Assembly (NCBI GenBank): GCA_965650365.1 | Contig: CBFGOJ010000016.1 | Span: 12,710 to 76,709 of the forward strand | Source of the DNA: an uncultured Fluviicola sp. | Lineage (GTDB): Bacteria; Bacteroidota; Bacteroidia; Flavobacteriales_D; Crocinitomicaceae | Length of the DNA: 64,000 nucleotides | Reading direction: 5' to 3' | Shown here: positions 1-64,000 of the stretch, piece after piece | How the letters are laid out: every line of letters begins with the position of its first letter | Numbering within the stretch: the stretch's first letter is position 1 | Position numbers and translations under genes: made by a program | Notes under the pieces: generated by a model | Databases searched by the model: none | Seen by the model: the letters and a program-made list of their open reading frames with translations, nothing else | What the model was told of the DNA's origin: nothing

Positions 1-774
1 ATCATTCGAACAGATGTGAAATTTGAAAAAGTTTCCAGCCGGCTTTACCTGGATATGTTCAAAATAAAGGAACAGAATAGTATGCTGAGCGGGAAATTGA
101 ATGAATATGAGCTTCACACAAAATCGAATAGAGAAAAACAAGAAGAGTTGGAAATATACAATGAGCAATTAAAGGCCTTTTTACCCCGGGTAGATTCCTT
201 GATAACTGTTTATGAAAAACTCATTGTACAATTAAATTCACAGGAACAAATTCTGAAGAATAAATTGGGCGAATTGGAAGAAAATTACCGTTTAAAAGGT
301 CCAAAAGGGTTTCCGGAAGGTTATAGAAAGGTTTTTCCAAACATTCATCCCTTACCAGGCGATGTAGAAGTTGCCGTAACAAGAGATACAGATGAAGGAC
401 CATTCGCTTCTGAAATTGTGCCAAAGGTGGTTGAAGTTCCGGAACAAAACCCGGAGGTTTACAAAGTGGTTGATGAGCCCGCTGAATTTCCGGGAGGAAT
501 GTCCGCGTTAAAAAATTACCTGGACACTCACCTAAATTATCCGCCGGTTGCGAAGCAAATGGGAATATCCGGGAAAGTTTACCTGCAATTTGTAGTTTCT
601 GATAAAGGAGTTATTTCAGACATTAAAATAAAGAAAGGAGTTACAGATTGCCCGGAGTGCGATATGGAAGCGAAACGATTAGTGAGAACAATGCCCAACT
701 GGATTCCCGGTAAGATGAGTGGAAAACCAGTGAATTCATATTTTATTTTGCCCATTATATTTAAACTGAATTAG
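1..774 (+). CDS. TonB C-terminal domain protein with coiled-coil N-terminus (probably 5'-truncated by the window)
   Basis: Frame is open from base 1. The C-terminus AEFPGGMSALKNYL...YPPVAKQMGISGKVYLQFVVSDKG...WIPGKMSGKPVNSYFILPIIF is the Bacteroidota TonB_C signature. Confidence 0.85.
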   Translation: MIRTDVKFEKVSSRLYLDMFKIKEQNSMLSGKLNEYELHTKSNREKQEELEIYNEQLKAFLPRVDSLITVYEKLIVQLNSQEQILKNKLGELEENYRLKGPKGFPEGYRKVFPNIHPLPGDVEVAVTRDTDEGPFASEIVPKVVEVPEQNPEVYKVVDEPAEFPGGMSALKNYLDTHLNYPPVAKQMGISGKVYLQFVVSDKGVISDIKIKKGVTDCPECDMEAKRLVRTMPNWIPGKMSGKPVNSYFILPIIFKLN

Positions 775-1908
775 ATGCGAATAGTTTTGGTCCTTTTATT
801 TCTGACGGCAAATTCACTGGTTTTCGGGCAGTCGGACAAAAAAATCATTAAACAGCTTAGCGCACAGTTATTACTGGAACAGCAAAAGCAGGATTCGGCT
901 TACGCAATTTTCCAGAAAGCCAAAAAAGAATACGATTCAATTAGGAGGCTGCTCACCGAAAAGACACTTCGTTTATCCGTGGAATACGGACTTGCTGAAA
1001 GTTCCGGGGAGCTTTTTTTTAAGAGATGTGCTCAATTGAAGGATTTGGGCCTGGATGCGGATGCAGTTGCAGCTCCTTTGACGAAGACCGATGGCCTTCC
1101 GGATTTCAGGCAAGTGTTAGCTCCAATCGACAAGTTTTCCATGAAGGCAGAAGAATTCGATAAAGTGGCTAATTCCTTTTTTCACGATAAGGATACTAAA
1201 CGGAAGGAATTAATTGCAATTGTCCGCAAGAAACTCATCGAATACCAGGATAATGAAAGATCCAACGAAGTGCGCCTGATAACTATGGAAAGAAAAGGTG
1301 AGCAACTGACTTCTTTTCTGTACGTAATCGATTCTTTGCAGCAGGCTTACAAGTTGGTGAATAATGAATTGGAGTCAAAAAACGCGAAATTAAGAGACAA
1401 ATTACATGAACTCCGGATCAATTATAAGGAAAAAGGTCCGAAAGGATTTCCTGAAGCATATCAAAAAGTATTCTACGATGCATTTCCACGATCAGTTTCA
1501 GAAACCAGTGAAGAAGCAATAAAAAATATTCATTCCGAAGGCATGAAATTGGATGAAGTTGTTGCTGAACCTGTTCTGCCTGAACCGGAAATTTATGAGC
1601 AGGTAGATGAAGTGGCTCTTTTTCCCGGAGGGCCTGAAGCCCGGAAGGAGTTTGTTTCCAAGAACCTGCGTTATCCGGATAAGTATAAAGAAATTGCAGT
1701 AGAAGGAAAAGTGGTCTTGAAATTCATTGTCTCTGAAAAAGGGGAGATTTCTGATATCAAGGTGCGAGTAAATTTCCCGGGTTGTAAAGAATGCGATGAT
1801 GAAGTAGTACGAATCGCCCAATTAATGCCACACTGGATTCCTGCCCGTTTGAACGGAAAGGCTGTGAAGTCTTATGCCCACTTGATCGTACGATTTGAAC
1901 TGGATTAA
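775..1908 (+). CDS. TonB C-terminal domain protein with signal peptide and long helical/coiled-coil region
   Basis: Signal peptide MRIVLVLLFLTANSLVFGQ. C-terminal FPGG...LRYP...EGKVVLKFIVSEKG...WIPARLNGKAVKS. Paralog of the upstream gene. Confidence 0.85.
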   Translation: MRIVLVLLFLTANSLVFGQSDKKIIKQLSAQLLLEQQKQDSAYAIFQKAKKEYDSIRRLLTEKTLRLSVEYGLAESSGELFFKRCAQLKDLGLDADAVAAPLTKTDGLPDFRQVLAPIDKFSMKAEEFDKVANSFFHDKDTKRKELIAIVRKKLIEYQDNERSNEVRLITMERKGEQLTSFLYVIDSLQQAYKLVNNELESKNAKLRDKLHELRINYKEKGPKGFPEAYQKVFYDAFPRSVSETSEEAIKNIHSEGMKLDEVVAEPVLPEPEIYEQVDEVALFPGGPEARKEFVSKNLRYPDKYKEIAVEGKVVLKFIVSEKGEISDIKVRVNFPGCKECDDEVVRIAQLMPHWIPARLNGKAVKSYAHLIVRFELD

Positions 1909-1916
1909 AATCAGCT

Positions 1917-2332
1917 ATGAAAATTACATTATTACTTCTGTTGCTTGGGTTCTCTTCAGTGGCTTTTACGTAATCAACACGAAAGCAGAATAAAGAACTG
2001 AAGAAGGAGTTTGAAATACGTAACCTGCAATCGCAGCTGAAATCAGAAGCTTATCAAAAAGAAAAAAAGGAACTGGATTCCATTCGGGGAGAAGCGATGC
2101 AGCGAAACTATTTAGCAATCCAGGCAGAACTTCCTGCAAAAGAATTGTTTTTGAAAATCGATCCGTTGATCAAAGATTTGAAATTGCTGATGGAGAAGCG
2201 GTGAATTCCTGGTACAACTTGCCGATTTACATTCATTTGGACTAACAAATACCACATTGGAAACCCGCAATGAATGATGGTAGAGCGGTAAAAACAGTTT
2301 TTACGATGCCGTTTGAAATTAAATTGAATTAA
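1917..2332 (+). pseudogene. Decayed third TonB-family paralog
   Basis: MKITLLLLLLGFSSVAFT, then TAA at 1971-1973 (likely CAA/Gln). The frame continues STRKQ...QKEKKELDSIR...ELFLK, similar to 775..1908, to TGA at 2202. A second frame gives IPHWKPAMNDGRAVKTVFTMPFEIKLN*, the TonB_C tail. The middle is deleted. Confidence 0.8.
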
Positions 2333-2393
2333 ATCACTTCAATATTTCTTTTTTTAAATCCTGTTTTTTCTTAAATTAAATAAGAAAGCACAA

Positions 2394-2927
2394 ATGGGGG
2401 TGAAACATATAAATGGTTCTGTAAGAGCGAAATGGTGGGATTATTCTGATACTGGGACTTACTTCCTTACAATTTGTACGAAAGACAAAATTCCTTATTT
2501 CGGTAAGGTTCAGAATGGTAAAGTTCAGTTAACCAAAATTGGTGAAATTCTTTCTGAAGAATGGTTGAAAACGGCAGGATTAAGGCCGAAGATGAAAGTA
2601 GAGCTGCATGAATTTGTTATAATGCCTGATCATTTTCATGCGTTGATCACGATAGGGGTAAACCAGTTCAATGGGAAAGATTCCTTTGTAAATGAATCCG
2701 GGAGTTTTAAAAACAATGAATTCAAACCACAATCAAATAATTTGGGATCAATTGTCCGAGGATTTAAATCGGCAGTTACGACAAGGTGTAAAAAGGCTGA
2801 TTTACCTTTTTGTTGGCAGCCCCGTTATTATGATGTGATCATCAAATCACCGGAACAATTTGCAAATGTTCAACGATATATTTTGGATAATCCTCGTAGG
2901 CACGCGATGCGTCGCGTGCCTACATAA
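2394..2927 (+). mobile_element. REP-associated tyrosine transposase (RAYT; Y1/IS200-fold HUH nuclease)
   Basis: Motifs YFLTICT, IMPDHFH (HUH), WQPRYYD and YILDNP (catalytic Tyr region). A GTAG hairpin overlaps its 3' end. Confidence 0.88.
2896..2923. repeat. GTAG-type REP hairpin, copy 1
   Basis: GTAGGCACGCGA-TGCG-TCGCGTGCCTAC, perfect 12-bp stem, inside the last codons of the RAYT gene. Confidence 0.9.
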
Positions 2928-2947
2928 ATCGATCAATCAAAATACAT

Positions 2948-3709
2948 TTACCGCAGCAAAAATTCCAAAACCGCATTCATAAATTCCTCCGGTTTTTCCG
3001 CATGTACCCAATGTCCGGCGTCTTCAATCGTTATAAATGAAGAATCCGGGAATTGATTTTCAATGTCGGAAATATCTGCATCAACGATGTAATTTGAAAG
3101 CCCGCCGCGAATGAACAGGGTTTGCACCATGACTTCCTGTTCCGGTATTGCTTTCAGTATATTGGGCATTTCTCTTTCCAATACTTCTACGTTCATGCGC
3201 CAGGCCAATTTCCCTTTTTCAATCCAATACAGGTTTTTCATCAGGAAAAGACGGGTTCCGTTTTCGGGCACAAAAGGAAGTAGAATTTCTTCTGCAGCCG
3301 AACGGGAATCCATTGCAGTGGCATTTAAAGCGGTAATTCCGGCTAAAATTTGCTGGTGATGCGGCGGATAACCCCGGATTCCCATGTCAACAACGATCAT
3401 TTTCTCAATCGTGTCGGGATAAAGCTGCGCATAACGCATGACGGTTTTTCCACCCATGGAATGACCCAATAGATTGACTTTTTCCAATCCAAGGTCTGTG
3501 ATCAGTTCATGAAGATCTGCTGCAAGTAAGTCGTAATCGAATTCGTTGCTCCAGTCTGTGTGACCGTGATTTCGTTGGTCGACCAGAATAACCTGGAAAT
3601 ATTCCGATAAGCGTTTGGCGTGGGTCTGCCAATTGTCTGAAGAACCAAAAAGTCCGTGAAGGATGATCAATGGTTTTCCTTCCCCGATAATGCGATGCTG
3701 CAATTTCAT
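2948..3709 (-). CDS. Alpha/beta fold hydrolase (YbfF-like esterase)
   Basis: HGLFGSSDNW, GHSMGG nucleophile elbow, AGHWVHAE. Confidence 0.9.
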   Translation of the reverse strand: MKLQHRIIGEGKPLIILHGLFGSSDNWQTHAKRLSEYFQVILVDQRNHGHTDWSNEFDYDLLAADLHELITDLGLEKVNLLGHSMGGKTVMRYAQLYPDTIEKMIVVDMGIRGYPPHHQQILAGITALNATAMDSRSAAEEILLPFVPENGTRLFLMKNLYWIEKGKLAWRMNVEVLEREMPNILKAIPEQEVMVQTLFIRGGLSNYIVDADISDIENQFPDSSFITIEDAGHWVHAEKPEEFMNAVLEFLLR

Positions 3710-3737
3710 GCTGCAAAACTACAAATCCGCTTTGTTT

Positions 3738-4262
3738 TTAATCGAGCAAATGCGAAAAAAAACGGAAGATATTCGGCATTTCCCAATTTGTTTCGGAAAC
3801 TTCTACGTCAATGCCGGTAGTTTTTGTTTCTGTTACCGTTGTTGTTTTCGTGGTTGAAGGACTGCTTGATTTGGTATCTCCTTCAATATCCGTAGAACTC
3901 GATTTCCCGGTAGTGAATTGTTTGTCATTCAATGTTTCAATGATCGAAGCAATTTTGTCAGCAGAAATTTTTGATTTGTCAAAAGTGATGTAAGCAGTGT
4001 TAGTCTTTCTTCCGTCTTCAAAATCGTAAGAAACCCGATCAACTGCACCTGTTTCTTTCAATGCCATTCGGATTGAACCACCACAAGCGTGTTCACAACT
4101 CATTCCTGAAACCTCGATTGCCAGTTTACGATCTGCGTGAACCGGGTCTAATTTTTTAATGACTACTTTCTTTTCAACAGAGATAATTTTCTTTTCCGGA
4201 GTGGAAGAACAGGAACCCAGTACCAACACGGTTGCAAGTCCTAAAAAAATCGAGTGTTTCAT
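3738..4262 (-). CDS. Heavy-metal-associated (HMA) domain lipoprotein
   Basis: Lipoprotein signal MKHSIFLGLATVLVLGSC, GMSCEHAC metal motif, Thr-rich tail. Start moved to ATG at 4262. Confidence 0.75.
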   Translation of the reverse strand: MKHSIFLGLATVLVLGSCSSTPEKKIISVEKKVVIKKLDPVHADRKLAIEVSGMSCEHACGGSIRMALKETGAVDRVSYDFEDGRKTNTAYITFDKSKISADKIASIIETLNDKQFTTGKSSSTDIEGDTKSSSPSTTKTTTVTETKTTGIDVEVSETNWEMPNIFRFFSHLLD

Positions 4263-4371
4263 GGTTTGAATGTATGTGTGGGCGTAAAAGTAAGCCAAAA
4301 CGAAAGACCTGTTTCACTAATTTTTGTTAAAATGAATCTTCGGCATCTGAAGTTTAACAGTTGTACTAGCG

Positions 4372-4454
4372 GGAAATATGAAGAGCTCACCGCAGGTGGA
4401 GATCTGGAATCGTACAAATCTGGGTCAGCTGCGCCATCTGCGGGAGATATTTCC
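4372..4454. repeat. Long imperfect inverted-repeat element between divergent genes
   Basis: GGAAATAT..CTC.CCGCAGGTGG pairs with CCATCTGCGG.GAG.ATATTTCC. Inner AGATCTG/CAAATCT stem. Confidence 0.55.
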
Positions 4455-4467
4455 GTAATTTTGTGTT

Positions 4468-4983
4468 ATGTCTGAAATAGTAAATAAAGTAGCACAAAGC
4501 GGACTGATTGCAGTTGATTTGGCTGAGTACTGTCCGAAAAACGGGGACTTTGCAGGTTTTGATTTTGAACCTTCTTTGTGGCAGGGACTGGTTTTGAAGG
4601 AAAAAGACTTTCGCGATTACGTGAAGAACTTTGACTGGAACCAATTTCAGAATAAGCACGTTTATTTATACTGTTCGGCGGAAGCGATTCTGCCTTCCTG
4701 GGCTTTCATGCTGGTAAGTTCAAAATTAGTTGGTATTGCGCACTCGGTTACCATCGGGACTTTGGCCCATGCCCGACAAAAAGCCTTGGAATTACAAATT
4801 GATCAATTGGATGTGTCTCAATTCAATGACGGAAAACTGATAGTGAAAGGATGTTCTGATATTCCAAATCCGGAAGCGGCGATGTCGCAGTTTTTGGTGA
4901 AGGTGCAGCCTGTTTGTTCCAGCATTATGTATGGTGAACCGTGTTCTACTGTTCCCATTTACAAGAAGCCTAAACAGAAATAG
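4468..4983 (+). CDS. DUF2480 family protein
   Basis: EIVNKVAQSGLI..., VLKEKDFR, AILPSWAFML and YGEPCSTVPIYK are family-typical motifs. Confidence 0.85.
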   Translation: MSEIVNKVAQSGLIAVDLAEYCPKNGDFAGFDFEPSLWQGLVLKEKDFRDYVKNFDWNQFQNKHVYLYCSAEAILPSWAFMLVSSKLVGIAHSVTIGTLAHARQKALELQIDQLDVSQFNDGKLIVKGCSDIPNPEAAMSQFLVKVQPVCSSIMYGEPCSTVPIYKKPKQK

Positions 4984-5581
4984 CCTCCGACCGAAATCCC
5001 ATTTCCCGGATTTGTTCGAATAATTGCGGCAAAAGTTCTTTTTGTCGTTCGGTGATCTTTGGATTGTCATGCAGTACCAGGATTTCTCCTTGTTTAATTC
5101 TTTTTGCTTCTGAAAGAATCCGTTTACTGCTGACACTCAAGTCGTAGTCGTATGACAACCACGACCACATAATAATTTGATGCGTTCGCCCGATCTCTTT
5201 GGCAATGCTTGGTTTGATCCTGCCATACGGCGGCCGGAACAATTTCGTCGGATAGCTTTTTTCGAATTCCCGAAAAGATTCTAAATAAACTTCGTTTTCC
5301 GTTTTCACGGAATTCAGATGTCTCATGGTGTGATTTCCAATTGCATGACCTTCGGCTGTGATTCGTTGAAAAAGTTCCGGGTATTTGAGCATGTTCTGGC
5401 CCACACAAAAGAAAGTTGCTTTCCAATGGTATTCCTTCAGCAGATCCAGTGCGAAAGGAGTGATTTCGGGATTCGGCCCGTCATCAAATGTGATAAAGAC
5501 AACCGGCTCGGAAATGGAAAACCTCCACCTTAACCTTGGAAAAACCCAATTCGTTAAGTGTGGAGGTTTAAATAATTTCAT
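4970..5581 (-). CDS. Polysaccharide deacetylase (CE4/NodB)
   Basis: ITFDDGP, IGNHTMRH, FRPPYG, LVLHD motifs. Confidence 0.92.
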   Translation of the reverse strand: MKLFKPPHLTNWVFPRLRWRFSISEPVVFITFDDGPNPEITPFALDLLKEYHWKATFFCVGQNMLKYPELFQRITAEGHAIGNHTMRHLNSVKTENEVYLESFREFEKSYPTKLFRPPYGRIKPSIAKEIGRTHQIIMWSWLSYDYDLSVSSKRILSEAKRIKQGEILVLHDNPKITERQKELLPQLFEQIREMGFRSEAISV

Positions 5582-5592
5582 TTAAAATTTAG

Positions 5593-8500
5593 TTATCCGA
5601 CAATCGGTTCACTATCTGATTCAGCACCTTTCGGCAATGTTTCGGGCAGAATTGCATCGCTAGGCATTCCTGTTGGAGCCGGCTGTGGAGCCATTGGAAC
5701 TTGTGTTCCTGTCAGTTCAAAAGTAAAGTCAATAGCATTCATCGTTCCTTGTAAACGTGATTTTGACGCAGCAATATTTCCACTGGTTGGGCTTTCGCCG
5801 TTTGCCAGGGAAATTTGTTCTAACTCGCTGTAAATGCGTTTCAGGTCTACATTGTAAAGTTCACTCAAACCTTTTGTGGTTCGGTTTACCAATGCACCGT
5901 TTTCACCTGCAATTCGCGGATCTCCTGCAAATTTGTGAATGGTTGCATAGTTGATCACTGCAGCAATATAATCTGATTCGTTAGAAGCAGCAAAATTTGC
6001 CGGGCTGTTTTTAAAGTAACCCAGGATACTTTCCAACTGACGAGCTACTTCAGCTCCTAATTTTTCAGCACCAGCTTTGTCACCGGCCCTGTAAAGAAGC
6101 CCTACATAATCCTGTAGAACCCCATCCTGGTATTGCTGGTAATCCAAACCATTTGCATCCTTAATTGGTCCTGCCGAAGAAGGTTTTTCACCGTAATCCA
6201 ATACAATATTTGCCGGCATTACTTCCAGTGATTTGTGAATCACCTGGGCCGCTTTTTTACGCAGCTGCTGCACAGTCAGTCCCATGGAACCTTTGAACGT
6301 GTTTTCCAATGAATCTGCAACTCTTGCCTGCCCGGAAGCACGCAGGTTTTTCAGCATCGGACCGTATTGTTCTTTGCTCATTTCCATTTGCTCAGCTTCA
6401 AGCACATAATGCTCAGCCAACTGCGCAAACATCGTTCTGAACTGAACCGTTTGTCTTCTTGCATAGTAATCAGTCAATACATCCGGATCATTCATTTTAC
6501 CAAAATGGTAAGTTTCCATGATGTGTTTGTACATCAATTTTTCATTGATCGGAGTCTTACCCTGAGCAAGGATTGGAGTAATTTCCCAAGCCATACCATT
6601 GGTGCGTAAATGTCCGCTTTGATACATTGCCGTAGAAACTTCCGTGTTTCCGGGAGAAGTAAAATACATCGGACGTTTCCAGTCGTTGTGAGCCAACATG
6701 TCCAGGATCATAATGTCTGATTTGGTGATTGCCTGAACCGAATTAGAATTGAAACGGAAACGAATTTCATCTTCGCAGTTTGCCACTTCTTCTTTGGAGA
6801 TAATTCCTGATGCCAAAGCATTTTTCTTATTCACCGGAAGGATAAAACCGGTACTCGGAATAACTCTTAAAGAAGCTGTTCCGTATTTGATCATGTTTTT
6901 ATCATCCTGCATGAATGTGATTACATCTTTCAAAGGAAGGAATGACCATCCATCTTCCCAGGATGTAGCAATTTGCTGCAATGTTTCTAAACCTTTGACA
7001 TCAGCCTCAAGGATTCCGTTGCTGTATCCGTCAAAAATCTCTCTGATTCCATTGTCCATGTTTTCCAATAATGCAAAATCCGCAGAATCAGCGCTTGCAT
7101 TGTTGAATATTTGGCGAATTTCATTGATTCTCGGATCAAATGACACATCCTTAGCTTTAACCGTAGAAAGCACAGAAGAAGCCGTGTTTTTGAAGTTTCC
7201 GAATGCTTGTTTAAACTCTCTCGGGCTGTATTTCAATTTCATTCGGAACAACTTTTCCAGTGTTTCGCGATCAATTCCCTGTGCCAGCATTTGTGAGGAT
7301 GACATGAAGAATGCCTGATCCGTTCCACCTGCCCACTGAAGAATTTGATCTTCCCGGAACGTAATAGGAAGTGGTTCTGAATCGTACATTTTCATTTTCA
7401 TCTGGTTGGTATACCAATCCGTATCAAATAAGCTGGTATTACAAACACGAACGTCCGTACTCACACCTTCTACTTCCTGCAGGTACCAAAGCGGGAATGT
7501 ATCGTTATCTCCTACTGAGAAGATAATTCCGTTTTTAGCACAGGATTTTAAGTAGTTGTAAGCCAAATCGTGCGCAGATGATTTATTGGAACGATCGTGA
7601 TCATCCCAACCTTGTTCACCCATAATATAAGGAACGAAGAGCAGAAGAATGGTAAATATGCTCGCTGCCATCGCATTATTCGGTAAGACTTTTCGCAATC
7701 CGAAGGCTATTCCGAGTAAGGCAAGAGCAATCAATGCAATGATTAACCAGGCTCCGAAGATGAAAAATCCGCCGGCTGCAGCGAAAATTAAGATCAATCC
7801 GCTCAATGAACCAAATCCGATCATTATTTTCCCCCAATCTTCTTTGGTGAAGTTTTTATAAGCATCATATAGGGCTAAAACGCTGAGGCCTATCCAGAAC
7901 GCAAAAGCGTAGAATGAGGCGGCATATGCGTAATCACGCTCACGAGGCTCATACGGTTTTTGGTTCAGGTAAATAACGATCGCAAACCCTGTAAAGATAA
8001 ATGTTAAGAATACGATAAAGGCATCTTTCGGTGCCCGGTAGAAATGGAAAATAATTCCGATTACTCCCAAAACGAGCGGAAGCATCCAGAAATTATTGTG
8101 TGCAGGATTTTCTAATGTGTAATAAGGAGCATGTTCCTGGTTACCCAAACGGGCATCGTCAATAACAGAGAAACCTGAAATCCAGTTTCCACGCATTTGA
8201 TCACCGTGTCCCTGGAAGTCGTTCTGACGACCGGAGAAATTCCACATGAAATAACGCCAGTACATCCAGTTCATTTGATAGCTGAACATGTATTCCATGT
8301 TTTCACCAAAACGCGGAAGTCTCAATCCGTCAGTACCAATTTCATCGGATTCTGTTGCATCGGTAGCATCATAGCCTGACCAATTTTTGTAGGCAACAAT
8401 TTTCGGATCATTCGGATTGTTGGAAGTGTAATACATACGAGGCAGGAAGGTCGTTTGACTTGGTTCATAAACCTGTTTACTGCCTATTCTTACACTTTCA

Positions 8501-9756
8501 TTACTGGAGAAATATTTTTCTTTGACGGAATAGTTTCTTCCGTTTGCCTTCGACCATTCGATTGCTTCCTGCTCATTTACGAACGCTTTGGCATCCAAAC
8601 CGGTTTCATCATTTTGAACCACAAAACGACGTACGTAGAAAGGAGATCCATCCTGGTACTGATCCTGACTTGCCAACTTGGAATTCCAGTGGTTTCCGTT
8701 TAGAATTGGCCATGATCCATATTGCTCACGTTTCAGGTAAGCGTGAAGTGTAACCAGGTTTTCAGGGTCATTTTCATCCAAAGGCGTGTTTGCATTGGAA
8801 CGAATGACGATAACGGCAAATGAACCATAACCGATTAAAAGGAAAGCTAAACTCCACAAAGCAGTATTTAAGATCGGTTTTGCCTTCTTCTTCGCGTATC
8901 TGAATGCCCACATGAACAATCCGATCAATAAAAGGAAGAAGAAAATGGTTCCCGAAAAGAATGGCAAACCGAAAGAATTTACAAAAGCAACCTCGAAAGA
9001 AGAAGCAACTGCAACGGATCCCGGGATGATTCCTTCCTGAACGAAAGCAAGAACGACTACCGAAATCAAACCTGTCAGGATAATTCCTTTAAAGGTGGTT
9101 TTTTCCCAAAGGTTAAAGTACATCACGAAAGCAATTGCCGGAACGGCAAGTAGACCCAATAAATGGACTCCGATCGCCAAACCGAACATGAACCAGATCA
9201 GGATCATCCAACGCATCGGAGATCTTCCGTCTTTAATTTCACCGTGTTTGATACCAATCATTTCAGCATCCCATTTCAGGATCATCCAGAAAATGGCAGC
9301 AGTGAAAAGAGATGACATCGCATAAACCTCCCCTTCAACAGCAGAGAACCAGAATGAATCAGAGAATGTGTAAGCTAATGCACCAACAACTCCCGCACCA
9401 ATTGTAGCGATCTGATCACCTCGTGACCAATCTCTGTCTTTGCGCTGCATGATCTTTTTACCAAACATGGTAATAGACCAATACATGAATAAAATAGTAA
9501 ATGAACTGGATAAAGCTGAAAGACGGTTGATCCAAACGGCTACCATTTCCGGCTCCGCGAAGAATGAGAATAAACGTCCTAAGACCATGAACAAGGGTGC
9601 GCCCGGAGGGTGACCAACTTCTAATTTATTTGCTGCAGTAATATATTCCCCGCAATCCCATAGTGAAACAGTGTCTTCAAGGGTAAGGAAATAAACAATC
9701 GTTGCGATTAAAAAAACAAACCAGCCTGTTAGGTTATTCAGTTTATTGTAATTCAT
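5593..9756 (-). CDS. DUF2723 multi-pass membrane protein (GT-C fold, TMEM260-like glycosyltransferase)
   Basis: SLWDCGEYI...GHPPGAP, WFSAVEGEVYA, PRERDYAY and GDNDTFPLWY motifs, with many TM helices. Confidence 0.88.
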   Translation of the reverse strand: MNYNKLNNLTGWFVFLIATIVYFLTLEDTVSLWDCGEYITAANKLEVGHPPGAPLFMVLGRLFSFFAEPEMVAVWINRLSALSSSFTILFMYWSITMFGKKIMQRKDRDWSRGDQIATIGAGVVGALAYTFSDSFWFSAVEGEVYAMSSLFTAAIFWMILKWDAEMIGIKHGEIKDGRSPMRWMILIWFMFGLAIGVHLLGLLAVPAIAFVMYFNLWEKTTFKGIILTGLISVVVLAFVQEGIIPGSVAVASSFEVAFVNSFGLPFFSGTIFFFLLLIGLFMWAFRYAKKKAKPILNTALWSLAFLLIGYGSFAVIVIRSNANTPLDENDPENLVTLHAYLKREQYGSWPILNGNHWNSKLASQDQYQDGSPFYVRRFVVQNDETGLDAKAFVNEQEAIEWSKANGRNYSVKEKYFSSNESVRIGSKQVYEPSQTTFLPRMYYTSNNPNDPKIVAYKNWSGYDATDATESDEIGTDGLRLPRFGENMEYMFSYQMNWMYWRYFMWNFSGRQNDFQGHGDQMRGNWISGFSVIDDARLGNQEHAPYYTLENPAHNNFWMLPLVLGVIGIIFHFYRAPKDAFIVFLTFIFTGFAIVIYLNQKPYEPRERDYAYAASFYAFAFWIGLSVLALYDAYKNFTKEDWGKIMIGFGSLSGLILIFAAAGGFFIFGAWLIIALIALALLGIAFGLRKVLPNNAMAASIFTILLLFVPYIMGEQGWDDHDRSNKSSAHDLAYNYLKSCAKNGIIFSVGDNDTFPLWYLQEVEGVSTDVRVCNTSLFDTDWYTNQMKMKMYDSEPLPITFREDQILQWAGGTDQAFFMSSSQMLAQGIDRETLEKLFRMKLKYSPREFKQAFGNFKNTASSVLSTVKAKDVSFDPRINEIRQIFNNASADSADFALLENMDNGIREIFDGYSNGILEADVKGLETLQQIATSWEDGWSFLPLKDVITFMQDDKNMIKYGTASLRVIPSTGFILPVNKKNALASGIISKEEVANCEDEIRFRFNSNSVQAITKSDIMILDMLAHNDWKRPMYFTSPGNTEVSTAMYQSGHLRTNGMAWEITPILAQGKTPINEKLMYKHIMETYHFGKMNDPDVLTDYYARRQTVQFRTMFAQLAEHYVLEAEQMEMSKEQYGPMLKNLRASGQARVADSLENTFKGSMGLTVQQLRKKAAQVIHKSLEVMPANIVLDYGEKPSSAGPIKDANGLDYQQYQDGVLQDYVGLLYRAGDKAGAEKLGAEVARQLESILGYFKNSPANFAASNESDYIAAVINYATIHKFAGDPRIAGENGALVNRTTKGLSELYNVDLKRIYSELEQISLANGESPTSGNIAASKSRLQGTMNAIDFTFELTGTQVPMAPQPAPTGMPSDAILPETLPKGAESDSEPIVG

Positions 9757-9921
9757 GATTTACTTTGAAAGTTTGACTCGCGAAGTTATAAATATATTGC
9801 GACGATTCCTCATAGAAACGGTGAAAATTGCTAAATGAATGAAATTCAATCATTTTTAACTTTTTTGCCCGAAAAAACGAACTTTTTTTAAAAGATCCCT
9901 TGGAGAAAAAGAATTTAGTAT

Positions 9922-9929
9922 TAACTTTG
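9922..9929 (+). promoter_or_regulatory. Bacteroidota -7 promoter box for tRNA-Gln
   Basis: TAACTTTG (TAnnTTTG) 10 nt before the tRNA. Confidence 0.75.
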
Positions 9930-9939
9930 CCCTCGCAAT

Positions 9940-10012
9940 TGGCCCATGGTGTAACTGGCAACACGTCGGTTTTTGGTACCGAAGAGTCTAGGTTCGAGCC
10001 CTAGTGGGCCAA
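9940..10012 (+). tRNA. tRNA-Gln: tRNA-Gln (anticodon TTG)
   Basis: Acceptor TGGCCCA/TGGGCCA, anticodon arm TCGGT-TTTTGGT-ACCGA, T-loop GGTTCGAGCC. Confidence 0.97.
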
Positions 10013-10025
10013 CAATGAAAGGGAG

Positions 10026-10058
10026 AAAAAAGGAGTTTAGAAATAAGCTCCTTTTTTT
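10026..10058 (+). terminator. Intrinsic terminator after tRNA-Gln
   Basis: AAAAAAGGAGTTT...AAGCTCCTTTTTTT hairpin with T-run. Confidence 0.75.
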
Positions 10059-10324
10059 GTGGGCATAAGTTTGGTGGTGGAAGTTGCGACAAATCGACAA
10101 ATCAAGTGGGGATTGAATTCATCATTCATCATTCATTGTTCTTTCATCTATTAACTATTCATGATTCGAAACAAGACCTATAACAATATGGGCATATCTT
10201 CCTTTAAAGAGTCGCAGGTGGAATTCAAATATCTTTTCCTTTTCTCCTCCTGTTTTCTCATTCTTTAACTTCTCCCAAACTCTTTTTCTCTTAACTTAGA
10301 AATTGTAACGCAAAAATGAGGGGT

Positions 10325-10453
10325 ATGAAAAAGCAGTTTTATCTTGCAAAAGAGCAGAAGTTTTGTCCGGCGTGTGGAACGCCATTACCAGAAGGACATG
10401 CACAATGTCCGAATCCAACTTGTCCGGCTAATCAGCCGCCGCCGGTTCATTAA
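10325..10453 (+). CDS. 42-aa zinc-ribbon small protein (not in ORF track)
   Basis: MKKQFYLAKEQKFCPACGTPLPEGHAQCPNPTCPANQPPPVH*. CxxC-x10-CxxxxC pattern, followed by a terminator. Confidence 0.7.
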   Translation: MKKQFYLAKEQKFCPACGTPLPEGHAQCPNPTCPANQPPPVH

Positions 10454-10478
10454 TCGGTCAGGTTTCCAACAAAATATG

Positions 10479-10509
10479 AAGCTTTCCGCTGTGGTGGAAA
10501 GCTTTTTTT
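10479..10509 (+). terminator. Intrinsic terminator after the zinc-ribbon ORF
   Basis: AAGCTTTCC-GCTGTGGT-GGAAAGCTT followed by a T-run. Confidence 0.75.
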
Positions 10510-10515
10510 CATTCT

Positions 10516-10575
10516 TCGAAGCTCGAAGAGCGAAGGAGAATTTATTCCTTCGAAGCTCGAAGTGCGTGGAAGGAT
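10516..10575 (+). repeat. 34-bp tandem repeat array A (about 1.8 units)
   Basis: TCGAAGCTCGAAGAGCGAAGGAGAATTTATTCCT plus a degenerate partial copy. Confidence 0.85.
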
Positions 10576-10706
10576 TCTTTTTATAAAGAATGTGAAAATC
10601 CGGATTTTAAAATTCCTTAACTTTTTCCGATTTCTTTTCTTGCTATTTTAGAATCAACAGAAAAGGCACAACGAATCAGAAGTCAATTCTGATCTCTCTA
10701 TATACT

Positions 10707-10740
10707 AAGCTTCATCGTCAATTCGGTGAAGCTTTTTTTT
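10707..10740 (+). terminator. Second terminator-like hairpin
   Basis: AAGCTTCATCG-TCAATT-CGGTGAAGCTT followed by a T-run. Confidence 0.65.
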
Positions 10741-10746
10741 TATTCT

Positions 10747-10841
10747 TCGAAGCTCGAAGAGCGAAGGAGAATTTATTCCGTCGAAGCTCGAAGAGCGAAG
10801 GAGAATTTATTCCGTCGAAGTTCGAAGAGCGACGAAAGAAT
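10747..10841 (+). repeat. 34-bp tandem repeat array B (about 2.8 units)
   Basis: Two identical units TCGAAGCTCGAAGAGCGAAGGAGAATTTATTCCG (10747-10780, 10781-10814) and a degenerate third. Confidence 0.9.
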
Positions 10842-10842
10842 C

Positions 10843-12405
10843 TCACTCCTTCACAAAATTCTGGATTCGTTTCATGTTCTCGGATTCATACAAAAACCAG
10901 TAAACACCTTTTTCGAGAGCAGAAAGATCTAACGTCAGGACTTCGTTGATGTCATTGAACTCTTTCAGCTTTGCCCCGCGTGAATCAAAGATTTGAAGTT
11001 TGTAGGGCTTGTTTTCAGGAAGCTGCACCTGGATCGTTCCGCTTGTTGGATTTGGAGCAAGCTTCAGACCTGAGTCCGGATAAGGGATTACCGGCGGTTC
11101 AATATAAGTGTAAACCGTGATTTTATCCGTTCCGGAATCTGCGCCGCCATTGTTACAGAGGTAAATCTTCTTTCCATCGGGAGAAACGGCTACATCACGG
11201 AGACGACCGTTTAACTGCTGATCCTCGCCAAAGAACCGTTTGGGATTTTCACTGCCTGAACTTTCTATTGTTCCCTGTGTATTTAACTTCACCTGGTACA
11301 GTTCCATGCGGGTATTATCTCCTTTTTTCAAGGTTACGAGCAGAATACTGTTCGTCCACTGCGGAATAGAATTGCTTTTGTAGTAAATTCCATCAGACGG
11401 AGCAACGGTGCACCAGGAAGTTCCATTATTGGAAGAAGGGAGCGGCTCGGCACAGAAAGAATAAATGGGTTCTATTAAATGATCGTTCGCGATTTGAGGA
11501 TGCGGCAGGTAATTATTCACATAAGCAGCTTCTCCCGGAAAATTATTGTCAGAATGATAGCCGCGCACATCCTTCCAGCCGTAGTTCATTCCTTTTTCCA
11601 GGATATTGATCTCGTCGTCAGTACGGTCTCCGTGTTCCAGGTCGTAAAGAATGTCGAGGTTTGAGTTATAAGCTAATCCTTGCGGATTGCGGTGTCCGCG
11701 GGTGTAAAAGGAATTTCCCGGAATCGGGTTATCTGCCGGGATACTTCCGTCCATATGGTAACGATGGATCTTTCCATTATCAGCAGCCGGGTCCTGGGCA
11801 AAATTATTCGGGTTATCCGATTGCGGATTGTAGCATTGCGGACTATTTGTTTCTGAAGCACCGTGATCACCGATTGATACAAAAAGATAAGGGATGTTAT
11901 TTCGCTTAACGGCCAGTAATCTTCCGCCCAGGTGATCGTACCCGGTTGATATTCCGCTTACAATATCCTGCGATGCAACTACCTGTTGTGTATTCAGATT
12001 CCATTCCAATCTTCTGATTTTGAATTTGGTTGCCGGACTTCCGGAAGTGCCTGAATTATAAGCATACATGAAATAAATAAAAGAAGAACCCGGAGTATTA
12101 AAATCAGGGTGTAATGCCAGGCCTAAGGTTCCGGCACCAATTCCAAGGTTCGGACAAAGCACGGAGGTTTCCAACGGACTTCCGCCGAAATAATCGTTTG
12201 CTGTATAAACGATGGTTTTGGCCCCTGTTTCCGGGTTGATTCTGGAAACTCTTCCATTGCTTTCTGTGACCCAAAGCATGGAGTCTGGTCCGTAAAAGAG
12301 TTCCCAGGGAGTTGAAACAGTCGTTGGAAGTTCGGAACGTACAAATGTTTGAGTATTTCCGGAAATGGAATGGAGCAGGATAAGGAGGAAGAGGAAATTC
12401 TTCAT
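10843..12405 (-). CDS. PQQ-dependent sugar dehydrogenase (GSDH family) with T9SS type A C-terminal domain
   Basis: PWEL, HLGGRL, GHRNPQGL, EHG..DDEIN and GRLRDVAVSPDG motifs. C-terminal LAPNPTSG...LDLSALEKGVY. Confidence 0.88.
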   Translation of the reverse strand: MKNFLFLLILLHSISGNTQTFVRSELPTTVSTPWELFYGPDSMLWVTESNGRVSRINPETGAKTIVYTANDYFGGSPLETSVLCPNLGIGAGTLGLALHPDFNTPGSSFIYFMYAYNSGTSGSPATKFKIRRLEWNLNTQQVVASQDIVSGISTGYDHLGGRLLAVKRNNIPYLFVSIGDHGASETNSPQCYNPQSDNPNNFAQDPAADNGKIHRYHMDGSIPADNPIPGNSFYTRGHRNPQGLAYNSNLDILYDLEHGDRTDDEINILEKGMNYGWKDVRGYHSDNNFPGEAAYVNNYLPHPQIANDHLIEPIYSFCAEPLPSSNNGTSWCTVAPSDGIYYKSNSIPQWTNSILLVTLKKGDNTRMELYQVKLNTQGTIESSGSENPKRFFGEDQQLNGRLRDVAVSPDGKKIYLCNNGGADSGTDKITVYTYIEPPVIPYPDSGLKLAPNPTSGTIQVQLPENKPYKLQIFDSRGAKLKEFNDINEVLTLDLSALEKGVYWFLYESENMKRIQNFVKE

Positions 12406-12520
12406 GAATGATGGAGTTGATTCATTAAAAGTACAGCTTTCAAGAATAGCTTGTTAGATTTCACATTCAAATACAACTTCTTTTCCGTAAAGTGTATCTT
12501 TGTAGGATATATTAAATGAC

Positions 12521-13558
12521 ATGTCGGAAGAAAAAAGAACGGACCTGGAATCCCTGGGAGAATTTGGGACCATTGATTTATTGACGAAGAATTTCCTGAT
12601 CACCAGAGAATCAACAGCTTTCGGGATTGGGGACGATGCGGCTGTTTTGGAAAGAAATGAAGAGCAATACACATTGATTTCCACAGACATGCTGGTGGAA
12701 GGAGTTCATTTCAATTTAATGTATGTTCCTTTTAAGCATTTGGGATACAAATCAGTGGCGGTAAATTTATCTGATATTGCTGCGATGAACGGAACTCCCG
12801 AACAAATTACAGTATCAATAGCTGTATCGAACAGATTTCCTTTGGAGGCTTTGGAAGAATTGTACGATGGAATCCGCCTGGCTTGTCAGCATTATAAAGT
12901 TGACCTCATTGGTGGGGATACAACTTCATCTCGTTCGGGGTTAGTGATTTCGGTAACTGCTGTTGGTGTGGTGGATAAATCCAAAGTAGTTTACAGGTCC
13001 GGTGCCCAGTCGAATGATCTTTTGGTAGTTTCCGGAGATTTGGGTGCTGCTTATGTTGGCTTGCAGGTGCTGGAACGTGAAAAGAGCGTTTTTGAGGCAA
13101 ACCCGGAAATTCAACCTGACCTGGATGGAAAGGATTACATTGTTGAAAGACAGTTGAAACCGGAAGCGCGATTAGATATCATCACTTATTTGAAAGAATT
13201 GGATGTTGTTCCAACTGCCATGATAGATGTTTCGGACGGATTGGCTTCAGAAGTACTGCATATTTGTAAATCGAGTAAAAAAGGAGCAATGGTCTACAAT
13301 GCAAAACTTCCTATTGATTCGTTGACTTCAACGACAGCAATTGATTTTAATTTGGATCCTACAACCTGCGTATTGAACGGAGGAGAGGATTATGAGTTAT
13401 TGTTTACAGTTTCCCAAAATGATTTTGAAAAAATTAAAGGAAATCCTCACATGACGATTATCGGTTATATGACGGATGCAAGTGAAGGTGTTTACTTGGT
13501 TGATACCAATGAATCTTTAATTCCGTTGAGAGCTCAGGGTTGGGATCATTTCCAATAA
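12521..13558 (+). CDS. thiL: Thiamine-monophosphate kinase
   Basis: LGEFG, IGDDAAV, DMLVEGVHF, NLSDIAAM, GGDT, IDVSDGL, GGEDYELLFT. Confidence 0.96.
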   Translation: MSEEKRTDLESLGEFGTIDLLTKNFLITRESTAFGIGDDAAVLERNEEQYTLISTDMLVEGVHFNLMYVPFKHLGYKSVAVNLSDIAAMNGTPEQITVSIAVSNRFPLEALEELYDGIRLACQHYKVDLIGGDTTSSRSGLVISVTAVGVVDKSKVVYRSGAQSNDLLVVSGDLGAAYVGLQVLEREKSVFEANPEIQPDLDGKDYIVERQLKPEARLDIITYLKELDVVPTAMIDVSDGLASEVLHICKSSKKGAMVYNAKLPIDSLTSTTAIDFNLDPTTCVLNGGEDYELLFTVSQNDFEKIKGNPHMTIIGYMTDASEGVYLVDTNESLIPLRAQGWDHFQ

Positions 13559-13578
13559 GAGATTGCCAATTTATAGCA

Positions 13579-13613
13579 CAAAAAAAATCCCGATTCATTG
13601 AACCGGGATTTTT
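13579..13613. terminator. Bidirectional terminator between thiL and the convergent lipoprotein gene
   Basis: AAAAAAAATCCCGATTCA-TTGAACCGGGATTTTTT. Confidence 0.75.
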
Positions 13614-13897
13614 TATTTATTGTCTTTCTGATCTTTCTTTCTTAATGGATCGGTGATCTCTCCTCCGTTTGGATCCGGATCAACCGTTGGATTGCCGGTA
13701 GTAGTACCACCACCGCCTCCTATAGCGTTTGCATTTCCTGATCCGTCATTGGTGGACCCAGGAGTTTCATTGGTAAGATTTTTTAGTTCTTCCGTTGTCG
13801 TTGGCTCCATACATCCGTGAGTTCTAGGGCGAATGTCAGCTTTCTCACAAGCTGTGAACACGACTAATAATAATGCTATAAGTGTTATCTTTTTCAT
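13613..13897 (-). CDS. Small hypothetical lipoprotein with low-complexity Gly/Thr/Asn tail
   Basis: MKKITLIALLLVVFTAC lipobox. Start moved to ATG at 13897. Confidence 0.65.
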   Translation of the reverse strand: MKKITLIALLLVVFTACEKADIRPRTHGCMEPTTTEELKNLTNETPGSTNDGSGNANAIGGGGGTTTGNPTVDPDPNGGEITDPLRKKDQKDNK

Positions 13898-13932
13898 ATC
13901 GTAAAAACGCATACTGAACAAATATAAACTAT

Positions 13933-16848
13933 TTAATCATTCATTTCCAAATTTTCATAAGGAATTTTGATTAAAACCCTCGTTCCTTTGATTGAACGGT
14001 CAGGATTCGTCATTTGAAAGGGACCAATCAGCTCGTAATCTTGGTTCCACATTTGTCGGATCAGGTCTATTCTTTTGGAAGTGATTTCCATTCCCTGCGA
14101 CTTGTGATCGCCTTTAAAACGGGCCTTTTTATTCAAACTGTAGTCAATCCCGATTCCATTATCATCCATGCAGATTTCCAATTGATCACCAAGTGCTTTT
14201 ATGGTCACCACAATTTCTCCTTTTTTGGTTTCATCCGGAAGAATTCCATGAATAATACTGTTTTCCACAAATGGTTGGAGAAGCATTGCCGGAACGTTTA
14301 CTTGCTCAAGATCAATGTCCTGGTTGTCAATTCGATAAGTGAACCGGTCTTTAAATCGCATGGCTTCCAGTGAAAGGTACAATTCCAGCCGCTCGAGTTC
14401 CTGATGCAGGGTTACTACATTATCTCCTTCGGAAGCGCTGTCGAGGTTCTTGCGGATCAGTTTTGCAAAACTGGTTAAATACCTGTTTGCAGATACACGG
14501 TCCTGTGTGTTAATGAAGTATTGAATAGAGTTGAGTGAGTTGAAAATAAAATGGCGGTTCATACTTGCATTCAGAGATTGCTGCTCTAAGGCAAGCAAAC
14601 GTGATTTATTCTCTAAATTGACTTTGTAGTTGCGTTCTCTTTCGCGCTTGATCTGTAATCTGAAATAATAACGTATTCCAAGTGCAATGGCTGCAAATAC
14701 AAGGATATAGAACCACCAGGTTCTCCAGAAAGGAGGCGTGATCGTAATTGCAAATGAACTGATCTCCGAGATTTTCTTAGTTCCGGAAATAGCACGAATG
14801 TGCAGGGTGTAATCTCCCGCGTCCAGGTTGGAAAGAATGATTGTTGGGTTTAAAGTAGGCGGGGACCATTTATCGGATTCACCTTCCAGCCAATATTGAA
14901 AAGTAACCGATTCGGGATCTTCCATCGAAATTCCGTCCAGGTCAATAATCAGGTTGTTCTTCGAATAGTTCAGTTTCAATCCGTTGTAAATTTCCGAAGG
15001 ATTGATTTCGCGGTAATTGACCAAAACGCGCGCTATGCTCAACTTGGGAGAAAAATCAGAGAATCCTTCTTCCAGCCCGAAATGAAGTTTTGCAAGTCCG
15101 TCAGTGGTGCCGAACCAAAAATTCCCGCCTTCATAAAGGGAAGAATTAATATTCGATTCCAGGTTAATCAACCCGTTATTGGTTCCGATATGCTTGACTA
15201 ATATTTGCGAGTTTTCCCGATTCTCAAAAACATATAAACCATCATTTGTCCCTACGAAAATGTGCTTTTCTACCCGCTGTATAAAATTGATGAAGCGTGC
15301 CCCGCTTTTGGAACTGTAGGAAACGGGCGCATAATTGATTCCGTCAAAAATAACCAGTCCGTTTTCAGTTCCTATCCAGATCCGGTTTTCAAAATCTGTT
15401 TCTATGGAAGAAATACTTGCTTTGAATTTTTTGAGCAGTTTCTGTGTTCTTTTTACAAGATCAAGTTCATACAATCCTTTGGATGTTGCTACCAGGATGT
15501 TTGAATAAGAGGGAGCAATGTCCCGAATATTCCCGTCTTTATTGAGATTGAACTTGAAGTAGGGGTAATAGTGCAGCGTGTTGTTTTCAATATAACCGAT
15601 ACTTTCTTCTCCGGCAACAATCAATCTGCCCTTAAAGGGTTTTAAAACCCGGAATGTCTTTGAGAAATTGGGGGAAAGATAACTTTTGGGCTCGGATATA
15701 AAATCCCAGCTGAAGATCCCAACATCTGTTGCGAACCAAGCCAATCCTTCAAAATATTCAATGTCCCAAATAGTGGTAGCCGGAATAGGAATTTGTTCGC
15801 AGGTACCGTCCAGCTTCATTTTGAATGCACCTTTATCGTAGGAGCCGAACAGGTAAGTACCGTTTTTCAGTTTCGCACCAGAAAGGATCAGGTCTGAAGG
15901 CATTCCTGTTTTTGTGGAATAGATTTGCAGGTTCTGATTGGCAAACCGGATCAATCCTTTTCCGTCGCTTCCAAACCAAATGTTTCCTTCCTTATCCTGG
16001 AAAGAACAATTGATCGTTTTAATCGGCAATCCGTTCGCTTCATTTAAATTAAGCTGTTTCATCTGGGAATTCAGCCTGATAATTCCTTCCGGTGAAGAAA
16101 GCCAAAGCTGGTTGGAGCGATCGCTGTTCAATGCCCCGATATACAAATCCTTCGATTGAACCGGGATAGAGTCGAATTTTTTAAAGTCAAAATCTGATCG
16201 GAATAACCCTTCAAATGAAGTGGAGATGAAAACGTGATCTTTTGTTAGGGCAATTCCGGAGATGCGGCGGTCTTTGAATGCTTCCACACGACTGAAATTG
16301 ACCAGGTCTTTGGTGAAATACAATCCGTCGCGGGTACCGATAAATAATTTTCCGTTGATTAATTCGAGATCTCTGCAGGTAGATGCATCCGGATTTTTAA
16401 GCGTAACTTTTGAAATATGTCCGTTCGAGATGATAAACAAACCGCTGCCTTCCGTAGAAACAATGACTTTTCCCTGGTAAGAGATAAAATCCGTAACGAT
16501 TACCGTTCGATTATTGTCTCCTAGTGAAAAAGTCTGTGCTTGATTATTGGTGATTTGCGTGATTCCGCCTTCATGACCAACCCAAATGGACTTTTGGATA
16601 AATTGAAGGCAGGAAATTCGGTTGTTGAACAAGCCTTGTTCCAGTGGAAAGGTTGTAAAGTTTTTCCCGTTGAATTTGGCTAAACCACCCAGGGTTCCAA
16701 CCCACAGATAGCCATCGTCATCCTGGGTGATGCATTGCACCTGTGACTGAGGTAAACCTTGTCCGTTGGAATAAGTAATGAAAGAATAGTCCTGGGCCAT
16801 TCCGGGAACAGAAACGGCCAGAAGGACTATTACTATGAATATCCTCAT
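13933..16848 (-). CDS. LytS/YehU-family sensor histidine kinase with beta-propeller (Reg_prop) and Y_Y_Y domains
   Basis: Repeated LW(V/I)GT propeller blades, YTLHIRA Y_Y_Y domain, TM helix, MNRHFIFNSLNSI (His_kinase), LLQPFVENSIIHG. Confidence 0.92.
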   Translation of the reverse strand: MRIFIVIVLLAVSVPGMAQDYSFITYSNGQGLPQSQVQCITQDDDGYLWVGTLGGLAKFNGKNFTTFPLEQGLFNNRISCLQFIQKSIWVGHEGGITQITNNQAQTFSLGDNNRTVIVTDFISYQGKVIVSTEGSGLFIISNGHISKVTLKNPDASTCRDLELINGKLFIGTRDGLYFTKDLVNFSRVEAFKDRRISGIALTKDHVFISTSFEGLFRSDFDFKKFDSIPVQSKDLYIGALNSDRSNQLWLSSPEGIIRLNSQMKQLNLNEANGLPIKTINCSFQDKEGNIWFGSDGKGLIRFANQNLQIYSTKTGMPSDLILSGAKLKNGTYLFGSYDKGAFKMKLDGTCEQIPIPATTIWDIEYFEGLAWFATDVGIFSWDFISEPKSYLSPNFSKTFRVLKPFKGRLIVAGEESIGYIENNTLHYYPYFKFNLNKDGNIRDIAPSYSNILVATSKGLYELDLVKRTQKLLKKFKASISSIETDFENRIWIGTENGLVIFDGINYAPVSYSSKSGARFINFIQRVEKHIFVGTNDGLYVFENRENSQILVKHIGTNNGLINLESNINSSLYEGGNFWFGTTDGLAKLHFGLEEGFSDFSPKLSIARVLVNYREINPSEIYNGLKLNYSKNNLIIDLDGISMEDPESVTFQYWLEGESDKWSPPTLNPTIILSNLDAGDYTLHIRAISGTKKISEISSFAITITPPFWRTWWFYILVFAAIALGIRYYFRLQIKRERERNYKVNLENKSRLLALEQQSLNASMNRHFIFNSLNSIQYFINTQDRVSANRYLTSFAKLIRKNLDSASEGDNVVTLHQELERLELYLSLEAMRFKDRFTYRIDNQDIDLEQVNVPAMLLQPFVENSIIHGILPDETKKGEIVVTIKALGDQLEICMDDNGIGIDYSLNKKARFKGDHKSQGMEITSKRIDLIRQMWNQDYELIGPFQMTNPDRSIKGTRVLIKIPYENLEMND

Positions 16849-17630
16849 CCTTCTTTCAACATTTTTACAAAATCAGTTACGCGGTTTCTGGCAACAGGAA
16901 TCCGTAATCCGTTTTTCAGTACGGCAAAATGACCGTCTTCATTCACGTATTCAGCAAGGTTGTTGAGGTTAATGATGTGAGATTTGTGAACTCTGAAAAA
17001 TTTGGCAGGGTTCAATATATTTTCGTAGATCTTTAATGTCCGGGTATCCAAATAACGGGTTGCGTCATTGAAATAGATGGTAGTACAGTTTCCACTCGCT
17101 TCCAAATGAGAGATCGTATTATCCTCCACAATTTTCAATCCTTTTGTGTGGCTGATCGCAATGCGGTTATTGGGCTTGTTGCGAAGCAATTGGTCAGAAA
17201 GATTGCGCAAACTTCGGAAGTAAGTAACATAATTTTCAGGATCCTGCCCGAAAACACTATTTGCTTCAACCAGTTTTTCTGCAGCTGTTCTTAAATCATC
17301 AATATCGATTGGTTTCAACAAGTAGTAAACAGCACTTGCATTAAAGGCGCGAATGGCATAATCCTTAAATGCAGTTACAAAAACGATCAGGAAATTTTTT
17401 TCCTCTACTTCTTCCAATAATTCGAATCCTTCTGCACCGCTTGGCATTCTTATGTCGAGAAAAACCACATCCGGCTTGCTGGCAGTAATAAGCGCTTTGG
17501 CCTGTTCTTTACCGGAAGCTTCACCGATTACTTCAATTTCCGGACAGAAATCGTCCAGCATCATAATTAAATTTTTGCGTGCATATTCTTCGTCATCAAC
17601 GACTAAAGCACGAAGTCTTTTCGGTTCCAT
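16845..17630 (-). CDS. LytTR-family response regulator
   Basis: REC domain (VVDDE, FLDIRMP, YLLKP) and LytTR domain (EASGNCT, FFRVHKSHIINL). Overlaps the kinase start by 4 nt. Confidence 0.95.
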   Translation of the reverse strand: MEPKRLRALVVDDEEYARKNLIMMLDDFCPEIEVIGEASGKEQAKALITASKPDVVFLDIRMPSGAEGFELLEEVEEKNFLIVFVTAFKDYAIRAFNASAVYYLLKPIDIDDLRTAAEKLVEANSVFGQDPENYVTYFRSLRNLSDQLLRNKPNNRIAISHTKGLKIVEDNTISHLEASGNCTTIYFNDATRYLDTRTLKIYENILNPAKFFRVHKSHIINLNNLAEYVNEDGHFAVLKNGLRIPVARNRVTDFVKMLKEG

Positions 17631-17876
17631 AATGTAGTTTGTTACTTGTTCTTACCGTCAATTTACGAGTTCTAATAAACTGGCTATCCGTTTTTACACA
17701 GAATACATTCCGTTTTCAACTGTTAAAATAAACAGTGTACTAGTATAATCAAAAGTTAGTACCGTTAAAATTATTTATTTTTTGCAGAACATCTTTCCGG
17801 GTCTCAAAGAAAAGAAAGAATAGTTGGCCGAAATTTGGAACGCAGAGAGTTTAACTTCCATCCATCCAGGTGTTGG

Positions 17877-18689
17877 TTAAACATTAAAAATAGTCCTTAG
17901 CAGTTGAATCACTTCTTCCCGGTTCTCTTCGTGCGACATATGCGCTGCATTCGGAAAAACAATGCTCGATATTTTATGCTGCTTGCAAAACGAATCCAGC
18001 AAACCAACATTCACCAACTTGTCATTCTGACCACTGATAACAGTATATTTCTCCGGACTTTTCTCCATCAGATAAGCCAGGTCAAAACGGTTTTTCATCG
18101 CTAATGCTGCCCATGCAATAGCTTTGGGTTCCATTTGTTCTGCAAGTTGAATGTAATGGGAAATGGCATCCTGCATGTTTGAAGGATCGTAAAAAAGGTT
18201 CGGAATTGCCTCCCGAATGAAAACAGGAGCCTTGGTGAGCACCATATTGGCAACTCGCTCGCGGTCTCTTTTCTTATCTTCCGAATCACTCCATGGATGT
18301 GAATGGAAGAGGATTAAATGCTCCAGCCCGGGAATGAGTTTCATCAACTCCAAACCAACGTATCCACCCATGGAATGCCCGATAATGATCGGATTTTTCA
18401 CCTTTTCATGAAGAATGATTTTTTCTGCTTCTTTTGCCATGGACAAAATAGACGGAGTTGCATCAAAATCGATCGGACTTTTGCCATGGCCGGTCAGATC
18501 AATACAAATTGCCTTCACCGGAAGATGCATGATCAATTCGTCCCACATGCTGAGATCTTCCATGAATCCATGTAAAAAAACAACAGGACTCCCATTTCCG
18601 GAAATCCTGTAATTCAATAAATTTTCAACCATAGATTTATTCATATTTTTGTCTTCAAATGGTAGTTTCCTAGTTGGTTCAATGTTCAA
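17877..18689 (-). CDS. Alpha/beta fold hydrolase
   Basis: LHGF, GHSMGG, AHMSH. The true start may be slightly downstream of the track's TTG. Confidence 0.88.
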   Translation of the reverse strand: MNIEPTRKLPFEDKNMNKSMVENLLNYRISGNGSPVVFLHGFMEDLSMWDELIMHLPVKAICIDLTGHGKSPIDFDATPSILSMAKEAEKIILHEKVKNPIIIGHSMGGYVGLELMKLIPGLEHLILFHSHPWSDSEDKKRDRERVANMVLTKAPVFIREAIPNLFYDPSNMQDAISHYIQLAEQMEPKAIAWAALAMKNRFDLAYLMEKSPEKYTVISGQNDKLVNVGLLDSFCKQHKISSIVFPNAAHMSHEENREEVIQLLRTIFNV

Positions 18690-18762
18690 AAGGTTAAATC
18701 GTTCAATAAAATTTGAACCCTTTTAACTCATTGGAACTTTTGAACAACTTGGTCTGTACTAC

Positions 18763-20055
18763 TTATTGATTCATCAATGTTTCTATTTCATCTGCTTCAA
18801 TCGGAATATTTCTCATCAGATTGAAAGGTAAGCCGGAAGCCTGAACTACTAAGTTATCTTCGATACGAATTCCCAGATTTTCTTCCGGAATGTAAATTCC
18901 CGGTTCACAGGTAAATACCATGTTTGCCTCGATCGGAACGTTCCACAAACCAACGTCATGAGTGTCCAGTCCAAGGTAATGCGAAGTTCCGTGCATAAAG
19001 TATTTTTTATATGCCGGCCAGTTCGGGTCCTGGTTTTTGATGTCTGTCTGATCAATTAATTTCAATCCCACTAATTCGGATTCCATTAATCGACCGACTT
19101 CCTTCTGGTATTCTGCCAGCATGGTTCCCGGGATCAGCATTTTTTCAGCTGCCGTTTTAACTCGCAGAACTGCATTGTAAACTTCTTTTTGTCTTGGAGT
19201 AAAGCGTCCGTTCACAGGAATGCTTCGCGACATGTCTGAAGAATAGTTGGCGTATTCCGCACCAACGTCCAGTAAAATAACATCTCCGTCCGCACACTGC
19301 ATATTGTTTTCGATGTAATGAAGTACGCAGGCATTTGCTCCGGAAGCAACGATCGGAGTGTAAGCCCAACCTTTGGAACGGTTACGCAGGAATTCATGGG
19401 AAAATTCTGCTTCGATCTCGTATTCCCAAACTCCTGGTTTCACAAAGCCCAAAATCCGGCGGAATCCTTTTTCAGTGATATCGCAAGCCGTTTGCATTAA
19501 ATCCAATTCGATTTTTTCTTTTACGGAACGAATCTGGTGCATGATCGGAGCGCTTTTGTGAACCTGGTGTGCAGGATAATCTTGCTTTACCTGGATAATG
19601 AAGCGGTCTTCACGGGTTTGAACAGTTGTATCTGCACGCAGGTGTTCATTGGTGTTCAGATAAATGCCTTCTGCCTCAGCCATGAGTTGTTTGAAGATCG
19701 TTGGAAATTGCTGCAGCCAGTAGACGGTTTTGATACCTGCTGTTTCAAATGCCTGATCCTTATTCAGTTTTGCACCTTCCCAAACAGCAATGTGCTCATT
19801 GGTTTCCTTTAAGAAAAGGACTTCACGGTGTGCTTCGTTACTTGCGTTCGGAAATAAAACCAAAATGCTTTCTTCCTGGTCTACTCCCGACAGGTAAAAA
19901 ATATCGCGGTGCTGCGTAAAAGGCAACGTTCCGTCGGCACTTACCGGGTAAATATCATTGGAATTGAAAACAGCCAGGGCATTTTTTGCCATTTTTGCCG
20001 TAAATTTCTTCCGGTTTTCTATAAAGAGTGTTTTGTCTATTTGGAAATATTTCAT
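18763..20055 (-). CDS. pepP: Xaa-Pro aminopeptidase (M24B)
   Basis: AMP_N-type N-terminus. DVGAEY...SDMSR, HGTSHYLGLDTHD, CEPGIY, IRIEDN metal ligands. Confidence 0.92.
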   Translation of the reverse strand: MKYFQIDKTLFIENRKKFTAKMAKNALAVFNSNDIYPVSADGTLPFTQHRDIFYLSGVDQEESILVLFPNASNEAHREVLFLKETNEHIAVWEGAKLNKDQAFETAGIKTVYWLQQFPTIFKQLMAEAEGIYLNTNEHLRADTTVQTREDRFIIQVKQDYPAHQVHKSAPIMHQIRSVKEKIELDLMQTACDITEKGFRRILGFVKPGVWEYEIEAEFSHEFLRNRSKGWAYTPIVASGANACVLHYIENNMQCADGDVILLDVGAEYANYSSDMSRSIPVNGRFTPRQKEVYNAVLRVKTAAEKMLIPGTMLAEYQKEVGRLMESELVGLKLIDQTDIKNQDPNWPAYKKYFMHGTSHYLGLDTHDVGLWNVPIEANMVFTCEPGIYIPEENLGIRIEDNLVVQASGLPFNLMRNIPIEADEIETLMNQ

Positions 20056-20302
20056 CGTTCTGTCTATAAGTCGGGTGAAATTACTAAAAAGAAGGTAAAA
20101 AAAGAATGATCAATTATAAATTATCAAACCAGAAATTACTCCTCTTTATAATTGATTCTTTTAATATTGCTAATTAAAATGGTACTAAATCCGTACTTTT
20201 CAATTCTCCATTTCAATTTTCATTTTTTTTCATTCTGTGGAGTAGATCGTAAGTACATTACGAACTACTGGGTGCAAATTTGTATCATCAAAGTCAAACA
20301 GT

Positions 20303-20623
20303 ATGAAAACAATATTCGACAGCATCCTATTAAACCGCATCCAATTCGAGAATTCATCCACGGAAGTTCAGCTGGATTGCTGTATTTATGAAAACGGAAA
20401 TGCATATGACAGCCAGATTTTTGTAAGTATGAGTGCATTCAACCAATTACTTTGCGAATTAAGCGTACGTGGAATTGACTTGAACATCGACGAAAACCTG
20501 GATACGATCGTGATCTCTGAAACGGAGATTATTTACTCCATGGATTTAACGAATGATACGGACAAGCCGATTTTCCTTCCATACTACTGTTTTCCGGAAC
20601 AAAGCAAGTTGTTAAGAGCCTGA
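20303..20623 (+). CDS. Hypothetical protein
   Basis: 106-aa ORF filling an intergenic gap with A-rich upstream context. No recognised motif. Confidence 0.6.
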   Translation: MKTIFDSILLNRIQFENSSTEVQLDCCIYENGNAYDSQIFVSMSAFNQLLCELSVRGIDLNIDENLDTIVISETEIIYSMDLTNDTDKPIFLPYYCFPEQSKLLRA

Positions 20624-20789
20624 TCAGCCAGATTGTATTGCCAAAGTTTTTCACTAAGTTCCGGTGGAGACATTTATCTCAAAATCAGTGCGGATGTGTG
20701 AGATTTTTAGAAATATCTTTGGAGTAACAAAAAAAGTTGTATTTTCGAATTGTGTTCTGTAGAACATATTGGTTTGAAAAACATTATCT

Positions 20790-21434
20790 ATGAAAAAAGT
20801 TATTGCACTTTTTGTGTTTGGTTCGGTATTTTTAGCAGGCTGTCCAAAGCACGAAATTATTCCGGCACCGACACCAGAGGTTGAATTGGAATCGAATTTT
20901 ATCGGGACTGTCAATGGAAGTCAGGTAGAATTAACGGAAAACGTTGACGGTTATTATTTGGATGCTACGAAGACCAAATTTATTCAGCCTTCACCCACAC
21001 CTTCAACAGCTACTTATTATGCAAACATGAAATCTGCCAACGGATTGGTTTCTATCCGCGTAGGACTGGGCGTTATTCAGTTTGACGGAAGTGCTTCAAG
21101 CGATCCTGCTTTAACGGCATTTAACAGCTTCTTCTCGTCAACTACAGCTCCGGCTTATTCTGATTTGGCAGCAGCAGGATTTGAAGTGGTTTATCGTGAT
21201 GGTTCAGGAAATATTTGGACTTCGGATGAAGCTTCACCTATTCCTCAGGCAGTTGGTTTCACAGGAATTGTCCAGGAATCTGACGGTTCCGGAGATTACT
21301 CGAAATTCACATGTACCTTTAATTGTAACGTATATCGGGATACACCGGATTTGACTACTCCGGATCCAAATGATATGATAACGCTTTCAATGCCAATCAC
21401 GAACGCAGTTTTTAAGGGTTGGTTTAGAAGATAA
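20790..21434 (+). CDS. Hypothetical lipoprotein
   Basis: MKKVIALFVFGSVFLAGC lipobox, beta-rich mature part. Confidence 0.75.
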   Translation: MKKVIALFVFGSVFLAGCPKHEIIPAPTPEVELESNFIGTVNGSQVELTENVDGYYLDATKTKFIQPSPTPSTATYYANMKSANGLVSIRVGLGVIQFDGSASSDPALTAFNSFFSSTTAPAYSDLAAAGFEVVYRDGSGNIWTSDEASPIPQAVGFTGIVQESDGSGDYSKFTCTFNCNVYRDTPDLTTPDPNDMITLSMPITNAVFKGWFRR

Positions 21435-21448
21435 TTGATAATTTAAAG

Positions 21449-21479
21449 AAGCCATTTGTCACCTGACGGATGGCTTTTT
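21449..21479 (+). terminator. Intrinsic terminator after the lipoprotein gene
   Basis: AAGCCATTTGTCA-CC-TGACGGATGGCTT followed by TTT. Confidence 0.65.
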
Positions 21480-21491
21480 AGTTTATTCTAT

Positions 21492-22163
21492 ATGCAGCAA
21501 CTGAAGATCGGGATCATTGGAGATTTTAATTTTACCTTCAATACGCATCATGCGACCAATATGGCGCTGGATCATGCAGGTCGTTTTCTGGAAGTAGAAT
21601 TGTCTTATTACTGGATTAAGGTAAATGAGATAATTAATATGAAACCTCAGCAATTGTCAAATTACGACGGCTTTTGGTTTGCTCCCGGCCCATATCTCAA
21701 TTTATTTTACCTCAATGGAGTGATTGATCTGCTGCTTCAGCAGGAAGCTCCCGTATTCATTACCGGAGAAGGCTATAAAGCATTGATAGATGTGTTGATC
21801 CACCGCAATAATTTGAGTGCAAACGGAGAAAAATTGATTTCAGATAACCTGGTTGATGGAAATCATTTTGAGCGCGTGTATGTAGTTCCGCATTCTTCTG
21901 CATTGATTCATTTATACGAAACCCGAAACCCGGAAGAACTAACGGCAACCCGCTATAGTTTATATCCGCAGCTCATTGGAAGTCTCATGGAAACTGATTT
22001 GGATATTGAAGCTTACAATCAGTTTGAAGAGCCCGAAATAATCAGTTTGAAGAATCGCCGGTTTTTCCTGGCGTGCGGTTTTTGTCCGCAAATTAGTTCC
22101 ACGCGGGAACTTCCGCATCCCCTGGTCTATACTTTTGTGAAATCCTGCTTCCTGGGTAGTTAA
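21492..22163 (+). CDS. Stand-alone CTP-synthase glutaminase-like (class I GATase) protein with degenerate active site
   Basis: KIGIIGDF...H.AT..AL.HA...YYWI...YDGFWFAPG and C-terminal PHPLVYTF match the CTPS C-terminal domain. Start moved to ATG at 21492. Confidence 0.7.
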   Translation: MQQLKIGIIGDFNFTFNTHHATNMALDHAGRFLEVELSYYWIKVNEIINMKPQQLSNYDGFWFAPGPYLNLFYLNGVIDLLLQQEAPVFITGEGYKALIDVLIHRNNLSANGEKLISDNLVDGNHFERVYVVPHSSALIHLYETRNPEELTATRYSLYPQLIGSLMETDLDIEAYNQFEEPEIISLKNRRFFLACGFCPQISSTRELPHPLVYTFVKSCFLGS

Positions 22164-22633
22164 TTTTCGTGCCGCTGAACTTCTTCGAAGTATTGGTCTA
22201 CCAACAGATTTGTTCCTAACGCAGCTTCTACGGCCAGTATATCACAGCGCTCGTTTTCCGGATGGCCGTTATGGCCCTTTACCCAAATGAATTCAATTCG
22301 AAAAGATTTTGCTACCGACAAGTAACGAAGCCAAAGATCTTTGTTCTTTTTCTTGGCAAATCCTTTTTTCTGCCAGCCATAAACCCACCCTTTCTCAATG
22401 GCGTCGATCACGTATTTGGAGTCAGAATAGACTCTGACAGGAATGGTATTGGTTTTCAAACTTTCCAATGCACAAACTACTGCCAGCAATTCCATGCGGT
22501 TATTCGTCGTTAATCGGTAGCCCTGTGAAATTTCTTTGACGGATTGCTTGTATCGCAGGATGATTCCGTAGCCTCCCGGGCCCGGATTTCCCCTGGCAGA
22601 ACCGTCTGTAAATATTTGGATGTATGCTGACAC
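22160..22633 (-). CDS. rnhA: Ribonuclease HI
   Basis: FTDGSARGNPGPGG, TTNNRMELLA, SDSKYV, WVKGHNGHPENERCD. Confidence 0.97.
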   Translation of the reverse strand: MSAYIQIFTDGSARGNPGPGGYGIILRYKQSVKEISQGYRLTTNNRMELLAVVCALESLKTNTIPVRVYSDSKYVIDAIEKGWVYGWQKKGFAKKKNKDLWLRYLSVAKSFRIEFIWVKGHNGHPENERCDILAVEAALGTNLLVDQYFEEVQRHEN

Positions 22634-22875
22634 CCGACAAAGTTATAAAAATCTGCCGTTTTAAAATTCTTAATAAGAGTTTCAAAAAAAATGATTTTCC
22701 CTAAATAGTTGTTAAAATTCACCCTGGTGAATTTTTTTAGGATTCCAAGAGTCGTAACTGCCGAACAGGTGAATTGTTCTTCTGAATGCACCAATTATAC
22801 CGATAAAGCAATGGTTTTTAATTCGGTAATGGGGTATTAACTTTCAAGAAATGTTGGAAATGTTGGAAATTGGGT

Positions 22876-22906
22876 TTTGAAATACATAATTTAATGCGCA
22901 CTTTTG
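22876..22906 (+). promoter_or_regulatory. Putative Bacteroidota promoter (-33 TTTG and -7 CACTTTTG) with no downstream CDS
   Basis: TTTG at 22876-22879, 19-nt spacer, CACTTTTG at 22899-22906. Confidence 0.45.
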
Positions 22907-22910
22907 TAAT

Positions 22911-23005
22911 CGAAAAGGAGCTGATATCTTCAGTTTCTGATTCAGTGAATAGTGGTTAGGTTAGGTTAACGAAAAGCGGACAGCAATGCCCGCTTTTTGT
23001 TTTTT
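22911..23005 (+). ncRNA. Candidate small RNA (about 95 nt)
   Basis: Lies between a promoter-like motif and the terminator AAAAGCGGACAGCAATGCCCGCTTTTTGTTTTTT. Carries a GGTTAGGTTAGGTT tract and has no ORF. Confidence 0.4.
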
Positions 23006-23042
23006 ACCTATATACTAAGTCTGAAGTTTTAACTAAAGTTTT

Positions 23043-26000
23043 TTATCTGACAACTTCGAGGAATCCAGTCTTCTCGATAGGATTGTTGTCTTTTAAGATT
23101 CCGTTCAATTTATAGAAGTAAACTCCTTCGCTGCACGGATCGCCGCCTTGTGTTTTTCCGTCCCAAAAAATGGTTCCTGTGACGTTTTTACCATCATGAA
23201 CAACATTTCCCCAACGATTTACAATAAGGATGTCAAATGACTTGAAGATGTCAAATTTGAATGAGAAATTCTCATTCGTTCCATCGCCGTTTGGAGTAAT
23301 GATATTTGGCATTTGAAAGTCGCCTGTAACAGTGATAACTTGTGTGTAAGTATCAAAGCACCCATTCGGGTCTTCTACCTTTAATGTAATCGTGTAAGAT
23401 CCAGGTGTGTAATAATTCGTGTAAATAGAAGCTCCCGAATTATTGATCACTGTTGGATTTGGAGCCACATTCCAGGTCCAGGTTAAAATACCGTTTACAC
23501 TGGCTGATTGGTCGTCTATCTCAACGGTTGTGCCCAAATCAATCAAGGTTGGGTTTACCACAAAAAAAGCATTCAGACCAATGTCCGGGATCGTAATAGG
23601 ATTCATCGGGTAAACGACCTTGCAATCATTGCTGTCCGTAACAGTCAAAGTTGGATTGTAAGTGGTAACATCCTGGTAAGTATGTGAGAAGCTGGTGGAA
23701 TCGTTTACGCTTGACCCATCCCCCAAATTCCAAACAATGCTTTCCAGAAAACTAGTCGCTCCGATAGTGAAATCAACGTCCTGTCCGCATCCACCGGTGT
23801 TTTGTGTCCATGAAGGGTTGGCAACCGGCCCGAAGATCGTCAGGTAATCAACATAGGTAGTGTCGGATGTACAGCCAAATTCGTCTGTGATAGACAAGCT
23901 CAAACTGTAAGTTCCCGGGAATACATACGTATTGTCCGGATTTTCCAGTACCGAAGTTTTTCCGTCACCAAAGATCCAGCTGTAATTGGAAATGTTGCCA
24001 TAGGATAAAGAAGCGTCTGTCAAATCAGCAAAAACAGGCGGACATAAATAATCGCCGTTTGCGTTCGTTGAAGCCCCGCTGAATGAGTATTGTGGTATGG
24101 CAACCGGAGTTGAAATAGTCAATAATTCGGATAAAGTATCTTTACATCCGTTTGCGTCTGTTACAATCAATACGTAACCGTGCGTGAAGCTGGAAGTGGA
24201 ATTGTTTAAGCTTTCATTGTAAGTATGCCCGTAGTCCGTGCTCGTACTCACCTGGGATCCGTCAACGAACCATTGATAACTCAACGGTGCGACACCGGAA
24301 GAAGCATTCACGGCAGTCACATTTTCCTGGTTACAAATGACTGAATCAATTGCAAATACTGCTGTTGGTTTCGTGACGGTAATAGAAGTGCTTGCCGGTG
24401 CAGAAACACAGCCGAATGCATCTGTGGCAACTAATGTTGCGGTAAAGGTACCTTCAGTAGTATAAGTATGGTTCACGGTTGTACCTACATTGGTTGTAGT
24501 TTGAGTTGTTCCGTTATCATTAAATGTAAACAGGAAGGACGCCAAATTCACTCCGTTATTCATCAGTGTTGAACCGTTGGTGAACGTTACCACAAAAGGA
24601 GCACAGCCGGTATTGTCGTTTGCTGTAACTTGAGCAGCAGGTAAAGCTAATGCCACCATCGGGCTGAAGGTCTCATTGTCCGCACAGCCAACACTGTTCG
24701 TTGCTGTTAAAGTAATCGTAAATGTTCCAAAAGACGGATATGCATAACTTGGGTTTGCACCGGTAAGTGTTTGCCCGTTACCCATATTCCAGGAATAAGT
24801 CCCGAAAGGATGAGAAGAAACGGCATTCTGCATCATGGAGAATGTTGAATTCACACAAACGCTATCGTTTGCAATGCCGGTAATTCCTGCTGTTGTAGTA
24901 GAAATGTGTACGGTTTGAGTGGTACTGTCGGCACAGCCTGTAGTGAAATTGTAAATAACCTGCTTAATAACGTAAGTTCCGTAAGCCGCATAGTTATGTG
25001 AGGTAGTACCCAAATCCGCATCATCAAAAACAGGATCATCAAAAGTGGTTGTAGCACCATCTCCCCAACGCCAGATCATCAAACAATCATCCGGAAGTTC
25101 TCCAATGATAGATTGGTCGTTTACAACTACATTCACCGGTAAACTTGCAGGGTTACAATACAATGTTTGAGCCGGTTGAAAACGGCTGATCGGAGCTTTG
25201 ATATAAACGGCATCCGGGATAATCAGTGTATCACTGCAGCCTCTGAAAGTTACAATGAGACTGACATCAAAGTAACCGGTGTCTGAAGAATAGGAGTGAG
25301 TGGGGTTTTCCAAAGTGGATGTTCCGCCATCTCCGAAATTCCAAAGATAAGTGACCTCATTTGAAGTGTGTGGAGTCAATACAACCGATTGGTTGTTGAA
25401 TTGAATCGATCGTTTAGCACATTCAGGTGTTGCATCAATTGTGAAAGCGACCAAATCTACTTTCCCCACTTCAATGTATGCCGGAATGTTTACTGTTCCC
25501 TGACAGCCTGTGGAAGTTGTAATCGTTAACGATACGTTATAAACTCCCAGGTTATAAGTGTGAGGAGGAGGGTTTTGTCCTGAAAATGTGGTTCCGTCTC
25601 CAAATGTCCACAACCAGTTCGTGATAGGAATACTGGCAGATGAAGTATCGATAAAAGTAACGGTCAATGGATCACATCCTGCAGTATCTGTGCTTGTGAA
25701 ACCCGCAACCGGCGGTGTAAGTGTAACTGCATTTAAACTCACAGATCCCGGACAGCCGTTGGCTCCGGTCATTGTCAATGTAACGTTAAAAGTTCCGTTG
25801 TTTTGGTAAGTATGAACCGGCGGTGTTTGTCCGTTGAAAGTTGTTCCGTCTCCGAAAGTCCAAACGAAATTTGATCCGGCCGGACTTGTATTTGTAAATG
25901 TCACGCCCTGCGGAGCACAACCGGTTGTTGGATTGGCAGTAAACGAAGGAACCGGAGTTGGTAGGATCGTAATTTGTTTTGTGGTAGACCCCGAACAACC

Positions 26001-26759
26001 CAAACCGGTATTTTGAGCCGTCAACCCAATAGTATATGTTCCCGGAGTTGAATAAACGACCGTATTGTTTTGAGCAGTAGAACTGCCTGGCGAACCGCCC
26101 GGGAAAGTCCAGCTCCAGGAGTTGGAACCAACTGTTGAATTATTGGTAATGCTTACAGGAGTATTCTGACAAGCTGTTGTTGGAGCGGTAATTCCTGCCT
26201 GGAAATTCGAAATAACTATCGGTTTGATGATCGTATCCTTACATCCGAAACTATTGGTAGCGATTAGTGTTACATTATAAGTGCCGGCAGTGGTGTAATT
26301 CACCGCTGCGGGGTTTTGTAAGGTCGAAGTTTGAGTGTTCCCGAAGGTCCAATTGTAAGAAACAGCTCCTGTGGTAGTATTTCCAAAAGTAACACTCACC
26401 GGAAGGCTGCAGCCATTTGCCGTAGTTGTAAAGTTTGGTACCGGTTTCGGATTTACTTTTACGTAAGCAGACTTTAATTCAAAATCTGCCTGACCGTTTG
26501 ACGCCTGAACAGTCAAAGTTACCGTATACGTTCCCGGCGCCGCGTAAACGTGATTCGGGTTTTGGGTAGTGGATGAATTCCCATCCCCGAAATCCCAGGA
26601 CCATGACGTGATGGGTGAAGTACCGGCAGTTGATTGATTGGTGAAGTGAATACTTTGTTCCAAACAAACAATTAATGGTGATGCGGTGAATTGCGCAGTA
26701 GGTGGTGTTTGAGAAAATCCAAAAGAGGAAATCAGCAGGCATAAAAGTAGTAACCGCAT
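23043..26759 (-). CDS. PKD-repeat surface protein with gliding-motility-associated (T9SS type B) C-terminal domain
   Basis: About 13 WxFGDG-type PKD repeats. C-terminal PNIITPNGDGTNENF...IVNRWG...WDG...GVYFY. Confidence 0.92.
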   Translation of the reverse strand: MRLLLLCLLISSFGFSQTPPTAQFTASPLIVCLEQSIHFTNQSTAGTSPITSWSWDFGDGNSSTTQNPNHVYAAPGTYTVTLTVQASNGQADFELKSAYVKVNPKPVPNFTTTANGCSLPVSVTFGNTTTGAVSYNWTFGNTQTSTLQNPAAVNYTTAGTYNVTLIATNSFGCKDTIIKPIVISNFQAGITAPTTACQNTPVSITNNSTVGSNSWSWTFPGGSPGSSTAQNNTVVYSTPGTYTIGLTAQNTGLGCSGSTTKQITILPTPVPSFTANPTTGCAPQGVTFTNTSPAGSNFVWTFGDGTTFNGQTPPVHTYQNNGTFNVTLTMTGANGCPGSVSLNAVTLTPPVAGFTSTDTAGCDPLTVTFIDTSSASIPITNWLWTFGDGTTFSGQNPPPHTYNLGVYNVSLTITTSTGCQGTVNIPAYIEVGKVDLVAFTIDATPECAKRSIQFNNQSVVLTPHTSNEVTYLWNFGDGGTSTLENPTHSYSSDTGYFDVSLIVTFRGCSDTLIIPDAVYIKAPISRFQPAQTLYCNPASLPVNVVVNDQSIIGELPDDCLMIWRWGDGATTTFDDPVFDDADLGTTSHNYAAYGTYVIKQVIYNFTTGCADSTTQTVHISTTTAGITGIANDSVCVNSTFSMMQNAVSSHPFGTYSWNMGNGQTLTGANPSYAYPSFGTFTITLTATNSVGCADNETFSPMVALALPAAQVTANDNTGCAPFVVTFTNGSTLMNNGVNLASFLFTFNDNGTTQTTTNVGTTVNHTYTTEGTFTATLVATDAFGCVSAPASTSITVTKPTAVFAIDSVICNQENVTAVNASSGVAPLSYQWFVDGSQVSTSTDYGHTYNESLNNSTSSFTHGYVLIVTDANGCKDTLSELLTISTPVAIPQYSFSGASTNANGDYLCPPVFADLTDASLSYGNISNYSWIFGDGKTSVLENPDNTYVFPGTYSLSLSITDEFGCTSDTTYVDYLTIFGPVANPSWTQNTGGCGQDVDFTIGATSFLESIVWNLGDGSSVNDSTSFSHTYQDVTTYNPTLTVTDSNDCKVVYPMNPITIPDIGLNAFFVVNPTLIDLGTTVEIDDQSASVNGILTWTWNVAPNPTVINNSGASIYTNYYTPGSYTITLKVEDPNGCFDTYTQVITVTGDFQMPNIITPNGDGTNENFSFKFDIFKSFDILIVNRWGNVVHDGKNVTGTIFWDGKTQGGDPCSEGVYFYKLNGILKDNNPIEKTGFLEVVR

Positions 26760-26867
26760 ATTAGCTTAGTTTCAAGGTTCACAATATGTGAGATTAACGA
26801 ACGCTCGTTGTTAATTTGTTAACAATTAGGTAATTAAACCGTTAATCTTCTCGATAAAGATGCTAAA

Positions 26868-29534
26868 TTAATCCATAAGGTTGCTCGATAACCAGCGTTT
26901 CATTTCATTTAAATCCATCTTTTTTCTGGTAGAAATGTTATCTACCTGATCCAGAGTCACTTTACCAAGACCGAAATACTTGGAATTCGGGTGTGCGAAG
27001 TACCAACCTGAAACGGATGCCGCAGGCCACATAGCTAAAGTCTCTGTTAAAGAAACACCGCTTAGTTCTTCTGCGTTAAGTAACCTGAATAAGTTTGGTT
27101 TTTCTGTGTGATCCGGACATGCAGGATATCCTGGTGCCGGACGTATTCCTTTGTATTCCTCAGCAATCAACGCGTCTGTGTCCAAGATTTCGTCACTGGC
27201 ATAACCCCAGGTTTCACGTCTTACTTTGGTATGCAGGTATTCTGCAAATGCTTCTGCAAATCGGTCAGCGAGTGCTTTAATCAGGATGGAATTGTAATCA
27301 TCGTGATCGGCTTCAAAACGTTTCACGTGCTCATCTATTCCGTGACCAGCCGTAACTACAAAGGCTCCGACGTAATCTATTGTACCGCTTTCTTTCGGTG
27401 CAATGAAATCTGCCAGGGAAAGATTGGGCTGTCCGGCCGCTTTTTTAGTCTGCTGACGCAAAGAGTGCTGAATTCCCAAAATGGAAGTTCGCTGTTCGTC
27501 TGAATAAATCTCAATATCATCGTTGACGCTGTTTGCCGGGAAAATCCCAAATGCTGCTTTGGCCGTTAGCCATTTTTCATCTACGATTTGTTTCAGCATG
27601 GCTTGTGCATCCGCATAAAGCTGGGTAGCTTCTTTTCCAACTACCTCATCTGTTAGGATCCGCGGAAATTTTCCGTGTAACTCCCAGGTTTGAAAGAAAG
27701 GTGTCCAGTCGATATAAGGGACCAATTCAGAAAGATCTTGCTGTTCGATGACCTGAACACCAAGCTGATTCGGTTTTTTAATGGTTTCGGAATTGAATTC
27801 CAATACCAGTTTATTCTTCAGCGCATCAGCATAAGTCAATAGCTGTTTTGCTCCGCGGTGTTTTTCATGGTGTTCGCGAACACGGGCATAGTCTGCCTGA
27901 ACGTCTTTTACGAATTGTTCTTTTTTATACCCGAGCAATTGTTCTACCACTGTTACAGAGCGTGAAGCATCCAGAACGTGAACAGTTTGTCCTTTGCTGT
28001 AGTTTTGTTCGATTTTAACCGCGGTATGCACTTTGGAAGTGGTTGCCCCGCCAATCAAAAGCGGAATGGAAAGGTTTGCACGCTCCATTTCTTTGGCCAT
28101 GTGAACCATTTCATCCAGGGAAGGAGTAATTAATCCGCTTAGTCCAATGACATCTGCCTTTTCATCAATAGCCGCCTGGATAATCTTTTCAGCGGGAACC
28201 ATTACTCCCAAATCTACGATTTCGTAATTGTTGCAGCTGAGTACAACGGAAACAATATTTTTCCCGATATCATGTACATCTCCTTTTACGGTTGCCATGA
28301 TCACTTTTCCGGCAGAACTCGACTTACCGTCTTTTTCTTCATCAATAAACGGAAGAAGGTAAGCAACGGCTTTTTTCATTACACGGGCAGACTTCACTAC
28401 CTGCGGCAGGAACATTTTCCCGCTTCCGAAAAGATCTCCAACGATGTTCATACCATCCATCAAAGGCCCTTCAATAACCATGATCGGTCTTGGAAACTGA
28501 TGGCGGCACTCTTCCACGTCTTCGTCAATGAAATCAACAATTCCTTTTACCAAAGCATGCGCAAGACGCTCGTTTACTGGAAGATTTCTCCATTCCTGGG
28601 AAACTTCTTTTTTCTTTTCTTCTCCTTTGAAACTTTCGGCAAAATCCAGCAAACGTTCTGTAGCATCTTCTCTTCTGTTTAATAAAACATCTTCAACATG
28701 CTCCAGCAATTGCTTGTCAATGTCGTCATAAACTTCCAGCATGGATGGGTTCACGATTCCCATATCCATTCCTTCCTTGATTGCGTGATACAAAAAAGCA
28801 GAATGCATGGCTTCACGTACCGGGTTGTTTCCGCGGAAAGAGAAAGAAACGTTCGAAACTCCACCTGAAACATGTGCTCCCGGCAGGTTTGTACGAATCC
28901 ATTTGGTTGCCCGGAAGAAATCCAAAGCATTGTTATTGTGTTCTTCCATTCCGGTTGCTACCGGGAAGATATTCGGGTCGAAAATAATGTCTTCGGGAGC
29001 AAATTTGACCACGTCTACCAAAATCCGGTAAGAGCGCTCACAAATCTCGATACGCCGTTCGAAGCTGTCTGCCTGACCTTTTTCATCGAAAGCCATCACA
29101 ACCGTTGCAGCACCGTATCGCCTGATCAGTTTTGCCTGGTGGATGAAATTTTCTTCCCCTTCTTTCAGTGAAATGGAGTTTACAATTCCTTTTCCCTGGA
29201 TACATTGCAAACCGGCTTCTATAATTTCCCATTTGGAACTATCCACCATGATCGGAACGCTTGAAATATCCGGTTCAGCAGCAATGAGATTTAAGAATTT
29301 TACCATGGCTTCTTTTCCATCGATCATTCCTTCATCCATGTTGATGTCGATCACCTGCGCACCACCTTCTACTTGTTCGCGTGCAACGGACAAAGCCGCC
29401 TCGTAATCGTTTTCCTTGATCATTCGAAGGAAAGCACGTGATCCGGTTACATTGGTACGTTCCCCAATGTTTGTGAAGTTACTTTCAGGTGTGATGGTGA
29501 TGGCTTCTAAGCCCGATAAGCGTAAATAATTCAT
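26868..29534 (-). CDS. metH: B12-dependent methionine synthase: pterin-binding, cobalamin-binding and activation domains
   Basis: [55 protein letters not shown]. Confidence 0.96.
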
Positions 29535-30538
29535 GCGTTTGCTGTTTCGCTGATTTTTCGTGGTGAATATTTGGCTGCAATTTCAGCCATTTTGCGAATA
29601 TGGTCAGGAGTTGTTCCGCAACAACCTCCAATAATATTGATCAATCCTTCCTGCAGGAATTCTTCGATTTGAGCACCCATCATTTCCGGTGTTTCATCGT
29701 ATTGTCCGAATTCATTCGGTAAACCGGCATTCGGATGTGCGCTGATCGCAAACGGTGCCTGATTGGAAAGTACCTGTAAGTAAGGCCTCATGGCATCTGC
29801 TCCCAAAGCACAATTCAAACCGATGCTTAAAAGCGGCATGTGAGAAACGGAAACCAGAAATGCTTCCGTGGTTTGTCCGGTTAAAGTTCTTCCGCTCTGG
29901 TCGGTAATGGTTCCCGAGATCATGATTGGAATCTGGATCCCCCGTTCTTCGCTCAATTCATCAATGGCAAACATAGCAGCTTTGGAATTCAATGTATCTG
30001 TGATGGTTTCAACCAATAAGAAATCTGCGCCACCATCCATTAATCCGGTTGCCTGCTCTTTAAATGCAACTACCAGTTCATTGAAAGTAATTGCTCTGAA
30101 CCCAGGATCGTTGACGTCCGGAGACATGGATGCCAATTTGGTTGTTGGTCCCATGGAACCTGCTACAAAACGCGGTTTATCCGGATTTTTGGCCGTAAAC
30201 TCATCACATACTTCACGAGCTATTTTTGCCCCGTGGTAGTTGATGTCGTAAACGGCATGTTCCAAATGATAATCTGCCTGGGCAACAGTTGTTCCACCAA
30301 AAGTATTGGTTTCCAAAATGTCTGCCCCTGCTTCTAAATACTGTGCGTGGATTTCTTTGATGACATCAGGCCGTGTTAAGACCAATAAATCGTTATCTCC
30401 TTTCAATTTGTGCGGGTGGTCCTCAAACCAGCCTTTGCGGAAGTCTTCTTCCTCCAGGTTATAACGTTGAATCATGGTTCCCATAGCTCCGTCGAGGATG
30501 AGAATGCGTTCGTTTAGTAATTGCTTGATGTTTTTCAT
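29531..30538 (-). CDS. metH: Homocysteine S-methyltransferase domain of split methionine synthase
   Basis: [40 protein letters not shown] overlap with the downstream half. Start likely MKNIKQLL at 30538 (track: 30559). Confidence 0.95.
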
Positions 30539-30598
30539 AGCTGTCTTATTGCTTTGCAAACTATGAAGTAGGGGAAGTAGTAAAAAAGACTACTGTTC

Positions 30599-30706
30599 AC
30601 TTATCTTTTCCCAACAGAGCCGGGATCGGATTTGGCACCTTTTCGCTTTAAAACGGCAGGTTGCCAAGGTTTCACAGGGCCAGTCCCTCCACCTTTCTTC
30701 ATAAGT
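30599..30706 (-). promoter_or_regulatory. SAM-I (S-box) riboswitch upstream of the metH operon
   Basis: Minus strand ACTTAT-GAAGAAAGGTGGAGGGACTGGCCCTGTGAAACCTTGGCAACC...AAGGTGCCAAATCC...AAAGATAAGT. A hairpin of the expression platform follows at about 30566-30598. Confidence 0.93.
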
Positions 30707-30724
30707 TATCTCAAAGATCTGGGG

Positions 30725-30732
30725 CAAAGATA
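30725..30732 (-). promoter_or_regulatory. -7 promoter box for the riboswitch/metH transcript
   Basis: TATCTTTG on the minus strand. Confidence 0.7.
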
Positions 30733-30783
30733 CGCAGTAGATTTGATTTTGAAAAGGAATTGGATGAAATGAATATAAATTTG

Positions 30784-30811
30784 GTAGGGACGCGATGCGT
30801 CGCGTCCGTAC
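30784..30811. repeat. GTAG-type REP hairpin, copy 2
   Basis: GTAGGGACGCGA-TGCG-TCGCGTCCGTAC (one stem mismatch), 22 nt after the stop at 30834. Confidence 0.9.
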
Positions 30812-30833
30812 AATTTTTATTTTCAGAATTCAT

Positions 30834-33302
30834 TTAAAAATTGAATTTCATATTCCGGTCATCCAGTACGGCAAAGGAAATCTTCCCGGTCCATCTTGGT
30901 GTAATGTTATTCCCATCTGAGAAAACGCCGTAAATACCGATTCGAAGCCTTCTTTTTGAAAACTTGAAGTTGCGTTCTATTCCTGCCAGGACCTCATAAT
31001 GCTTCCAGTTATATTCGGCTACATACAACGCACCAAAGCCAAAAACCAACCCAATTCCGGTTTTCTTCATAAAAGGGATTTTATTCATGATGGACCCGTT
31101 ATCGTGATGGATGAAGTGCGCTTCGATGTAATAATCCCGGGAAGGAAGAGAAGAATCCTGGTCCTGGAAAGAATATAAAGGATTGGAGAACCAAAGCGGA
31201 TCACTGCGGCGCTGGTATTTAAAGTCCGCATCCTTCAGGCTTTTTGAGCTCAGGAACTTTCCGGATTTAACATGATAAGAAGAAGTTCCAAAAGTTCCCA
31301 ATTGAAAGTTCTGATAAATTCCCAGTAATCCGTATTCGTGGTTTACATCGCTTCCGAATAGTTTAGGAATTCCGCGCTCGTAAGAAGCATAAACGGTTGG
31401 CCATTTGGAACCCAGAACAACTTTCCGATGAGGTTCGCGCATGTATTTCTGTCCGGGAGTATAACTAACGGTCATTGATCCGATGAATGCCTGGTAGCCC
31501 TGGAATGGTTTAAAATCGTCATTGGGAAAAACGCTGTCCAGGAATCCCATTTTTTTGTAGCCGTTAATAGACCGGCGCTCGGTAAATTCAAAATCAACAT
31601 CCACATACAAACCGTTGATGTATTCCTGGGTCTGACCGATGGTTAGCGATGTAGCTTCAATAAAATTACTCCGCTTATAAATCTGGGTGATTGCATCGTA
31701 GGAAACCACGGCATCGAAATCATGATCGAAACCGCCCCTGAGCCGGGCCTGCCTGAATGGATCATAAAGCCAATTCCCATTGATGTTTCCCTTGATGTCA
31801 TGATTCAGGAATCCATAGGAAATCTCTGTGTTGATATCCAGGGTCCGCTGGTCGTCCCATTTTTTGAAGAAACTGAAACCCGGTGCAACACGCGGACCGG
31901 CAGGATACAAAGGTCTCGCCATTGCTGCCAGTGAACTGATCGACCATTGTGTTCTTTTCAAACGATTCCGGTGTTCGACTCCAAACCAAAGCACTTTCAG
32001 GAAAGTAACTTTGTTAAAGACTTTATCAATCGAATCGAGGTATTCTTTCCGGTTCATCGCATCGTGAATACTGTCCCTGACAAGAATGAAGCGCTGTTCT
32101 TCCGGAGTTAAAGCAATTGCGCGCTGCCCGTTCCAAAATGCGGTGTCCTGTTCATATGCTTTCTCCGTTGTGACTGCCAGTTCATTGTTGAAAAACTTCG
32201 GAGAGAAATTCGGCTGGAAATTGTAATTCGAGAATTGGGCAACCGTCTTGCAGGTCGAAGTTTCATTTTTGTATTTCACTCCATAATCCAGGGTCTGTTC
32301 TTTCAGAACGCACATAGAATCTCCGGGAAGATCAAATTCCTGGTGGATGGAAAAGTAATCGTAAACGAAAAGGTTTCCCTTTTCCATGGTCAGGTCCAGT
32401 TTCTGGATCAGCCAAAGCGAATCAATCACGTAAATATATCCCGAGAGAGTAGAAGTGGAACTCATGCGCGGAATGATTTTGATCTTATTAATCTTTCTGC
32501 CGTTCTCTTCGTACTGTGCTTCCAGTTTGTAACGATAGGACAAAATTCCAGGTGTGGAAACAGGACTCATGACGGGTGTGCTGTGCAGGTCTTCCAAATG
32601 AAGCAGATTCTGGAAAAAGTTGAAATTGGATTTAACCGTTGTGGTGTAATAAAGATTTTGTTCCTGTCCGCGCAATTCATAAGCATTCCGGATTTCTTTT
32701 ACTTTGTTGGGCGGAGAATAATTGCGTGTAAGCTGGATTTCTGCAATGTTCATGTTTCCGGCCAGCTTTTCCATTTTCTGTTTTTCCAGTTCAAAAGGAT
32801 CTGTTTCGGGCTTATCGGGTTTATCCGATTCTTTTTCTTTTCGAGTGATAGATTCCGTGGCTTTGATATAGACATCTGTTGAATGCGCACGTTCCCATTG
32901 ATTGATCTGGTCGCGTTTTTTTACAACCTTCAGCATGATGTCCCGCCCGGGATTACTGCGTTTTGTAGTAATTTCAATATCGTCCAGTTCTTTGATTTTA
33001 ATGGGGAAGAGCTGAATGTCTTTTACAGCGCTTTTATTGGAAATAACCACATATGTTTCACGTTCCTGGTAACCTGTGGCGTTGACAACCAGGAAGTATT
33101 CGCCGTCGTAAAGCTGGATGGAGTATTTTCCGTTTTCGTCTGTTTGAGTCCGCAGGTCTGTATTGTTCTTCACATACACATTTGCGAAAGGAATGGGAAG
33201 CTTTTTTTCATCCAGCACAGTACCGCTCAGATTCCATTGCGAAAAGGAAAATGCAGGTATGCAGATAAAATAGAGTAGGTAAAAACCCTTCAAAAGCTTC
33301 AT
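30834..33302 (-). CDS. DUF5686 family outer-membrane protein with carboxypeptidase-like regulatory N-domain
   Basis: LSGTVLDEKKLPIPFANVY...TDENGKY (CarbopepD_reg-like), LDEIEIT-like motif, beta-barrel-like C-terminus ending in Phe. Confidence 0.75.
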   Translation of the reverse strand: MKLLKGFYLLYFICIPAFSFSQWNLSGTVLDEKKLPIPFANVYVKNNTDLRTQTDENGKYSIQLYDGEYFLVVNATGYQERETYVVISNKSAVKDIQLFPIKIKELDDIEITTKRSNPGRDIMLKVVKKRDQINQWERAHSTDVYIKATESITRKEKESDKPDKPETDPFELEKQKMEKLAGNMNIAEIQLTRNYSPPNKVKEIRNAYELRGQEQNLYYTTTVKSNFNFFQNLLHLEDLHSTPVMSPVSTPGILSYRYKLEAQYEENGRKINKIKIIPRMSSTSTLSGYIYVIDSLWLIQKLDLTMEKGNLFVYDYFSIHQEFDLPGDSMCVLKEQTLDYGVKYKNETSTCKTVAQFSNYNFQPNFSPKFFNNELAVTTEKAYEQDTAFWNGQRAIALTPEEQRFILVRDSIHDAMNRKEYLDSIDKVFNKVTFLKVLWFGVEHRNRLKRTQWSISSLAAMARPLYPAGPRVAPGFSFFKKWDDQRTLDINTEISYGFLNHDIKGNINGNWLYDPFRQARLRGGFDHDFDAVVSYDAITQIYKRSNFIEATSLTIGQTQEYINGLYVDVDFEFTERRSINGYKKMGFLDSVFPNDDFKPFQGYQAFIGSMTVSYTPGQKYMREPHRKVVLGSKWPTVYASYERGIPKLFGSDVNHEYGLLGIYQNFQLGTFGTSSYHVKSGKFLSSKSLKDADFKYQRRSDPLWFSNPLYSFQDQDSSLPSRDYYIEAHFIHHDNGSIMNKIPFMKKTGIGLVFGFGALYVAEYNWKHYEVLAGIERNFKFSKRRLRIGIYGVFSDGNNITPRWTGKISFAVLDDRNMKFNF

Positions 33303-33396
33303 TTAACCCGAAATGTTTTGGTGAAACGAAAATAAGGAGATTTAAGTGCTAATGATCTGAAAATTAGTTAAAAACTCAAACCTTTGGGATGAACGG

Positions 33397-33615
33397 TTAT
33401 TTCTGCTTTTTCTCATTCAAAAAAGCCTGGTGTTTTTCCATGCGCTTTCTCATAAATCTTCTCAGGAAATAAGTTCCCAATGCCATGAAAGCAAAAGCAT
33501 AGTAAACTGCCCAGCTGCTGAAACTTTCTTTCAGGCACATAACTGTTACCAGGATGATGATGATAATTCCCACCGCCAGCCAAAACAGCTCCATAATGCG
33601 ATTGTATAGTTTCAT
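33397..33615 (-). CDS. Small two-helix membrane protein
   Basis: 72 aa, two hydrophobic segments and a basic tail, directly after lptC. Confidence 0.7.
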   Translation of the reverse strand: MKLYNRIMELFWLAVGIIIIILVTVMCLKESFSSWAVYYAFAFMALGTYFLRRFMRKRMEKHQAFLNEKKQK

Positions 33616-33621
33616 GTTTGC

Positions 33622-34170
33622 TTACTTTTTAATTGAAATACGACCCTGAGGCTCCAAAAATTCATAATACGAGAAATCCTGCTTAGCGCGAATCCCTTTT
33701 CCGTAAATGAGTTCTGTGGGACTTTTGATCATGACCATTTTGTCTGTAAAGATAAGACTATCTTTTTGATCCCAGTAGAGTGCCTCTGTGTACATGGTTT
33801 GTTTTCGGGCCGGATTATGTAACTGAACAGAGTCCAGGACACGCATCCTTCCCTTTGTTTCATTGATCTCACCGTAAAGTCCGGTTAAAATAGATTCCGG
33901 TTTTCCATTATCGTCAAAAAATTCTACTTTGATTCCTTCTTTGAATTTTGTTACCTGCTCCGGTTTGGAATAGGCTTCCGCCAAACGGGCATAAAGCCTG
34001 AATTGAGGAAAGCCGCCTTCTGTTTGAAGGACGTACAATTCCTCTGTTTTTTGCTCGGGATCCGTTGATTTGAAAGTAATCTGCTTGATCTGGTCCAGAT
34101 CATTGACACAGGAACCAAACATCATTGTGCATGCGATGCAAAAAGGAAATACTATTTGCCCCAGCTTCAT
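33622..34170 (-). CDS. lptC: LPS export ABC transporter periplasmic protein LptC (Bacteroidota type)
   Basis: FKEGIKVEFFD, LYTEALYWDQ-like motif, IFTDKMVMI, GKGIRA. Sits in the coaX-OMP-lptC locus. Confidence 0.85.
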   Translation of the reverse strand: MKLGQIVFPFCIACTMMFGSCVNDLDQIKQITFKSTDPEQKTEELYVLQTEGGFPQFRLYARLAEAYSKPEQVTKFKEGIKVEFFDDNGKPESILTGLYGEINETKGRMRVLDSVQLHNPARKQTMYTEALYWDQKDSLIFTDKMVMIKSPTELIYGKGIRAKQDFSYYEFLEPQGRISIKK

Positions 34171-35526
34171 TTAATCCAGTTTATACTTTTTGAACCATTT
34201 CTCGTAAGAAGAAGGTGCAACGATGATTCCGAATTGGATCGAATAAAAAGTTTCTTTCAGATCGGCAGCATTTCCTGTGGAATTAGAACCATACTGGAAA
34301 CTCACATTCAGAGAGGAATTTGTTTTCTGACTTAAGAAAGGGAATCCAAATCCGACAGTAGCGCTGGCAGTTTTCAATTGTCTTCCGTTCATCATATTGG
34401 GAAGCAAACCGTATTGACCTCCGATGCGGTATTTGATCTTTCCGAAGTATTTAATTCCTTTGATCTTTTTAGTCACATCAATATTCGGAATGTATTGCAA
34501 CCCTACTTTGGAAACAAATGTATTCGAGAATACGGAAGCGGTTGTATGTCCGTCAAATTTTTCGGAATAGTTTTTCCACTGCATCAGGTCCACTTCTGCG
34601 AATACTCCTATCTGGTATTTCGTACGGTCAGAAGTTTTGGTATCAGGAGCAAAGGTATAACCCACGCCCAACGTCTGTTTACTCGGGAAAACGATCTTCC
34701 CTTTGCTGTTATCGATGTAACTGATTGTATCAACGTATGAAAGCTGGTTATTTACATCAACTGCATAAAACAAAGAGTAATCCAGGAATGAATTAATGGA
34801 AATTTTTGGCGTATAAACCGCAGAGATCAACAACTGTTTGCGCTTGTCAATATCCAGGAAACGCTGATAGCTTGCTCCAAAAGAATAATGCAGTGATTTC
34901 AAACGGTAAGTAGTTAAGTCAACACCTCCTGAAGCACCGCTTGCATCAAAAACACTGCTTCTTTGGTTGGTTACCGACCCAAATAAATATCCGAGATTAA
35001 ACCCGATGCTTAAGTAAGATTTTTCATTTTTAATGATCGAATAAGCCAAACCTACAAAGAGTAAGTTGGTAGATCCGTAGCCTTTATAGTTGAAAGTTGT
35101 TGAATCATCATAAGCATAAGAACGCTGGCTCAAATCGTAACCTTTACGGGAGAATGGTTTTAAACCCAAACCAATACCAAAGTATTTTCCAATCGGAATA
35201 GCCATGGTGAAATTCGAAATTCCGGTAGTTTTCCCGGAAAATGATCCCATATTGCCGGTGTAAGTTGAGAATTTAGTGGCAACTCCTACGGAAAACAAGG
35301 GTTGTCCGAATGACATTAAAGAGTAACTGGAAGGATTGTAAGTATTAATCAATGTTGAATCGATAACAATTCCGCTAATATTTCCCAAAGCTCCGTATTG
35401 TGCCTCCGGAAGTCCGCCTTCTTCACCAATTCCGGTAGTAGTATAGGGTGATGATGAAGTGGTTTGTGCCCACATTGTGAAACACGAAATAGTACTAAAT
35501 ACTAGAAGAATGAAATGTTTGGGCAT
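34171..35526 (-). CDS. FadL-like outer-membrane beta-barrel protein
   Basis: Signal peptide, SSPYTTTGIG hatch-like motif, NPSSYS, alternating beta-strands, conserved C-terminal WFKKYKLD. Confidence 0.7.
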   Translation of the reverse strand: MPKHFILLVFSTISCFTMWAQTTSSSPYTTTGIGEEGGLPEAQYGALGNISGIVIDSTLINTYNPSSYSLMSFGQPLFSVGVATKFSTYTGNMGSFSGKTTGISNFTMAIPIGKYFGIGLGLKPFSRKGYDLSQRSYAYDDSTTFNYKGYGSTNLLFVGLAYSIIKNEKSYLSIGFNLGYLFGSVTNQRSSVFDASGASGGVDLTTYRLKSLHYSFGASYQRFLDIDKRKQLLISAVYTPKISINSFLDYSLFYAVDVNNQLSYVDTISYIDNSKGKIVFPSKQTLGVGYTFAPDTKTSDRTKYQIGVFAEVDLMQWKNYSEKFDGHTTASVFSNTFVSKVGLQYIPNIDVTKKIKGIKYFGKIKYRIGGQYGLLPNMMNGRQLKTASATVGFGFPFLSQKTNSSLNVSFQYGSNSTGNAADLKETFYSIQFGIIVAPSSYEKWFKKYKLD

Positions 35527-36244
35527 GTAAGAGTGCTATTAATAATCCTTTTAAGGTCAAATTCTCGTCGGCAAAGATGCCATATTTATTACCTAATTCA
35601 AAATATTGACTATCGCCCCCCGTGAGAAAAATTGTTAATTCGGGGTAAAGTCTTCGATATTCTTCGATAAAACCCACCATTTCCAAATGCATACCGTTCA
35701 TCACACCGCTCCGCATGGCGTCAAGTGTGTTTTTTCCAAGAAACGGACCCTGGATCCGGTCTTCGATCAGGGGTAATTTTCCGGTGAACTGGTGCATCGA
35801 GCGGTACCGTAATTCTATTCCCGGGGAAATACTTCCGCCTTCATAAATTTGGGGATAACGAACAAAATCATATTTGATACAGGTTCCAACATCAATCACT
35901 AACGCATTTTTCTCCGAAATATTGGCTGCGGCGATGGCATTTGCCAATCGATCAATTCCGAGTGTTTGCGGAGATTCGTAATTATTAGTGAGTGGAACGG
36001 GCAGGGAATTGCTGAACAGCATGGAGTTCGGGAGAAGTCCTTTGATCCATTTGGTGTTCTTGTCTGAGCGCACCGAGCTGATAATTCCGCGTAAATTTTT
36101 ATGCTTTATCAGGAAGGACTTGAGCTTATCAAGCTGATCATTCGAGAAAGCATGAACTTCCTGGATGCTAGAATCTTGGAACAAGGCAACCTTGATACGG
36201 GTATTTCCGGCATCAACAACAATTGATTTAATTCCTTGCTCCAT
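35495..36244 (-). CDS. coaX: Type III pantothenate kinase
   Basis: DAGNTRIK, LGIDRLA, VIDVGTCIKYD, GGSISPG, LTGGD. Start moved to ATG at 36244. Confidence 0.95.
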   Translation of the reverse strand: MEQGIKSIVVDAGNTRIKVALFQDSSIQEVHAFSNDQLDKLKSFLIKHKNLRGIISSVRSDKNTKWIKGLLPNSMLFSNSLPVPLTNNYESPQTLGIDRLANAIAAANISEKNALVIDVGTCIKYDFVRYPQIYEGGSISPGIELRYRSMHQFTGKLPLIEDRIQGPFLGKNTLDAMRSGVMNGMHLEMVGFIEEYRRLYPELTIFLTGGDSQYFELGNKYGIFADENLTLKGLLIALLHAQTFHSSSI

Positions 36245-36311
36245 CAGCAACAAAGATAGAATTGATTTGTAAAAAAAATCACTTTTTTTTAGGAGTAATG
36301 GATTCTATTAC

Positions 36312-36319
36312 TATCTTTG
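36312..36319 (+). promoter_or_regulatory. -7 promoter box for tRNA-Phe
   Basis: TATCTTTG 17 nt before the tRNA. Confidence 0.75.
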
Positions 36320-36336
36320 CCCCCACAATTAAGGAT

Positions 36337-36409
36337 GGTGATGTAGCTCAGTCGGTAGAGCAAAGGACTGAAAATCCTTGTGTCGGGGGTTCGATTCCCT
36401 CCATCACCA
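36337..36409 (+). tRNA. tRNA-Phe: tRNA-Phe (anticodon GAA)
   Basis: Acceptor GGTGATG/CATCACC-A, D-arm GCTCAGTCGGTAGAGC, anticodon arm AAGGA-CTGAAAA-TCCTT, T-loop GGTTCGATTCC. Confidence 0.97.
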
Positions 36410-36411
36410 CG

Positions 36412-36450
36412 AAAAGAAAGCCTTGGCAGTTTTGCTAAGGCTTTCTTTTT
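36412..36450 (+). terminator. Intrinsic terminator after tRNA-Phe
   Basis: AAAAGAAAGCCTTGGCA-GTTT-TGCTAAGGCTTTCTTTTT. Confidence 0.85.
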
Positions 36451-36458
36451 GTTCTTCA

Positions 36459-36527
36459 TTCTCATTCTGCTTCTCATTCCTTGTAGCTCTTTCTTTTTGA
36501 AAGTGAAAATGAGAACGAGAATGAGAG
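36459..36527. repeat. 20-bp imperfect inverted repeat
   Basis: TTCTCATTCTGCTTCTCATT (36459-36478) versus AATGAGAACGAGAATGAGAG (36508-36527). Confidence 0.6.
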
Positions 36528-36556
36528 AAAATCCCGGTTCGAAGTACGATTTGAAG

Positions 36557-36589
36557 TCTCCCTCTTTGGAGAGGGATTAAGGGAGAGGA
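36557..36589. repeat. CCCTCT..GGAGAGGG short palindromic element
   Basis: TCTCCCTCTTTGGAGAGGGATTAAGGGAGAGG. Resembles, from recall, a REP-like intergenic family of Bacteroidota. Confidence 0.45.
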
Positions 36590-36724
36590 TAAAACACAAT
36601 CTTCCGCAACCACCAATTTCATTCGCTTTCCTAAAATTTACAGCGGTTCGATTCCGGTTTGCTCGAAACGTGTCTTATTTCATATTTTTTTGGTAGTATT
36701 GAATGTTAAAAAAATCGCTATCAC

Positions 36725-37588
36725 ATGATTGACGGAATACACCCTAAACTAAATTCAGAATTTATTAGAGAGATCAATATGGTTAATGATGAACCATTCG
36801 TTTCAATGGGACTGATCTCTTTTAATGATGTTTTGAAAGGGCATTACCTTATAGCTGATTATTTTATGTCAGAAGGAGAAGAAGTTGTATTTGGGGTAAA
36901 AGATTTTAATATTTTGGGATCAGCTTTAGGGCGTCAAGTAACTGGTTTTGGCACTTTTCAAAAATGGAACAAACCTGAAGAAATATGTGCAACACTGTTT
37001 TATGGACTTGTTAAAAACCATGCTTTTCACGATGCAAATAAACGAACAGCATTATTGATATTATTGTATCAAATTGATAGATATGGTAGGACTATCAAAG
37101 CTAAACAAATAGAATTTGAAGATTTAGCTGTAAATGTTGCTAAAAACAATCTTGATTACTACGAAAAATATAAATCATTTAAGGATAAAGAGGATGGAAA
37201 TATTTTGTTTATAGCAGATTTTATAAAGAGAAGAACACGTATCATTGATAAAAAGTCTTACGTTGTAACTTTTCAAGAATTGAATAGACTTTTGAAAAGA
37301 CATGGTTGTTACATTGAGGATGCATCAGGTAATTATGCAAACGTATTTAAAATTGAAAAAAACAAGGGGATTTTTGGTAATAAATCAAAACCTAAAAAAG
37401 TTTTGCAAATTGGTTTTCCAGGTTGGAAAAAACAAGTTAATGGAAAGGCTTTAAAAGAGCTGTTAAAGGCTACGAACTTAACCGAAGAAAATGGAGTCGA
37501 TTCACACGTTTTTTTTCGTGAAGCAGAGCCGTTAGGTGCACTTATTGATCAATACAGCGGCCCATTGAAACGTTTAAAAGACAGGTAA
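36725..37588 (+). CDS. Death-on-curing (Doc)-type Fic protein with C-terminal HicA-like extension
   Basis: HAFHDANKRTA (37019-37045) matches the Doc variant HxFx(D/N)(A/G)NKR. C-terminal ELNRLLKRHG...SGNY...FPGWKKQV.GKALKELLKATNL. Confidence 0.85.
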   Translation: MIDGIHPKLNSEFIREINMVNDEPFVSMGLISFNDVLKGHYLIADYFMSEGEEVVFGVKDFNILGSALGRQVTGFGTFQKWNKPEEICATLFYGLVKNHAFHDANKRTALLILLYQIDRYGRTIKAKQIEFEDLAVNVAKNNLDYYEKYKSFKDKEDGNILFIADFIKRRTRIIDKKSYVVTFQELNRLLKRHGCYIEDASGNYANVFKIEKNKGIFGNKSKPKKVLQIGFPGWKKQVNGKALKELLKATNLTEENGVDSHVFFREAEPLGALIDQYSGPLKRLKDR

Positions 37589-37662
37589 TGCTAAGTATTA
37601 CAAAAATTTAATTAAACACTATAAAGAAGAACAAATGTGCTTCTTGTTTTTATTTATTCAAT

Positions 37663-38535
37663 ATGAAAGAATTTGAATTCGACCCAACTTTTGAAAATTT
37701 ATTTTTAAGTTTTGGCTGTATTCAATGCTCAGAACGTCAGCAAATTGAATTATATATTCCTGCTCAAGAAGACATTTTAGAAATGGATGAAACAACCATT
37801 CTCACATCTGAAGGAGTGATGTTTTGCAAATGTGGAAAAGAGTATTATTGCAAAATTTTCGTCACACCTCTTCGAGGTTATGGACATATAGATGGAATCA
37901 CAGAAGGTTATCGGATTACCAAATTGGAAACGGATGGTAATTTCAATGAAGAGGAATATGAAGCACTTATTGATGACCAATATGATGCAATAGTAGATAA
38001 CAGCGAATTTTACCACACTTTCTGTGCAGAAATTCGAAATTTAAAGGAACTTAATTCTATAAATCTCCCGAATAATCGTGTTGATAGAACTTTGAGACGC
38101 CAGATTTATATAGGTATAATTTCTTCTATGGAAACTTATCTTTCAGATGCATTCATTAATACTACATTAAATTCAGATCTATTCCTTAAGAGATTTGTTT
38201 CCACTTTTAAAGATTTTAAAAATGAAACTGTTCCTATGAATAGATTATATGAAGAATTTGAAACAATCAAACTCAAATGTAGACATGTAATGTTAGAAAT
38301 CATCTTTCACAATTTGGGGAAAGTAAAAGGAATGTATCGTGACACTTTAGGAGTTGATTTCGGAAATATAGCTGTACCTTCTAAAGCCGTCACAAAACGT
38401 CATGATTTAGTTCACCGTAACGGTTGGACTAAAGAAAAAGATCAAGTAATGATTGACAGTGATATAATTAATGCTCTAATAATAGACATTCAGACTTTTA
38501 TTGATAAAATCGAAAATCAAGTTAAGAAATTGTGA
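37663..38535 (+). CDS. HEPN-domain protein (putative RNase) with N-terminal Cys-rich zinc finger
   Basis: CIQC...CKCGKEYYC, helix ISSMETYLSDA, and an Rx4H motif RHDLVH (38398-38415) followed by RNG. Confidence 0.7.
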   Translation: MKEFEFDPTFENLFLSFGCIQCSERQQIELYIPAQEDILEMDETTILTSEGVMFCKCGKEYYCKIFVTPLRGYGHIDGITEGYRITKLETDGNFNEEEYEALIDDQYDAIVDNSEFYHTFCAEIRNLKELNSINLPNNRVDRTLRRQIYIGIISSMETYLSDAFINTTLNSDLFLKRFVSTFKDFKNETVPMNRLYEEFETIKLKCRHVMLEIIFHNLGKVKGMYRDTLGVDFGNIAVPSKAVTKRHDLVHRNGWTKEKDQVMIDSDIINALIIDIQTFIDKIENQVKKL

Positions 38536-38574
38536 GAATCACCATTTCCATTCAGTCCCGACCATCCTCAAACG

Positions 38575-38605
38575 AAAAGCTTTGGATAATTTCCGGAGCT
38601 TTTTT
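38575..38605 (+). terminator. Intrinsic terminator closing the Doc/HEPN unit
   Basis: AAAAGCTTTGGA-TAATT-TCCGGAGCTTTTTT. Confidence 0.65.
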
Positions 38606-38806
38606 ATTCCCATGTCTACCTGATACAGTCAACACCTGAAAAGCATCTCTAAGTTTCTAGTACTTGGAAAGCTTTCTGAATCACAACAATCATTCGATTC
38701 GGTAGTTAACTCAATAACTGGCCCTGATTAGATTTTGTGTCCAACTAAAAGAGAAATAATCTCGTTCATTTAAACAGTTGTAGTATTAATACCTAAAACA
38801 ATCACC

Positions 38807-40060
38807 ATGAAAAAAATTCTATTTACCATTTTCACTTGCGGATTCCTTTTCGTTTCGCAGGCACAAAACGTTAGTATTCCGGATGCTAACTTTAAAAATT
38901 ATTTATTAAATCATCCCGGGATTAACACCAATTCTGATAATGAGATCCAGGTAACGGAAGCATTGAGCTTTACGGACAGTATTATGTGCCCGGGACTGCA
39001 AATCTATGATTTAACTGGTATTGAGGCCTTTGAGAACATTGTGTTTTTGTCGTGCGTTAACAATCAGCTGGAAGGATTGGATGTATCGCATAATACCGCT
39101 TTGGAAAGTTTGATCTGCGCCTGGAACAATATTGCCTCCCTGGATGTTTCAGCGAATACGAACCTGCGTAATCTCCGCTGCTCACTAAATCCAATTCAAA
39201 GTCTTGATGTTAGCAATAATCCGGACCTGGAATATTTGTATTGCGAAAGCAATGGTTTGAGTGCTTTGGATGTCAGCCAAAATCCGGATTTAATTGAATT
39301 ATTCTGTACAAGTAATTCTATTCAGACCTTGAATTTAAGCGCTCATTCTTTGCTTAAAAGATTGGATTGTTCCTCAAATCCGTTGAATCAATTGGTTTTC
39401 GCCCCAAACAATGCGTTGGAATACATCATGTGTAATGGTAACCAATTGTCAACTATCAGTTTGGAGAATTGCCCGGCCCTGGTAGAATTTCGTGGGGTGA
39501 ATGGATCTTATACCCAACTTGATTTATCCAACTGCCCGAATTTGAAGCGATTTGATTGTCCGTTCACCCAATTAACAAGTCTTGATTTTTCTAATAATCC
39601 CTTACTGGAAGTTGTGTATTGTTTTTCGAGTCAGCTTACATCTTTGAATATTGCTAACGGAAACAATCCCAACCTGCAATTGCTGTGGGTTTCTAACAAT
39701 CATTTGACATGTATCCAGGTGGATGATGCCGCATATGCTGCAGCCAATTGGATCGGAAATGATTTCGCATTTGACGCAGGAGTATCTTTTGACGAGCATT
39801 GTGTGCTTGGTTTAAGTGGACTGGAAAAGCCAATGATTGCGTTTTACCCGAATCCGGCTATAAGCTTCGTAAATATCCGCGCTGAAGAAAAAACGAGTTA
39901 TAAATTAGTTTCCGTAGACGGAACTACAATCTCCTCGGGTGAGTTCTCGGTTGGAGATAACGTAGTAAATACGGCATCTTTACCAGCAGGAGTTTACTTT
40001 TTTGATTGCGTGGGTGTAAATGCAGGAAGATTCATTCAAAAACTCCAGAAAACGGAATAA
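38807..40060 (+). CDS. Leucine-rich-repeat (internalin-like) protein with T9SS type A C-terminal domain
   Basis: IPDANFKNYLL cap, about 10 LxxLxCxxNxLxxLDxSxN repeats, C-terminal FYPNPA...LPAGVYF. Confidence 0.92.
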   Translation: MKKILFTIFTCGFLFVSQAQNVSIPDANFKNYLLNHPGINTNSDNEIQVTEALSFTDSIMCPGLQIYDLTGIEAFENIVFLSCVNNQLEGLDVSHNTALESLICAWNNIASLDVSANTNLRNLRCSLNPIQSLDVSNNPDLEYLYCESNGLSALDVSQNPDLIELFCTSNSIQTLNLSAHSLLKRLDCSSNPLNQLVFAPNNALEYIMCNGNQLSTISLENCPALVEFRGVNGSYTQLDLSNCPNLKRFDCPFTQLTSLDFSNNPLLEVVYCFSSQLTSLNIANGNNPNLQLLWVSNNHLTCIQVDDAAYAAANWIGNDFAFDAGVSFDEHCVLGLSGLEKPMIAFYPNPAISFVNIRAEEKTSYKLVSVDGTTISSGEFSVGDNVVNTASLPAGVYFFDCVGVNAGRFIQKLQKTE

Positions 40061-40145
40061 GAACTGTATAAGAGAATACTTGAAATGAATGGTGTTTCCC
40101 TATCGGTTCCATTTGCGTCCGCTCTTATCCACACCCACGAAAATA

Positions 40146-40178
40146 AGAAGGTTATCCATACGGATGGCCTTTTTCACT
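40146..40178. terminator. Hairpin between convergent genes
   Basis: AAGGTTATCC-ATAC-GGATGGCCTT followed by TTT. Confidence 0.55.
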
Positions 40179-40241
40179 TTGTGCGAATAAAAAATCCCCA
40201 AAGCAATCTCCGGGGATATAATAAGTTGTGGGAGCCTGAGC

Positions 40242-40619
40242 TCAACGAAAATGATTCGTTATCATCGTCAGAAAAGCTTCGTCACTCATTCTGTTGGAGG
40301 TGCTTTCGGCAGCCACTGCATGTTTATATTGCGGAGTGTCGGAAAGAAAGTGAATGAATTGTTCCTGGGCCTGGCCAGTACCTGTAACATGAATTTCATC
40401 AATATTGACCATTTTCGCGGCAATTTCTTTGAAAAACTTATTTGTGAGTGCCTGTTCCTGGTTGTTTTCGGCATTTTCATTGGTGTTTCTATCGGCACCC
40501 GGGTTGTCGACCCTTCCAAGGATTACAAATTCAGTATTATTTTCATCTTTGCGACCTGTGATCGTTGCGTGATGGGCATCCATCCACACCCCAAATTGTT
40601 TTTTGTGTTTTTCTGACAT
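40242..40619 (-). CDS. Hypothetical protein resembling eRF1 domain-2 / host-attachment (baeRF-like) fold
   Basis: FGVWMDAHHA.I...KFFKEIAAKM...DEIHVTGTGQAQEQF..L pattern recalled for this Bacteroidota family. Confidence 0.55.
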   Translation of the reverse strand: MSEKHKKQFGVWMDAHHATITGRKDENNTEFVILGRVDNPGADRNTNENAENNQEQALTNKFFKEIAAKMVNIDEIHVTGTGQAQEQFIHFLSDTPQYKHAVAAESTSNRMSDEAFLTMITNHFR

Positions 40620-40782
40620 ATCATTTTTCTTAAAGATAGACGAATGGAATGGTGATCCGCAGTTTTTTGGGATAGATTGTGAGGATCTTGTTGAAGGATT
40701 ATTTGATTAAAAATAGTACGAGTTCGACTTTATATTTCGTTTTTGCTCTGAGATTCCAAAAATTTTTCACTACTTGCAGTCA

Positions 40783-41277
40783 ATGAGTAGACAAGGTTAC
40801 AAATTGGCACTTCAGGCCGGGAATTCTCTTCACGTTCACAAAACAAAGGAAGAAGCTGAGAAGTATTACTTTTCCTATCGCGACAAAGCACTGAAAAGTA
40901 TATTGAAACTGGTGAAAAAGTATCCTGAATACCAACTTGATTTTTCTCCTGAAAGTCTAAAGCGCATGGAAAAACTCTATTTCGATTTACTTGAAAAAAA
41001 TGGATATTCAACTTATAAATTACTGGGGCTAACGTTCAAACGAATGGAGCAGCTTCTGGCAATTTACTACGGAGAAGTATTTGTAAAAAACACTAGTTTT
41101 AGTTGGGTTACACAGCCGTTTGGGTTTGTTGAGAATAAATACGAACTGGCAATTCAATCAGAAAACAAAGGATTGACAATAACCTGTTCATCATTTTCCA
41201 ATCATTTTAAAACTCCGGACAATATAAGGAAACAATACCTTTACAGGGAATATATGAAGTATTCAAAATTTGCTTAG
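40783..41277 (+). CDS. Hypothetical protein with LDFSPESL / YxGEV motifs (DUF3806-like)
   Basis: QLDFSPESLKRME and LAIYYGEVFV. ATG at 40783 preferred over TTG at 40774. Confidence 0.55.
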   Translation: MSRQGYKLALQAGNSLHVHKTKEEAEKYYFSYRDKALKSILKLVKKYPEYQLDFSPESLKRMEKLYFDLLEKNGYSTYKLLGLTFKRMEQLLAIYYGEVFVKNTSFSWVTQPFGFVENKYELAIQSENKGLTITCSSFSNHFKTPDNIRKQYLYREYMKYSKFA

Positions 41278-41282
41278 AACCT

Positions 41283-41981
41283 ATGATAAATTCATCCGAC
41301 TCTGAGAACCAAATCCACTTAGTTACCAATTTTCAGGACCTGGTTTCTAAACCTCTTAGGGGAGAACTAAATGCGGTTTGCTGGAAGCGTAAACTTACCG
41401 GTGATTTTTCCGAGATCGTAAATAAGATAGCATTTACAGGAAATATGACTGTTGTTGAACCGGATGAACTACTGGCGCTTGAGTTGAGTGAAGATGGAAA
41501 ATTGGCCCGGGAAATCCTGATGAATGATTTGAAGTTACTCGAAGCACATGGTGCATCGCCGATTCTCAATGTGATCCGGAATTATGAAACGGATGACGAT
41601 GATTTCTTTTTTCCGACGGATGTTTATTCTTTTCATGTGGATCGTTCTCCGATCCCGGTCGATACTTTTTTGTGCACCTATTATGGTGATTCAAGTGAAA
41701 TATTACCCAATTCGGAGGCCGAACAAAAAGTCCTTATCCCGGAAATTCGCAAAGAGCTGCGGAGTTTGTATTCGGGGCCCGATGAAGGATTTGAAGCCTT
41801 CTTGAGCGAATACTTCTTCGACCTGCATTACCAGCCAAAACCAAACGCAAAGCCGATCAATTTAGGCATCGGACATTTGTGGCGATTGGCAACCGATCAC
41901 CCGGAAAACCAAAGTCTTCCCTGTATTCACCGTGCACCCGTTGAAAAATCCGGAAAGCTCAGATTGCTGCTGATCTGTTAA
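41283..41981 (+). CDS. DUF1826 domain protein (cupin/2OG-Fe(II)-like)
   Basis: SFHVDRSP...FLCTYYG and IHRAP...RLLL motifs. Confidence 0.8.
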   Translation: MINSSDSENQIHLVTNFQDLVSKPLRGELNAVCWKRKLTGDFSEIVNKIAFTGNMTVVEPDELLALELSEDGKLAREILMNDLKLLEAHGASPILNVIRNYETDDDDFFFPTDVYSFHVDRSPIPVDTFLCTYYGDSSEILPNSEAEQKVLIPEIRKELRSLYSGPDEGFEAFLSEYFFDLHYQPKPNAKPINLGIGHLWRLATDHPENQSLPCIHRAPVEKSGKLRLLLIC

Positions 41982-41994
41982 AATAAGAGTGAAT

Positions 41995-42333
41995 TTAACA
42001 GGCGAAATCTTTATTCGCAAACATAATGCTGAGAAGGATTGTGATGGATGCCGCACCGATAAAGAAAACGATCAGCGCTCCAATTCTTCGGGAGTTGATT
42101 CTTCCAGCTCTGAAGAGCAGGTATCCGATCAGGAGATTCGACAGGCCCCAAATTGCATTAGTCAGCGGCGAAGAAAGTCCTATTCCCGGATCATCCGCAA
42201 ATGGAGTAGGGAAGGGATCTCCCGAAATTCCGTTTACAAGATGCGGGATCGCATTCGCCAGGAAGAAACCGGCGAAAAAAGCTGAGACGTAATGGTACCA
42301 GCGGTATTTTGGTGTGATTGTCCAATTTTCCAT
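41995..42333 (-). CDS. Hypothetical membrane protein
   Basis: Three hydrophobic helices, FLANAIPHLVNGISGDPFPTPFA. Confidence 0.7.
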   Translation of the reverse strand: MENWTITPKYRWYHYVSAFFAGFFLANAIPHLVNGISGDPFPTPFADDPGIGLSSPLTNAIWGLSNLLIGYLLFRAGRINSRRIGALIVFFIGAASITILLSIMFANKDFAC

Positions 42334-42352
42334 AGTGAGCTATTGTAATTTA

Positions 42353-43075
42353 TTAATGAATATACGAATTGTCCGGATCCAACGGCGAGCGGTAATTTGA
42401 GCGTTTTGAGACTAGAAACCACCCAAATAGAAGAATGATCACCGAAGCGCCAAGAAACAAATAATTTTCATTGTCCGGATTAAATGAACGCTGACGTACA
42501 AAATGCAATTTTAGCAAGTGGTGGTCGAGGAGTCCCTCCACGAGATTGAAAAGTCCCCAACCAAGCAGCAATCCGCCGGATAATAAGGTGCCTGATCTGT
42601 TCAGGTCTCTTCGGAACATCAGTTTCCACATCAGGATGATCCCAATCAGAACAACAGCCCAGCAAAAGAAGTGGAAAATACCGTCCCAAAACATGTTCAC
42701 ACTTTTACCCACCACGGAATCTGTGGAGATTTTGTTGGAAAGCATTTCGTGCCATTGCAGGATTTGATGAAGTGAAATGCCGTCTATAAAACCGCCCATA
42801 CCAATTCCCAATACCATGGATGCCGTGGTCAGCGGAATAGGGTTCAGGGTTTTATAGGAAGGACTTTGAAGCGTGTACCTTTGGTATTTTTTCATGGATA
42901 ACCAGCTTAACAGCCAGACAAGTAAACCCAATACGAAAAAAGCAGAAAGCATAACTGCCAGGTTTGGGTAAAAAGTACTGTCGAAAATTGCCTGCTGTAA
43001 AGGTTTGTTGCAATTGATGCATGCGATTGAATCAGTGGCATAAAACATCGAAATTAACAAACAGATTTTTTTCAT
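42353..43075 (-). CDS. DUF2243 predicted membrane protein
   Basis: GIGMGGFIDGI.LHQILQWHEML, WDGIFH, GWGLFNLVEGLLDHHLL. Confidence 0.88.
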   Translation of the reverse strand: MKKICLLISMFYATDSIACINCNKPLQQAIFDSTFYPNLAVMLSAFFVLGLLVWLLSWLSMKKYQRYTLQSPSYKTLNPIPLTTASMVLGIGMGGFIDGISLHQILQWHEMLSNKISTDSVVGKSVNMFWDGIFHFFCWAVVLIGIILMWKLMFRRDLNRSGTLLSGGLLLGWGLFNLVEGLLDHHLLKLHFVRQRSFNPDNENYLFLGASVIILLFGWFLVSKRSNYRSPLDPDNSYIH

Positions 43076-43267
43076 AGAATAGTATTATTTAATAACTAAA
43101 TTAGCTGATTCGGCTTTCAGCTGTTTATATTGTTTGGAGAGAATTTTACATAATTTCCACATGCCGCAAACAGCAATTAATGACTGATTTTGAGCGAAAG
43201 TGCTTGAGGTTTTAAGCATTTGCAGAATCCCCCGATTATTCCTAAGTTCATCAGAAAATGAATCGCT

Positions 43268-43858
43268 ATGAAATTTTGGAGTATCTCTATTATTCTTATC
43301 GCATTGAGTGCCTGTAATTCTCCCGATCCGGCAAAAACCGTTTCCATCGAAACAGTCGACGAGATTAAAAAGGAAGATGCAGTAGAATATGCCGCCAAAG
43401 AACAGCAGGTCGGAAACTTTGTGCTTCCCAATGAAGTGGTGGTACTGAGTTTCAAAACCAAGAAGAAGAAACAAGTATTCCTGTGTCGGGACAAAGACTA
43501 TCACTACCTGGTGTATCGTTTCGGGACCAAATCTAACCTGGAATTGCAGTTTCCTGAAAAATTGAATGAATCCAGCTTCCAAAAATTCGAACATTCGTCT
43601 TATTTCCGGGGCGGCGGCATAGAAAACCTTGCTATGAACTTGGATTATTTGTCGTTTACCAACAGCGGTTACCGATACGTGATCTATAAAACCTACGCCT
43701 CAGAATCAGTGGGAAACGAAGACGAGATTGGAATCCGTGTCATTCATTTGAACACCAATAAGGAAACCAAAATTGAAGGCGATTTCAATACCTTCGAAGG
43801 CGGCTTCCCCGAAGAAGTGATGGAAAAAGTCTCTCATAGCGAAATGCTTTATGATTAG
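43268..43858 (+). CDS. Hypothetical lipoprotein
   Basis: MKFWSISIILIALSAC lipobox, YLVYRFG..LELQFP and YFRGGG..N motifs. Confidence 0.75.
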   Translation: MKFWSISIILIALSACNSPDPAKTVSIETVDEIKKEDAVEYAAKEQQVGNFVLPNEVVVLSFKTKKKKQVFLCRDKDYHYLVYRFGTKSNLELQFPEKLNESSFQKFEHSSYFRGGGIENLAMNLDYLSFTNSGYRYVIYKTYASESVGNEDEIGIRVIHLNTNKETKIEGDFNTFEGGFPEEVMEKVSHSEMLYD

Positions 43859-43984
43859 ATAGTGCCGCCAACCCTCCCGATTATTAACTCAAAAATGTAA
43901 TTCCGCCATATTACGTCCGGGTGTTTTTGGTGATTCTTAACGAAGCCTTCATTACTGCTTAACTCTGATCCCAGCCCCTTATTC

Positions 43985-43992
43985 TACCTTTG
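43985..43992 (+). promoter_or_regulatory. -7 promoter box upstream of the small membrane ORF
   Basis: TACCTTTG 26 nt before ATG 44019. Confidence 0.6.
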
Positions 43993-44018
43993 CAGAAACA
44001 AACTCTCAAAGAGAAATC

Positions 44019-44117
44019 ATGAAGGAAAATAAATTCAAACTAATGGCTTTTGTAGATCGCACTTTTTGGCTTTGGTTAGTGCTTGGCTCAGCGATTATTT
44101 ATTTCCGGTTTCGGTGA
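44019..44117 (+). CDS. 32-aa single-pass membrane peptide (not in ORF track)
   Basis: MKENKFKLMAFVDRTFWLWLVLGSAIIYFRFR*. Has its own promoter box and an A-rich initiation context. Confidence 0.6.
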   Translation: MKENKFKLMAFVDRTFWLWLVLGSAIIYFRFR

Positions 44118-44156
44118 AAAATATGCCCAAGATCTGCCGGAACTTTTAATTCGCAA

Positions 44157-45608
44157 TTACTTAAGCAGTTTCCCCAGCGTCAGCTCAAACATCAGTTTGT
44201 ACGAATAAGCATAAGTCTTCATACCATGCGCTGCATCTCCCATCAATCCGTTGCGCGATACATTCGGAGTCGTGAAATCTACATTGTAATCCGTGATTTT
44301 GGGCAGAGAGAAACCGAATTCAAAAGCCAGTGCAAATCGTTTTCCATTTTTTAAAGTATAGTGTCCGCCAATCGAAGTCACCATGCGGTCATATTGTGAA
44401 GCCCGGATGGTTTGACGAGAGAAATCGAATACCTGGTATTTGTTATAGTTGAAATCCGTATGCCCGCCGAATTGCATGTTCAGACGGTCTGAAAGTTTAA
44501 AATCGAGCCCAACCCCGATATTCGTGACAGGTTTGTAAGCTTCCCCGTAAGAAAGGAAGGCCTGTCCACCGAATAAAGATGTAATCAATGAGTCGTCAAT
44601 GATTGCAGGATAATGTTCCGTTTCTTCTTTTGCATTGTGAATCAGGTAATATTTCTGTGCCAGGAAAGTTTCTGCATTCACGTGCAGCCAGCATTTTGAC
44701 CAAAGCTGCGTGCTGATTCCATAACTGAAAGAAGTGGTTGTTTTGTGCTGCACCTTATTCTTGCGTGTTCTGGAAATCACTGCAAAATCGAAAGGTAGAA
44801 TATCGTTCATATTCAAAGTAGAGAACTCGCGGTAGAAATTCCCTTTCCCGATGACATTGATAGAAGGAAGAGTTACAGCCAATCCAAAACGGAATTTCGG
44901 GTAGTGCACCAATACGGATGGTTTGAAAATCGCCTTCACACTCCAGTAATTGAAAGACATTGTAGAGGCAAGACGCGTTATTTGCGACGATGAGGTATCC
45001 GGAGGAAGGACTGTGATCGAATAATTGTTGTAATACTTGGTAGTTTTGTAAGCGCCCATGTGTGAAAGTCCAAACGACAAATGCGGATTCGCATCATAGG
45101 AAATACTCAAGCCGGCCCAGTATTCACCTGTGTGGATCTCATAAGCATACGAAGAAACAAAAGTTTCATTTCCCGGTAATTCCAAGACATCATATTGTCC
45201 GGAATTATAGAGGTCAAGCTTGTTATTGTAGACATTCCTTGAAATTACATGGTAACCTGCCCGCCATTTCGGATGTTTTCGGAAAACAAAAATTCCCGCC
45301 ATCATATTGGGAATTGCCGCATAATCGGTGCTTTCCAGTTGCTGATTCGGACCTAAAGCATTTTTCTGTTTGAATGTACGGTATTGGTAAGCGTTGATAG
45401 AGAATGAAAGACTTGGAGTCTGGACCAGCGACATAGCTGCTGCATTGTAAAAAACCATCGAATGATCGTCCTGTCCGCTCACTACTGCACCGCCCAAAGC
45501 CGTCGCCTTAATCCCAAACTGGTCCGTCCAGTAATGAAAATCCTGGGCTGACGACCGGAAAGCTAAGAGGCTAAAAAACAAAAAGAATAGAATGTTTTTC
45601 AAGATCAT
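44157..45608 (-). CDS. FadL/TodX-like outer-membrane beta-barrel protein, paralog 1
   Basis: Signal peptide, QDFHYWTDQFGIKATALGGAVV...VFYNAAAM hatch motif. Confidence 0.75.
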   Translation of the reverse strand: MILKNILFFLFFSLLAFRSSAQDFHYWTDQFGIKATALGGAVVSGQDDHSMVFYNAAAMSLVQTPSLSFSINAYQYRTFKQKNALGPNQQLESTDYAAIPNMMAGIFVFRKHPKWRAGYHVISRNVYNNKLDLYNSGQYDVLELPGNETFVSSYAYEIHTGEYWAGLSISYDANPHLSFGLSHMGAYKTTKYYNNYSITVLPPDTSSSQITRLASTMSFNYWSVKAIFKPSVLVHYPKFRFGLAVTLPSINVIGKGNFYREFSTLNMNDILPFDFAVISRTRKNKVQHKTTTSFSYGISTQLWSKCWLHVNAETFLAQKYYLIHNAKEETEHYPAIIDDSLITSLFGGQAFLSYGEAYKPVTNIGVGLDFKLSDRLNMQFGGHTDFNYNKYQVFDFSRQTIRASQYDRMVTSIGGHYTLKNGKRFALAFEFGFSLPKITDYNVDFTTPNVSRNGLMGDAAHGMKTYAYSYKLMFELTLGKLLK

Positions 45609-45667
45609 GCACTAAAAATACAAAATCCTCCAATTCCTCACTCTTCATTCTTTGCGATTGAAAACGG

Positions 45668-47146
45668 CTATGGAAGATCCTTTTTAATTTCCTCTATAAT
45701 TTTCCCCAGAGTTAATTCGAGCATCAGGCGGAAGGAGAATGCCTGTGTTTTCACCCCAACGCCCCGGTCGCCCATTAAGCCGTTCCGTTCTGCATTGGGA
45801 GTTGTGAAGTCGATGACATAATCCGTTGTTTTGGGAAGTGCGAAACCACATTCAAGAACCAGGGCAGCACGTTTTCCTCCTTTTAAGTCGAGATTACCGC
45901 CTAATGCAAAGACCAAACGACTGTATTGAGAAGATTGAATGTGCTGTTGAGTGAAGAGGTAAAGCGGGTTTCGGTTGTAGTTGAAATCCGTATGTCCGCC
46001 AAATTGAAAAGAAGCTCGTTTGTTAACCTGGACATCAATCCCGATCCCGATATTCGTTACGGATCTTGCGCTTTGTCCATAAGCCAGGAATTTTTGACCG
46101 CCAAATAAGGTTTCAATGGTTGAATCAGGGATAAATTCCGGGTAGCGTTCCGCAGTTGTCGGATCGTCGTGGATCAGGTAATATTTCTGCTGCAGGAATG
46201 TTTCTGCAGTAACGTTCAACCAAACCTTTTTACTCAATTTCAAAGCAATCCCCAAGCTGAACGAAGCCGGATCTTTTATTTTTACTTTGTTCCTGGTAGA
46301 TTTGGAAGCAATAGAGATATCAAACGGCAGCAACCCGTCACCGTCCAGGTTGAGGGTAGAGAATTCCCGCAGGAAAGTACCTCTTCCAACAATGTTGAAG
46401 GTAGGAAGTGTGGCTGCAAAACCAATTCTGAATTTCTGATAATGAAACAGGACGGAAGGTTTGAACATGGCTCTTACATCCCAATAATTAAAGGACATAC
46501 TGGAAGAAAAACGCGTGTCCTGGGAAGAAGAAGTATCCTGCGGAAGAACGGTAATCGAATAATCGTTGTAATACCGCACGCCTTTGAATCCGCCCATGTG
46601 GGTTAAACCCACGGATACATTGTCATTGATATCATAAGAAATTCCAAAACCTACCCAATATTCGATGTTGCGGATTTCCTGGGCATACTTGGAAAGGAAC
46701 TTCTCTTCACCCGGAGCACTGATTGCATCGTATTTCGCGGAATGGAAAGAATTGAGTTTGCTGTTGTGTACATTTTTCGACATGAGCATATATCCCACAT
46801 GCCATTTCGGAAATCTTTTCGGGATCGTGACTCCTGCCACCATATTCGGTACTACTGAAAATTCGGTGCTTTGAAGGTCCTGATCCGGTCCCAGGGAATT
46901 CTGCTGTTTGAATTTCCGGATCTGGTAGGCATTTAACGAGAAGGAAAGTGCTCTTTTTTCGACCAGGGTCATGGCTGCCGCGTTGTAATAAACCATCGAG
47001 TAATCGTCGAGCCCACCAACAGCAGCCCCTCCCAAAGCGGTAGCTTTAATCCCGAATTGATCGTTCCAATAGTGATTGTCCTGACCCCAAGAACTCAGAG
47101 GAAGCAAAATCAGGCCGAGAAAAAGGAAGGTAAAATTTATCTTCAT
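45668..47146 (-). CDS. FadL/TodX-like outer-membrane beta-barrel protein, paralog 2
   Basis: QDNHYWNDQFGIKATALGGAAV...VYYNAAAM. Collinear with 44157..45608. Confidence 0.75.
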   Translation of the reverse strand: MKINFTFLFLGLILLPLSSWGQDNHYWNDQFGIKATALGGAAVGGLDDYSMVYYNAAAMTLVEKRALSFSLNAYQIRKFKQQNSLGPDQDLQSTEFSVVPNMVAGVTIPKRFPKWHVGYMLMSKNVHNSKLNSFHSAKYDAISAPGEEKFLSKYAQEIRNIEYWVGFGISYDINDNVSVGLTHMGGFKGVRYYNDYSITVLPQDTSSSQDTRFSSSMSFNYWDVRAMFKPSVLFHYQKFRIGFAATLPTFNIVGRGTFLREFSTLNLDGDGLLPFDISIASKSTRNKVKIKDPASFSLGIALKLSKKVWLNVTAETFLQQKYYLIHDDPTTAERYPEFIPDSTIETLFGGQKFLAYGQSARSVTNIGIGIDVQVNKRASFQFGGHTDFNYNRNPLYLFTQQHIQSSQYSRLVFALGGNLDLKGGKRAALVLECGFALPKTTDYVIDFTTPNAERNGLMGDRGVGVKTQAFSFRLMLELTLGKIIEEIKKDLP

Positions 47147-47323
47147 CCTTCGAAGATAGTATTCCGAACTCCGAATTCAACATTCTTATTTGCCAAATTA
47201 TCTGAAAAAATCCATTGCAGGTGAAAGTCGCGACTTCACCTTACCGATTTTTTCATTCAGAATCATCTAAATGCCAATATGTCAGGAATTTATTTCCGGT
47301 TTACTTTTTGACGGGCGCCATTC

Positions 47324-48142
47324 GTGAGAATACAAACTAAAATAACCGGTTCGGCAGCTGAAGCGATCATTTATCCGCTGCTTTTATTGCTTCTTTGTTG
47401 GGCAATCTGGCTCCTGGAAACCACTCCGGGCGGTAATGATTTTATTCAGTGGGGAATTCGGCCGCGCCATTGGAGCAGTTGGAAAGGAGTGATTTTCATG
47501 CCGTTATTACATGATCCTTACTCTGTAAAACACCTCCTCAACAATTCCCTTCCGACCTTATTCCTACTAGCAGCCGTGATCTATTATTACCGGGAAATTG
47601 CATTAAAAGTTTTCGTGATGTCCTGGTTAGGAACAGGTTTGATTGTTTGGTGGATTGCACAGGATAATGGTTCGTACCACATTGGAATGAGCGGAGTCAT
47701 TTATGCCTTATTCGGGTTTTTGTTCATTTCCGGTTTCTTTAGAAGGATTCTCGCACTGCAGGGAATTTCATTGGCTGTCATTTTTGTATATGGAAGTATG
47801 ATTTGGGGAATCTTCCCAACCGAACCGGGAATTTCCTGGGAAGGCCACTTTGGCGGATTTATAGTAGGAGCCGGTTTAGCAATTGCCTTTCGAAAACATG
47901 GTCCTGTGAGACAAAAATTTCAATACGAAGTGGAAAAAGAATTGGGAATAGAACCACCGGATCTGGAAGGAATGTGGAGACGAAACCAGGAAGAAATTGC
48001 TTACCGGCAGCACATCGAACAACTATACCGCGAACAGCAAAGTCAATATGGACCTCATCCGCCAATCCGGGTTATCTATCACATAAATCCAATCACGAAA
48101 CCGGATGGGGAAGAAAAACTTCCGGACGGTAACGGAAACTAA
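47324..48142 (+). CDS. Rhomboid family intramembrane serine protease
   Basis: HLLNNS, HIGMSGVIY (catalytic Ser), ISWEGHFGG (catalytic His). Confidence 0.92.
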   Translation: MRIQTKITGSAAEAIIYPLLLLLLCWAIWLLETTPGGNDFIQWGIRPRHWSSWKGVIFMPLLHDPYSVKHLLNNSLPTLFLLAAVIYYYREIALKVFVMSWLGTGLIVWWIAQDNGSYHIGMSGVIYALFGFLFISGFFRRILALQGISLAVIFVYGSMIWGIFPTEPGISWEGHFGGFIVGAGLAIAFRKHGPVRQKFQYEVEKELGIEPPDLEGMWRRNQEEIAYRQHIEQLYREQQSQYGPHPPIRVIYHINPITKPDGEEKLPDGNGN

Positions 48143-48596
48143 TTCCGGCCGTGCCTTCACTTAAATAATCCCAGGATTCGAAAGGAATGGCAAAAGAGAT
48201 CATTTCCGAAGTGCGCATGTGAGTGGGCTCACCCGAAAGATAACCGGCCAACTGCGAAATTCCTTCATTGTGACCTATAATAGTTACAATGCCTTCATTT
48301 TTCCCATGATTTTGGATCGCTTCTATGATCTCCGAATGAAAAGCTTCATACAGTTCTTTTGTCAGTTCATAGTTACAGCGCTCTGTCAAATGCTGACAAA
48401 TAACAGACCTTGTTTGCTGAGTTCTGACAGCGCTCGAACAAATAACTTTTCCGAGATTGATATGATGTGACTGTAAATAGTTGCCCAAAACATTGGCCTG
48501 GGAAATCCCCTTATCTAAAAGTTCACGATCGAAATCCTTCCCGGTTGGTGATATTTGCTGGGTTTTTGCGTGCCGAATGAGATTTAATGTCAACAT
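48093..48596 (-). CDS. sixA: Phosphohistidine phosphatase SixA family
   Basis: LIRHAK, FDREL, CSSAVRTQQT, IGHNEG. Confidence 0.9.
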   Translation of the reverse strand: MLTLNLIRHAKTQQISPTGKDFDRELLDKGISQANVLGNYLQSHHINLGKVICSSAVRTQQTRSVICQHLTERCNYELTKELYEAFHSEIIEAIQNHGKNEGIVTIIGHNEGISQLAGYLSGEPTHMRTSEMISFAIPFESWDYLSEGTAGISFRYRPEVFLPHPVS

Positions 48597-48702
48597 TTTT
48601 ACTTAATTTCCAACCAAATGTAAAGATAGGACGTTATGTGTAAAAAGCAAGATTCAACTTTCAACATTTTGACTTGTTAATGAACAATTTGAACCCAAAT
48701 AA

Positions 48703-49278
48703 ATGCAAGTAACCAAACAGATATTGTTGGGGTCCGCTGAAAATGATAGACGCTCGCAAAAAGTGCTCTACGAGTATTGTTACAGGCAGTTTATTCGCCT
48801 GTGCATGCGCTATTATGCCAATCACGAGGACGCACGATTTGCATTGAATAATGGGTTTTTGAAGATTGTAAACGGCTTGCAGAATGTGGATTTGGATGAA
48901 TTGAACTTTCCTGCCTGGGCAAAACGAATTATTGTAAACACGCTGATTGATGAATACCGCAAGAATAAAAATCACAATCAGCTAATAATAGCGAAGGAAA
49001 CAGAGTCAGAACTGGCGAATTCTGCTGAAAGGGTTGAAAATTTAGGATCATTGGAATTGAATTACCAGGAAATCCTCGATCTTTTAAAAACCATTCCGCC
49101 GATTTCAGCACATGTTTTTACGCTTTATGTGATTGACGGATATAACCACAAGGAAATCGGTGATTTACTCGAGATTTCCGAAGGAACTTCTAAATGGCAT
49201 CTTTCTACGGCACGAAAACTGCTAAGAGACAGATTGGAATTGATGGAGAACAGGTACGACAAACGCTTTGTAATATGA
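48703..49278 (+). CDS. ECF (sigma-70 family) RNA polymerase sigma factor
   Basis: LNNGFLKI, AWAKRIIVNT.IDEYRK (region 2), VFTLYVIDGYNHKEIGDLLEISEGTSKWHLS.AR (region 4). Confidence 0.95.
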   Translation: MQVTKQILLGSAENDRRSQKVLYEYCYRQFIRLCMRYYANHEDARFALNNGFLKIVNGLQNVDLDELNFPAWAKRIIVNTLIDEYRKNKNHNQLIIAKETESELANSAERVENLGSLELNYQEILDLLKTIPPISAHVFTLYVIDGYNHKEIGDLLEISEGTSKWHLSTARKLLRDRLELMENRYDKRFVI

Positions 49279-50507
49279 AATATTCAGACCGACATATCAG
49301 CGACGAAGAGCTGGATCAGTTGTTCAGAGACGCACATGCTTCTGAAGGACCAGAGGCGCTCTTTGTTCCGGAGTTCTGGTCTGACATGGAAGCCATGCTC
49401 CCGGCAGATCCCAAAAAGAAACGCGGGTTTTATTGGATTCCTTTAGCAGCTGCAAGCATTTTGGTTGGAATTATTCTATTCTATCCTTCTAATCCTGCGA
49501 AAATTGAACACTTTACACAGAATGAGAAAGATAATGCGAATGAGAAGGAAATCCGTAGCCGATCAGTTGCGGCTGATCGCTACGAAAGATTAAATGAGAA
49601 ATCAGAAAATCCGGTAATTGTTGCAAATACAACGGTTCAATCGTCTGATATTGCATCACATAAACCGCAAATCAAAACAACGTTTAAAACGAAGAAAAAA
49701 CAAATACGCATCCAGGAATCGGATAACAACACAGTGAAAGAAACACCTCTTAATTCAACAGATAGAAACAGTGAAAATCCGGCGGATAGAGTTGTAACCG
49801 TAAACCAGGAGATTGATTCCAATCCTCATTCTCTTTCTCCCCTTGATTCTGTTAACCTGCAGGCTCGTTACGAGAACGTTCGCCACGACCAGATTGAAGC
49901 TTTGCCAGCTAATTTGTCGAATGAATCCAGTGAATGGTATGTGGAATTAGGTCCGACCCTTGGTCAATCTCCTTACTTGTCTCCTGACCAGAAACGCAAT
50001 GCGGCCGGTGGTGCAGTATTCGGTGGTGGGTATACCAAAAGAATTGATAATGCCTTTGTAAGTTTTGGTTTGCAGGCACGAATGGAAGGTTTTGGGGGAT
50101 TGGAATACCGCGAAACAAACTTCTCTCAGAATATGGTGAGAACGGTTTCTGTGAAACAATTGTATTCTTTGGAAATTCCTTTGAAATTTGGTTATAGCTT
50201 TAAACGTTCAGAGTTTGCTATAGGCGTTACACCGGGATTGCAATTATTCCTACATGGAAAAGAGCGGATCACCGAAAATCAGGTGGTACAACGTGAAAAT
50301 AAATTCACCGGAAAAGTAGAACATTCCAATTCATTGACCATGGAATTCGGTTTGCAGTACTATTATAACATTACTCCACGCTTTAGTCTTGGTGCGAAAT
50401 TGAATGCAGATATTTTACGTCCTTTCCATACGGATTATTACTTAGGTAAATCTGCCGGACTTCCAATGAATGGGCAAATTGTGTTCCGGACAAGATTCCT
50501 GAAGTAG
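49275..50507 (+). CDS. Putative anti-sigma factor: cytoplasmic N-segment, TM helix, linker, C-terminal outer-membrane beta-barrel
   Basis: DEELDQLFR...WSDMEAML, TM FYWIPLAAASILVGIILFY, low-complexity linker, barrel with YSLEIPLKFGY. ATG 49275 overlaps the sigma stop. Confidence 0.75.
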   Translation: MKYSDRHISDEELDQLFRDAHASEGPEALFVPEFWSDMEAMLPADPKKKRGFYWIPLAAASILVGIILFYPSNPAKIEHFTQNEKDNANEKEIRSRSVAADRYERLNEKSENPVIVANTTVQSSDIASHKPQIKTTFKTKKKQIRIQESDNNTVKETPLNSTDRNSENPADRVVTVNQEIDSNPHSLSPLDSVNLQARYENVRHDQIEALPANLSNESSEWYVELGPTLGQSPYLSPDQKRNAAGGAVFGGGYTKRIDNAFVSFGLQARMEGFGGLEYRETNFSQNMVRTVSVKQLYSLEIPLKFGYSFKRSEFAIGVTPGLQLFLHGKERITENQVVQRENKFTGKVEHSNSLTMEFGLQYYYNITPRFSLGAKLNADILRPFHTDYYLGKSAGLPMNGQIVFRTRFLK

Positions 50508-50531
50508 GGACGCTACGCATCGCGTCCCTAC
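50504..50531. repeat. GTAG-type REP hairpin, copy 3 (reverse orientation)
   Basis: GTAGGGACGCTA-CGCA-TCGCGTCCCTAC. Its GTAG contains the TAG stop of the preceding gene. Confidence 0.9.
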
Positions 50532-50567
50532 ATTCGATTTTTTCTTGCTATATTTGTCCAAACTACT

Positions 50568-51650
50568 TTGAAAATGAAACATTTACTACTCCCGGTTCTT
50601 GCGATAAGCTCCCTTTCTTTTGGCCAGATTACATTGACGGATCAGCATTTTGCCGGACCAGGTGAATCGTATGTTTTTAGTACGCTCACTGATCCGACAA
50701 TTGATTATGCTGCAACCGGTACAAATTACATTTGGGATTTCTCAGATTTGATTCCACAAGACCAGAGAGGCTTCACCACTCGCCCAAGCAGTCAGATCTC
50801 CGGATTGTCGATCATCCAGTTCGGAAGTTTTGCTCCGGCTCCATACAAAGCAACCTATTTCAATTCCTCTACTGATTTGCCTTTGGACCAGGCATCTGGT
50901 TTTTTGCCCATTCCTATTGAGGAATTGAATGCATTCACTAAAAAAACAGCAACGGCAATTACTTCTATCGGTTATGAATTGGTAAGTAACGGCCAGGGAA
51001 TCGGATTTCGTTCCGATACTATTGAAACACGCTATGCACTTCCAATGACATATGGAAATAACTACGAATCGCGTGGGTACACAGACCTGGACTTAAATCC
51101 GATCTACGATGCACAATGGAAACAATACCGTCACCGTGTTACGAATGTAGATGGTTGGGGAACGGTAAAAACACCCTTTGGAACTTTCCAGGCATTGCGC
51201 ATTCATCATGTGATCGATGAATTTGATTCGATTTATATCAGTTTCCAGGGCTTTGGTACGTGGGTTCCGATCCCGGTTCCCTTAGCACATGAGTACGAAT
51301 GGAGATCTACTTCTGATAAAGAAGCAGTGATGCGAATTAGAACCAGCGAAGTAATGGGAAATGAGACGGTTACTGCAGTAGAATACAGAGATGATTTCAA
51401 TGGATTGGGATTGACAGAAAGCAAATTGCCCGTTTCATGCTACCCGAATCCGGTTGTCAACGAATTGCACATTTCAACTCCTGAAATAGCTGAAAGCTTC
51501 TTTGTTACAGATCAATCAGGACGTATTTGGAAGCAGGTTCCGGGATCATCAAAAGACCAGGTGATCGATGTTTCTGAATTGGCTTCCGGATCTTATTCAT
51601 TGGTTGTTTTGTTTTCAAATGGCTTTACATCCGTAAAATTCATTAAATAA
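50568..51650 (+). CDS. Secreted protein with T9SS type A C-terminal sorting domain
   Basis: Signal peptide, DGWGTVKTPFGTF motif, C-terminal CYPNPVVNELHI...IDVSELASGSY. Confidence 0.88.
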   Translation: MKMKHLLLPVLAISSLSFGQITLTDQHFAGPGESYVFSTLTDPTIDYAATGTNYIWDFSDLIPQDQRGFTTRPSSQISGLSIIQFGSFAPAPYKATYFNSSTDLPLDQASGFLPIPIEELNAFTKKTATAITSIGYELVSNGQGIGFRSDTIETRYALPMTYGNNYESRGYTDLDLNPIYDAQWKQYRHRVTNVDGWGTVKTPFGTFQALRIHHVIDEFDSIYISFQGFGTWVPIPVPLAHEYEWRSTSDKEAVMRIRTSEVMGNETVTAVEYRDDFNGLGLTESKLPVSCYPNPVVNELHISTPEIAESFFVTDQSGRIWKQVPGSSKDQVIDVSELASGSYSLVVLFSNGFTSVKFIK

Positions 51651-51669
51651 GCGTAATTTTGTCTTAAGC

Positions 51670-52082
51670 AAGCCGACTGTCGCGTTGATCCCGGATATCC
51701 GGGATTGCCGAGGAAAGTCCGGGCAGCATAGAGTAACCGTGCTTCCTAACGGGAAGGATCTATTCGGGAAACTGAACAGGTACAGAAAGTGCAGCAGAAA
51801 ATAGGTAGCCTGCCTTCGTTCTTCGGAGTTTTGGCAGGTGATAGTGAAAAGGGGAGGTAAGAGCTCACCGTTCCGGTGGTGACATTCGGAAGCTAGGTAA
51901 ACCTCACGGGCTGAAAGATCATGTAAACCAGGCGAGTAGAGCTGCTCGTTCTCTCCCTGACTTTTGTCAGGGTGCCTGGAGGGTAGATCGATAGATGCTG
52001 ATGGTGACATCAGTGCTAGATAAATGACAGTCAGTTCGGTCCGCCTCGGCAGATCGGATGTACAGAACCCGGCTTATGGCTT
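51670..52082 (+). ncRNA. rnpB: RNase P RNA (type A)
   Basis: GAGGAAAGTCCGGGC, GAAAGTGCAGCAGAAA, GGTAAACC and ACAGAACCCGGCTTA conserved boxes. P1 AAGCC/GGCTT. Confidence 0.97.
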
Positions 52083-52553
52083 GTTTTTTTTATGATTCTC
52101 CTTGTAAGCTCGTTTGTGGGCTTTCAAAACCGTTTCAATAGTTCCGCCTTGCATAGGCTTTCCACAGAGAATGGTGTGGTATTGAACTCCGTCAAATTTG
52201 AATTTCAGGAAAGTCACCGATAACCCCAAAAGGGCGAAAGATCGAGCTTTTTTGATACAAATGAATTCCAGTACAAAAGAGCGTTCCGATAATAATTTGA
52301 GGATTACCACATCGTTTTTAATGTAGCCGGTTGCAAGACTTACACGAATAAACTTTACCCAAATGGTGAAAATAATTCCCAATCCGGCAGTTGTCGCTAA
52401 AGGAATGGAAAAATGATTGGTCATTTGAATCGAAAGGACTACAAACAGGGAACTTACTAACAGGTATGTACCCACAAGAACGCCAAAGGTTTGTTTTCGG
52501 TTATCCGGGTTTAATAGTATTCGATCCGTATTCAAGAGCACGGTAGAATTCAT
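52074..52553 (-). CDS. Hypothetical membrane protein
   Basis: Two N-terminal TM helices and a beta-rich C-terminus. Its stop overlaps the rnpB 3' end. Confidence 0.65.
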   Translation of the reverse strand: MNSTVLLNTDRILLNPDNRKQTFGVLVGTYLLVSSLFVVLSIQMTNHFSIPLATTAGLGIIFTIWVKFIRVSLATGYIKNDVVILKLLSERSFVLEFICIKKARSFALLGLSVTFLKFKFDGVQYHTILCGKPMQGGTIETVLKAHKRAYKENHKKNKP

Positions 52554-52653
52554 AATAGTAGTATGAGTTTGACTAAAAGTAAGTTAAATTTAAAATACTC
52601 TTTAGAATTTAACAAATTAATTTTAAGTCACTTAAACGAAGTTCGGTCAGGAA

Positions 52654-53520
52654 CTAATGTATTTCAAGAGATCTGATCAGGAAATTAGGCTGAATGGTTT
52701 TGAAAGTGGAAAGTTGATTCCGATTAGACGCAATTTGGTATTGGAAGCGGGAATAAAATGCCACGAATTGCTGTGAAGCTACTTTGTTCCGGCTATACCG
52801 GTAAAGGCTTACGCTCGTGAAATTCGTCATGAATCGCTGGTTCTCTACCAGGTAATCGAAACAGTTGGATTTGTCGTAGCGGATATCTTTTTCAGATAAT
52901 TCGGTTACCTGGCTCAGGGTGGAAATGCTGTATTTCGAATTAACAGGAACACGATCGTTGTCAAGATTTGCAAACTTCTTGGTTTTCTTCAGTTTCAACA
53001 GGTAAGAATTTCGGTTGGATTCGATCGTAATTTTAGGGTGGATTGAGATGCTGTCATTTTTGAATTTATCCCAGTTGACCGCCGTACAATGCGCGCTGGA
53101 ATCTTTTTTCGAAACCAGGATCAGCGGATCATGACAAACAGGAACCCAGAAACCATGGTTGTTGTTGAACTGGCGGTCGATATTCCTGAAAAAGCTGCGG
53201 TCTCTGAGCTGACCGAACAGACTTTGATTGTAGAGTGCTTCCCGCAGGCTGTCAGAAGAAATTAACAAAACATCAATTCCGGTATTGAACTTGTTTTTTC
53301 GAATAGTTTTGGCAATTTCATCGGTGGTTTGATAAACGACCTGCACTGAAATATGCCTGGATTCCTCAAATTCTTTGATGATCAAACTATCTGCCGGACA
53401 GTAGGTATCCGTGTAAACCACCACCTTTGGATGTGCGTTGGGTTTTGCTTCGTCTAAAACGCAGGAATGAAGTCCAATAAGAAGTCCGGAAAAAAGGACA
53501 TAAATCTTCCAATTCAACAT
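52654..53520 (-). CDS. Periplasmic-binding-protein-like lipoprotein (Fe3+/AfuA-type N-terminus)
   Basis: Lipobox LIGLHSC, VVVYTD...IIKEFEE...ISVQVVY...DVLLI typical of SBP family 1. Confidence 0.6.
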   Translation of the reverse strand: MLNWKIYVLFSGLLIGLHSCVLDEAKPNAHPKVVVYTDTYCPADSLIIKEFEESRHISVQVVYQTTDEIAKTIRKNKFNTGIDVLLISSDSLREALYNQSLFGQLRDRSFFRNIDRQFNNNHGFWVPVCHDPLILVSKKDSSAHCTAVNWDKFKNDSISIHPKITIESNRNSYLLKLKKTKKFANLDNDRVPVNSKYSISTLSQVTELSEKDIRYDKSNCFDYLVENQRFMTNFTSVSLYRYSRNKVASQQFVAFYSRFQYQIASNRNQLSTFKTIQPNFLIRSLEIH

Positions 53521-53567
53521 GGATCAAAGATAGTGGTATTTCGTACTTTTGTAAAAAAAAGATTCCC

Positions 53568-54146
53568 GTGTCAAAAAGCAATCTCAATAAACAGGACAAG
53601 TTAAAGATCAATACACTCTTGAGTGATTTGAAAAGCAAGGATAAAGTAAAGGTTGCTGGTGCAATTAAGGCATTTTCCGTTCATGGACATGCAACGATTA
53701 TCGAACCAATTATGGAAGTTTGGAGATCCGGTTTGTCTGTTGAAAATGAAGCACTGGTTATTGATCTGCTTCAAAGTTTGAAAGATACTTCTACTATTGA
53801 ACCTTTGATGGAAGCATTTAATGATCCTCAGAATGTTTCTTTGCGCAGAAAACTGGCAAGTACTTTCTGGAACTCAAAACTGGATTTCTCAGATTACCTG
53901 GCAGATTTTGTACTGTTCGGAATTGAAGGTGACCTTTTGGATGCTTTGGAAGTGATTACACTCGTTGAAAACTTCGAAACCGTTGCGCCGGAATCCGCTA
54001 TTTTGGAATCGCAATTATTACTGACGGAATATTTCGGGCAGACAGAAAAGCGAGACGATCAAAAAGATGCAATCTTAACGGATTTGGCTTTGCTTTTGAA
54101 AGATTTCTCGGAGCAGGAGGGAACGGACGATTTGTTCTTAGAATAA
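53568..54146 (+). CDS. HEAT-repeat-like hypothetical protein
   Basis: All-helical pattern (VAGAIKAF, IDLLQSLKD, LMEAF, KLASTFWNS). Confidence 0.65.
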   Translation: MSKSNLNKQDKLKINTLLSDLKSKDKVKVAGAIKAFSVHGHATIIEPIMEVWRSGLSVENEALVIDLLQSLKDTSTIEPLMEAFNDPQNVSLRRKLASTFWNSKLDFSDYLADFVLFGIEGDLLDALEVITLVENFETVAPESAILESQLLLTEYFGQTEKRDDQKDAILTDLALLLKDFSEQEGTDDLFLE

Positions 54147-54752
54147 ACCGTTTATTTCTGCGTCAATTGACTGGATGATCTTTCCAAGGTCTTCCTGGTT
54201 TTCAGGGAAACGATTGTTGTCTACATCAATGATCAATAGTTTACCGCTGTCGTAAGTAGAAATCCAGGCTTCGTAACGCTCATTCAAACGCTTTAAGTAA
54301 TCCAAACGGATACTTTCCTCGTATTCTCTTCCGCGCTGCTGGATCTGGTTCACCAATGTAGGAACCGAAGCTCTCAGGTAAATCAATAAATCCGGTGCGG
54401 AAACAAAAGAATCCATCAGGTTGAATAAAGAAAAGTAGTTTTCAAAATCGCGGGTTGTCATCAACCCCATGGAATGAAGGTTTGGCGCAAAAATGAAGGC
54501 ATCCTCATAAATTGTTCGGTCCTGTATCACGTGAGTCTTACTATTCTGGATCTCCTGGATCTGGGTGAATCGGGAATTCAAATAGTAAATCTGCAGGTTG
54601 AAAGACCAGCGCTGCATATCTTCATAAAAGTCATTTAGATACGGATTCATTTCAACGTCCTCAAAATGAGTTCCCCAGTTATAATGTTTTGCCAACATTT
54701 GTGTCAGGGTTGTCTTTCCGGATCCAATATTTCCAGCTACTGCGATGTGCAT
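54138..54752 (-). CDS. Deoxynucleoside kinase (dNK family)
   Basis: AGNIGSGKTT P-loop, NPYL.DFY, IQDRTIYED, YLRAS...RGREYE. Confidence 0.95.
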   Translation of the reverse strand: MHIAVAGNIGSGKTTLTQMLAKHYNWGTHFEDVEMNPYLNDFYEDMQRWSFNLQIYYLNSRFTQIQEIQNSKTHVIQDRTIYEDAFIFAPNLHSMGLMTTRDFENYFSLFNLMDSFVSAPDLLIYLRASVPTLVNQIQQRGREYEESIRLDYLKRLNERYEAWISTYDSGKLLIIDVDNNRFPENQEDLGKIIQSIDAEINGLF

Positions 54753-54870
54753 AATTTATGAGTTTTTCGGGGTGACTAAATTACAAAATCTGCCTACATA
54801 AATGGCTCTTTCTGCAAAAAATAATTACTGCTGTGTGATTGCACGAATTGGCTTTGTGGGTTGTTGGGTT

Positions 54871-54898
54871 GTAGGTACGCAATGCGTTGCGTACCTAC
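54871..54898. repeat. GTAG-type REP hairpin, copy 4
   Basis: GTAGGTACGCAA-TGCG-TTGCGTACCTAC, perfect stem, 3 nt after the stop at 54902. Confidence 0.9.
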
Positions 54899-54901
54899 GG
54901 T

Positions 54902-55780
54902 TCAATTTTCAATTTTCACCTGATTGATCTTAAAGCAATAGAGCATTTTCTGCGTCTGGACGTACAAACGATCACCCGAAACCTCCATTTTCAGTATTTT
55001 GGAATCAAGTACGGCATCTCCTGCGAAAAAAAATGCAACAAATTCCGCATTGAGATCTATTGTTTGAATGTTTTTGCCCTCGGCGATCAGGAAATAGTCC
55101 TGGATCGGGTAAATGGGCTTGTTGGGAATTAACGTGGCCACATCCATAAAATTTCCGAATTGATCGAACCAGGCAACCTGGTTGACTTCGTCAAATAAAT
55201 ACAGGCGGTTATCAATTTCTTGTATGTTGACAATGGATTTCATGTTCAGCAGCCCTTTTACATTCTGAATCAATTGTCCTTGTGAATTGCGCAGTGTAAT
55301 CAGTTCTATTTGTGAATTCGGTTCGTCGTAAATCCAAATGCGGTCTGTTTGAATGGAAGCGCTCATGCTTGCTGCCAAGCTGATGTTCAGATCGCTTAAA
55401 TAAATGCATTCTCCCTGCAAGGCCAAAGCATTGTCCAAAAAACAAATACTTTGCTGATCTTCGGAAAAAAGGGCAATTTTCAAAGGGTTTTGAGCATCTA
55501 TCTTTTGAATGTTCCCAAGCGACTTAATACTTTCCTGCAGCATGACCTGTCCTTTGGCATCCCGCTTTTGAATATTCTGATTTTGATAAATGATACTTTG
55601 ATGAATCGGGTCAATGTCCCAGATAGCCGTTGAGTCCAGGTCAATGTGCCAGAGTTCTTTCCATGTTTGCTGTGCACTTCCCAAAAGGGGAACTGCTGTC
55701 AGTAGAACCAAACCAAAAAGTCTAGACATATTGAAGGGTTTCGAACTCCGCGTCCTGCAAGATCTGTTCCACGATTTCAC
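54902..55780 (-). CDS. Hypothetical exported beta-propeller-like protein
   Basis: Signal-like segment, FLDNAL, DRIWIYD and FDQFGNF motifs. The true start is probably about 55729. Confidence 0.65.
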   Translation of the reverse strand: MKSWNRSCRTRSSKPFNMSRLFGLVLLTAVPLLGSAQQTWKELWHIDLDSTAIWDIDPIHQSIIYQNQNIQKRDAKGQVMLQESIKSLGNIQKIDAQNPLKIALFSEDQQSICFLDNALALQGECIYLSDLNISLAASMSASIQTDRIWIYDEPNSQIELITLRNSQGQLIQNVKGLLNMKSIVNIQEIDNRLYLFDEVNQVAWFDQFGNFMDVATLIPNKPIYPIQDYFLIAEGKNIQTIDLNAEFVAFFFAGDAVLDSKILKMEVSGDRLYVQTQKMLYCFKINQVKIEN

Positions 55781-57254
55781 GTGAGTTCATCAAGCGGGGA
55801 ACTTTGTGTTGTCCACCTAATTTACCTTTTTTTTGTAACCAGGCATCAAAACTTCCTGATTTTAAACTATGCAGCAGCGGTTTGCCCAGGGCCATATTTT
55901 TGGTGCGTTTGGCATCGTAATCCGAATTGATAGTGCGAAGTGATTCATCCAGCAGGAACATAAAGCGATTCAGATCATCCGGTTTCCGGTCGAATTCAAT
56001 GAGCCACTCATGCCTGGCTTGTGTTTTTCCATCCATATAGATCGGAGCAACCGTATATTCCCGGATAATTGCATTTGTTTTGGAAGAAGCTTCCGCAATG
56101 GCAAAATCGGCATTGTTTACAATGACTTCTTCTCCAACAGAATTAATGAAATGCTTCGTTCGTCCGGATAACTTAAACCGGTAAGGTGCCTTAGAGGTAA
56201 AACGAATGGTATCTCCTACAATATAGCGCCAAAGACCTGCGTTGGTTGAAATGACCAGTGCATATTCTTCACCTGTTTCTACCTCATCCAGTTTGTAAAT
56301 GACTTTGGAATCGGTGTCTTCAAAAGCATGCATGGGAATGAATTCGTAGAAAATGCCGTAATCGAGCATCAACAGCAATTCATCGGATCTGTCCACATCC
56401 TGGATCCCGAAAAATCCTTCCGAAGCATTGTAGGTTTCCACATAATGCATGTCGTCAAAAGGAATGAGTTCACGGAATGCTTGTCGGTAAGGTTCAAAGC
56501 TCACACCGCCGTGCATGAAAAGTTCGAGGTTCGGCCAGACCTCCCGCAAATTCGATTTCCCGCTAATCTCCAGTATTTTTCGCGCCAAAACCATTGTCCA
56601 GCTCGGAACACCGGCTATGATGTATACATCTTCTTCGATCGTACTTCGGGCCATGAGTTCAATTTTCTCCTCCCATTCGGTCATTAAGGCAATCTCTTTG
56701 GAAGGAGTTCTGCGAATTTCGGCCCACCAAGGCAAATTTTTAACAATAATAGCAGATAAATCTCCCTGGTACGCGTCTTCTGCAAGGGGAAGAACCTGCG
56801 CACTTCCGCCTATAATGAGGTGTTTTCCTTTATAAAGTTTCCTGTTGGGGAAATTCTCATAATACAAAGCAAGTAAGTCTTTTCCGCCTTTGTAATGACA
56901 GTCTTCCAGGGATTCCCGGCTCACTGGAATGAATTTGCTTCTGTCGGAAGTTGTTCCGGAGCTTTTTGCAAACCATTTGGTTTCCTGGGACCACAATAAA
57001 AACTGTTCTCCCTCCATCAAACGATCGATCCATGGTTTCATGGACTCATAATTGTTTAAAGGAACCAGTTCTTTAAAGTCGGAATAAGATCGGATTTGAT
57101 GAAAATGGTTTTGTCTGCCATAACTGGTAAGGTTTCCCTGTTCAATCAATTTTTCGAAGAGTTCATTTTGAACATCTTCCGGGTATTTTCGAAACAGCTC
57201 GATCTGATGCAAGCGCTTTTTAATTACCCATGCAAAAATTGAATTGAATGGCAT
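55722..57254 (-). CDS. GH3 auxin-responsive-promoter family acyl-adenylate/amido ligase
   Basis: FAKSSGTTSDRSKFIP, ETYNASEGFF, GLWRYIVGDT, GGQHKVPRL. Confidence 0.92.
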   Translation of the reverse strand: MPFNSIFAWVIKKRLHQIELFRKYPEDVQNELFEKLIEQGNLTSYGRQNHFHQIRSYSDFKELVPLNNYESMKPWIDRLMEGEQFLLWSQETKWFAKSSGTTSDRSKFIPVSRESLEDCHYKGGKDLLALYYENFPNRKLYKGKHLIIGGSAQVLPLAEDAYQGDLSAIIVKNLPWWAEIRRTPSKEIALMTEWEEKIELMARSTIEEDVYIIAGVPSWTMVLARKILEISGKSNLREVWPNLELFMHGGVSFEPYRQAFRELIPFDDMHYVETYNASEGFFGIQDVDRSDELLLMLDYGIFYEFIPMHAFEDTDSKVIYKLDEVETGEEYALVISTNAGLWRYIVGDTIRFTSKAPYRFKLSGRTKHFINSVGEEVIVNNADFAIAEASSKTNAIIREYTVAPIYMDGKTQARHEWLIEFDRKPDDLNRFMFLLDESLRTINSDYDAKRTKNMALGKPLLHSLKSGSFDAWLQKKGKLGGQHKVPRLMNSREIVEQILQDAEFETLQYV

Positions 57255-57276
57255 ATGCTGATATTCAGTGAAATAG

Positions 57277-57297
57277 AAAAGTCCGCCGCGGCGGACT
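57277..57297 (-). terminator. Terminator-like perfect palindrome after the His-rich small ORF
   Basis: AGTCCGCCGCGGCGGACT is an 18-bp perfect palindrome followed by TTT on the minus strand. Confidence 0.65.
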
Positions 57298-57304
57298 CCT
57301 TATA

Positions 57305-57445
57305 CTAAGCGAATGCGTATATAGATCCGATAATTGCTAATAGGATCACAGTATACACAAACCCAATTCCTACTGTTGAACTTTCAAAGAAAGTATCATT
57401 CTTATCGTGGTGATCCGAATGATGATCTGAATGATGATCTGACAT
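57305..57445 (-). CDS. 46-aa His-rich single-pass membrane peptide (not in ORF track)
   Basis: MSDHHSDHHSDHHDKNDTFFESSTVGIGFVYTVILLAIIGSIYAFA*. TAAATTTG box at 57462-57469 and a terminator downstream. Confidence 0.75.
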   Translation of the reverse strand: MSDHHSDHHSDHHDKNDTFFESSTVGIGFVYTVILLAIIGSIYAFA

Positions 57446-57496
57446 AACTTCTAATTTTTTCCAAATTTAAGATTTTGTTTGAAAAACCGAAAGAAA

Positions 57497-58207
57497 TTAA
57501 TCATTGTTTGAGCCAATTAATCTCATCAGGTAATAGATCATGGTTACGATTGCTCCAAGAGCTGCAACAACATAGGTTGAAGCTGCCAGGTTCAGAGCTT
57601 TCTTGGAACGTTCATACTCGGCTCTCGTTGCTGTTCCTGATTGTTCAATCCAGGCCAGGGCTCTTTTGGATGCATCGAATTCTACCGGAAGTGTTACCAG
57701 GCTGAATAATGCAATCACACCATAAGCGCTCACAATTGCCCAAAGTACCCATTTGATCGGGAAAGATTCGAAAAGAACGGCGCCTCCAATAAATGTAAGC
57801 ATCATCAGGATGTTTAAAAACAAACCTGAAGCGTGCTGGAGGGGAACTAGTTTTGACCGCCACTGAAGTGGAGCGTATGCCTTAGCATGTTGAACGGCAT
57901 GTCCGCATTCGTGCGCAGCAATTGCTGCTGATGCCGCGTTTGTTCCATGATAAACTTCTTCTGAAAGGTTCACGGTTTTTTCCGCCGGATTGTAATGATC
58001 GGTTAATTGTCCCGGAATGCAGGTTACACGAACATCGTAAATGTTGTAATCACGAAGCATGCGTTCGGCAATTTCACGGCCGCTTAAACGACTTTGAGAG
58101 GGAATTTTGCTGAATTCCTGGAATTTGCTTTTTAAGCGCCAACTCACTATTAGTCCAATTCCAATAAAGACTAAACCTATGAGCATCGCAGGTCCGAATG
58201 GTATCAT
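57497..58207 (-). CDS. Putative neutral zinc metallopeptidase (Zn_peptidase_2/YugP-like)
   Basis: LTDHYNP, AAHECGHAVQHA (HExxH), TLPVEFDASKRA, AASTYV. Start likely ATG at 58207. Confidence 0.92.
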   Translation of the reverse strand: MIPFGPAMLIGLVFIGIGLIVSWRLKSKFQEFSKIPSQSRLSGREIAERMLRDYNIYDVRVTCIPGQLTDHYNPAEKTVNLSEEVYHGTNAASAAIAAHECGHAVQHAKAYAPLQWRSKLVPLQHASGLFLNILMMLTFIGGAVLFESFPIKWVLWAIVSAYGVIALFSLVTLPVEFDASKRALAWIEQSGTATRAEYERSKKALNLAASTYVVAALGAIVTMIYYLMRLIGSNND

Positions 58208-58378
58208 CGATTCTGTATTTTCCTCAAATTTAAGCAAGAAAAAACCTGCTATACTTGAATTTTAGCAGGTTTTAACTTAAAGAATGTTATGTAAATCAGT
58301 CTCGCCCTCCGAATAAACGAAGCAAAGAAAGAAACAGATTTATAAAGGTTCAAATAATTAGATGTTTGAACGCTTTTA

Positions 58379-60319
58379 CTAGGCTTCCTGAATGATCCAT
58401 TTTTTTGTGACAATGTTTCCCCATTCTTTCAGCAGGTCAATGTATTCCTGATTTTCAAGAGGAGTAACAAGTGTACGTTTGCTTAATTTTATTTCGTAAC
58501 TGACTTTAATGGTCTTCGGATTCGTTTGAATGATATCACATTTGACACTTCCAACACTGTTTTCTTTTGAAAGAGAGGTGATTTTATCTGCCAGTTTAAT
58601 CGTATCCTGAGCTTCAATATAGATAGCATACTTTTGCTGCTTGGAATAGGGGAGAATACTGTATGTCCCCGGACTTTCCTCAATCTCATCTTCAAAATAA
58701 ATGTAATTCGGGATGAGTTCTTTTGCGTGGAATGCATAAAGTTTCGTGTCAAATTCGGAGAACAGGTTTTCGAGTGTGTCGTCTTGTTTGATACTCAAAT
58801 TGTAAGGGTAAATATCCTTTACCTCCGTTGGTTTGATGATCGTATCCGAAACATTGAGTCTTTTGAAACCTTCTGCGTTTTTTGGATTCCGGAATGCGAT
58901 GGAATACAGTCCGCTAAAGGAATCGCGCCTGTTTAAGATTTGTTTTTGAGCACTTAGATCAGCTGTTTTGATAATGATATTGGCAACGTGCTTGTTATTG
59001 GTCCAGTCACTTTGCGGAATCATTGCTTTACTCAGGACTACTTCTTTGGCTTTTCCGGACAAGATAATTGCCTGGTTCCCTTCACACCAGGTTGGGATTT
59101 CGTCTACGTAGTAGAACGTGTTCTTTCCTTCCGGTCCAAATTGAAAATGTTCATTTCCGGGAGCAAGTTCAATCAGGAGAAAACGATATTCCAATTGGTG
59201 AAGACCCACGTATCCATGTTCAAAAACGCCGCTGGAAATATCATTGGTGAATCCAACATGATAGGTCACTTCGTTTTCTTCCAGGTAAAGTTGGATCATT
59301 CGGAAGTAGTTGGTATTATCGATCAGATGTTTGTAGAAGAAATCCGCGGGCTTTACAGAAGCAGGCATCTGTTTATCGTCATTCCAGCTCGTTTCTTTTT
59401 CAAAGTATTGCGTAATTCGATTGATGTTTTCCAGAACACTCAGGTCCGGCTTGGCTATTCCGGAAGCATACAATTCTTCAGAGAATGACTTAAAACCTGT
59501 TTTTACATGATACATATCGTAATCACCTGAATAGATCACATTGTAATCCAGTACTTCTCCGGGCATCCACAAATTGTAAACTACTTTTTGGGCACTTTCA
59601 GGATATGCGCGAAATACATTTTCAGCAATTTTGGGCACGTTTTTAATTTCCCATGAAAATACCGGCGATCCGCCTTCCTGCGTCAGTTTATAGTTCTTGA
59701 GTGATTTGGAAGGATAAACCGTTAAGTCGAATTGGCTGAAATTGCGCAGAGCAAGCTTGGAATTTAAAGAAATTAAATCACTTTCCAGGTAACGGCAATC
59801 AGACAGATCGTAAGATTTATAATCCACCTGGTAGACCACATCAATGATGTCGTTTACCTGCAGGGTTGGGAAGATGAATTGGATTCGCTTGATATAAGTA
59901 GACCGGTATTTGGACTTTGAATCCAGTGCCGTTTCTTTGATGTTTTCAGGTCCCAGCTCAATGATTGATCCATCGGGTTTAATAATCCGTGCTTTCATCA
60001 ATTTGATCATTCCACCGTTGAATTGATAAAGGTCATGATTGATAAAACTTTCCACTCCTTTTTTAGATAGAATTTTAATGCGCTTGAAATTGACGTAGCT
60101 CATTTCGTAGCCCGGCATGAAATCTATTGTCAACCTGTTCTCAAAGTAAATGGCATCTTCCGTTTTTAAGGAATCGGGAATAACCGGGTTTGAAAATTCA
60201 GGCCAGTTGTATTTGTCTCCGGCGTGGCTAAGATTCGTGAATAGTGTTCCCAGAAGAATGGTTAAAACGAATGGTTTCATGGTTGATAAGTTGCGGGTTT
60301 TAAAATATAGGTTTTCCAA
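58379..60319 (-). CDS. DUF3857 domain protein (transglutaminase-like fold, no obvious catalytic Cys)
   Basis: RIKILSKKG, IKARIIKPDG-like motif, FPTLQVNDIIDVVY. The true start is probably about 60280. Confidence 0.7.
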   Translation of the reverse strand: MENLYFKTRNLSTMKPFVLTILLGTLFTNLSHAGDKYNWPEFSNPVIPDSLKTEDAIYFENRLTIDFMPGYEMSYVNFKRIKILSKKGVESFINHDLYQFNGGMIKLMKARIIKPDGSIIELGPENIKETALDSKSKYRSTYIKRIQFIFPTLQVNDIIDVVYQVDYKSYDLSDCRYLESDLISLNSKLALRNFSQFDLTVYPSKSLKNYKLTQEGGSPVFSWEIKNVPKIAENVFRAYPESAQKVVYNLWMPGEVLDYNVIYSGDYDMYHVKTGFKSFSEELYASGIAKPDLSVLENINRITQYFEKETSWNDDKQMPASVKPADFFYKHLIDNTNYFRMIQLYLEENEVTYHVGFTNDISSGVFEHGYVGLHQLEYRFLLIELAPGNEHFQFGPEGKNTFYYVDEIPTWCEGNQAIILSGKAKEVVLSKAMIPQSDWTNNKHVANIIIKTADLSAQKQILNRRDSFSGLYSIAFRNPKNAEGFKRLNVSDTIIKPTEVKDIYPYNLSIKQDDTLENLFSEFDTKLYAFHAKELIPNYIYFEDEIEESPGTYSILPYSKQQKYAIYIEAQDTIKLADKITSLSKENSVGSVKCDIIQTNPKTIKVSYEIKLSKRTLVTPLENQEYIDLLKEWGNIVTKKWIIQEA

Positions 60320-61944
60320 TAATTGATCAATACACCTTTGCTTCCGGAATTTTCCTTCGTCAGGTGCATGTTAAATCTGCTTTGGGTATTCAAGGTCTCA
60401 AAATCAATGTTCTTGCCGGTATCAAAACCTGATTTGAATTTTAAATGATTGAAAGAAAAGTTGAAATCTGCCGCAAAGCGCGCACTGTCGCCATTATAGA
60501 CCACCTGGATCAATTTATTGAGTTCGGGCAGACATTTCAAATCAATGTACTGCTGATCGTTTACAGCATTGAAGTAGGACTTGGGAAGATTGCAGGAAAC
60601 ATAAATCGATGTTTGGTGTTTGTCCGTAAACGAACTGTCAATCTGATGCGAATAGGGAATCAGGTAATTGACGACTTTTTTCATGCTTTCGGAATTGTCG
60701 TTGTAGTTGTAAAGATGCACAAAGATCAGGGCAAATTTTTCGCGGAAATTCATCTTTAAGCGATACGCCGGTTGATTCGATTCGTTCAGATAAAATTCAT
60801 AGTCGAAGGATACTTTGGGTTGAAACAACAAGGTTTCCGGAACATGCTGATACGGATTTTCTTTCTTTTGCAGCAAGAATGCCTCTGTTCCCAAAATTTG
60901 CATGCTCGGGTCTCCAAACAAACATTGTTTTTCCGTACCGTCGAGGTAGATGATCTTATTATCCCAAACCAACGAAACGATCATGTGATTTGCCATTGCA
61001 ATGGAAGGAAAATCATAAAGGTCTTTTTTGACAGATGTTTTCGAAACACTGAGATACGATTCGAAACCAAATGCCTGGTACATTTGATGCAGAAGCATGG
61101 CCATATCCTTACAATCACCGTATTTATTCTGGATGGTTAGATTTGCCTGTCGCGGAATCAGGGCATTTAATCCGTTCTCAATATCTAAGTAGACAATGTT
61201 TTCCTGCACATACTCATAACAAGCCTGGGCCAATTCGAGTGATTTTCCTTTTTTGGCAAGATCCCGGATGTTTTCAGGAAGGTACTCGAGATTCAGAGAA
61301 GGATGATCTTTTATTTTCTGAACGAACCAATCATTAAAATAAGCGTTGGGATCCAATCCTTTTGGATGAATCAGAAAGTAAAGACGTTCTTCATCTGTTT
61401 CAAAGTCCTGACTGGTGATCACAAAACGACCTGATTTTTTGGCTGTTCGATGTCTGAAGGAAGCCTCCAAATTTTCAGGGAGAGTGATTTCATAAGAGAA
61501 GTCATCGGCATCATTGATCCCGTCCTTGAAAATATCGGTCAAAAAAATGAGTTCCGTTGCCGTAGTTTGATAGTCGAATTTGAACAGGCAGTTTGCCGGA
61601 ACACTAAAGCTATAGGTTCGAATGCCATTGAAAACAGAGCCCCAGTTAATACTTGAAACCGTTAGGTTGGACTCGAATTTGATTTTTTGCGCTTTGCCGT
61701 TAATGGTAAAAGTACCTTGTTTGGAGACCAGTTTCTCCGTTTCACTGATGGAAAAATAAAAAGTTTGAGGAGTACTTGTTTCATTGGACCCTTCAAAATA
61801 ATTGGTGCTTTGATAAGACCCGATCGAATGAACGGAAATAACGGTTTTTTCCAAAGAAAATTTCAGTTCTTCAGCTCCAAAAACCACCGTTCCGGTAAAA
61901 AAAGATACCAGAATCAGTATTAAATGAGTAGTGTTTTTGATCAT
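60277..61944 (-). CDS. Transglutaminase-like domain protein
   Basis: YEYVQENIVY...NKYGDCKDMA (Cys), ANHMIV (His), YLDGT (Asp). Confidence 0.85.
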   Translation of the reverse strand: MIKNTTHLILILVSFFTGTVVFGAEELKFSLEKTVISVHSIGSYQSTNYFEGSNETSTPQTFYFSISETEKLVSKQGTFTINGKAQKIKFESNLTVSSINWGSVFNGIRTYSFSVPANCLFKFDYQTTATELIFLTDIFKDGINDADDFSYEITLPENLEASFRHRTAKKSGRFVITSQDFETDEERLYFLIHPKGLDPNAYFNDWFVQKIKDHPSLNLEYLPENIRDLAKKGKSLELAQACYEYVQENIVYLDIENGLNALIPRQANLTIQNKYGDCKDMAMLLHQMYQAFGFESYLSVSKTSVKKDLYDFPSIAMANHMIVSLVWDNKIIYLDGTEKQCLFGDPSMQILGTEAFLLQKKENPYQHVPETLLFQPKVSFDYEFYLNESNQPAYRLKMNFREKFALIFVHLYNYNDNSESMKKVVNYLIPYSHQIDSSFTDKHQTSIYVSCNLPKSYFNAVNDQQYIDLKCLPELNKLIQVVYNGDSARFAADFNFSFNHLKFKSGFDTGKNIDFETLNTQSRFNMHLTKENSGSKGVLINYWKTYILKPATYQP

Positions 61945-61977
61945 GATAGTTTAGGTGTTAGGCATTATCTGCCTGAT

Positions 61978-62568
61978 CTAATGTAATTTTGCCTGCACTA
62001 AGTTAATAAACTCTTTCCGGGTAGAATCGTTGCTCAGGAATAATCCGGTAAATGCGCTGGAAGTAGTCACTGAATTTTGTTTCTGAACACCGCGCATCTG
62101 CATGCACATGTGCTGACATTCCAATACTACTGCAACTCCTTTTGGTTTCAGCGTTTCCTGGATACAATCACGGATTTCAATAGTCAAACGTTCCTGAACC
62201 TGCAATCTGCGGCTAAATGCGTCAACCACACGCGGAATTTTACTCAATCCCACAATCGTTCCGTTCGGGATATAAGCAATGTGTGCTTTTCCGAAGAATG
62301 GCAGCATGTGGTGCTCGCACATGGAATATACTTCAATACTTTTTACGATGACCATTTCCGAATATTCTTCGTGGAACAAAGCACTTTTCAGGATGTCTTC
62401 CGGTTTGATGTCGTATCCCTGCGTTAGGAACTGCAATGCTTTTGCAACACGTTCGGGAGTTTTTAAAAGTCCTTCGCGTTCCGGATTTTCCCCGATTTGT
62501 GAAAGAATGGATTTGTAAATGTTGGAAATGTTTTCTGTCGTGTCGTCGTTGTAATGAAAATCGCTCAT
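61978..62568 (-). CDS. folE: GTP cyclohydrolase I
   Basis: [50 protein letters not shown]. Start moved to ATG at 62568. Confidence 0.97.
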
Positions 62569-62581
62569 GCTTAAATTTGTT

Positions 62582-62629
62582 ATGTTCAAATGTTCAAATG
62601 TTCAAATGTTCAAATGTTCAAATGTTCAA
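62582..62629 (+). repeat. 8-bp tandem repeat (ATGTTCAA)x6
   Basis: Six perfect units, followed by four dispersed inverted TTGAAC words in 62631-62676. Confidence 0.95.
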
Positions 62630-62680
62630 ATTGAACCCTTTAAACTTTTTGAACCTCATTGAACTTGTCTTTGAACTTAT

Positions 62681-63112
62681 TTAAAACGGTTCTTTCCCGC
62701 CAAAGTATTCTACATAATTATTTTCGGTCTCCACCAGTTTGATCTTGCAGAGCTGTCCACCTAACTCGCGGATTGGTGAGTCAATAATCTTCCAGATTTC
62801 GATAGCCAGGTTTTCCGTAGAAGCCAATTTTCCTTTTAGGAAAGGGACATCAAGGTTTAAATTTTTGTGATCGAGTTGTTCGATGACCAATTCTTTGATG
62901 ATCACACTAAGATCTTTCAAATTGATCACGAAACCGGTTTCCGGATTTGGTTCTCCTTTCACGGTTACAAACAATTCAAAGTTGTGTCCGTGCCAGTTTT
63001 TATTGCTGCACTTACCAAAAACTTCTTCGTTTTTTTCATCAGACCATTCCTCGCGCCATAATTTATGGGCTGCATTGAAATGTTCTCTTCGGGTAATGTA
63101 TACTGTTTCCAA
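62681..63112 (-). CDS. 6-pyruvoyl-tetrahydropterin synthase / QueD-family protein
   Basis: FNAAHKL, KCSNKNWHGHN, LDHKNLN, STENLA, ETENN. Confidence 0.93.
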   Translation of the reverse strand: METVYITRREHFNAAHKLWREEWSDEKNEEVFGKCSNKNWHGHNFELFVTVKGEPNPETGFVINLKDLSVIIKELVIEQLDHKNLNLDVPFLKGKLASTENLAIEIWKIIDSPIRELGGQLCKIKLVETENNYVEYFGGKEPF

Positions 63113-63284
63113 GTCTTGAAAAATTGCGTGTAAAGTTACTAATTTTTACTGATAAAGCGGTTTTCCGAATTAGAAGCTTGTTAAAAAAAGCCGGTTTTGG
63201 TGCGAGTGGATTCTGCCTGGTCTTGTATTAAATACCTCATTTGATATATTGCCTGTTGACCAGGTCTTGTTCAACTTTGCAGAG

Positions 63285-64000
63285 ATGATTAAAAAACGAA
63301 TGCTTATCGCTTTTCTTGTTTTTCCATGTTTTTATGGAAGTACACAAATCAGGTTGCTGATCGGGGTTGTTGGCGGGCGCTACAATTACCTGGAAAGTCA
63401 GCAGGCAAATATGGCCGCAAAATTCAACCTGGGGTATGATTATTCATTTGATCCAACTTCCAATACGCCTGATTTTTCCGGTTCAACAGATGTTTACGAG
63501 ATCAACAAAGAACTTCGTTGGGACCAGCTTAACAGGGGGCTTGTTCTCGGTTTGGAATTCGAATCATCCGAAACCATGAAGCACAGTTTATACTTCGAAG
63601 GAAGGACTAACGGGGCGTCCGGCAAACGGACCAATATCACCAGGAATATCGAAGAGACATTTGCTCTCAAATCAAAATTTGGGGGAATTCACTACAATTT
63701 CACTTACTCTCCCTGGAAACGGGTCGGCTTTTTCTATGATCTCGGATTTACCCGTTACCGCATTCGGTTCAGCGCAAGTTCGCCGGGAAGCCCCGAATTC
63801 AAAAATGAAACGATGGGGTACAAGTTAAAATTAAGTTCGAGCACTTACAAGCCCGGATCTAAAGAACTCAATATTGTCAATGGATTTGGAATCGATTTTT
63901 CAGTAGTTCAACTGGATAAGCTCCAGGTATCTCTGCGTCCTGAAATTGGCTTTGCCTTTAATCGAATGTCTGCAGTAGGGCTGGGCGTACTCTATTCCAA
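63285..64000 (+). CDS. Hypothetical exported/outer-membrane protein (runs off the window end; not in ORF track)
   Basis: Open frame MIKKRMLIAFLVFPCFYGSTQIRLLIGVVGG... to the window end, alternating beta-strand pattern, CAACTTTG box 5 nt upstream. Confidence 0.75.
   Translation, partial: MIKKRMLIAFLVFPCFYGSTQIRLLIGVVGGRYNYLESQQANMAAKFNLGYDYSFDPTSNTPDFSGSTDVYEINKELRWDQLNRGLVLGLEFESSETMKHSLYFEGRTNGASGKRTNITRNIEETFALKSKFGGIHYNFTYSPWKRVGFFYDLGFTRYRIRFSASSPGSPEFKNETMGYKLKLSSSTYKPGSKELNIVNGFGIDFSVVQLDKLQVSLRPEIGFAFNRMSAVGLGVLYS

Follow-up and report, generated by a model that had tools for sequence, protein, structure and literature searches.

On a contig from an uncultured Fluviicola species, a gene resembling the transposases called RAYTs stops inside a short palindrome that begins with GTAG and ends with CTAC. 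Does the C-terminus of this enzyme consist of its own REP, as an original prediction made from the sequence of the locus had proposed, and if so, what is conserved there, the peptide or the hairpin? We examined this question in the source genome (G000; 4.50 Mb in 67 contigs, 40.9% GC) and in its relatives, taking as the window the whole 64,000-nt stretch of DNA that surrounds the gene (C16:12710-76709). The gene is called RAYT1 here, and the features discussed are collected in Table 1. The explanation that best accounts for the data overall, and that we regard as very probable, is that RAYT1 is a subclass 2.4 RAYT accompanied by cognate double-foot REPs, that the REP at its 3' end is a REPtron REP into which translation now reads, and that the REPs dispersed through the genome are terminator-like.

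Table 1. Positions of the genes and REPs discussed in the text. Plain numbers are positions in the window; prefixed numbers refer to other contigs or genomes.
Feature	Position	Strand	Description
TonB_C-like gene	775..1908	+	ORF; conserved syntenic neighbour upstream of RAYT1
RAYT1	2394..2927	+	ORF, 177 aa; single-copy TnpA_REP/RAYT, assigned by sequence to subclass 2.4
REP GTAGGCACGCGATGCGTCGCGTGCCTAC	2896..2923	.	double foot; within the last 10 codons of RAYT1 (RRHAMRRVPT)
alpha/beta-hydrolase gene	2948..3709	-	ORF; conserved syntenic neighbour, convergent with RAYT1
REP GTAGGGACGCGATGCGTCGCGTCCGTAC	30784..30811	.	22 nt past the 3' end of minus-strand gene 30834..33302
REP GTAGGGACGCTACGCATCGCGTCCCTAC	50504..50531	.	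opposite loop orientation
REP GTAGGTACGCAATGCGTTGCGTACCTAC	54871..54898	.	3 nt past the 3' end of minus-strand gene 54902..55780
RAYT2	C32:47377-47910	-	outside the window; subclass 2.4, 34% identical to RAYT1
Third Y1 gene	C6:42408-42605	-	2.6 type
RAYT2 remnant (L049)	G001:C14:78855-79106		5' half lost

The open reading frame is indeed a RAYT (TnpA_REP). It carries an HUH motif at H80-F-H82 (DHFH), the pair W141-Q142 and the catalytic tyrosine Y162 within YILDNP, and its C-terminus reads ...QRYILDNP-RRHAMRRVPT before a TAA stop. Residues H80, H82, W141, Y162 and N166 are invariant across 60 homologues. The protein matches the Pfam family Y1_Tnp (PF01797) with 25.5 bits, above the cut-off of 23. 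Its sole NCBIfam match, to NF047646 (REP_Tyr_transpos), scores 63.4 bits, does not reach the cut-off of 80 and is restricted to model positions 67-136; this model appears to have been derived from proteobacterial RAYTs, and the low score weakens the naming of RAYT1 as an equivalog rather than its membership of the wider family. When the PDB was searched by sequence, one match only was returned, E. coli TnpA_REP (4ER8), in which PEHMH aligns with PDHFH and WQPRFWE...DYIYINPVKH with WQPRYYD...RYILDNPRRH. An AlphaFold2 model of RAYT1 (pLDDT 85, pTM 0.79) was then compared with the PDB using Foldseek: the top 30 matches were all IS200/IS605 TnpA or TnpA_REP proteins, and 4ER8 gave the tightest superposition (rmsd 2.9 A, TM 0.59/0.63). 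By its motifs and its predicted fold, RAYT1 is thus a member of the Y1 HUH superfamily.

Within that superfamily, RAYT1 is placed at the level of sequence in TnpA_REP subclass 2.4 through one listed member, F. taffensis AEA43096.1 (P0018 among our homologues), with which it is 61% identical across 96% of its length. This subclass, which is found in Cyanobacteria and Bacteroidetes (Quentin et al. 2018, BMC Genomics 19:475, PMC6006769), corresponds to group 4 of Bertels (PMC5581495), and its enzymes share the motifs NH[IFV]H, WQ and YIxNNP, a long and variable spacing between HUH and tyrosine, and the absence of a C-terminal extension domain (PMC6006769). RAYT1 resembles them in its Bacteroidetes host, in having WQ and YIxxNP, in its long variable spacing (80 aa from HUH to tyrosine, against a published median of 88) and in lacking the extension domain. 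It has DHFH where the published consensus is NH[IFV]H, with D and N forms both present among its close homologues, and YILDNP where homologues have YIINNP or YIENNP.

The original prediction had described four hairpins in the window. A pattern search recovered exactly four such 28-mers, at 2896, 30784, 50504 and 54871 (none in 100 shuffles), and a covariance model run with filters off returned the same four hairpins only, with E-values of about 1e-10 to 1e-7. Folded as single-stranded DNA, they reach -10.4 to -15.2 kcal/mol (z-scores -4.2 to -7.0). As had been proposed, GTAG is paired within the stem on both strands, the feet being GTAG...CTAC, and the copy at 30784 has a single foot mismatch (CCGTAC). 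The compensatory changes that had been named are also present, since pair 6/23 is C-G, G-C, G-C and T-A in the four copies and pair 11/18 is G-C, G-C and A-T in three of them (the copy at 54871 having T-A and A-T at the two sites), but the copy at 50504 carries a T/C mismatch at 11/18. Likewise, the description as a 28-bp GTAG-CTAC family stands, but the architecture is better given as a 12-bp stem with a 4-nt loop, many copies being perfect 14+14 palindromes. The REP in RAYT1 ends 24 nt short of the stop codon of the convergent hydrolase gene, and the stop codon of gene 49194..50507 is itself the TAG (50505-50507) of the GTAG foot in the REP at 50504. The covariance model, again with filters off, found no degenerate REP upstream of RAYT1, in line with the prediction that none flanks the gene on that side.

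The four copies belong to a large family. A structure-based scan of the genome identified 103 hairpins with an exact GTAG/CTAC foot, nearly all of them 28 nt long, and GTAG was the commonest foot among all 256 tetramers, A-runs aside; with near matches added, the total comes to about 132 copies of 28 bp in the 4.5-Mb genome, far from just the few in the window. The centres of the palindromes define subfamilies: ATTAAT (type B, 43 copies, mostly identical to GTAGGGGCGCGATTAATCGCGCCCCTAC), ACGCAT or ATGCGT (type A, 33 copies, with the two loop orientations equally frequent), AAATTT (11 copies), TCGCGA (9 copies) and ATGCAT (9 copies). Type-A REPs are heterogeneous, whereas the type-B copies are nearly identical to one another. 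Changes on both sides were seen in 10 of the 12 stem pairs, and the covariation score was 0.43, compared with 0.15 for shuffled sequences and at most 0.10 for slid registers, in a hairpin set that had been selected partly for pairing or palindromy; in a set selected by sequence only, positions 6/23, on which the selection placed no constraint, were 93% Watson-Crick (GC 19, CG 21, TA 3). An organisation into REPIN-type doublets was considered and rejected, as the copies are singletons, with only partial half-copies beside some.

At a few loci, half-REPs or short adjoining units are tandemly duplicated beside full REPs. Three units, GTAGGGACGAAATGCACA, SGHTML and GGGAAGGTT, are each present in threefold repetition, and the loci lie downstream of thyA in G017 (L024), in a RAYT linker of G002 (L016) and in the RAYT1 tail of G017 (L006). 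These tandem duplications suggest slippage or template switching at the hairpin.

Several lines of evidence connect this hairpin family with RAYT genes. The RAYT complement of the genome consists of two diverged subclass 2.4 genes and one 2.6-like gene, with no duplicates. In RAYT2, the linker between HUH and tyrosine holds an in-frame type-B REP (...HDES-VGARLIAPLP-KQKS...) that is conserved in RAYT2 orthologues, and a 28-bp variant REP (GTAAGGGCGTAAAATTTTACGCCCTTAC) and a half-REP lie 23-70 nt upstream of the gene. A REP is therefore present within both 2.4 RAYT genes, where uniform placement predicts 0.016 per gene. Among the relatives, RAYT homologues were found in 18 of the 25 genomes of the genus, and REPs flank, overlap or interrupt many of them. 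They lie on both sides of the gene in three genomes (G012, G021, G024); the RAYT is followed by or ends in a REP in five (G003, G007, G010, G017, G021), with an overlap at the stop codon in G010 and G021; and it is interrupted in frame by a REP in four (G002, G013, G017, G019), as well as in two genomes from other genera (G033, G036) and in a Rikenellaceae MAG (L002).

Across 41 genomes, the presence of a RAYT was associated with REP abundance (16/23 versus 4/18, odds ratio 8, p = 0.004), on semi-quantitative covariance-model counts taken from the best 150 scored candidates per genome with both strands counted. For type B, at least 10 REPs were present in each of eight genomes, six of which carry a RAYT2 orthologue or remnant, against 0 of 18 B-poor genomes (p = 1.2e-4). 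The correspondence has exceptions. REPs occur without a detectable RAYT in four genomes (G006, G008, G023, G028), and G024, with 38 type-A REPs, lacks an orthologue of RAYT1; RAYT1 and type A are thus not strictly paired. Separately, the published REP of a second F. taffensis enzyme of subclass 2.4, AEA44767.1 (GTAGGGGTAGCTCGCGAGCTACCCCTAC; Table S1 of PMC6006769), was not found in the G011 locus. With REPs abundant across the genus, inside both RAYT genes and around the RAYTs of relatives, the proposal that the hairpins are the REP family of the RAYT holds.

Three further loci deserve mention in their own right. The third Y1 gene, of 2.6 type (NHVH, WQ, YIHNNP and a KYSSARNY tail), resembles F. 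taffensis AEA44309, and no strong hairpin was found near it. In another genus of the same order, a 321-aa open RAYT frame (L038, G033:C223) holds three in-frame REPs together with many short peptide repeats (AYPQC, ADA runs), an extreme case of REP colonisation of a gene. Finally, the RAYT2 remnant L049 starts in residues that its embedded REP encodes (..GRLIAPLQ..): the breakpoint lies in this REP, and the gene has lost its 5' half.

How, then, does RAYT1 come to end in a REP? Comparison of its orthologues shows a REP at the same 3' position in G007, G017, G010 and G003 and in metagenomic homologues, in reading frames that differ. The source genome and six metagenomic homologues (69-86% identity) end in NP-RRHAMRRVPT, the G007 protein ends in NPSQ-WGRDASHPH and the G017 protein in NPSKWK...GDAMHRVPI...; in G010 the stop codon is the foot's TAG, and in G003 the REP begins 3 nt past the stop. 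Some relatives, F. taffensis included, end in NPSKWKxx or NPQNYKSK, and read-through is absent. In one homologue (P0006) the tail is RRLALRREPK, encoded by GTAGGCTCGCGTTGCGTCGCGAGCCTAA, and stem pair 7/22 has changed from A-T to T-A, a double substitution that turns H to L and V to E in the coding tail. Judged from these alignments, what is conserved at the end of RAYT1 is the hairpin DNA and not the peptide, which follows from the hairpin. A conserved, functional tail peptide encoded by the REP was rejected on these grounds, because the frames of the orthologues differ and the compensatory stem change alters two residues.

We also rejected the idea that a C-terminal hairpin is peculiar to the RAYT, as 15 gene ends take their stop from the foot's TAG. 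Two unrelated genes in the genome read into a REP, and at two REPs (C6:25593 and C6:81665) both feet provide TAG stops, one to each of the abutting convergent genes. The claim that the C-terminus of RAYT1 is its own REP is thus right in that the last codons lie inside a REP, and needs qualifying in that the peptide is not conserved, that unrelated gene ends also use REPs and that the enzyme is only loosely paired with type-A copies. In the account that we favour, the REP at this position would be the 3' REP of an ancestral 'REPtron'. With the native tail (NPSKWK...stop) lost in this lineage, translation would enter the hairpin for ten codons, and the resulting peptide would be a by-product, selection acting on the DNA or RNA hairpin.

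A REP kept in or at the end of the RAYT reading frame in many lineages could also be accounted for if it served as a cis-regulatory device, in which a hairpin in the mRNA, or the RAYT bound to the hairpin of its own gene, throttles synthesis of the enzyme. In the RAYTs of many species, REPs do recur at two fixed sites, one in the HUH-Tyr linker and one at the 3' end. They have been retained for long, since RAYT2 orthologues that are about 65% identical share the site and RAYT1 homologues at 69 to 86% identity all end in a REP, and the copy in the reading frame matches the local REP variant of each genome. Even so, we think such a device unlikely: the RAYT2 orthologue of G024 and F. taffensis AEA43096 are intact without a REP in the ORF, REPs stand at the ends of unrelated genes too, and the linker has been read as a tolerant surface loop (Quentin 2018, PMC6006769). 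A by-product of read-through into a REPtron REP remains our preferred explanation of the tail.

The neighbourhood of RAYT1 is informative about its inheritance. The order TonB_C / RAYT / hydrolase is common to G017, G007, G018 and G010; Pfam Abhydrolase_1 was called on the hydrolase homologue at two loci (L051, L052) and PF03544 TonB_C on the homologue of the upstream gene at one (L052). Identity amounts to 85-89% for the hydrolase in G017, G007 and G018 and to 61-67% for RAYT1 across the syntenic loci; RAYT1 is therefore vertically inherited and fast-evolving. It is a domesticated transposase, with a low copy number, a fixed locus and vertical descent. At some RAYT1 orthologues the TonB_C-like gene upstream occurs as two or three tandem paralogues (L001, L052).

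Domestication might in principle have given way to decay, such that the REP overwrote the native tail (NPSKWK) of RAYT1 and the REPs are now fossils or are served by RAYT2 only. In the sister clade and in most paralogues the tyrosine motif is still followed by NP-x-[KN]-[WY], whereas in G000 the REP directly abuts NP; RAYT1 is already truncated in G018; and the heterogeneity of the A-type REPs, set against the near-identity of type B, could be read in the same way. Yet the RAYT1 reading frame is intact with all its catalytic residues, the REP-encoded NP-R-R-H resembles NP-V-K-H of E. coli TnpA_REP and NPKKH or NPKNH of RAYT2 orthologues, and the same intact architecture is found in the six metagenomic homologues, at 69-86% identity. 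A decaying RAYT1 therefore seems to us quite improbable.

An active RAYT1 would be expected to work on its REPs much as related enzymes do. If E. coli TnpA_REP and the Y1 transposases of IS200/IS605 are taken as models, the enzyme would bind the folded REP in single-stranded DNA, read the GTAG foot, and cut and rejoin beside the foot through its HUH/Tyr site; such cutting and rejoining would multiply and homogenise the REPs. With a foot on each strand, both would offer the same substrate.

The distribution of the copies points to a second role. The 105 intergenic REPs comprise 44 in convergent, 58 in tandem and 3 in divergent arrangements, and a further 18 overlap the 3' end of a gene. Their median distance from a stop codon is 16.5 nt, with 82% lying within 30 nt. 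In 42% of REPs the flanking sequence adds 3 or more base pairs to the stem, compared with 4.5% when partners are shuffled. An A4 run lies on the 5' side of 49 of the 132 REPs and a T4 run on the 3' side of 60 (scored within 10 nt of the REP); in the reverse sense the counts were 10 and 3. Since they follow closely on stop codons and have an A-tract on one side and a T-tract on the other, the REPs probably double as terminator stems; most likely, the dispersed copies would act as the stems of bidirectional intrinsic terminators or as 3'-end stabilisers, including the copy between RAYT1 and its convergent neighbour. The REP at 2896 has neither a T-tract nor paired flanks, and the case for a terminator role is accordingly weaker there than for most copies.

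Comparison of REP occupancy across relatives leads in the same direction. All species of the genus carry an A-tract, a hairpin and a T-tract downstream of thyA. In five genomes (G000, G019, G018, G017, G001) this hairpin is a REP, each time from another subfamily, and in seven (G024, G011, G041, G023, G009, G007, G021) it is an ordinary unique stem. The pattern downstream of sod resembles that at thyA, with the REP absent there in G010. Sites that hold REPs in some species thus hold ordinary stems in others, and these comparisons place REPs in terminator positions. In G014, which has almost no REPs and no RAYT, the terminator stem downstream of thyA (GGGACGCG...CGCGTCCC; L036) has the REP core without the GTAG/CTAC feet, and could be either a decayed REP or a precursor.

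One might then ask whether a RAYT is needed at all, the hairpins being simply the preferred intrinsic-terminator stems of the genus, spread and kept by selection for termination. Their location at gene ends with A- and T-tracts, where relatives have ordinary terminators, agrees with this, as do the footless stem of G014 and the genomes that have REPs and no RAYT. Selection for termination would, however, have to explain some 30 identical copies at unrelated sites, feet that are near-invariant though GTAG/CTAC is of little use for termination, copies within both RAYT genes and flanking the RAYTs of relatives, and the correlation of REP abundance with RAYT presence; moreover, ordinary terminators of the same genomes have unique stems. 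We consider an origin uncoupled from RAYTs highly improbable, and retain the reading in which RAYT-associated REPs occupy terminator positions. It is conceivable, although we hold it to be rather doubtful, that in this genus REPs are not inserted randomly between genes but take over the stems of pre-existing bidirectional intrinsic terminators, with the A- and T-tracts kept, and are later replaced in place by whichever subfamily is currently spreading.

Set beside what is published, the arrangement of RAYT1 and its REPs has been known for this subclass since 2018, and it does not represent a new kind of system. REPs of subclass 2.4 include canonical and 'double foot' forms (5' GT[AG]G, 3' C[TC]AC), and a 'unique feature' of the subclass is the presence of REPs in frame within the tnpA_REP gene, generally between HUH and tyrosine (PMC6006769). 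Table S1 of the same study lists F. taffensis AEA43096.1 in subclass 2.4 with a double foot REP, GGGACGCGAGGCATCGCGTCCC, whose core is GGGACGCGA..TCGCGTCC. The Fluviicola REPs described here have the same feet and the same in-frame occurrence, and AEA43096.1 has the same REP core; with the double foot and the REP in the ORF both published for subclass 2.4, Fluviicola included, each feature that had been flagged as unusual was already known. One difference is that in RAYT1 the overlap with the REP is at the C-terminus and stop, not in the HUH-Tyr linker, RAYT2 being of the linker type. Group 4 RAYTs were reported to have modest repeat numbers nearby (Bertels et al. 2017, PMC5581495), with roughly 14 occurrences of flanking 16-mers against the ~132 REPs found here, and the source genome is therefore a REP-rich example of the group. 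Our additions are modest: a 3'-terminal in-gene REP whose hairpin is preserved from one orthologue to the next, a compensatory change of a stem pair within coding sequence, and REPs in terminator positions with turnover of subfamilies at orthologous sites.

More distant systems are alike in some respects and different in others. E. coli TnpA_REP with its REP/BIME elements (4ER8; PMC3479197, PMC2817692) shares the Y1 HUH fold and the WQPR...Y..NP.KH motifs, is likewise encoded by a single-copy gene, and has hairpins with GTAG feet and REPs at gene 3' ends, but it belongs to subclass 2.2, and its REPs are longer and bulged, with GTAG at one end, and are arranged around the gene and in BIME arrays, whereas those of Fluviicola are short, perfect, symmetric singletons, one of them in the ORF. 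The GTAG REP superfamily of Di Nocera et al. (2013, PMC3733652) is similar in its tag, in its sites downstream of ORFs in convergent or tandem settings, in occasional in-frame intragenic copies and in its association with RAYTs (REPtrons), and differs in having the tag at one end only. That survey reported the GTAG tag from Proteobacteria, Cyanobacteria, Chloroflexi and the PVC group; in Bacteroidetes it found no GTAG REPs, the CGTC type being the only one there (PMC3733652). The IS200/IS605 transposases (IS608, ISDra2) have the fold of the top Foldseek matches and, by analogy, a comparable recognition of subterminal hairpins in single-stranded DNA. They are, however, multi-copy mobile insertion sequences bounded by hairpins, whereas in Fluviicola only the hairpins are multi-copy and the gene itself is a syntenic single copy.

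For annotation, these results mean that the odd C-terminal tail of RAYT1 should be taken as read-through into a REP and not as a domain, and that the small palindromes of the form GTAG...CTAC standing at the ends of genes in Fluviicola-like genomes are REPs. Its compactness and symmetry (a perfect palindrome of 28 bp, a pair of RAYTs, several subfamilies that supply natural compensatory variants) and the presence of different subfamilies at orthologous sites in sister species make the system convenient for studying how REPs of subclass 2.4 are recognised, how they are spread by the enzymes and whether they act as terminators. If REPs do take over terminator stems and replace one another there, this would imply RAYT-driven, hairpin-targeted replacement or conversion, and the host would have handed over some of its terminators to a domesticated transposase.

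Follow-up and report, generated by a model that had tools for sequence, protein, structure and literature searches.

The locus and its transcription signals

Within the window (the whole stretch of 64,000 nt that was analysed), a short open reading frame with transcription signals of its own lies between a tRNA-Gln gene and a family of local repeats, and is followed by a candidate sRNA unit. On the upstream side, the tRNA gene is accompanied by a TMEM260-like glycosyltransferase gene on the minus strand; downstream, a convergent GSDH-family gene encodes a product with a T9SS sorting tail. The features of the locus, in window positions, are the following.

9940–10013: tRNA-Gln
10265–10269, plus strand: TTAAC box, upstream part of the promoter-like region, 22 nt ahead of the −7-like element
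10292–10299, plus strand: −7-like element TAACTTAG, which agrees with the Bacteroidota consensus TAnnTTTG at 5 of 6 positions
10325–10453, plus strand: predicted CDS of a 42-aa Cys4 zinc-ribbon protein, stop included, from the ORF and 15 orthologues
10478–10510, plus strand: predicted intrinsic terminator of the zinc-ribbon gene, with a 12-bp stem (10478–10505), a 4-nt loop and a T-run
10617–10743, plus strand: candidate sRNA unit, separate from the protein gene, from promoter architecture, conserved core and terminator
10617–10621 and 10644–10651, plus strand: TTAAC and TATTTTAG, promoter-like elements of the sRNA unit

The ORF list of the window gives the frame as 10316–10453 on the plus strand, with two in-frame ATGs at 10316 and 10325 and a stop codon at 10451–10453. 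The ATG at 10325 is present in every orthologue, whereas close relatives have ACG or TCG in place of the one at 10316; a start at 10325 gives a product of 42 aa, and the 45-aa form that would start at the upstream ATG was discarded for want of a conserved start. An opposite-strand ORF of 40 aa (10296–10418) was likewise dropped, as stops occur in the reverse frames of most orthologues. The 42-aa peptide has the pattern CxxC-x10-CxxxxC, in which the first knuckle is CPACG (Cys14/Cys17) and the second CPNPTC (Cys28/Cys33), and ends in a Pro-rich tail with a PPP run two codons ahead of the stop. A preliminary description of this DNA had proposed a 42-aa four-cysteine zinc ribbon with a Pro-rich tail, lying between tRNA-Gln and repeats and followed by a strong terminator about 25 nt past the ORF. 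The length agrees with the orthologue-conserved ATG at 10325, the cysteine pattern and tail are read in the frame itself, the 12-bp stem and T-run are found 24 nt after the stop, and the tRNA and the repeats (from 10503) flank the gene as described.

The −7 promoter consensus of the Bacteroidota is TAnnTTTG. Each of the 15 orthologues has a TAnnTT(A/G) element 28–35 nt ahead of its ATG, and the TTAAC box recurs at the same spacing, exactly 22 nt further up, at 10 of the 15 orthologous loci. The region from −66 to −1 is 62–77 % identical to the window, compared with a background of about 57 % further upstream. Elsewhere in the genome the TAnnTTTG consensus is visible at other promoters, among the matches to a loose regular expression. 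This loose pattern is not enriched genome-wide (21 matches vs 9–33 in scrambled controls), and the two promoter-like sites at the locus are set apart only by a stricter PWM. With the PWM, the TTAAC/T-tract/TAnnTTAG architecture is found at two sites only in the whole genome, ahead of the zinc-ribbon gene (score 37.3) and of the sRNA candidate (31.8), the next-best score being 21.7. A third TTAAC-N22-TAACTTAGAA site was seen outside the window, at about 9670 of contig C1 of genome G000 and about 35 nt ahead of an ATG; it has no T-tract and a PWM score below 18.

A hairpin with a T-run follows the stop by 28–95 nt in 13 of the 15 orthologues, with stem sequences that differ between them; the predicted terminator is conserved as a structure and not as a sequence. 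Judged by these signals, the gene is monocistronic and forms an independent transcription unit, with promoter-like elements and a predicted terminator of its own.

Flanks of about 1.5 kb around the 15 orthologous loci contain the GSDH-family gene, the TMEM260-like gene, tRNA-Gln, and membrane or uncharacterised ORFs. The GSDH-family gene, syntenic at 11 of the 15 loci, is the only conserved neighbour. The upstream side is variable, with tRNA-Gln in this position at six loci. No maturase, transporter, integrase or evident partner gene is located beside the zinc-ribbon gene in the window, and no conserved partner gene was found around the 15 loci.

The candidate sRNA is about 85 nt long (about 10655–10743), with a predicted terminator at 10707–10734. 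It is 86–89 % conserved in 7 of the 36 genus genomes, the 7 closest, and in each of them it separates the zinc-ribbon gene from the convergent GSDH-family gene. An invariant core with a 7-bp hairpin is apparent, as is one compensatory pair in the terminator stem. In a permissive Rfam scan of 9700–10900 the tRNA was the sole hit, and neither the sRNA candidate nor the stretch around the ORF matched a family. The promoter regions of the gene (10259–10303) and of the sRNA unit (10611–10655) have three blocks in common, namely the TTAAC box, the T-tract and TAnnTTAG, and this common architecture points to co-regulation or to local duplication. The stem of the sRNA terminator (AAGCTTCA..TGAAGC) resembles the terminator found directly 3′ of the zinc-ribbon gene in more distant orthologues (loci L008, L030 and L007). 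This resemblance hints that, in the seven-species subclade, a local duplication or insertion may have placed the sRNA unit ahead of the ancestral terminator of the ORF.

The local repeat family starts at 10503, at the T-run of the zinc-ribbon terminator. A repeat unit of 34 nt is present behind both terminators, at 10513–10576 and 10744–10841. Genome-wide, three copies occur at five or fewer mismatches, all of them at the locus in the window, and the unit is absent from the orthologous loci read in other species. Judged by these copies, the 34 nt repeat is a species-specific local duplication and not a dispersed REP-like family.

Orthologues, coding selection and distribution

A search of the proteins of relatives, together with a profile search over all 36 species genomes of the genus, recovered a single-copy, full-length, stop-free orthologue in 15 species genomes of Fluviicola. 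An NCBI record of 42 aa, 83 % identical, is annotated as ‘MULTISPECIES: hypothetical protein [Fluviicola]’. Sixteen alignment columns are invariant in the 15 orthologues, including the four cysteines, CPNP and CPxN, and both the CPNPxCPxN block and the reading frame are kept in every one of them. C14, C17, C28 and C33 are also invariant in eight distant homologues. Conservation extends over the whole peptide, N-terminus included, and the CDS is 71–90 % identical to that of the window, compared with the background of about 57 % for the DNA 70–260 nt upstream.

The frame is under purifying selection. Variable sites number 23, 16 and 35 at the first, second and third codon positions, respectively, and stops are present in the other five frames in most orthologues. 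Median pairwise dN/dS is 0.106 at a dS of about 1.1. In seven disjoint nearest pairs, 91 synonymous differences were counted vs 34 nonsynonymous ones (pN/pS 0.10, Fisher p 6e-42).

The gene is confined to part of the genus, with its carriers among the near relatives. All 15 carriers encode a LigA at least 84 % identical to that of the window, and genomes at 83 % or below are never carriers. At least three genus genomes with a LigA 89–92 % identical do not have the gene at the orthologous site; in these three close non-carriers, other genes adjoin the orthologous GSDH-family gene. Some lineages have thus either lost the gene or never fixed it, and its absence from three similarly close genomes marks it as dispensable. 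Searches of 265 genomes from 28 further genera of the family and, with a broader profile, of 385 genomes from 100 further genera of the order did not recover it. In the species genomes covered, the zinc-ribbon gene is lineage-restricted, to part of one genus, Fluviicola.

Beyond these genomes, 1.8 billion representatives were searched exhaustively with a profile; only two near-relative clusters and about eight distant small proteins emerged. The latter are 36–66 aa in length and carry the signature CxxCG-x9-CxNPxCP. The distant homologues located on metagenomic contigs (profile E 3e-8 to 5e-4) are few and measure 36–72 aa. The subfamily with CxNPxC and CPxN..P amounts to about 16 clusters among 5.8 billion proteins. 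Used as tblastn queries against the 4.5-Mb genome, several of the distant homologues lead back to the ORF (E 3e-7 to 3e-5).

The surroundings of the distant homologues differ from one to the next, and no shared neighbours were found among them. A homologue of 72 aa (L035:3766-6474, on a contig of GCA_964568865.1) sits in an ICE-like context with a defence-type cassette, flanked on one side by a TraG/TrwB-like coupling protein and a 356-aa protein and on the other by a SLATT_4+SMODS pair. Another lies in a phage-like run of small genes ahead of a DNMK kinase, a further one is arranged divergently with a repressor-like HTH_3 gene, and the remaining contexts include small operons. A deeper synteny with GSDH, suggested by the distant homologue at locus L056, was rejected; the GSDH there is 27 % identical to that of the window and is a coincidence or a paralogue. 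A tblastn search of 50,697 phage records gave no match to the zinc-ribbon protein.

A very short reading frame predicted from sequence might be a chance intergenic ORF and no gene at all. A frame kept open in 15 orthologues at a pN/pS of 0.10, to which distant homologues return by tblastn within a whole genome, virtually excludes that reading at the level of sequence. The preliminary description had proposed a real small protein gene, had named dN/dS as a check and had taken a lack of homologues with the four cysteines and of a ribosome footprint as the outcome that would speak against it; the homologues retain all four, the dN/dS value amounts to strong coding selection, and the proposal is supported. 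Sequence could hardly argue more strongly for a gene of 42 codons, and it is virtually certain on these grounds that the zinc-ribbon ORF is a genuine, selectively maintained gene. We infer that it is translated in vivo.

Zinc-ribbon family and resemblance to known fingers

In its 42-aa form the peptide matches the Pfam model Zn_Ribbon_1 (PF13240) at 33.4 bits, above the gathering score of 25 (E 3.5e-8), and 17 of 18 family members match the model at E ≤ 0.1. The peptide had been called zinc_ribbon_2-like beforehand, a name from earlier Pfam releases that we take to denote the same family, and the assignment holds. Four ligand cysteines in two knuckles are kept across the homologues. As in other Zn_Ribbon_1 proteins, a short single domain carries two Cys knuckles, the first of them of the CPxCG type. 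Unlike in those proteins, the second knuckle is CxNPxC (CxxxxC) and not CxxC, and an invariant CPxN..P tail past the second knuckle marks a narrow subfamily. PF13240 as a whole is a family to which no function is assigned. No family in PHROGs or NCBIfam was above threshold for the 42-aa protein. It is quite likely that the peptide binds one Zn2+.

An AF2 model built from the 15-sequence alignment has only moderate confidence (mean pLDDT 71.9, with 76–83 for residues 11–40) and places a short beta-hairpin between the knuckles. Foldseek against the PDB gave no match at E ≤ 0.001 for this model. With VIA-align over 48,161 chains the best match was eL40 (Z 2.2, rmsd 2.5 Å over 36 residues). Kinship with eL40 was rejected, the Z of 2.2 being far under any meaningful level and the sequence identity 14–22 %; this small Cys4 zinc ribbon of the ribosome has only the generic ribbon shape in common with the peptide model and occurs in eukaryotes and archaea, unlike the bacterial host of the peptide. 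A feature-based search of the ESM Atlas returned just generic small zinc-ribbon clusters, at scores of 0.88 or less.

The closest resemblance at the level of the motif is to the Cys4 finger of NAD-dependent DNA ligase (LigA). In a profile search of the PDB the best matches were the ligase fingers 1v9p (E 0.0027) and 1dgs (E 0.003), and a third, 8ak4 (E 0.043), is also among the five best; the ribbon of NUDT12 was matched as well. The order CPxCG .. L .. EG .. CPNPxCPA is collinear with LigA subdomain 3a of Thermus filiformis (1DGS/1V9P), although the inter-knuckle loop of the peptide is four residues shorter. The Pfam model DNA_ligase_ZBD (PF03119) is matched collinearly and over its full length (profile 2–27 of 27), at 16.5 bits vs a gathering score of 25.8 (E 0.0076); 8 of 18 family members match it, all of them sub-threshold (best E 0.0031). 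The LigA finger is a structural one-Zn2+ knuckle that bridges two domains (PMC10504179). The ORF, by comparison, encodes a stand-alone 42 aa without the OB and HhH domains of a ligase on either side, and the LigA of the same genome is encoded elsewhere with its finger intact. LigA fingers of relatives provide the lowest E value (0.035) among the non-orthologous genome matches and another at 0.33. A six-frame search of the genome itself with the family profile found no paralogue and left the resident LigA finger outside the top 40 matches; an origin by duplication of that finger is therefore not supported, and was dropped. The sequence likeness to LigA is taken as one of motif and not of membership.

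A second comparison is with the one-domain C(P)XCG zinc-finger micro-proteins of haloarchaea, which are regulators or stress, biofilm or swarming factors; examples are Brz of Halobacterium salinarum and HVO_0758 and HVO_2753 of Haloferax volcanii (PMC2253796, PMC6562870, PMC10716476). Like these, the peptide is shorter than 70 aa, has a single predicted Zn finger with a CPxCG knuckle, and is encoded by an autonomous gene; the known roles of the haloarchaeal proteins are regulatory or adaptive, not enzymatic. It differs in its Bacteroidota host and in having just one of two knuckles of the CPxCG type, and the likeness is one of size and motif. By the published definition of the class (PMC11241148, PMC10716476) the peptide falls within the size range but outside the class itself, its second knuckle being CPNPTC. 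Some haloarchaeal C(P)XCG proteins reportedly do not bind zinc (PMC11241148).

Proposed role and alternative readings

Taken as a whole, the locus is best read as a monocistronic gene whose product, a zinc-finger micro-protein of one domain, would serve as a binding module, a reading to which we assign a probability of roughly 0.6. The lack of a conserved neighbour that could hint at a partner, the dispensability of the gene, the moderate confidence of the model and the haloarchaeal proteins that bind no zinc weigh against it. In the proposed mechanism, Cys14/Cys17 of CPxCG and Cys28/Cys33 of CPNPxC would bind one Zn2+ and so shape the central part of the peptide as a ribbon with two knuckles. 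A chain of 42 aa leaves no room for catalysis, and the peptide would therefore work stoichiometrically as a binding module without catalytic residues. To a larger partner, either a protein that handles nucleic acids or a nucleic acid itself, it would offer its conserved hairpin loop (GTP-L/I-P-E/D-G) and its CPxN..P tail, both rigid and invariant in the case of the tail, and it would thereby modulate that partner. For the binding-module role taken separately, the odds are about even. Nucleic acids or nucleic-acid enzymes would be the more likely class of partner, given the LigA finger, the NUDT12 ribbon, the haloarchaeal micro-proteins and the MGE- or phage-like contexts of distant homologues.

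Two alternatives concern the ancestry of the gene, and they refine the binding-module reading and do not contradict it. The gene could be a domesticated remnant of a mobile genetic element (MGE) or phage, from a family of MGE-borne early or regulatory proteins (in a Cro-, excisionase- or anti-defence-like position), captured near tRNA-Gln. The distant homologues on metagenomic contigs speak for this, one between a coupling protein and SLATT_4+SMODS, one within phage-like small genes and one divergent from a repressor-like gene, as do the tRNA-Gln upstream at 6 of the 15 loci and a patchy distribution that skips the 100 other genera of the order. In Fluviicola, by contrast, the gene is single-copy, is syntenic with GSDH at 11 of the 15 loci and is flanked neither by an integrase nor by other MGE genes; the distant homologues have no neighbour in common, and neither PHROGs nor the phage records gave a match. 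Such an origin is thus unlikely, if still worth keeping in view. Somewhat more doubtful is a free-standing derivative of the LigA Cys4 finger, acting on DNA or on LigA-related repair or replication complexes. The collinear PDB matches including CPNPxCPA, the full-length DNA_ligase_ZBD alignment in 8 of 18 members, the LigA fingers among the non-orthologous genome matches and a rank of 2 for DNLJ in Foldseek, though not significant, would fit it. Every one of the scores is nevertheless below the curated cutoff, the generic Zn_Ribbon_1 model scores much higher, and the shorter knuckle spacing is compounded by the three gaps needed to align the peptide with the genome's own LigA, a finger that does not reach the top 40 of the six-frame matches. 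Cys-rich knuckles, moreover, readily converge. An equally doubtful extension would join the gene and the sRNA in a lineage-specific two-unit regulatory module under one dedicated factor, which would act through the promoter architecture peculiar to these two sites, with the protein belonging to an undescribed, rare, MGE-associated family of free-standing LigA-finger-like binders of DNA or protein.

Two further readings would change the nature of the product altogether, and both are highly improbable. A Cys-rich RiPP precursor would likewise be small and monocistronic, with four cysteines and a Pro-rich C-terminus. Yet no radical-SAM enzyme, cyclodehydratase, lanthipeptide synthetase, peptidase or exporter occurs within about 1.5 kb at the 15 loci or among the annotated genes of the window, the peptide has no split into leader and core, and it matches a zinc-ribbon model above threshold. 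The preliminary description had already held a peptide precursor to be less likely, and the survey of maturase-like and transporter genes in these flanks and in the window agrees. The PPP run two codons before the stop, with a terminator 24 nt past it, could also mark a cis-acting leader ORF, in which EF-P-dependent stalling of ribosomes at PPP controls termination at the downstream hairpin. Here the difficulty is that, behind the terminator, nothing is co-oriented but a unit with its own promoter, and that a ribosome stalled at PPP would stop short of the stem at 10478. Selection, furthermore, keeps the whole peptide sequence and the Cys ligands above all, none of which a stalling leader needs.

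Zinc-ribbon micro-proteins of uncharacterised function are common. The 42-aa protein is of this ordinary kind of small protein, and nothing suggests an unusual mechanism. The case matters in three ways. An ORF under the usual length cut-off has been validated by sequence alone, through orthologues, codon-level selection and conserved transcription signals. With it, the one-domain zinc-finger micro-proteins, until now investigated chiefly in haloarchaea, gain a Bacteroidota case. Lastly, the narrow and rare CxxCG-x9-CxNPxCP signature makes the protein a possible tractable model of what a polyproline-tailed, minimal Zn knuckle binds.

What the first reader, a model, noticed from the sequence alone, without database searches (positions are those of the whole stretch)
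36725..37588. Orphan Doc-type toxin fused to a HicA-like domain
Seen: Doc signature HAFHDANKR (Lys variant; P1 Doc with this motif is an EF-Tu kinase rather than an AMPylase), a length of 287 aa (about twice Doc), and no upstream Phd-like ORF. The C-terminal segment (about 37265-37485) follows the HicA/dsRBD pattern helix-LKRHG-beta-SG(N)Y-beta-FPG-K.V...LK.LLK...L, but lacks HicA's catalytic His. Inference: the extra domain is a built-in sensor or auto-inhibitor, as in fused, phage-triggered toxins.
Basis: partly seen in the sequence, partly recalled or inferred. Interest (0 to 1): 0.75.

Follow-up and report, generated by a model that had tools for sequence, protein, structure and literature searches.

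The report
Solo Doc kinase fused to dead HicA domain
This gene encodes a Doc-type toxin kinase permanently joined to a catalytically dead, HicA-shaped domain and a conserved helical tail, with no antidote gene; it belongs to a widespread, uncharacterised family that probably controls its own toxicity.

Summary
ORF 36725-37588 (+) encodes 287 aa. Residues ~28-160 are a Doc domain: TIGR01550 and Pfam Fic score above cut-off, the kinase-type motif H99-AFHDANKR-107 is intact, and the predicted structure matches P1 Doc. Residues 182-254 fold as alpha-beta3-alpha. The only meaningful structural match is HicA TTHA1913 (1WHZ). Profile-profile comparison with 22 HicA proteins gives 90% probability over the whole HicA profile. 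HicA's essential Gly and His are not conserved, so the domain is probably RNase-dead.

A helical tail ending PLxRL is the most conserved C-terminal element. This C-terminal module was found only behind Doc (678 cluster representatives, many phyla). No antitoxin-like or other partner gene recurs in 80 genomic loci.

In this genus the close form is in 2 of 25 genomes. It lies in a variable stretch that starts exactly at the 3' end of tRNA-Phe. The adjacent Zn-ribbon HEPN gene travels with it only within this genus.

Most likely it is a self-contained, conditionally active Doc kinase whose C-terminal module regulates or targets it. Kinase activity, target and auto-inhibition are inferred, not shown. 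I found no description of the fusion in the literature searched. An earlier report of this scan describes a distant relative.

The parts
36725..37588 (+). Gene for the 287-aa Doc + HicA-like protein, stop codon included
   Evidence: ORF list and sequence. Full-length homologs of about 288 aa occur in many phyla.
36725..36805 (+). Family-specific N-terminal segment (residues 1-27, helix 7-17, near-invariant R15)
   Evidence: Alignment A1; AF2 secondary structure.
36806..37204 (+). Doc (Fic-fold) domain, residues about 28-160
   Evidence: Pfam and TIGR01550. Alignment to P1 Doc chains. Foldseek 3k33_A and 3kh2_C, TM 0.72-0.79 normalised to Doc.
37019..37045 (+). Active-site motif H99-A-F-H-D103-A-N105-K106-R107 (Doc kinase type, Lys at the P1 Doc K73 position)
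   Evidence: Read from the sequence. H99, F101, D103, N105, K106, R107 and T108 are invariant in 33 homologs. H99 aligns with P1 Doc H66.
37205..37267 (+). Linker helix and strand, residues 161-181 (conserved TRxxDK)
37268..37486 (+). HicA-like alpha-beta-beta-beta-alpha domain, residues 182-254. It lacks HicA's functional Gly/His (G202-N203-Y204 in place of G-S-H; PGW234 in place of PxH).
   Evidence: AF2. Foldseek 1whz: probability 0.98 and 0.82, TM 0.63. hhalign probability 90.3%, E 1.5e-6. Column counts.
37487..37585 (+). Conserved helical tail, residues 255-287 (GVDSxxFF...LIxxYxxPLxRL[KA]D[RK]). L281 and L284 are invariant in 58 of 58 sequences.
   Evidence: pLDDT of the last two blocks is 88 and 94 in the full-length model against 62 and 76 in the isolated domain.
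36337..36410 (+). tRNA-Phe(GAA). Synteny with the four closest genomes ends at about its 3' end.
   Evidence: ARAGORN; Rfam; blastn to L118-L121.
36645..36655 (+). Second exact copy of the tRNA T-arm word GGTTCGATTCC. It marks the left edge of the 1.9-kb unit shared with the other carrier genome.
   Evidence: 2 copies, 0.06 expected. (homology to L082 starts at 36655).
36675..36724 (+). Upstream stretch conserved with the 89%-identical relative (TATTTCA..TTTTTTTGGTAGTATTGAAT). Likely promoter region; this is an inference.
   Evidence: Pairwise DNA alignment.
37663..38535 (+). Neighbour: 290-aa zinc-ribbon + RiboL-PSP-type HEPN protein (RHDLVH motif). It is co-transferred with the Doc gene in this genus only and is not a family-wide partner.
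   Evidence: Pfam PF18735, E 1.5e-4, below cut-off. Homologs carry PF18735. It sits next to Doc-HicA only in L001/G016. It stands alone elsewhere.

Best explanation
The gene encodes a single-chain, antitoxin-less member of the Doc branch of the Fic fold.

Shown here:
- An intact Doc-type active site (HxFxDANKR, with the Lys that in P1 Doc inverts ATP and makes the enzyme a kinase).
- A C-terminal domain remotely homologous to HicA. It keeps the dsRBD-like alpha-beta3-alpha fold but has lost HicA's functionally essential Gly and His.
- A strongly conserved helical tail ending in PLxRL.
- An obligate fusion: the C-terminal module was found only behind Doc.
- No conserved neighbour gene.
- A patchy, horizontally spread distribution. 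Here the gene lies in a variable stretch that begins at the end of tRNA-Phe.

Inferred:
- The Doc domain phosphorylates a translation factor, most likely EF-Tu at the Thr382 loop, as P1 Doc does.
- A free Doc would be toxic and no antidote gene exists. So the C-terminal HicA-like domain plus tail would hold the kinase in check in cis, taking the part that Phd's C-terminal helix plays in trans.
- A cue such as phage infection, loss of a mobile element, or an RNA or protein ligand of the dead HicA domain would release the kinase. Translation would then stop and the cell would arrest.
For: Doc identity:
- Profile matches are above cut-off.
- The active-site residues are invariant in homologs.
- P1 Doc is the top structural match.
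- The role of Doc K73 and EF-Tu Thr382 phosphorylation is taken from PMC7180214.

HicA-like domain:
- The AF2 model has pLDDT 90.4 and pTM 0.80, with alpha-beta3-alpha at residues 183-249.
- 1WHZ (TTHA1913, a HicA; PMC10865869 and PMC3969222) is the only meaningful structural hit, in both models.
- hhalign against 22 HicA proteins gives 90.3% probability, E 1.5e-6, over HicA positions 1-58.
- Pfam HicA_toxin is the most frequent weak hit: 4 of 58 members, best E 0.0024.

Loss of RNase residues:
- The position of HicA His24 reads Y15/F15/K7/R6/S5/Q4 among 58 sequences.
- The position of Gly22 is Gly in only 23 of 58.
- Both residues are needed for HicA toxicity (PMC3969222).

Obligate fusion:
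- A profile of the C-terminal module finds 678 cluster representatives, always at the C-terminus.
- Five long hits read in full (167-372 aa) show Doc or Doc-linker sequence in front of the module, and a sixth (173 aa) has an unrelated low-complexity N-terminus. The other listed hits were not read.
- Of two short hits traced to their contigs, one is a 5'-cut gene with Doc sequence upstream in frame, and the other lies 19 nt from the end of its contig.

No partner gene:
- BLAST and phmmer clustering of neighbours in 80 loci finds nothing that recurs outside local synteny.
- Pfam and PADLOC tallies of 140 flanking genes show no dominant family.

Accessory status:
- The close form is in 2 of 25 genomes of the genus.
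- Synteny breaks at the tRNA-Phe 3' end.
- A distant full-length relative sits on a Salmonella filamentous-phage replicon.

Tail docking:
- pTM is 0.80 for the two-domain model.
- Tail pLDDT is 88 and 94 in the full-length model against 62 and 76 in isolation.
Against: - No experiment or read data bears on activity, toxicity or expression.
- The pLDDT difference may come from the two different alignments used.
- A tail profile finds neither Phd nor EF-Tu in the PDB.
- HicA homology is below Pfam's cut-off (13.3 bits against 27). Foldseek E-values for 1WHZ are weak (0.2-0.4).
- No PADLOC defence model matches beyond the Fic core.
- Flanking genes are only modestly enriched in mobile-element and defence functions.
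- The own assembly lacks a detectable tuf gene, so the presumed target could not even be inspected there.
Confidence: 0.5

Rival explanations
1. The dead HicA domain is a targeting module. It keeps the RNA-binding surface of a dsRBD-like fold and brings the Doc kinase to an RNA-bound substrate: the ribosome, a tRNA-associated factor, or a target other than EF-Tu. Toxicity would be limited by low expression or by an unlinked factor, not by auto-inhibition.
For: HicA proteins are positively charged RNA-binding domains (PMC3969222). The core keeps conserved Lys/Arg positions (K/R at 236, 244, 248). The module is always fused to Doc and never to another effector, as expected for a co-evolved substrate-recognition unit.
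Against: P1 Doc needs no extra domain to act on EF-Tu, and ternary-complex formation with tRNA blocks Doc binding (PMC7180214). This reading does not explain how an unguarded toxin is tolerated without any partner gene. The most conserved part is the tail, not the beta-sheet face.
Confidence: 0.22
2. Doc-HicA and the downstream zinc-ribbon HEPN gene form one two-gene toxin-antitoxin or defence system. One protein would control the other, for example by phosphorylation of the HEPN RNase.
For: The genes are on the same strand, 75 nt apart. The 1.9-kb pair (36655-38552) is the unit shared, at 82% nucleotide identity, with the only other close carrier in the genus, while the flanks differ.
Against: None of the other 79 Doc-HicA loci has a HEPN relative nearby. 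HEPN homologs, including a 78%-identical one named Fluviicola taffensis, stand without any Doc gene (one search finds no Doc-HicA in the other genomes of the genus).
Confidence: 0.08
3. It is an ordinary type II or other toxin-antitoxin locus whose antitoxin was missed: a very small or fast-evolving ORF, an RNA, or an unlinked gene.
For: Short antitoxins evolve fast and can escape BLAST or phmmer clustering. Hairpin-rich, partly conserved non-coding DNA lies upstream.
Against: No same-strand adjacent small ORF is consistently present in 80 loci. No adjacent ORF family of 200 aa or less recurs at phmmer E 0.01. The upstream ORFs hit no antitoxin family. The upstream non-coding stretch is not shared by distant loci.
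Confidence: 0.08
4. It is not a toxin at all. It would be a non-lethal regulatory kinase, or an enzymatically inactive relic kept for another role.
For: Solo status. The family is widespread with full-length conservation, which implies purifying selection on a tolerated protein.
Against: The distribution is patchy and horizontally spread: 2 of 25 genomes in the genus, and 45% identity across phyla. All Doc catalytic residues are invariant. It sits in a variable region and, in a distant relative, on a filamentous phage.
Confidence: 0.1

Closest known systems
P1 Doc of the phd-doc type II toxin-antitoxin module (PDB 3K33, 3KH2, 3DD7; TIGR01550, PF02661)
   Same: Same fold (TM 0.72-0.79 normalised to Doc). 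Same active-site motif, with the kinase-determining Lys: H99/D103/N105/K106/R107 correspond to H66/D70/N72/K73/R74.
   Different: It is twice as long, with an extra N-terminal helix, a HicA-like domain and a conserved tail. There is no Phd or any other neighbouring antitoxin gene. It is chromosomal and solo, not a plasmid-prophage addiction pair.
HicA toxins (PF07927; T. thermophilus TTHA1913, PDB 1WHZ; B. pseudomallei HicA)
   Same: [quoted passage not shown] The profile-profile match covers the full HicA profile.
   Different: It is below the Pfam cut-off. The Gly-Ser-His motif needed for toxicity is not conserved. The beta2-beta3 hairpin is long and variable. There is no HicB gene. The domain is fused behind a Doc domain, a context not listed among the 14 HicA contexts in PMC10865869.
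Single-chain fused toxin-antitoxins: CapRel(SJ46), EzeT, fused HicAB, fused MNT-HEPN
   Same: One polypeptide with a toxin-type enzyme domain plus a second, non-catalytic domain. No separate antitoxin gene. Accessory distribution.
   Different: The enzyme is different (Doc kinase) and so is the accessory fold. Cis-neutralisation and a trigger are only inferred here. In CapRel and EzeT they were shown experimentally (as summarised in PMC10865869).
Doc-long genes on enterobacterial filamentous phages
   Same: Same three-part architecture over residues 30-285, including the GxDSxxF and LxRL tail elements. Solo gene.
   Different: Only 26% identical and 244 aa long, without the N-terminal helix. 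It is carried as inovirus cargo, not in a chromosomal tRNA-adjacent variable region.

Membership tests
Doc family (Fic fold; TIGR01550 / PF02661) | Profile match above the curated cut-off | tested here: met
   TIGR01550 scores 47.7 bits against 38.65. PF02661 scores 33.8 bits against 24.
Doc family (Fic fold; TIGR01550 / PF02661) | Active-site motif HxFx(D/N)(A/G)NKR, with Lys in place of the Fic Gly | tested here: met
   H99-AFHDANKR-107 is read from the sequence. The residues are invariant in 33 homologs. The role of the Lys is taken from PMC7180214.
Doc family (Fic fold; TIGR01550 / PF02661) | Doc three-dimensional fold | tested here: met
   Foldseek top hits are 3k33_A, 3dd7_A and 3kh2_C, probability 1.00, TM 0.72-0.79 normalised to the target. 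This rests on a predicted model with pLDDT 90.
Doc family (Fic fold; TIGR01550 / PF02661) | Phosphorylation of EF-Tu and growth arrest | not testable with these tools
   This needs a kinase assay and toxicity tests.
Type II phd-doc toxin-antitoxin module | Adjacent, co-oriented small antitoxin gene (Phd, AbrB, Xre, YhfG or similar) | tested here: not met
   None is present in the window. No family recurs in 80 loci.
HicA toxin family (PF07927) | Pfam profile match above the gathering score | tested here: not met
   E 0.095, 13.3 bits against 27. It is a weak hit in 4 of 58 family members.
HicA toxin family (PF07927) | [quoted passage not shown] | tested here: met
   AF2 topology. 1WHZ: TM 0.63, probability 0.82-0.98. 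hhalign 90.3%, E 1.5e-6.
HicA toxin family (PF07927) | Conserved Gly-Ser-His, with His and Gly required for RNase toxicity | tested here: not met
   The aligned residues are G202-N203-Y204. Across 58 sequences the His position reads Y/F/K/R/S/Q, and Gly is kept in 23 of 58.
HicA toxin family (PF07927) | Linked HicB antitoxin | tested here: not met
   No conserved neighbour.
Single-chain fused toxin-antitoxin (CapRel / EzeT type) | Toxin domain and a second domain in one polypeptide, with no separate antitoxin gene | tested here: met
Single-chain fused toxin-antitoxin (CapRel / EzeT type) | The second domain neutralises the toxin in cis and is released by a trigger | not testable with these tools
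   The evidence is indirect only: pTM 0.80, and tail pLDDT higher in the full-length model.
PADLOC candidate single-gene systems PDC-S23 / PDC-S05 | Full-length match to the system's model | tested here: not met
   Only residues 33-133 (the Fic core) match, to positions about 193-294 of models 291-331 long. The architecture is therefore different.

The most novel reading that the evidence does not exclude
Doc-HicA is a one-protein immune sensor of a kind not yet described. An RNase-dead HicA domain would have been re-used as a ligand sensor, for a phage RNA or protein. Together with the PLxRL tail it would clamp a Doc kinase. Ligand binding would free the kinase to phosphorylate EF-Tu and abort infection. 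That would make a degenerate toxin domain the regulatory half of another toxin.
Probability: 0.2. Interest if true: 0.8.

Novelty: new variant of a known kind. Interest (0 to 1): 0.55.

Why it matters
Doc is a textbook toxin that has been understood only as half of a two-gene pair. Here a large family (hundreds of sequence clusters in Bacteroidota, Proteobacteria, Firmicutes, Acidobacteriota, Planctomycetota and others) does without any antidote gene. Every listed member carries the same extra module: a HicA-derived domain that has lost its RNase residues, plus a conserved tail.

If the module is a cis-acting brake or sensor, three things follow:
- it adds a new enzyme class to single-chain toxin-antitoxin and defence proteins;
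- it gives an example of one toxin fold recycled as the regulator of another;
- it offers a small, easily testable system of one gene of 0.9 kb.

The domain has no Pfam or NCBIfam model, and current annotation ("type II TA system death-on-curing family toxin") is misleading about the gene's organisation.

Tried and rejected
- Sequence-profile search of the C-terminal module against the PDB found no HicA. The top hits (EF-hand protein, xylose isomerase) are noise. Homology was recovered only by profile-profile and fold comparison.
- Tail as a Phd mimic or as an EF-Tu Thr382-loop pseudosubstrate. The family has DSxxFFxGxxP. A Paracoccus EF-Tu read has HTPFFANYRP, and the E. coli loop HTPFFKGYRP is from memory. 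A tail profile finds neither Phd nor EF-Tu in the PDB. The register differs by one residue, and the Ser is Ala in one clade. I keep this only as an untested idea.
- Mutual-information coupling between the tail and the Doc domain (246 sequences). The top inter-domain pairs (L247-K285, L134-K285, G65-K285) are clade markers (KDK-type versus ADR-type C-termini), so the result is not usable.
- Split versions, with the C-terminal module as a separate gene. The hits of 117-126 aa look stand-alone. Of the two traced to contigs, one is a 5'-truncated gene with Doc sequence upstream in frame (L128) and the other sits 19 nt from a contig end (L129).
- Terminator between the Doc and HEPN genes. The fold is no better than shuffles, and the scan finds nothing.
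- Integrase or other mobility gene in the variable stretch 36411-43335. Pfam found none in the ORFs scanned between 38.8 and 45.6 kb; those at 41989-42285 (+) and 43177-43494 (-) were not scanned.
- Viral structure library. Only Doc/Fic-domain matches appear, and no full-architecture match.
- Phage collection. Only Doc-domain hits, in Streptococcus phages.
Full report
**What is there**

The window holds an ATG-started ORF at 36725-37588 (+) of 287 aa. It begins 315 nt after tRNA-Phe(GAA) at 36337-36410. It is followed 75 nt later by a 290-aa ORF on the same strand (37663-38535).

Pfam places a Fic/DOC match at residues 79-115 (E 6.2e-8, above cut-off). NCBIfam places TIGR01550 (DOC_P1) at residues 86-142 (E 1.5e-12, 47.7 bits against 38.65). 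The motif HAFHDANKR is residues 99-107. Alignment with P1 Doc chains puts H99, D103, N105, K106 and R107 on Doc H66, D70, N72, K73 and R74. According to PMC7180214, Lys73 in place of the Fic glycine inverts ATP and makes Doc a kinase of EF-Tu Thr382.

**A conserved two-domain family**

A search of 5.8 billion protein clusters gave 678 hits. The best 120 are nearly all 284-309 aa and cover 90-100% of the query. They come from Bacteroidota, Lachnospiraceae, Burkholderiales, Planctomycetota and others.

In a 33-sequence alignment both halves are conserved. K97, H99, F101, D103, N105, K106, R107 and T108 are invariant, and so are L190, L252, D259, I274, L281 and L284 in the C-terminal half.

A scan of one genome per species returned 80 loci. 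These span Bacteroidota, Alpha-, Beta- and Gammaproteobacteria, Desulfobacterota, Acidobacteriota, Planctomycetota, Chloroflexi, Myxococcota, Bdellovibrionota, Clostridia, Fibrobacterota and a CPR bacterium.

**Structure**

AlphaFold2 on the 33-sequence alignment gives mean pLDDT 90.4 and pTM 0.80. Against the PDB, the top hits are P1 Doc chains (3k33_A, 3dd7_A, 3kh2_C; probability 1.00; TM 0.72-0.79 normalised to Doc). The only non-Fic hit of note is 1WHZ (probability 0.98, TM 0.63 over 78 columns). 1WHZ is TTHA1913, the T. thermophilus HicA (PMC3969222 and PMC10865869).

The C-terminal half is predicted as:
- helix 183-191;
- strands 195-201, 204-215 and 218-230;
- helix 240-249, which completes the dsRBD-like alpha-beta3-alpha topology of HicA;
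- short helices at 260-263, 269-276 and 278-283.

A separate model of residues 170-287, from 58 sequences (pLDDT 78), again finds 1WHZ as the only meaningful match (rank 2, probability 0.82, TM 0.63).

**Is the HicA resemblance homology?**

A plain HMM search of the C-terminal profile against PDB sequences finds no HicA. Pfam HicA_toxin is sub-threshold for the window protein (E 0.095). It is still the most frequent weak hit among the 58 members (4 of 58, best E 0.0024).

I collected 22 bona fide HicA proteins from genomes of the same order and compared profiles. hhalign gives 90.3% probability, E 1.5e-6, covering HicA positions 1-58. I conclude remote homology.

In that alignment HicA's G-S-H falls on G202-N203-Y204, and its P-x-H on P232-G-W234. 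Across the 58 sequences:
- the His position reads Y15, F15, K7, R6, S5, Q4;
- the Gly position is Gly in only 23.

In B. pseudomallei HicA both Gly22 and His24 are required for toxicity (PMC3969222). The domain is therefore very probably not an RNase.

**The tail**

The most conserved part of the C-terminal half is not the HicA-like core. It is the last 30 residues, GxDSxxFFxGxDPLxxLIxxYxxPLxRL[AK]D[RK]:
- L281 and L284 are invariant in 58 of 58;
- L273, I274, Y277, P280 and R283 are near-invariant.

Its predicted confidence is higher in the full-length model (blocks 88 and 94) than in the isolated domain (62 and 76). Together with pTM 0.80, this suggests that the module packs on the Doc domain. 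The two models used different alignments, and I had no access to coordinates, so this is only suggestive.

**Orphan status**

In the window, the small ORFs between the tRNA and the gene hit no antitoxin family. They are not conserved in the 89%-identical relative. Across the 80 loci:
- BLAST clustering of all ORFs within 2.5 kb finds only local synteny groups of 5 loci or fewer;
- no same-strand adjacent small ORF is consistently present;
- phmmer clustering at E 0.01 of ORFs of 200 aa or less within 300 nt gives groups of 3 loci or fewer;
- a Pfam tally of 140 immediately flanking genes has no dominant family. The leaders, at 3 each, are phage integrase, DDE transposases, Fic and TSCPD, followed by relaxase and restriction subunits;
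- a PADLOC tally shows scattered restriction-modification, SspH, SoFic and candidate-system hits.

A profile of the C-terminal module, searched against 1.84 billion representatives, finds 678 proteins with the module always at the C-terminus. Five long hits that I read in full (167-372 aa) show Doc or Doc-linker sequence before the module; a sixth, of 173 aa, has an unrelated low-complexity N-terminus. I did not read the other listed hits. I traced two short "stand-alone" hits to their contigs. One (L128) is a gene cut at its 5' end, with Doc sequence upstream in frame. The other (L129) lies 19 nt from the end of its contig. In this sample the module occurs only behind Doc, and the family is solo.

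**Local context**

The closest hits suggest a Fluviicola-like member of Flavobacteriales (record names). This is an inference from neighbours, not an identification.

Within the genus, only the window's genome and one other (G016, which matches the MAG record Flavobacteriales bacterium UBA5871) carry the close form. A third genome has a 31%-identical full-length relative.

In the four closest genomes, coaX and tRNA-Phe are conserved, and homology stops at about the tRNA's 3' end (36410 in three genomes, 36419 in the fourth). None of the next six window genes is found there, apart from a weak partial match to the LRR gene's C-terminal tail in one genome. Synteny resumes near window 43335.

The unit shared with G016 is 36655-38552: the Doc-HicA gene plus the next gene, at 82% nucleotide identity. 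Its left edge is a second exact copy of the tRNA T-arm word GGTTCGATTCC. No integrase was found among the ORFs scanned in the variable stretch.

The gene therefore sits in a tRNA-adjacent hypervariable region, as accessory, horizontally moving genes often do.

**The neighbour**

The 290-aa product of 37663-38535 has an N-terminal CxxC...CxC zinc ribbon. Its C-terminus matches HEPN_RiboL-PSP weakly (E 1.5e-4) and carries an RHDLVH motif. Many of its homologs carry PF18735.

It lies next to Doc-HicA only in L001/G016. Its homologs elsewhere have no Fic gene nearby. These include a 78%-identical one named Fluviicola taffensis.

The pair is a lineage-specific adjacency, perhaps a small defence-type islet. 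It is not a conserved two-gene system.

**Mobile elements**

The phage collection has only Doc-domain matches. The viral structure library has no full-architecture match.

The plasmid collection has one full-length relative: 26% identity over residues 30-285, with the HicA-like region and the GWDS...LLRLR tail present. It lies on a 7.9-kb Salmonella replicon annotated with filamentous-phage genes: replication protein II/X, DNA-binding protein, G7P, major coat, attachment protein and secretin.

After I had found this, an earlier report of this scan (e1-375337) turned up. It describes the same "solo Doc fused to HicA-like domain" on an E. coli filamentous prophage. It agrees with my reading but is not independent evidence of function.

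**Mechanism**

Shown here: an intact Doc kinase-type site, a dead HicA-like domain, a conserved tail, obligate fusion, no partner gene, and accessory distribution.

Inferred:
1. The Doc domain phosphorylates EF-Tu, by analogy with P1 Doc.
2. Such an enzyme must be restrained.
3. The only conserved candidate for that restraint is its own C-terminal module.
4. Release follows some cue.

I give this about 0.5. The main rival, at about 0.2, is that the HicA-like domain is a targeting or RNA-binding module. The two-gene reading, a missed antitoxin, and a non-toxic regulator each get about 0.1 or less.

Two attractive ideas are not supported by a profile search and remain speculation:
- the tail mimics Phd's C-terminal helix;
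- the DSxxFFxGxxP segment mimics the EF-Tu loop. A Paracoccus EF-Tu in locus L052 reads HTPFFANYRP.

**Novelty**

The survey of 14 HicA contexts (PMC10865869) does not mention Doc or Fic. Other literature searches found no description of this fusion. Neither Pfam nor NCBIfam models the C-terminal half. Databases label members simply as Doc-family toxins.

I class it as a new variant of a known kind. The parts are known. The fixed combination, the loss of HicA catalysis and the absence of an antitoxin are not described.

**Limits**

- All structural statements rest on predicted models.
- The own assembly shows no tuf gene.

Noticed in passing
window 37663-38535 (+): A 290-aa protein with an N-terminal CxxC...CxC zinc ribbon and a RiboL-PSP-type HEPN C-terminus (RHDLVH). 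It belongs to a family of about 290 aa found in many metagenomes, which JGI sometimes names 'Elf1'. It stands alone in other genomes, among unannotated genes.
   Followed up: partly
window 36411 to about 43335: A hypervariable stretch that starts at about the 3' end of tRNA-Phe. The four closest genomes share coaX and tRNA-Phe but have unrelated DNA for about 6 kb before synteny resumes. No integrase was found among the ORFs scanned. Some of the window's genes here have copies elsewhere in a relative's genome.
   Followed up: partly
window 36441-36483 and 36645-36655; L001 about 3700-3790: A 43-nt sequence (CTTTCTTTTTGT.CTTCATTCTCATTCTGCTTCTCATTCCTT) follows a tRNA-type T-arm word in both carrier genomes. 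Fragments of the 36441-36703 spacer recur in two other genomes of the genus. It may be an att remnant or a small repeat element.
   Followed up: no
window 36556-36590 (+): A sub-threshold Rfam match to whalefall-1 RNA (31.1 bits against a gathering score of 37, E 1.6e-5), on the hairpin CCCTCTTTGGAGAGGG.
   Followed up: no
whole assembly G000: No EF-Tu gene was detectable. PF03143 gave no match, and there is no GHVDHGKTT or RHTPF word in six frames. This is despite 99.9% estimated completeness. tuf probably fell into an assembly gap.
   Followed up: partly
L052:4879-6054 (-), Paracoccus sediminis: A tuf (EF-Tu) gene lies convergent, 75 nt downstream of that genome's Doc-HicA gene. The adjacency was seen in 1 of about 70 loci, so it is probably coincidence. 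It is curious all the same, given Doc's known target.
   Followed up: no
L127 (NZ_CP140410.1, Salmonella, 7.9 kb): A replicon annotated with filamentous-phage genes carries a 244-aa distant member of the same Doc + HicA-like + tail family. A 60-aa hypothetical ORF lies 150 nt upstream and hits no Pfam family.
   Followed up: partly
L083 (G023:C453:1890-2672): A third genome of the genus has a 31%-identical full-length relative (residues 30-278, open frame 293 aa). More than one subfamily therefore circulates in the genus.
   Followed up: no

Follow-up and report, generated by a model that had tools for sequence, protein, structure and literature searches.

A conserved single-helix micro-protein gene preceding a GH3-type gene in Crocinitomicaceae, and its candidate role as a membrane partner of the GH3 module

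In the genome of an uncultured Fluviicola sp., a very short open reading frame with three pairs of histidine codons lies between a membrane metallopeptidase gene and a gene of the GH3 type. The question raised by this locus is whether such a frame encodes a protein at all and, if so, whether the product acts through its histidines, in connection with the peptidase gene upstream, or with the GH3 gene downstream. The stretch analyzed, referred to here as the window, comprises 64,000 nucleotides. An earlier note on the same DNA had taken the frame for a monocistronic gene and had proposed that its product buffers or senses metal or regulates the peptidase. The reading that we favor, with a probability of roughly 0.55, is that the frame is a real micro-protein gene, that it forms the first cistron before GH3, and that its product serves the GH3 module as a small partner in the membrane.

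The micro-ORF is located on the minus strand, inside the span 57277–57469 to which the earlier note referred, and encodes the 46-residue product MSDHHSDHHSDHHDKNDTFFESSTVGIGFVYTVILLAIIGSIYAFA. The description given in that note holds for the parts of the locus: the three SDHH units, encoded by a 12-nt repeat, are present, and the ORF has both a promoter box of its own and a palindromic hairpin after its stop codon. The coordinates are collected in Table 1. An antisense ORF of 37 amino acids overlaps the micro-ORF on the plus strand (57334–57447); the selection pattern described below matches the minus-strand frame.

Table 1. Features of the micro-ORF locus and its neighbors, in window coordinates.
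Feature	Position	Strand	Basis or remark
Zn_peptidase_2 membrane metallopeptidase, upstream neighbor outside the conserved unit	57497..58237	-	PF04298, E 2e-76
Promoter box TAAATTTG, Bacteroidota-type -7	57462..57469	-	16 nt between its G and the ATG
Short A-rich leader GAAAAAATTAGAAGTT	57446..57461	-	Without Shine-Dalgarno sequence
Micro-protein gene	57305..57445	-	46 codons and TAG stop; dN/dS ~0.14
12-nt tandem repeat, (SDHH)3, variable disordered N-terminal tail	57411..57442	-	Tandem Repeats Finder, allele indels, pLDDT 54–60
Conserved 30-codon core, DTFFESST and predicted transmembrane helix, AFA at end	57308..57397	-	Family alignment, AlphaFold2
Terminator-like hairpin (57280–57297) and U-run (57270–57279)	57270..57297	-	-17 kcal/mol fold, kept in relatives
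GH3-type acyl-acid amido synthetase gene, OlsH-related, without own promoter box	55722..57254	-	PF03321, PF23571, PF23572
Third gene, secreted six-bladed NHL-like beta-propeller	54902..55729	-	Start overlaps GH3 stop; signal peptides, AlphaFold2, Foldseek, synteny

Short ORFs are frequent in this region, with 69 ORFs of at least 25 amino acids in 6.5 kb. A 46-codon ORF preceded by one TAnnTTTG box is therefore unremarkable when taken alone, and the status of the micro-ORF as a gene rests on its conservation. A word-indexed search yielded 23 protein clusters of 38–46 amino acids, and a full HMMER search of 1.84 billion representatives revealed further distant members of 34–48 amino acids. In an alignment of 35 distinct DNA sequences, the last 30 codons are free of gaps and vary mostly at third positions, with entropies of 13.9, 10.6 and 36.9 per codon position and a mean dN/dS of ~0.14 for the 30-codon core. 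The codon-position entropy and the dN/dS value thus indicate a selected protein and not an RNA element, and the codon-position pattern led us to reject the alternative of a regulatory RNA. A search of positions 56800–58000 against Rfam at permissive thresholds returned chance-level snoRNA and miRNA matches only. Judged by this comparative evidence, the micro-ORF is a genuine gene under purifying selection, with the signature of translation.

The exact window protein is absent from a collection of 15 billion proteins, and its homologues are labeled "hypothetical protein" in RefSeq, as in WP_013685809.1 from Fluviicola taffensis. No Pfam or NCBIfam family was matched by the window protein in a profile search. 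The best Pfam match across 23 family members had an E-value of 0.029, and the best match of the family alignment in a profile search of the PDB an E-value of 0.21, neither of which is significant. By these searches, the micro-protein family is undescribed, being part of no curated Pfam or NCBIfam family and of no PDB structure.

A search for homologues, as the earlier note had proposed, revealed a broadly distributed family. Profile matches were found in 107 of 121 genomes of the Crocinitomicaceae, covering 28 of its 29 genera, with one copy per genome. Five more families of Flavobacteriales also contain matches, namely f3 (20/37 genomes), f7 (11/15), f13 (6/12), f14 (4/4) and f15 (1/1), and there were none in f10 (0/36), f12 (0/27), f11 (0/9) and f4 (0/8). 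Outside the order, a single weak partial match was obtained among 251 genomes of the class. The weak matches in other families correspond to ORFs of 31–35 amino acids, such as MADKHFDETTATIGYIYVILALVVIGCILFLG and MSDNYFHENSGTIGYIYTAVA..., and were accepted as real because their position relative to GH3 is the same. On the genomes searched, the family is limited to Crocinitomicaceae and a few neighboring families of Flavobacteriales. Two database entries seem out of place in this distribution. In CP034120.1, a record with the title Glaciecola amylolytica strain THG-3.7, complete genome, the locus is of the Fluviicola type, at 86–96% protein identity over five genes, and CAZOAH010000001.1, a metagenome-assembled genome titled "uncultured Akkermansia sp.", carries a locus of the Crocinitomicaceae type. 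Judging from these loci, both titles look wrong.

The peptide set comprises 113 distinct family members with a median length of 34 amino acids (range 31–53). The conserved part is formed by the C-terminal 30 residues, which consist of a juxtamembrane motif [FY]F[DE]xST followed by about 22 hydrophobic residues, VGIGFVYTVILLAIIGSIYAFA being the 22-residue stretch of the window protein. The final residue is usually Gly (96 of the 113 peptides), and Ala in the window protein itself. The AlphaFold2 model calculated from the family alignment consists of one helix spanning residues 15–45, with pLDDT values of 88–97, and a disordered tail at residues 1–14; the single C-terminal helix of the earlier note is thereby borne out. 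Lys or Arg is present in the N tail of 60% of the sequences, as against 2% at the C end, and many members have no Lys or Arg at all and a tail of net acidic charge. The protein is predicted to be a single-pass protein of the cytoplasmic membrane. According to the Lys/Arg bias, the N tail probably lies on the cytoplasmic side (N-in); the bias is a weak indicator in view of the many members that lack these residues.

The tail that precedes this core is far more variable. Tandem Repeats Finder reports a period of 12, with 2.7 copies and 95% matches, and the DNA reads TCA GAT CAT CAT twice, followed by TCG GAT CAC CAC, so that six His alternate with Asp and Ser in the window protein. This 12-nt unit was found at no other gene in the genome. 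That the number of repeats could vary, as anticipated in the earlier note, is correct: members from Fluviicola have 3, 2, 1 or approximately 0 (degenerate) units of S-D/E-H-H, one cluster at 90% identity includes forms of 46, 42 and 39 amino acids, and the alleles align at the DNA level with clean in-frame gaps of 12 or 24 nt. As a disordered N-terminal tail, the (SDHH)3 tract gains and loses length by steps of 12 nt. Conservation of the histidines, for which the note had also asked, was not found. The N tail has no His in 62 of the 113 distinct peptides, one in 20 and at least four in 21, so that the protein does not qualify as a His-rich metal-binding protein with a conserved tract. At least six more lineages (g22, g24, g25, g28, f13 and P0025) have tails of their own that are rich in His/Asp/Glu and unrelated in sequence. 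A long His-rich tail is present in all four f13 loci examined, such as MSHDNHGHDQEHDHGHEHGSEH..., and an example from g28 is MSADHDHGHDDHGHGHEEEG.... This recurrence suggests that the tails are selected in those lineages and are not noise. Where a lineage carries such a tail, it is predicted that it probably binds divalent metal, as an add-on to the family core.

The promoter box that precedes the micro-ORF belongs to a type of signal that can be recognized across the genome. TAnnTTTG is not enriched in the window as a whole (65 matches versus 62 expected). It is found upstream of 615 of 3287 long ORFs genome-wide, compared with 94 in the coding control, and its spacing to the ATG displays two peaks, at 4 nt and at 16–20 nt, the latter of which includes the spacing of 16 nt at the micro-ORF. 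Among the 122 distinct loci of the family, 78 have the box 12–23 nt before the ATG, and most of the others have TAnnTTTA at the same place. The 4-nt peak comprises 104 genes in the whole genome, suggesting leaderless mRNAs. A second copy of TAAATTTG is located at 58225–58232 (minus strand). This copy falls within the Zn peptidase ORF as read from its TTG start, and an in-frame ATG follows 17 nt later, at 58207. That ATG is probably the true start of the peptidase, which would then have a promoter of its own with the same geometry.

Behind the TAG stop, the strand reads TATAAGG, followed by the palindrome AGTCCGCCGCGGCGGACT and then by TTTCTATTTC, with the U-run UUUUCUAUUU directly after the palindrome. 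The hairpin region is GC-rich and folds with z = -2.67, the folded structure beginning 3 nt past the stop. The hairpin was not called in a sigma-70/simple terminator scan, a procedure that is unsuited to Bacteroidota promoters. Under a strict test, a hairpin with a U-run is present behind the stop in 64 of 124 loci, with differing stem sequences. In Fluviicola it is nearly universal, with its stem 1–5 nt past the stop, and at least three unrelated stems occur there: GGAGGAA...TTCCTCC, GAGTCCGCC...GGCGGACT and GAGTCTCCCG...CGGGGGACT. It is the structure of the hairpin, and not its sequence, that is conserved. In f3 and f7, the gap to GH3 is often of 18–29 nt and has no hairpin. The 16-nt core of the palindrome, GTCCGCCGCGGCGGAC, has 10 strand-wise matches in the genome, contigs C16 and C17 included; this sequence is its own reverse complement, so the 10 matches amount to five sites, at least two of which are on contig C17 (at 41442 and 41568).

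Downstream of the hairpin, the GH3 gene has all three GH3 domains, and its ATG in the window lies 50 nt past the micro-ORF stop, about 15 nt past the U-run. The same neighborhood recurs throughout the family. Of 36 loci found by similarity, 35 have GH3 as the next gene downstream, and so do all metagenome loci of distant members whose length reaches that far, as well as 16 of 20 loci of other families, in which the GH3 identity is 45–61%. Overall, it follows the micro-ORF in 83 of 122 distinct loci from five families, across a gap whose median is 57 nt and which can be as short as 12 nt. The TAnnTTTG box occurs in only three of these 83 gaps, so that transcription of GH3 must begin at the micro-ORF promoter or farther upstream. 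The term monocistronic, as used in the earlier note, is thus doubtful. The micro-ORF is, by this arrangement, the predicted first cistron of a GH3 operon in about two thirds of the loci.

The GH3-like enzyme OlsH forms N-acyl ornithine from fatty acid, ornithine and ATP, and many GH3 homologues of Bacteroidota are uncharacterized and have been proposed to make other N-acyl amino acids; in general, GH3 enzymes join amino acids to acids (PMC12493201). The downstream protein scores 406.6 bits with the OlsH model NF052613, below the equivalog cut-off of 620, and was therefore not accepted as an OlsH equivalog. A literature search returned no paper on a small protein linked to a bacterial GH3. The third gene of the locus encodes a secreted protein of ~270–275 amino acids without a Pfam match. 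Its AlphaFold2 model (pLDDT 88, pTM 0.83) is a six-bladed NHL-like propeller whose top Foldseek match is 7nyq_B (E 4.8e-12). The propeller gene lies behind GH3 in most loci of Crocinitomicaceae, f3, f14 and f15, and was not detected there in f7.

The pairing with GH3 has clear exceptions. In g6, g10 and g17, it is a DUF4290-like gene and murA that come after the micro-ORF. Within g18 (L047–L051), an inorganic pyrophosphatase gene stands between the micro-ORF and GH3, joined in two loci by an extra gene of 254 amino acids, or GH3 is 5–11 kb away, and the upstream neighbors folE, Bax1-I and the Zn peptidase are retained. The micro-ORF is also placed elsewhere in f13, g24, g15 and some single genomes. 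The peptide is still conserved in all loci where the micro-ORF sits away from GH3. Conversely, orthologous GH3 genes with 56–59% identity in the families f10, f11, f12 and f2 have no comparable upstream ORF. GH3 therefore does not need the micro-protein, which these comparisons place as at most an accessory of GH3. One GH3 gene of f11 (L100, G130:C1) is preceded by the ORF MVSMRFNFFDYKSDTFSIIYSVLAVEAAKENLFLRCSQ, which ends 7 nt before the ATG and has NFFD and IIY as in the family, with a broken hydrophobic stretch. This ORF could be what is left of a decayed member, or it could match by chance.

The synteny with the zinc peptidase, which the earlier note had suggested checking, is not conserved. 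The peptidase gene is upstream in 23 of the 36 loci found by similarity, in one of 20 further loci of the family and in none of 20 loci from other families, and it is absent even from some Fluviicola loci. Other upstream genes include Bax1-I, a GldL_N-like gene, a Kelch-like gene on the opposite strand and a gene for a 600-residue protein. The linkage to the peptidase was rejected on this synteny, and the micro-protein appears to have no specific tie to it.

In the favored reading, the micro-protein would be a small membrane partner, either anchor or modulator, of the GH3 module. The module probably makes a membrane-bound N-acyl amino acid and would, with such a product, have to work at the membrane, where both the fatty-acid substrate and the N-acyl amino acid product would reside. 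With the N tail in the cytoplasm, the FFExST face could contact the soluble GH3 and hold it, or tune it, at the membrane. The hairpin of Fluviicola would act as a leaky internal terminator, yielding much micro-protein and less GH3. Since it lies beside the stop codon, a terminating ribosome could suppress it, and read-through would then depend on translation of the micro-ORF. The preservation of the pair in five families despite differing upstream genes was counted in favor of the partnership. A more specific version, in which GH3 has in the micro-protein a subunit dedicated to its docking at the membrane or to its regulation, and in which the His-rich tail, in lineages that have one, makes the synthesis of N-acyl amino acid lipids metal-responsive, seems to us distinctly unlikely.

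One alternative is that the small membrane protein is independent of GH3, its gene having a promoter and a terminator to itself, and that the place of the micro-ORF before GH3 is an inherited gene order without functional meaning. The loci at unrelated places, where both sequence and promoter box are kept (before DUF4290-murA, and in f13 after alanine racemase-like genes), agree with this alternative, as do the hairpin and U-run behind the stop in about half of the loci and the GH3 orthologues that have no micro-ORF. It accounts less well for a pairing that persists over five families in which GH3 identity is no higher than 53–61% and the upstream genes are different, for gaps of only 12–29 nt that have no hairpin, and for the near absence of the promoter box from the GH3 gaps; we consider it unlikely, though deserving some weight. 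The proposal of the earlier note, in which the His repeats make the protein a Zn/Ni/Cu buffer or sensor tethered to the membrane, or let it regulate the neighboring Zn metallopeptidase, can draw on the six histidines of the window tail, on the recurrence of differing His/Asp/Glu-rich tails in other lineages and on the upstream neighbors in Fluviicola, the PF04298 Zn peptidase, PTPS and GTP cyclohydrolase I, all three of which we take to be zinc enzymes. It is improbable nonetheless: more than half of the members have no His and it is the helix core that is conserved, the peptidase is missing at many loci, and the repeat slippage among close relatives fits a weakly constrained tail.

Two further alternatives were weighed. 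The micro-ORF could be a cis-acting leader, translation of which up to the stop melts the hairpin and lets the polymerase read into GH3; optionally, its His codons might sense charged tRNA-His, as in a his-type attenuator of reversed polarity. The position of the Fluviicola stem, within reach of a terminating ribosome, the lack of a promoter of GH3's own and the coupling of amino acids with acids by GH3 enzymes (PMC12493201) are compatible with such a leader. What makes it quite improbable is that the peptide sequence, and not merely the frame, is conserved and persists away from GH3, that half of the loci have no hairpin, and that most members have no His codons, those present being ~100 nt from the hairpin; nor was an alternative antiterminator pairing seen in folds of the region from the stop to GH3. 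Finally, the micro-protein could be a precursor or substrate peptide, whose C-terminal Gly carboxylate, or N-terminus, is activated or conjugated by the adenylating GH3 enzyme. The prevalence of a C-terminal Gly and the order of small ORF, hairpin and adenylate-forming enzyme are in keeping with this idea, but the window protein ends in Ala, known precursor peptides do not resemble the hydrophobic helix that is conserved in this family, genes for an exporter, a protease or immunity are missing from the neighborhood, and many members do not adjoin GH3. This last explanation is highly improbable.

Taken alone, the gene would be one more uncharacterized small membrane protein; its interest comes from the link to GH3 and from the natural series of tail lengths more than from the His repeat itself. 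If the micro-protein is indeed a docking or regulatory subunit of GH3, no other small protein would have been described before it as a partner of any GH3 enzyme. Bacteroidota have GH3-like genes in great numbers (PMC12493201), and a conserved micro-protein that shares its promoter with one of their lineages would provide a handle on the place and working of the enzyme. The family, with and without a His tail and with differences in 12-nt steps, also constitutes a compact natural series for testing the function of the tail.

A comparison with known systems helps to place the micro-protein. His-rich metal proteins, such as Hpn, the N-terminus of HypB, the tails of SlyD and UreE, and the loops of CDF and ZIP proteins, have in common with it a disordered tract of His with Asp, Glu and Ser. 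Its own tract, by contrast, is short (six His), varies by slippage and is absent from most homologues, and the conserved unit was found to include neither genes for metal handling nor metal regulators. Leaders of the hisL type resemble the locus in that several His codons stand in a short ORF, behind which come a hairpin with its U-run and a longer gene. In the micro-ORF, however, the His codons are in pairs split by Ser-Asp and make up 3, 2, 1 or 0 units depending on the relative, GH3 instead of a gene of histidine biosynthesis lies downstream, and the peptide is a conserved membrane helix. The folds of the region between the stop and GH3 contain the terminator hairpin only, with no competing antiterminator structure. 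A hisL-type attenuator leader was rejected, given that there is no conserved run of consecutive His and no his genes downstream. A small ORF, a hairpin and an adenylating enzyme follow one another in a similar way in microcin C, but no microcin C-like genes for export, immunity or processing were found, the neighbors being the beta-propeller, deoxynucleoside kinase, Bax1-I, folE and PTPS genes.

The ornithine-lipid pathway OlsH/OlsI of planctomycetes is related through the downstream gene, which encodes a bacterial GH3-type protein akin to OlsH (PMC12493201). The micro-ORF operon differs in having no OlsI-like gene, and no micro-ORF is among the described parts of the planctomycete operon (PMC12493201). 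The closest likeness in size and setting is to AcrZ, KdpF, CydX, MgtS and MgrB, which have fewer than 50 residues and one transmembrane helix, are found in a limited clade and are often encoded in the operon of a larger partner. With 46 amino acids and a predicted helix at residues 15–45, the micro-protein has the dimensions of such proteins, and, as for AcrZ, KdpF and CydX, it appears to share one transcription unit with its neighbor, as judged from sequence. It has no sequence similarity to any of the five, and its predicted partner would be a soluble-type GH3 adenylating enzyme. To our knowledge, no such small subunit is known for GH3 adenylating enzymes. By analogy, and as a member of none of their families, the micro-protein would thus resemble the small single-pass accessory proteins AcrZ, KdpF, CydX and MgtS.
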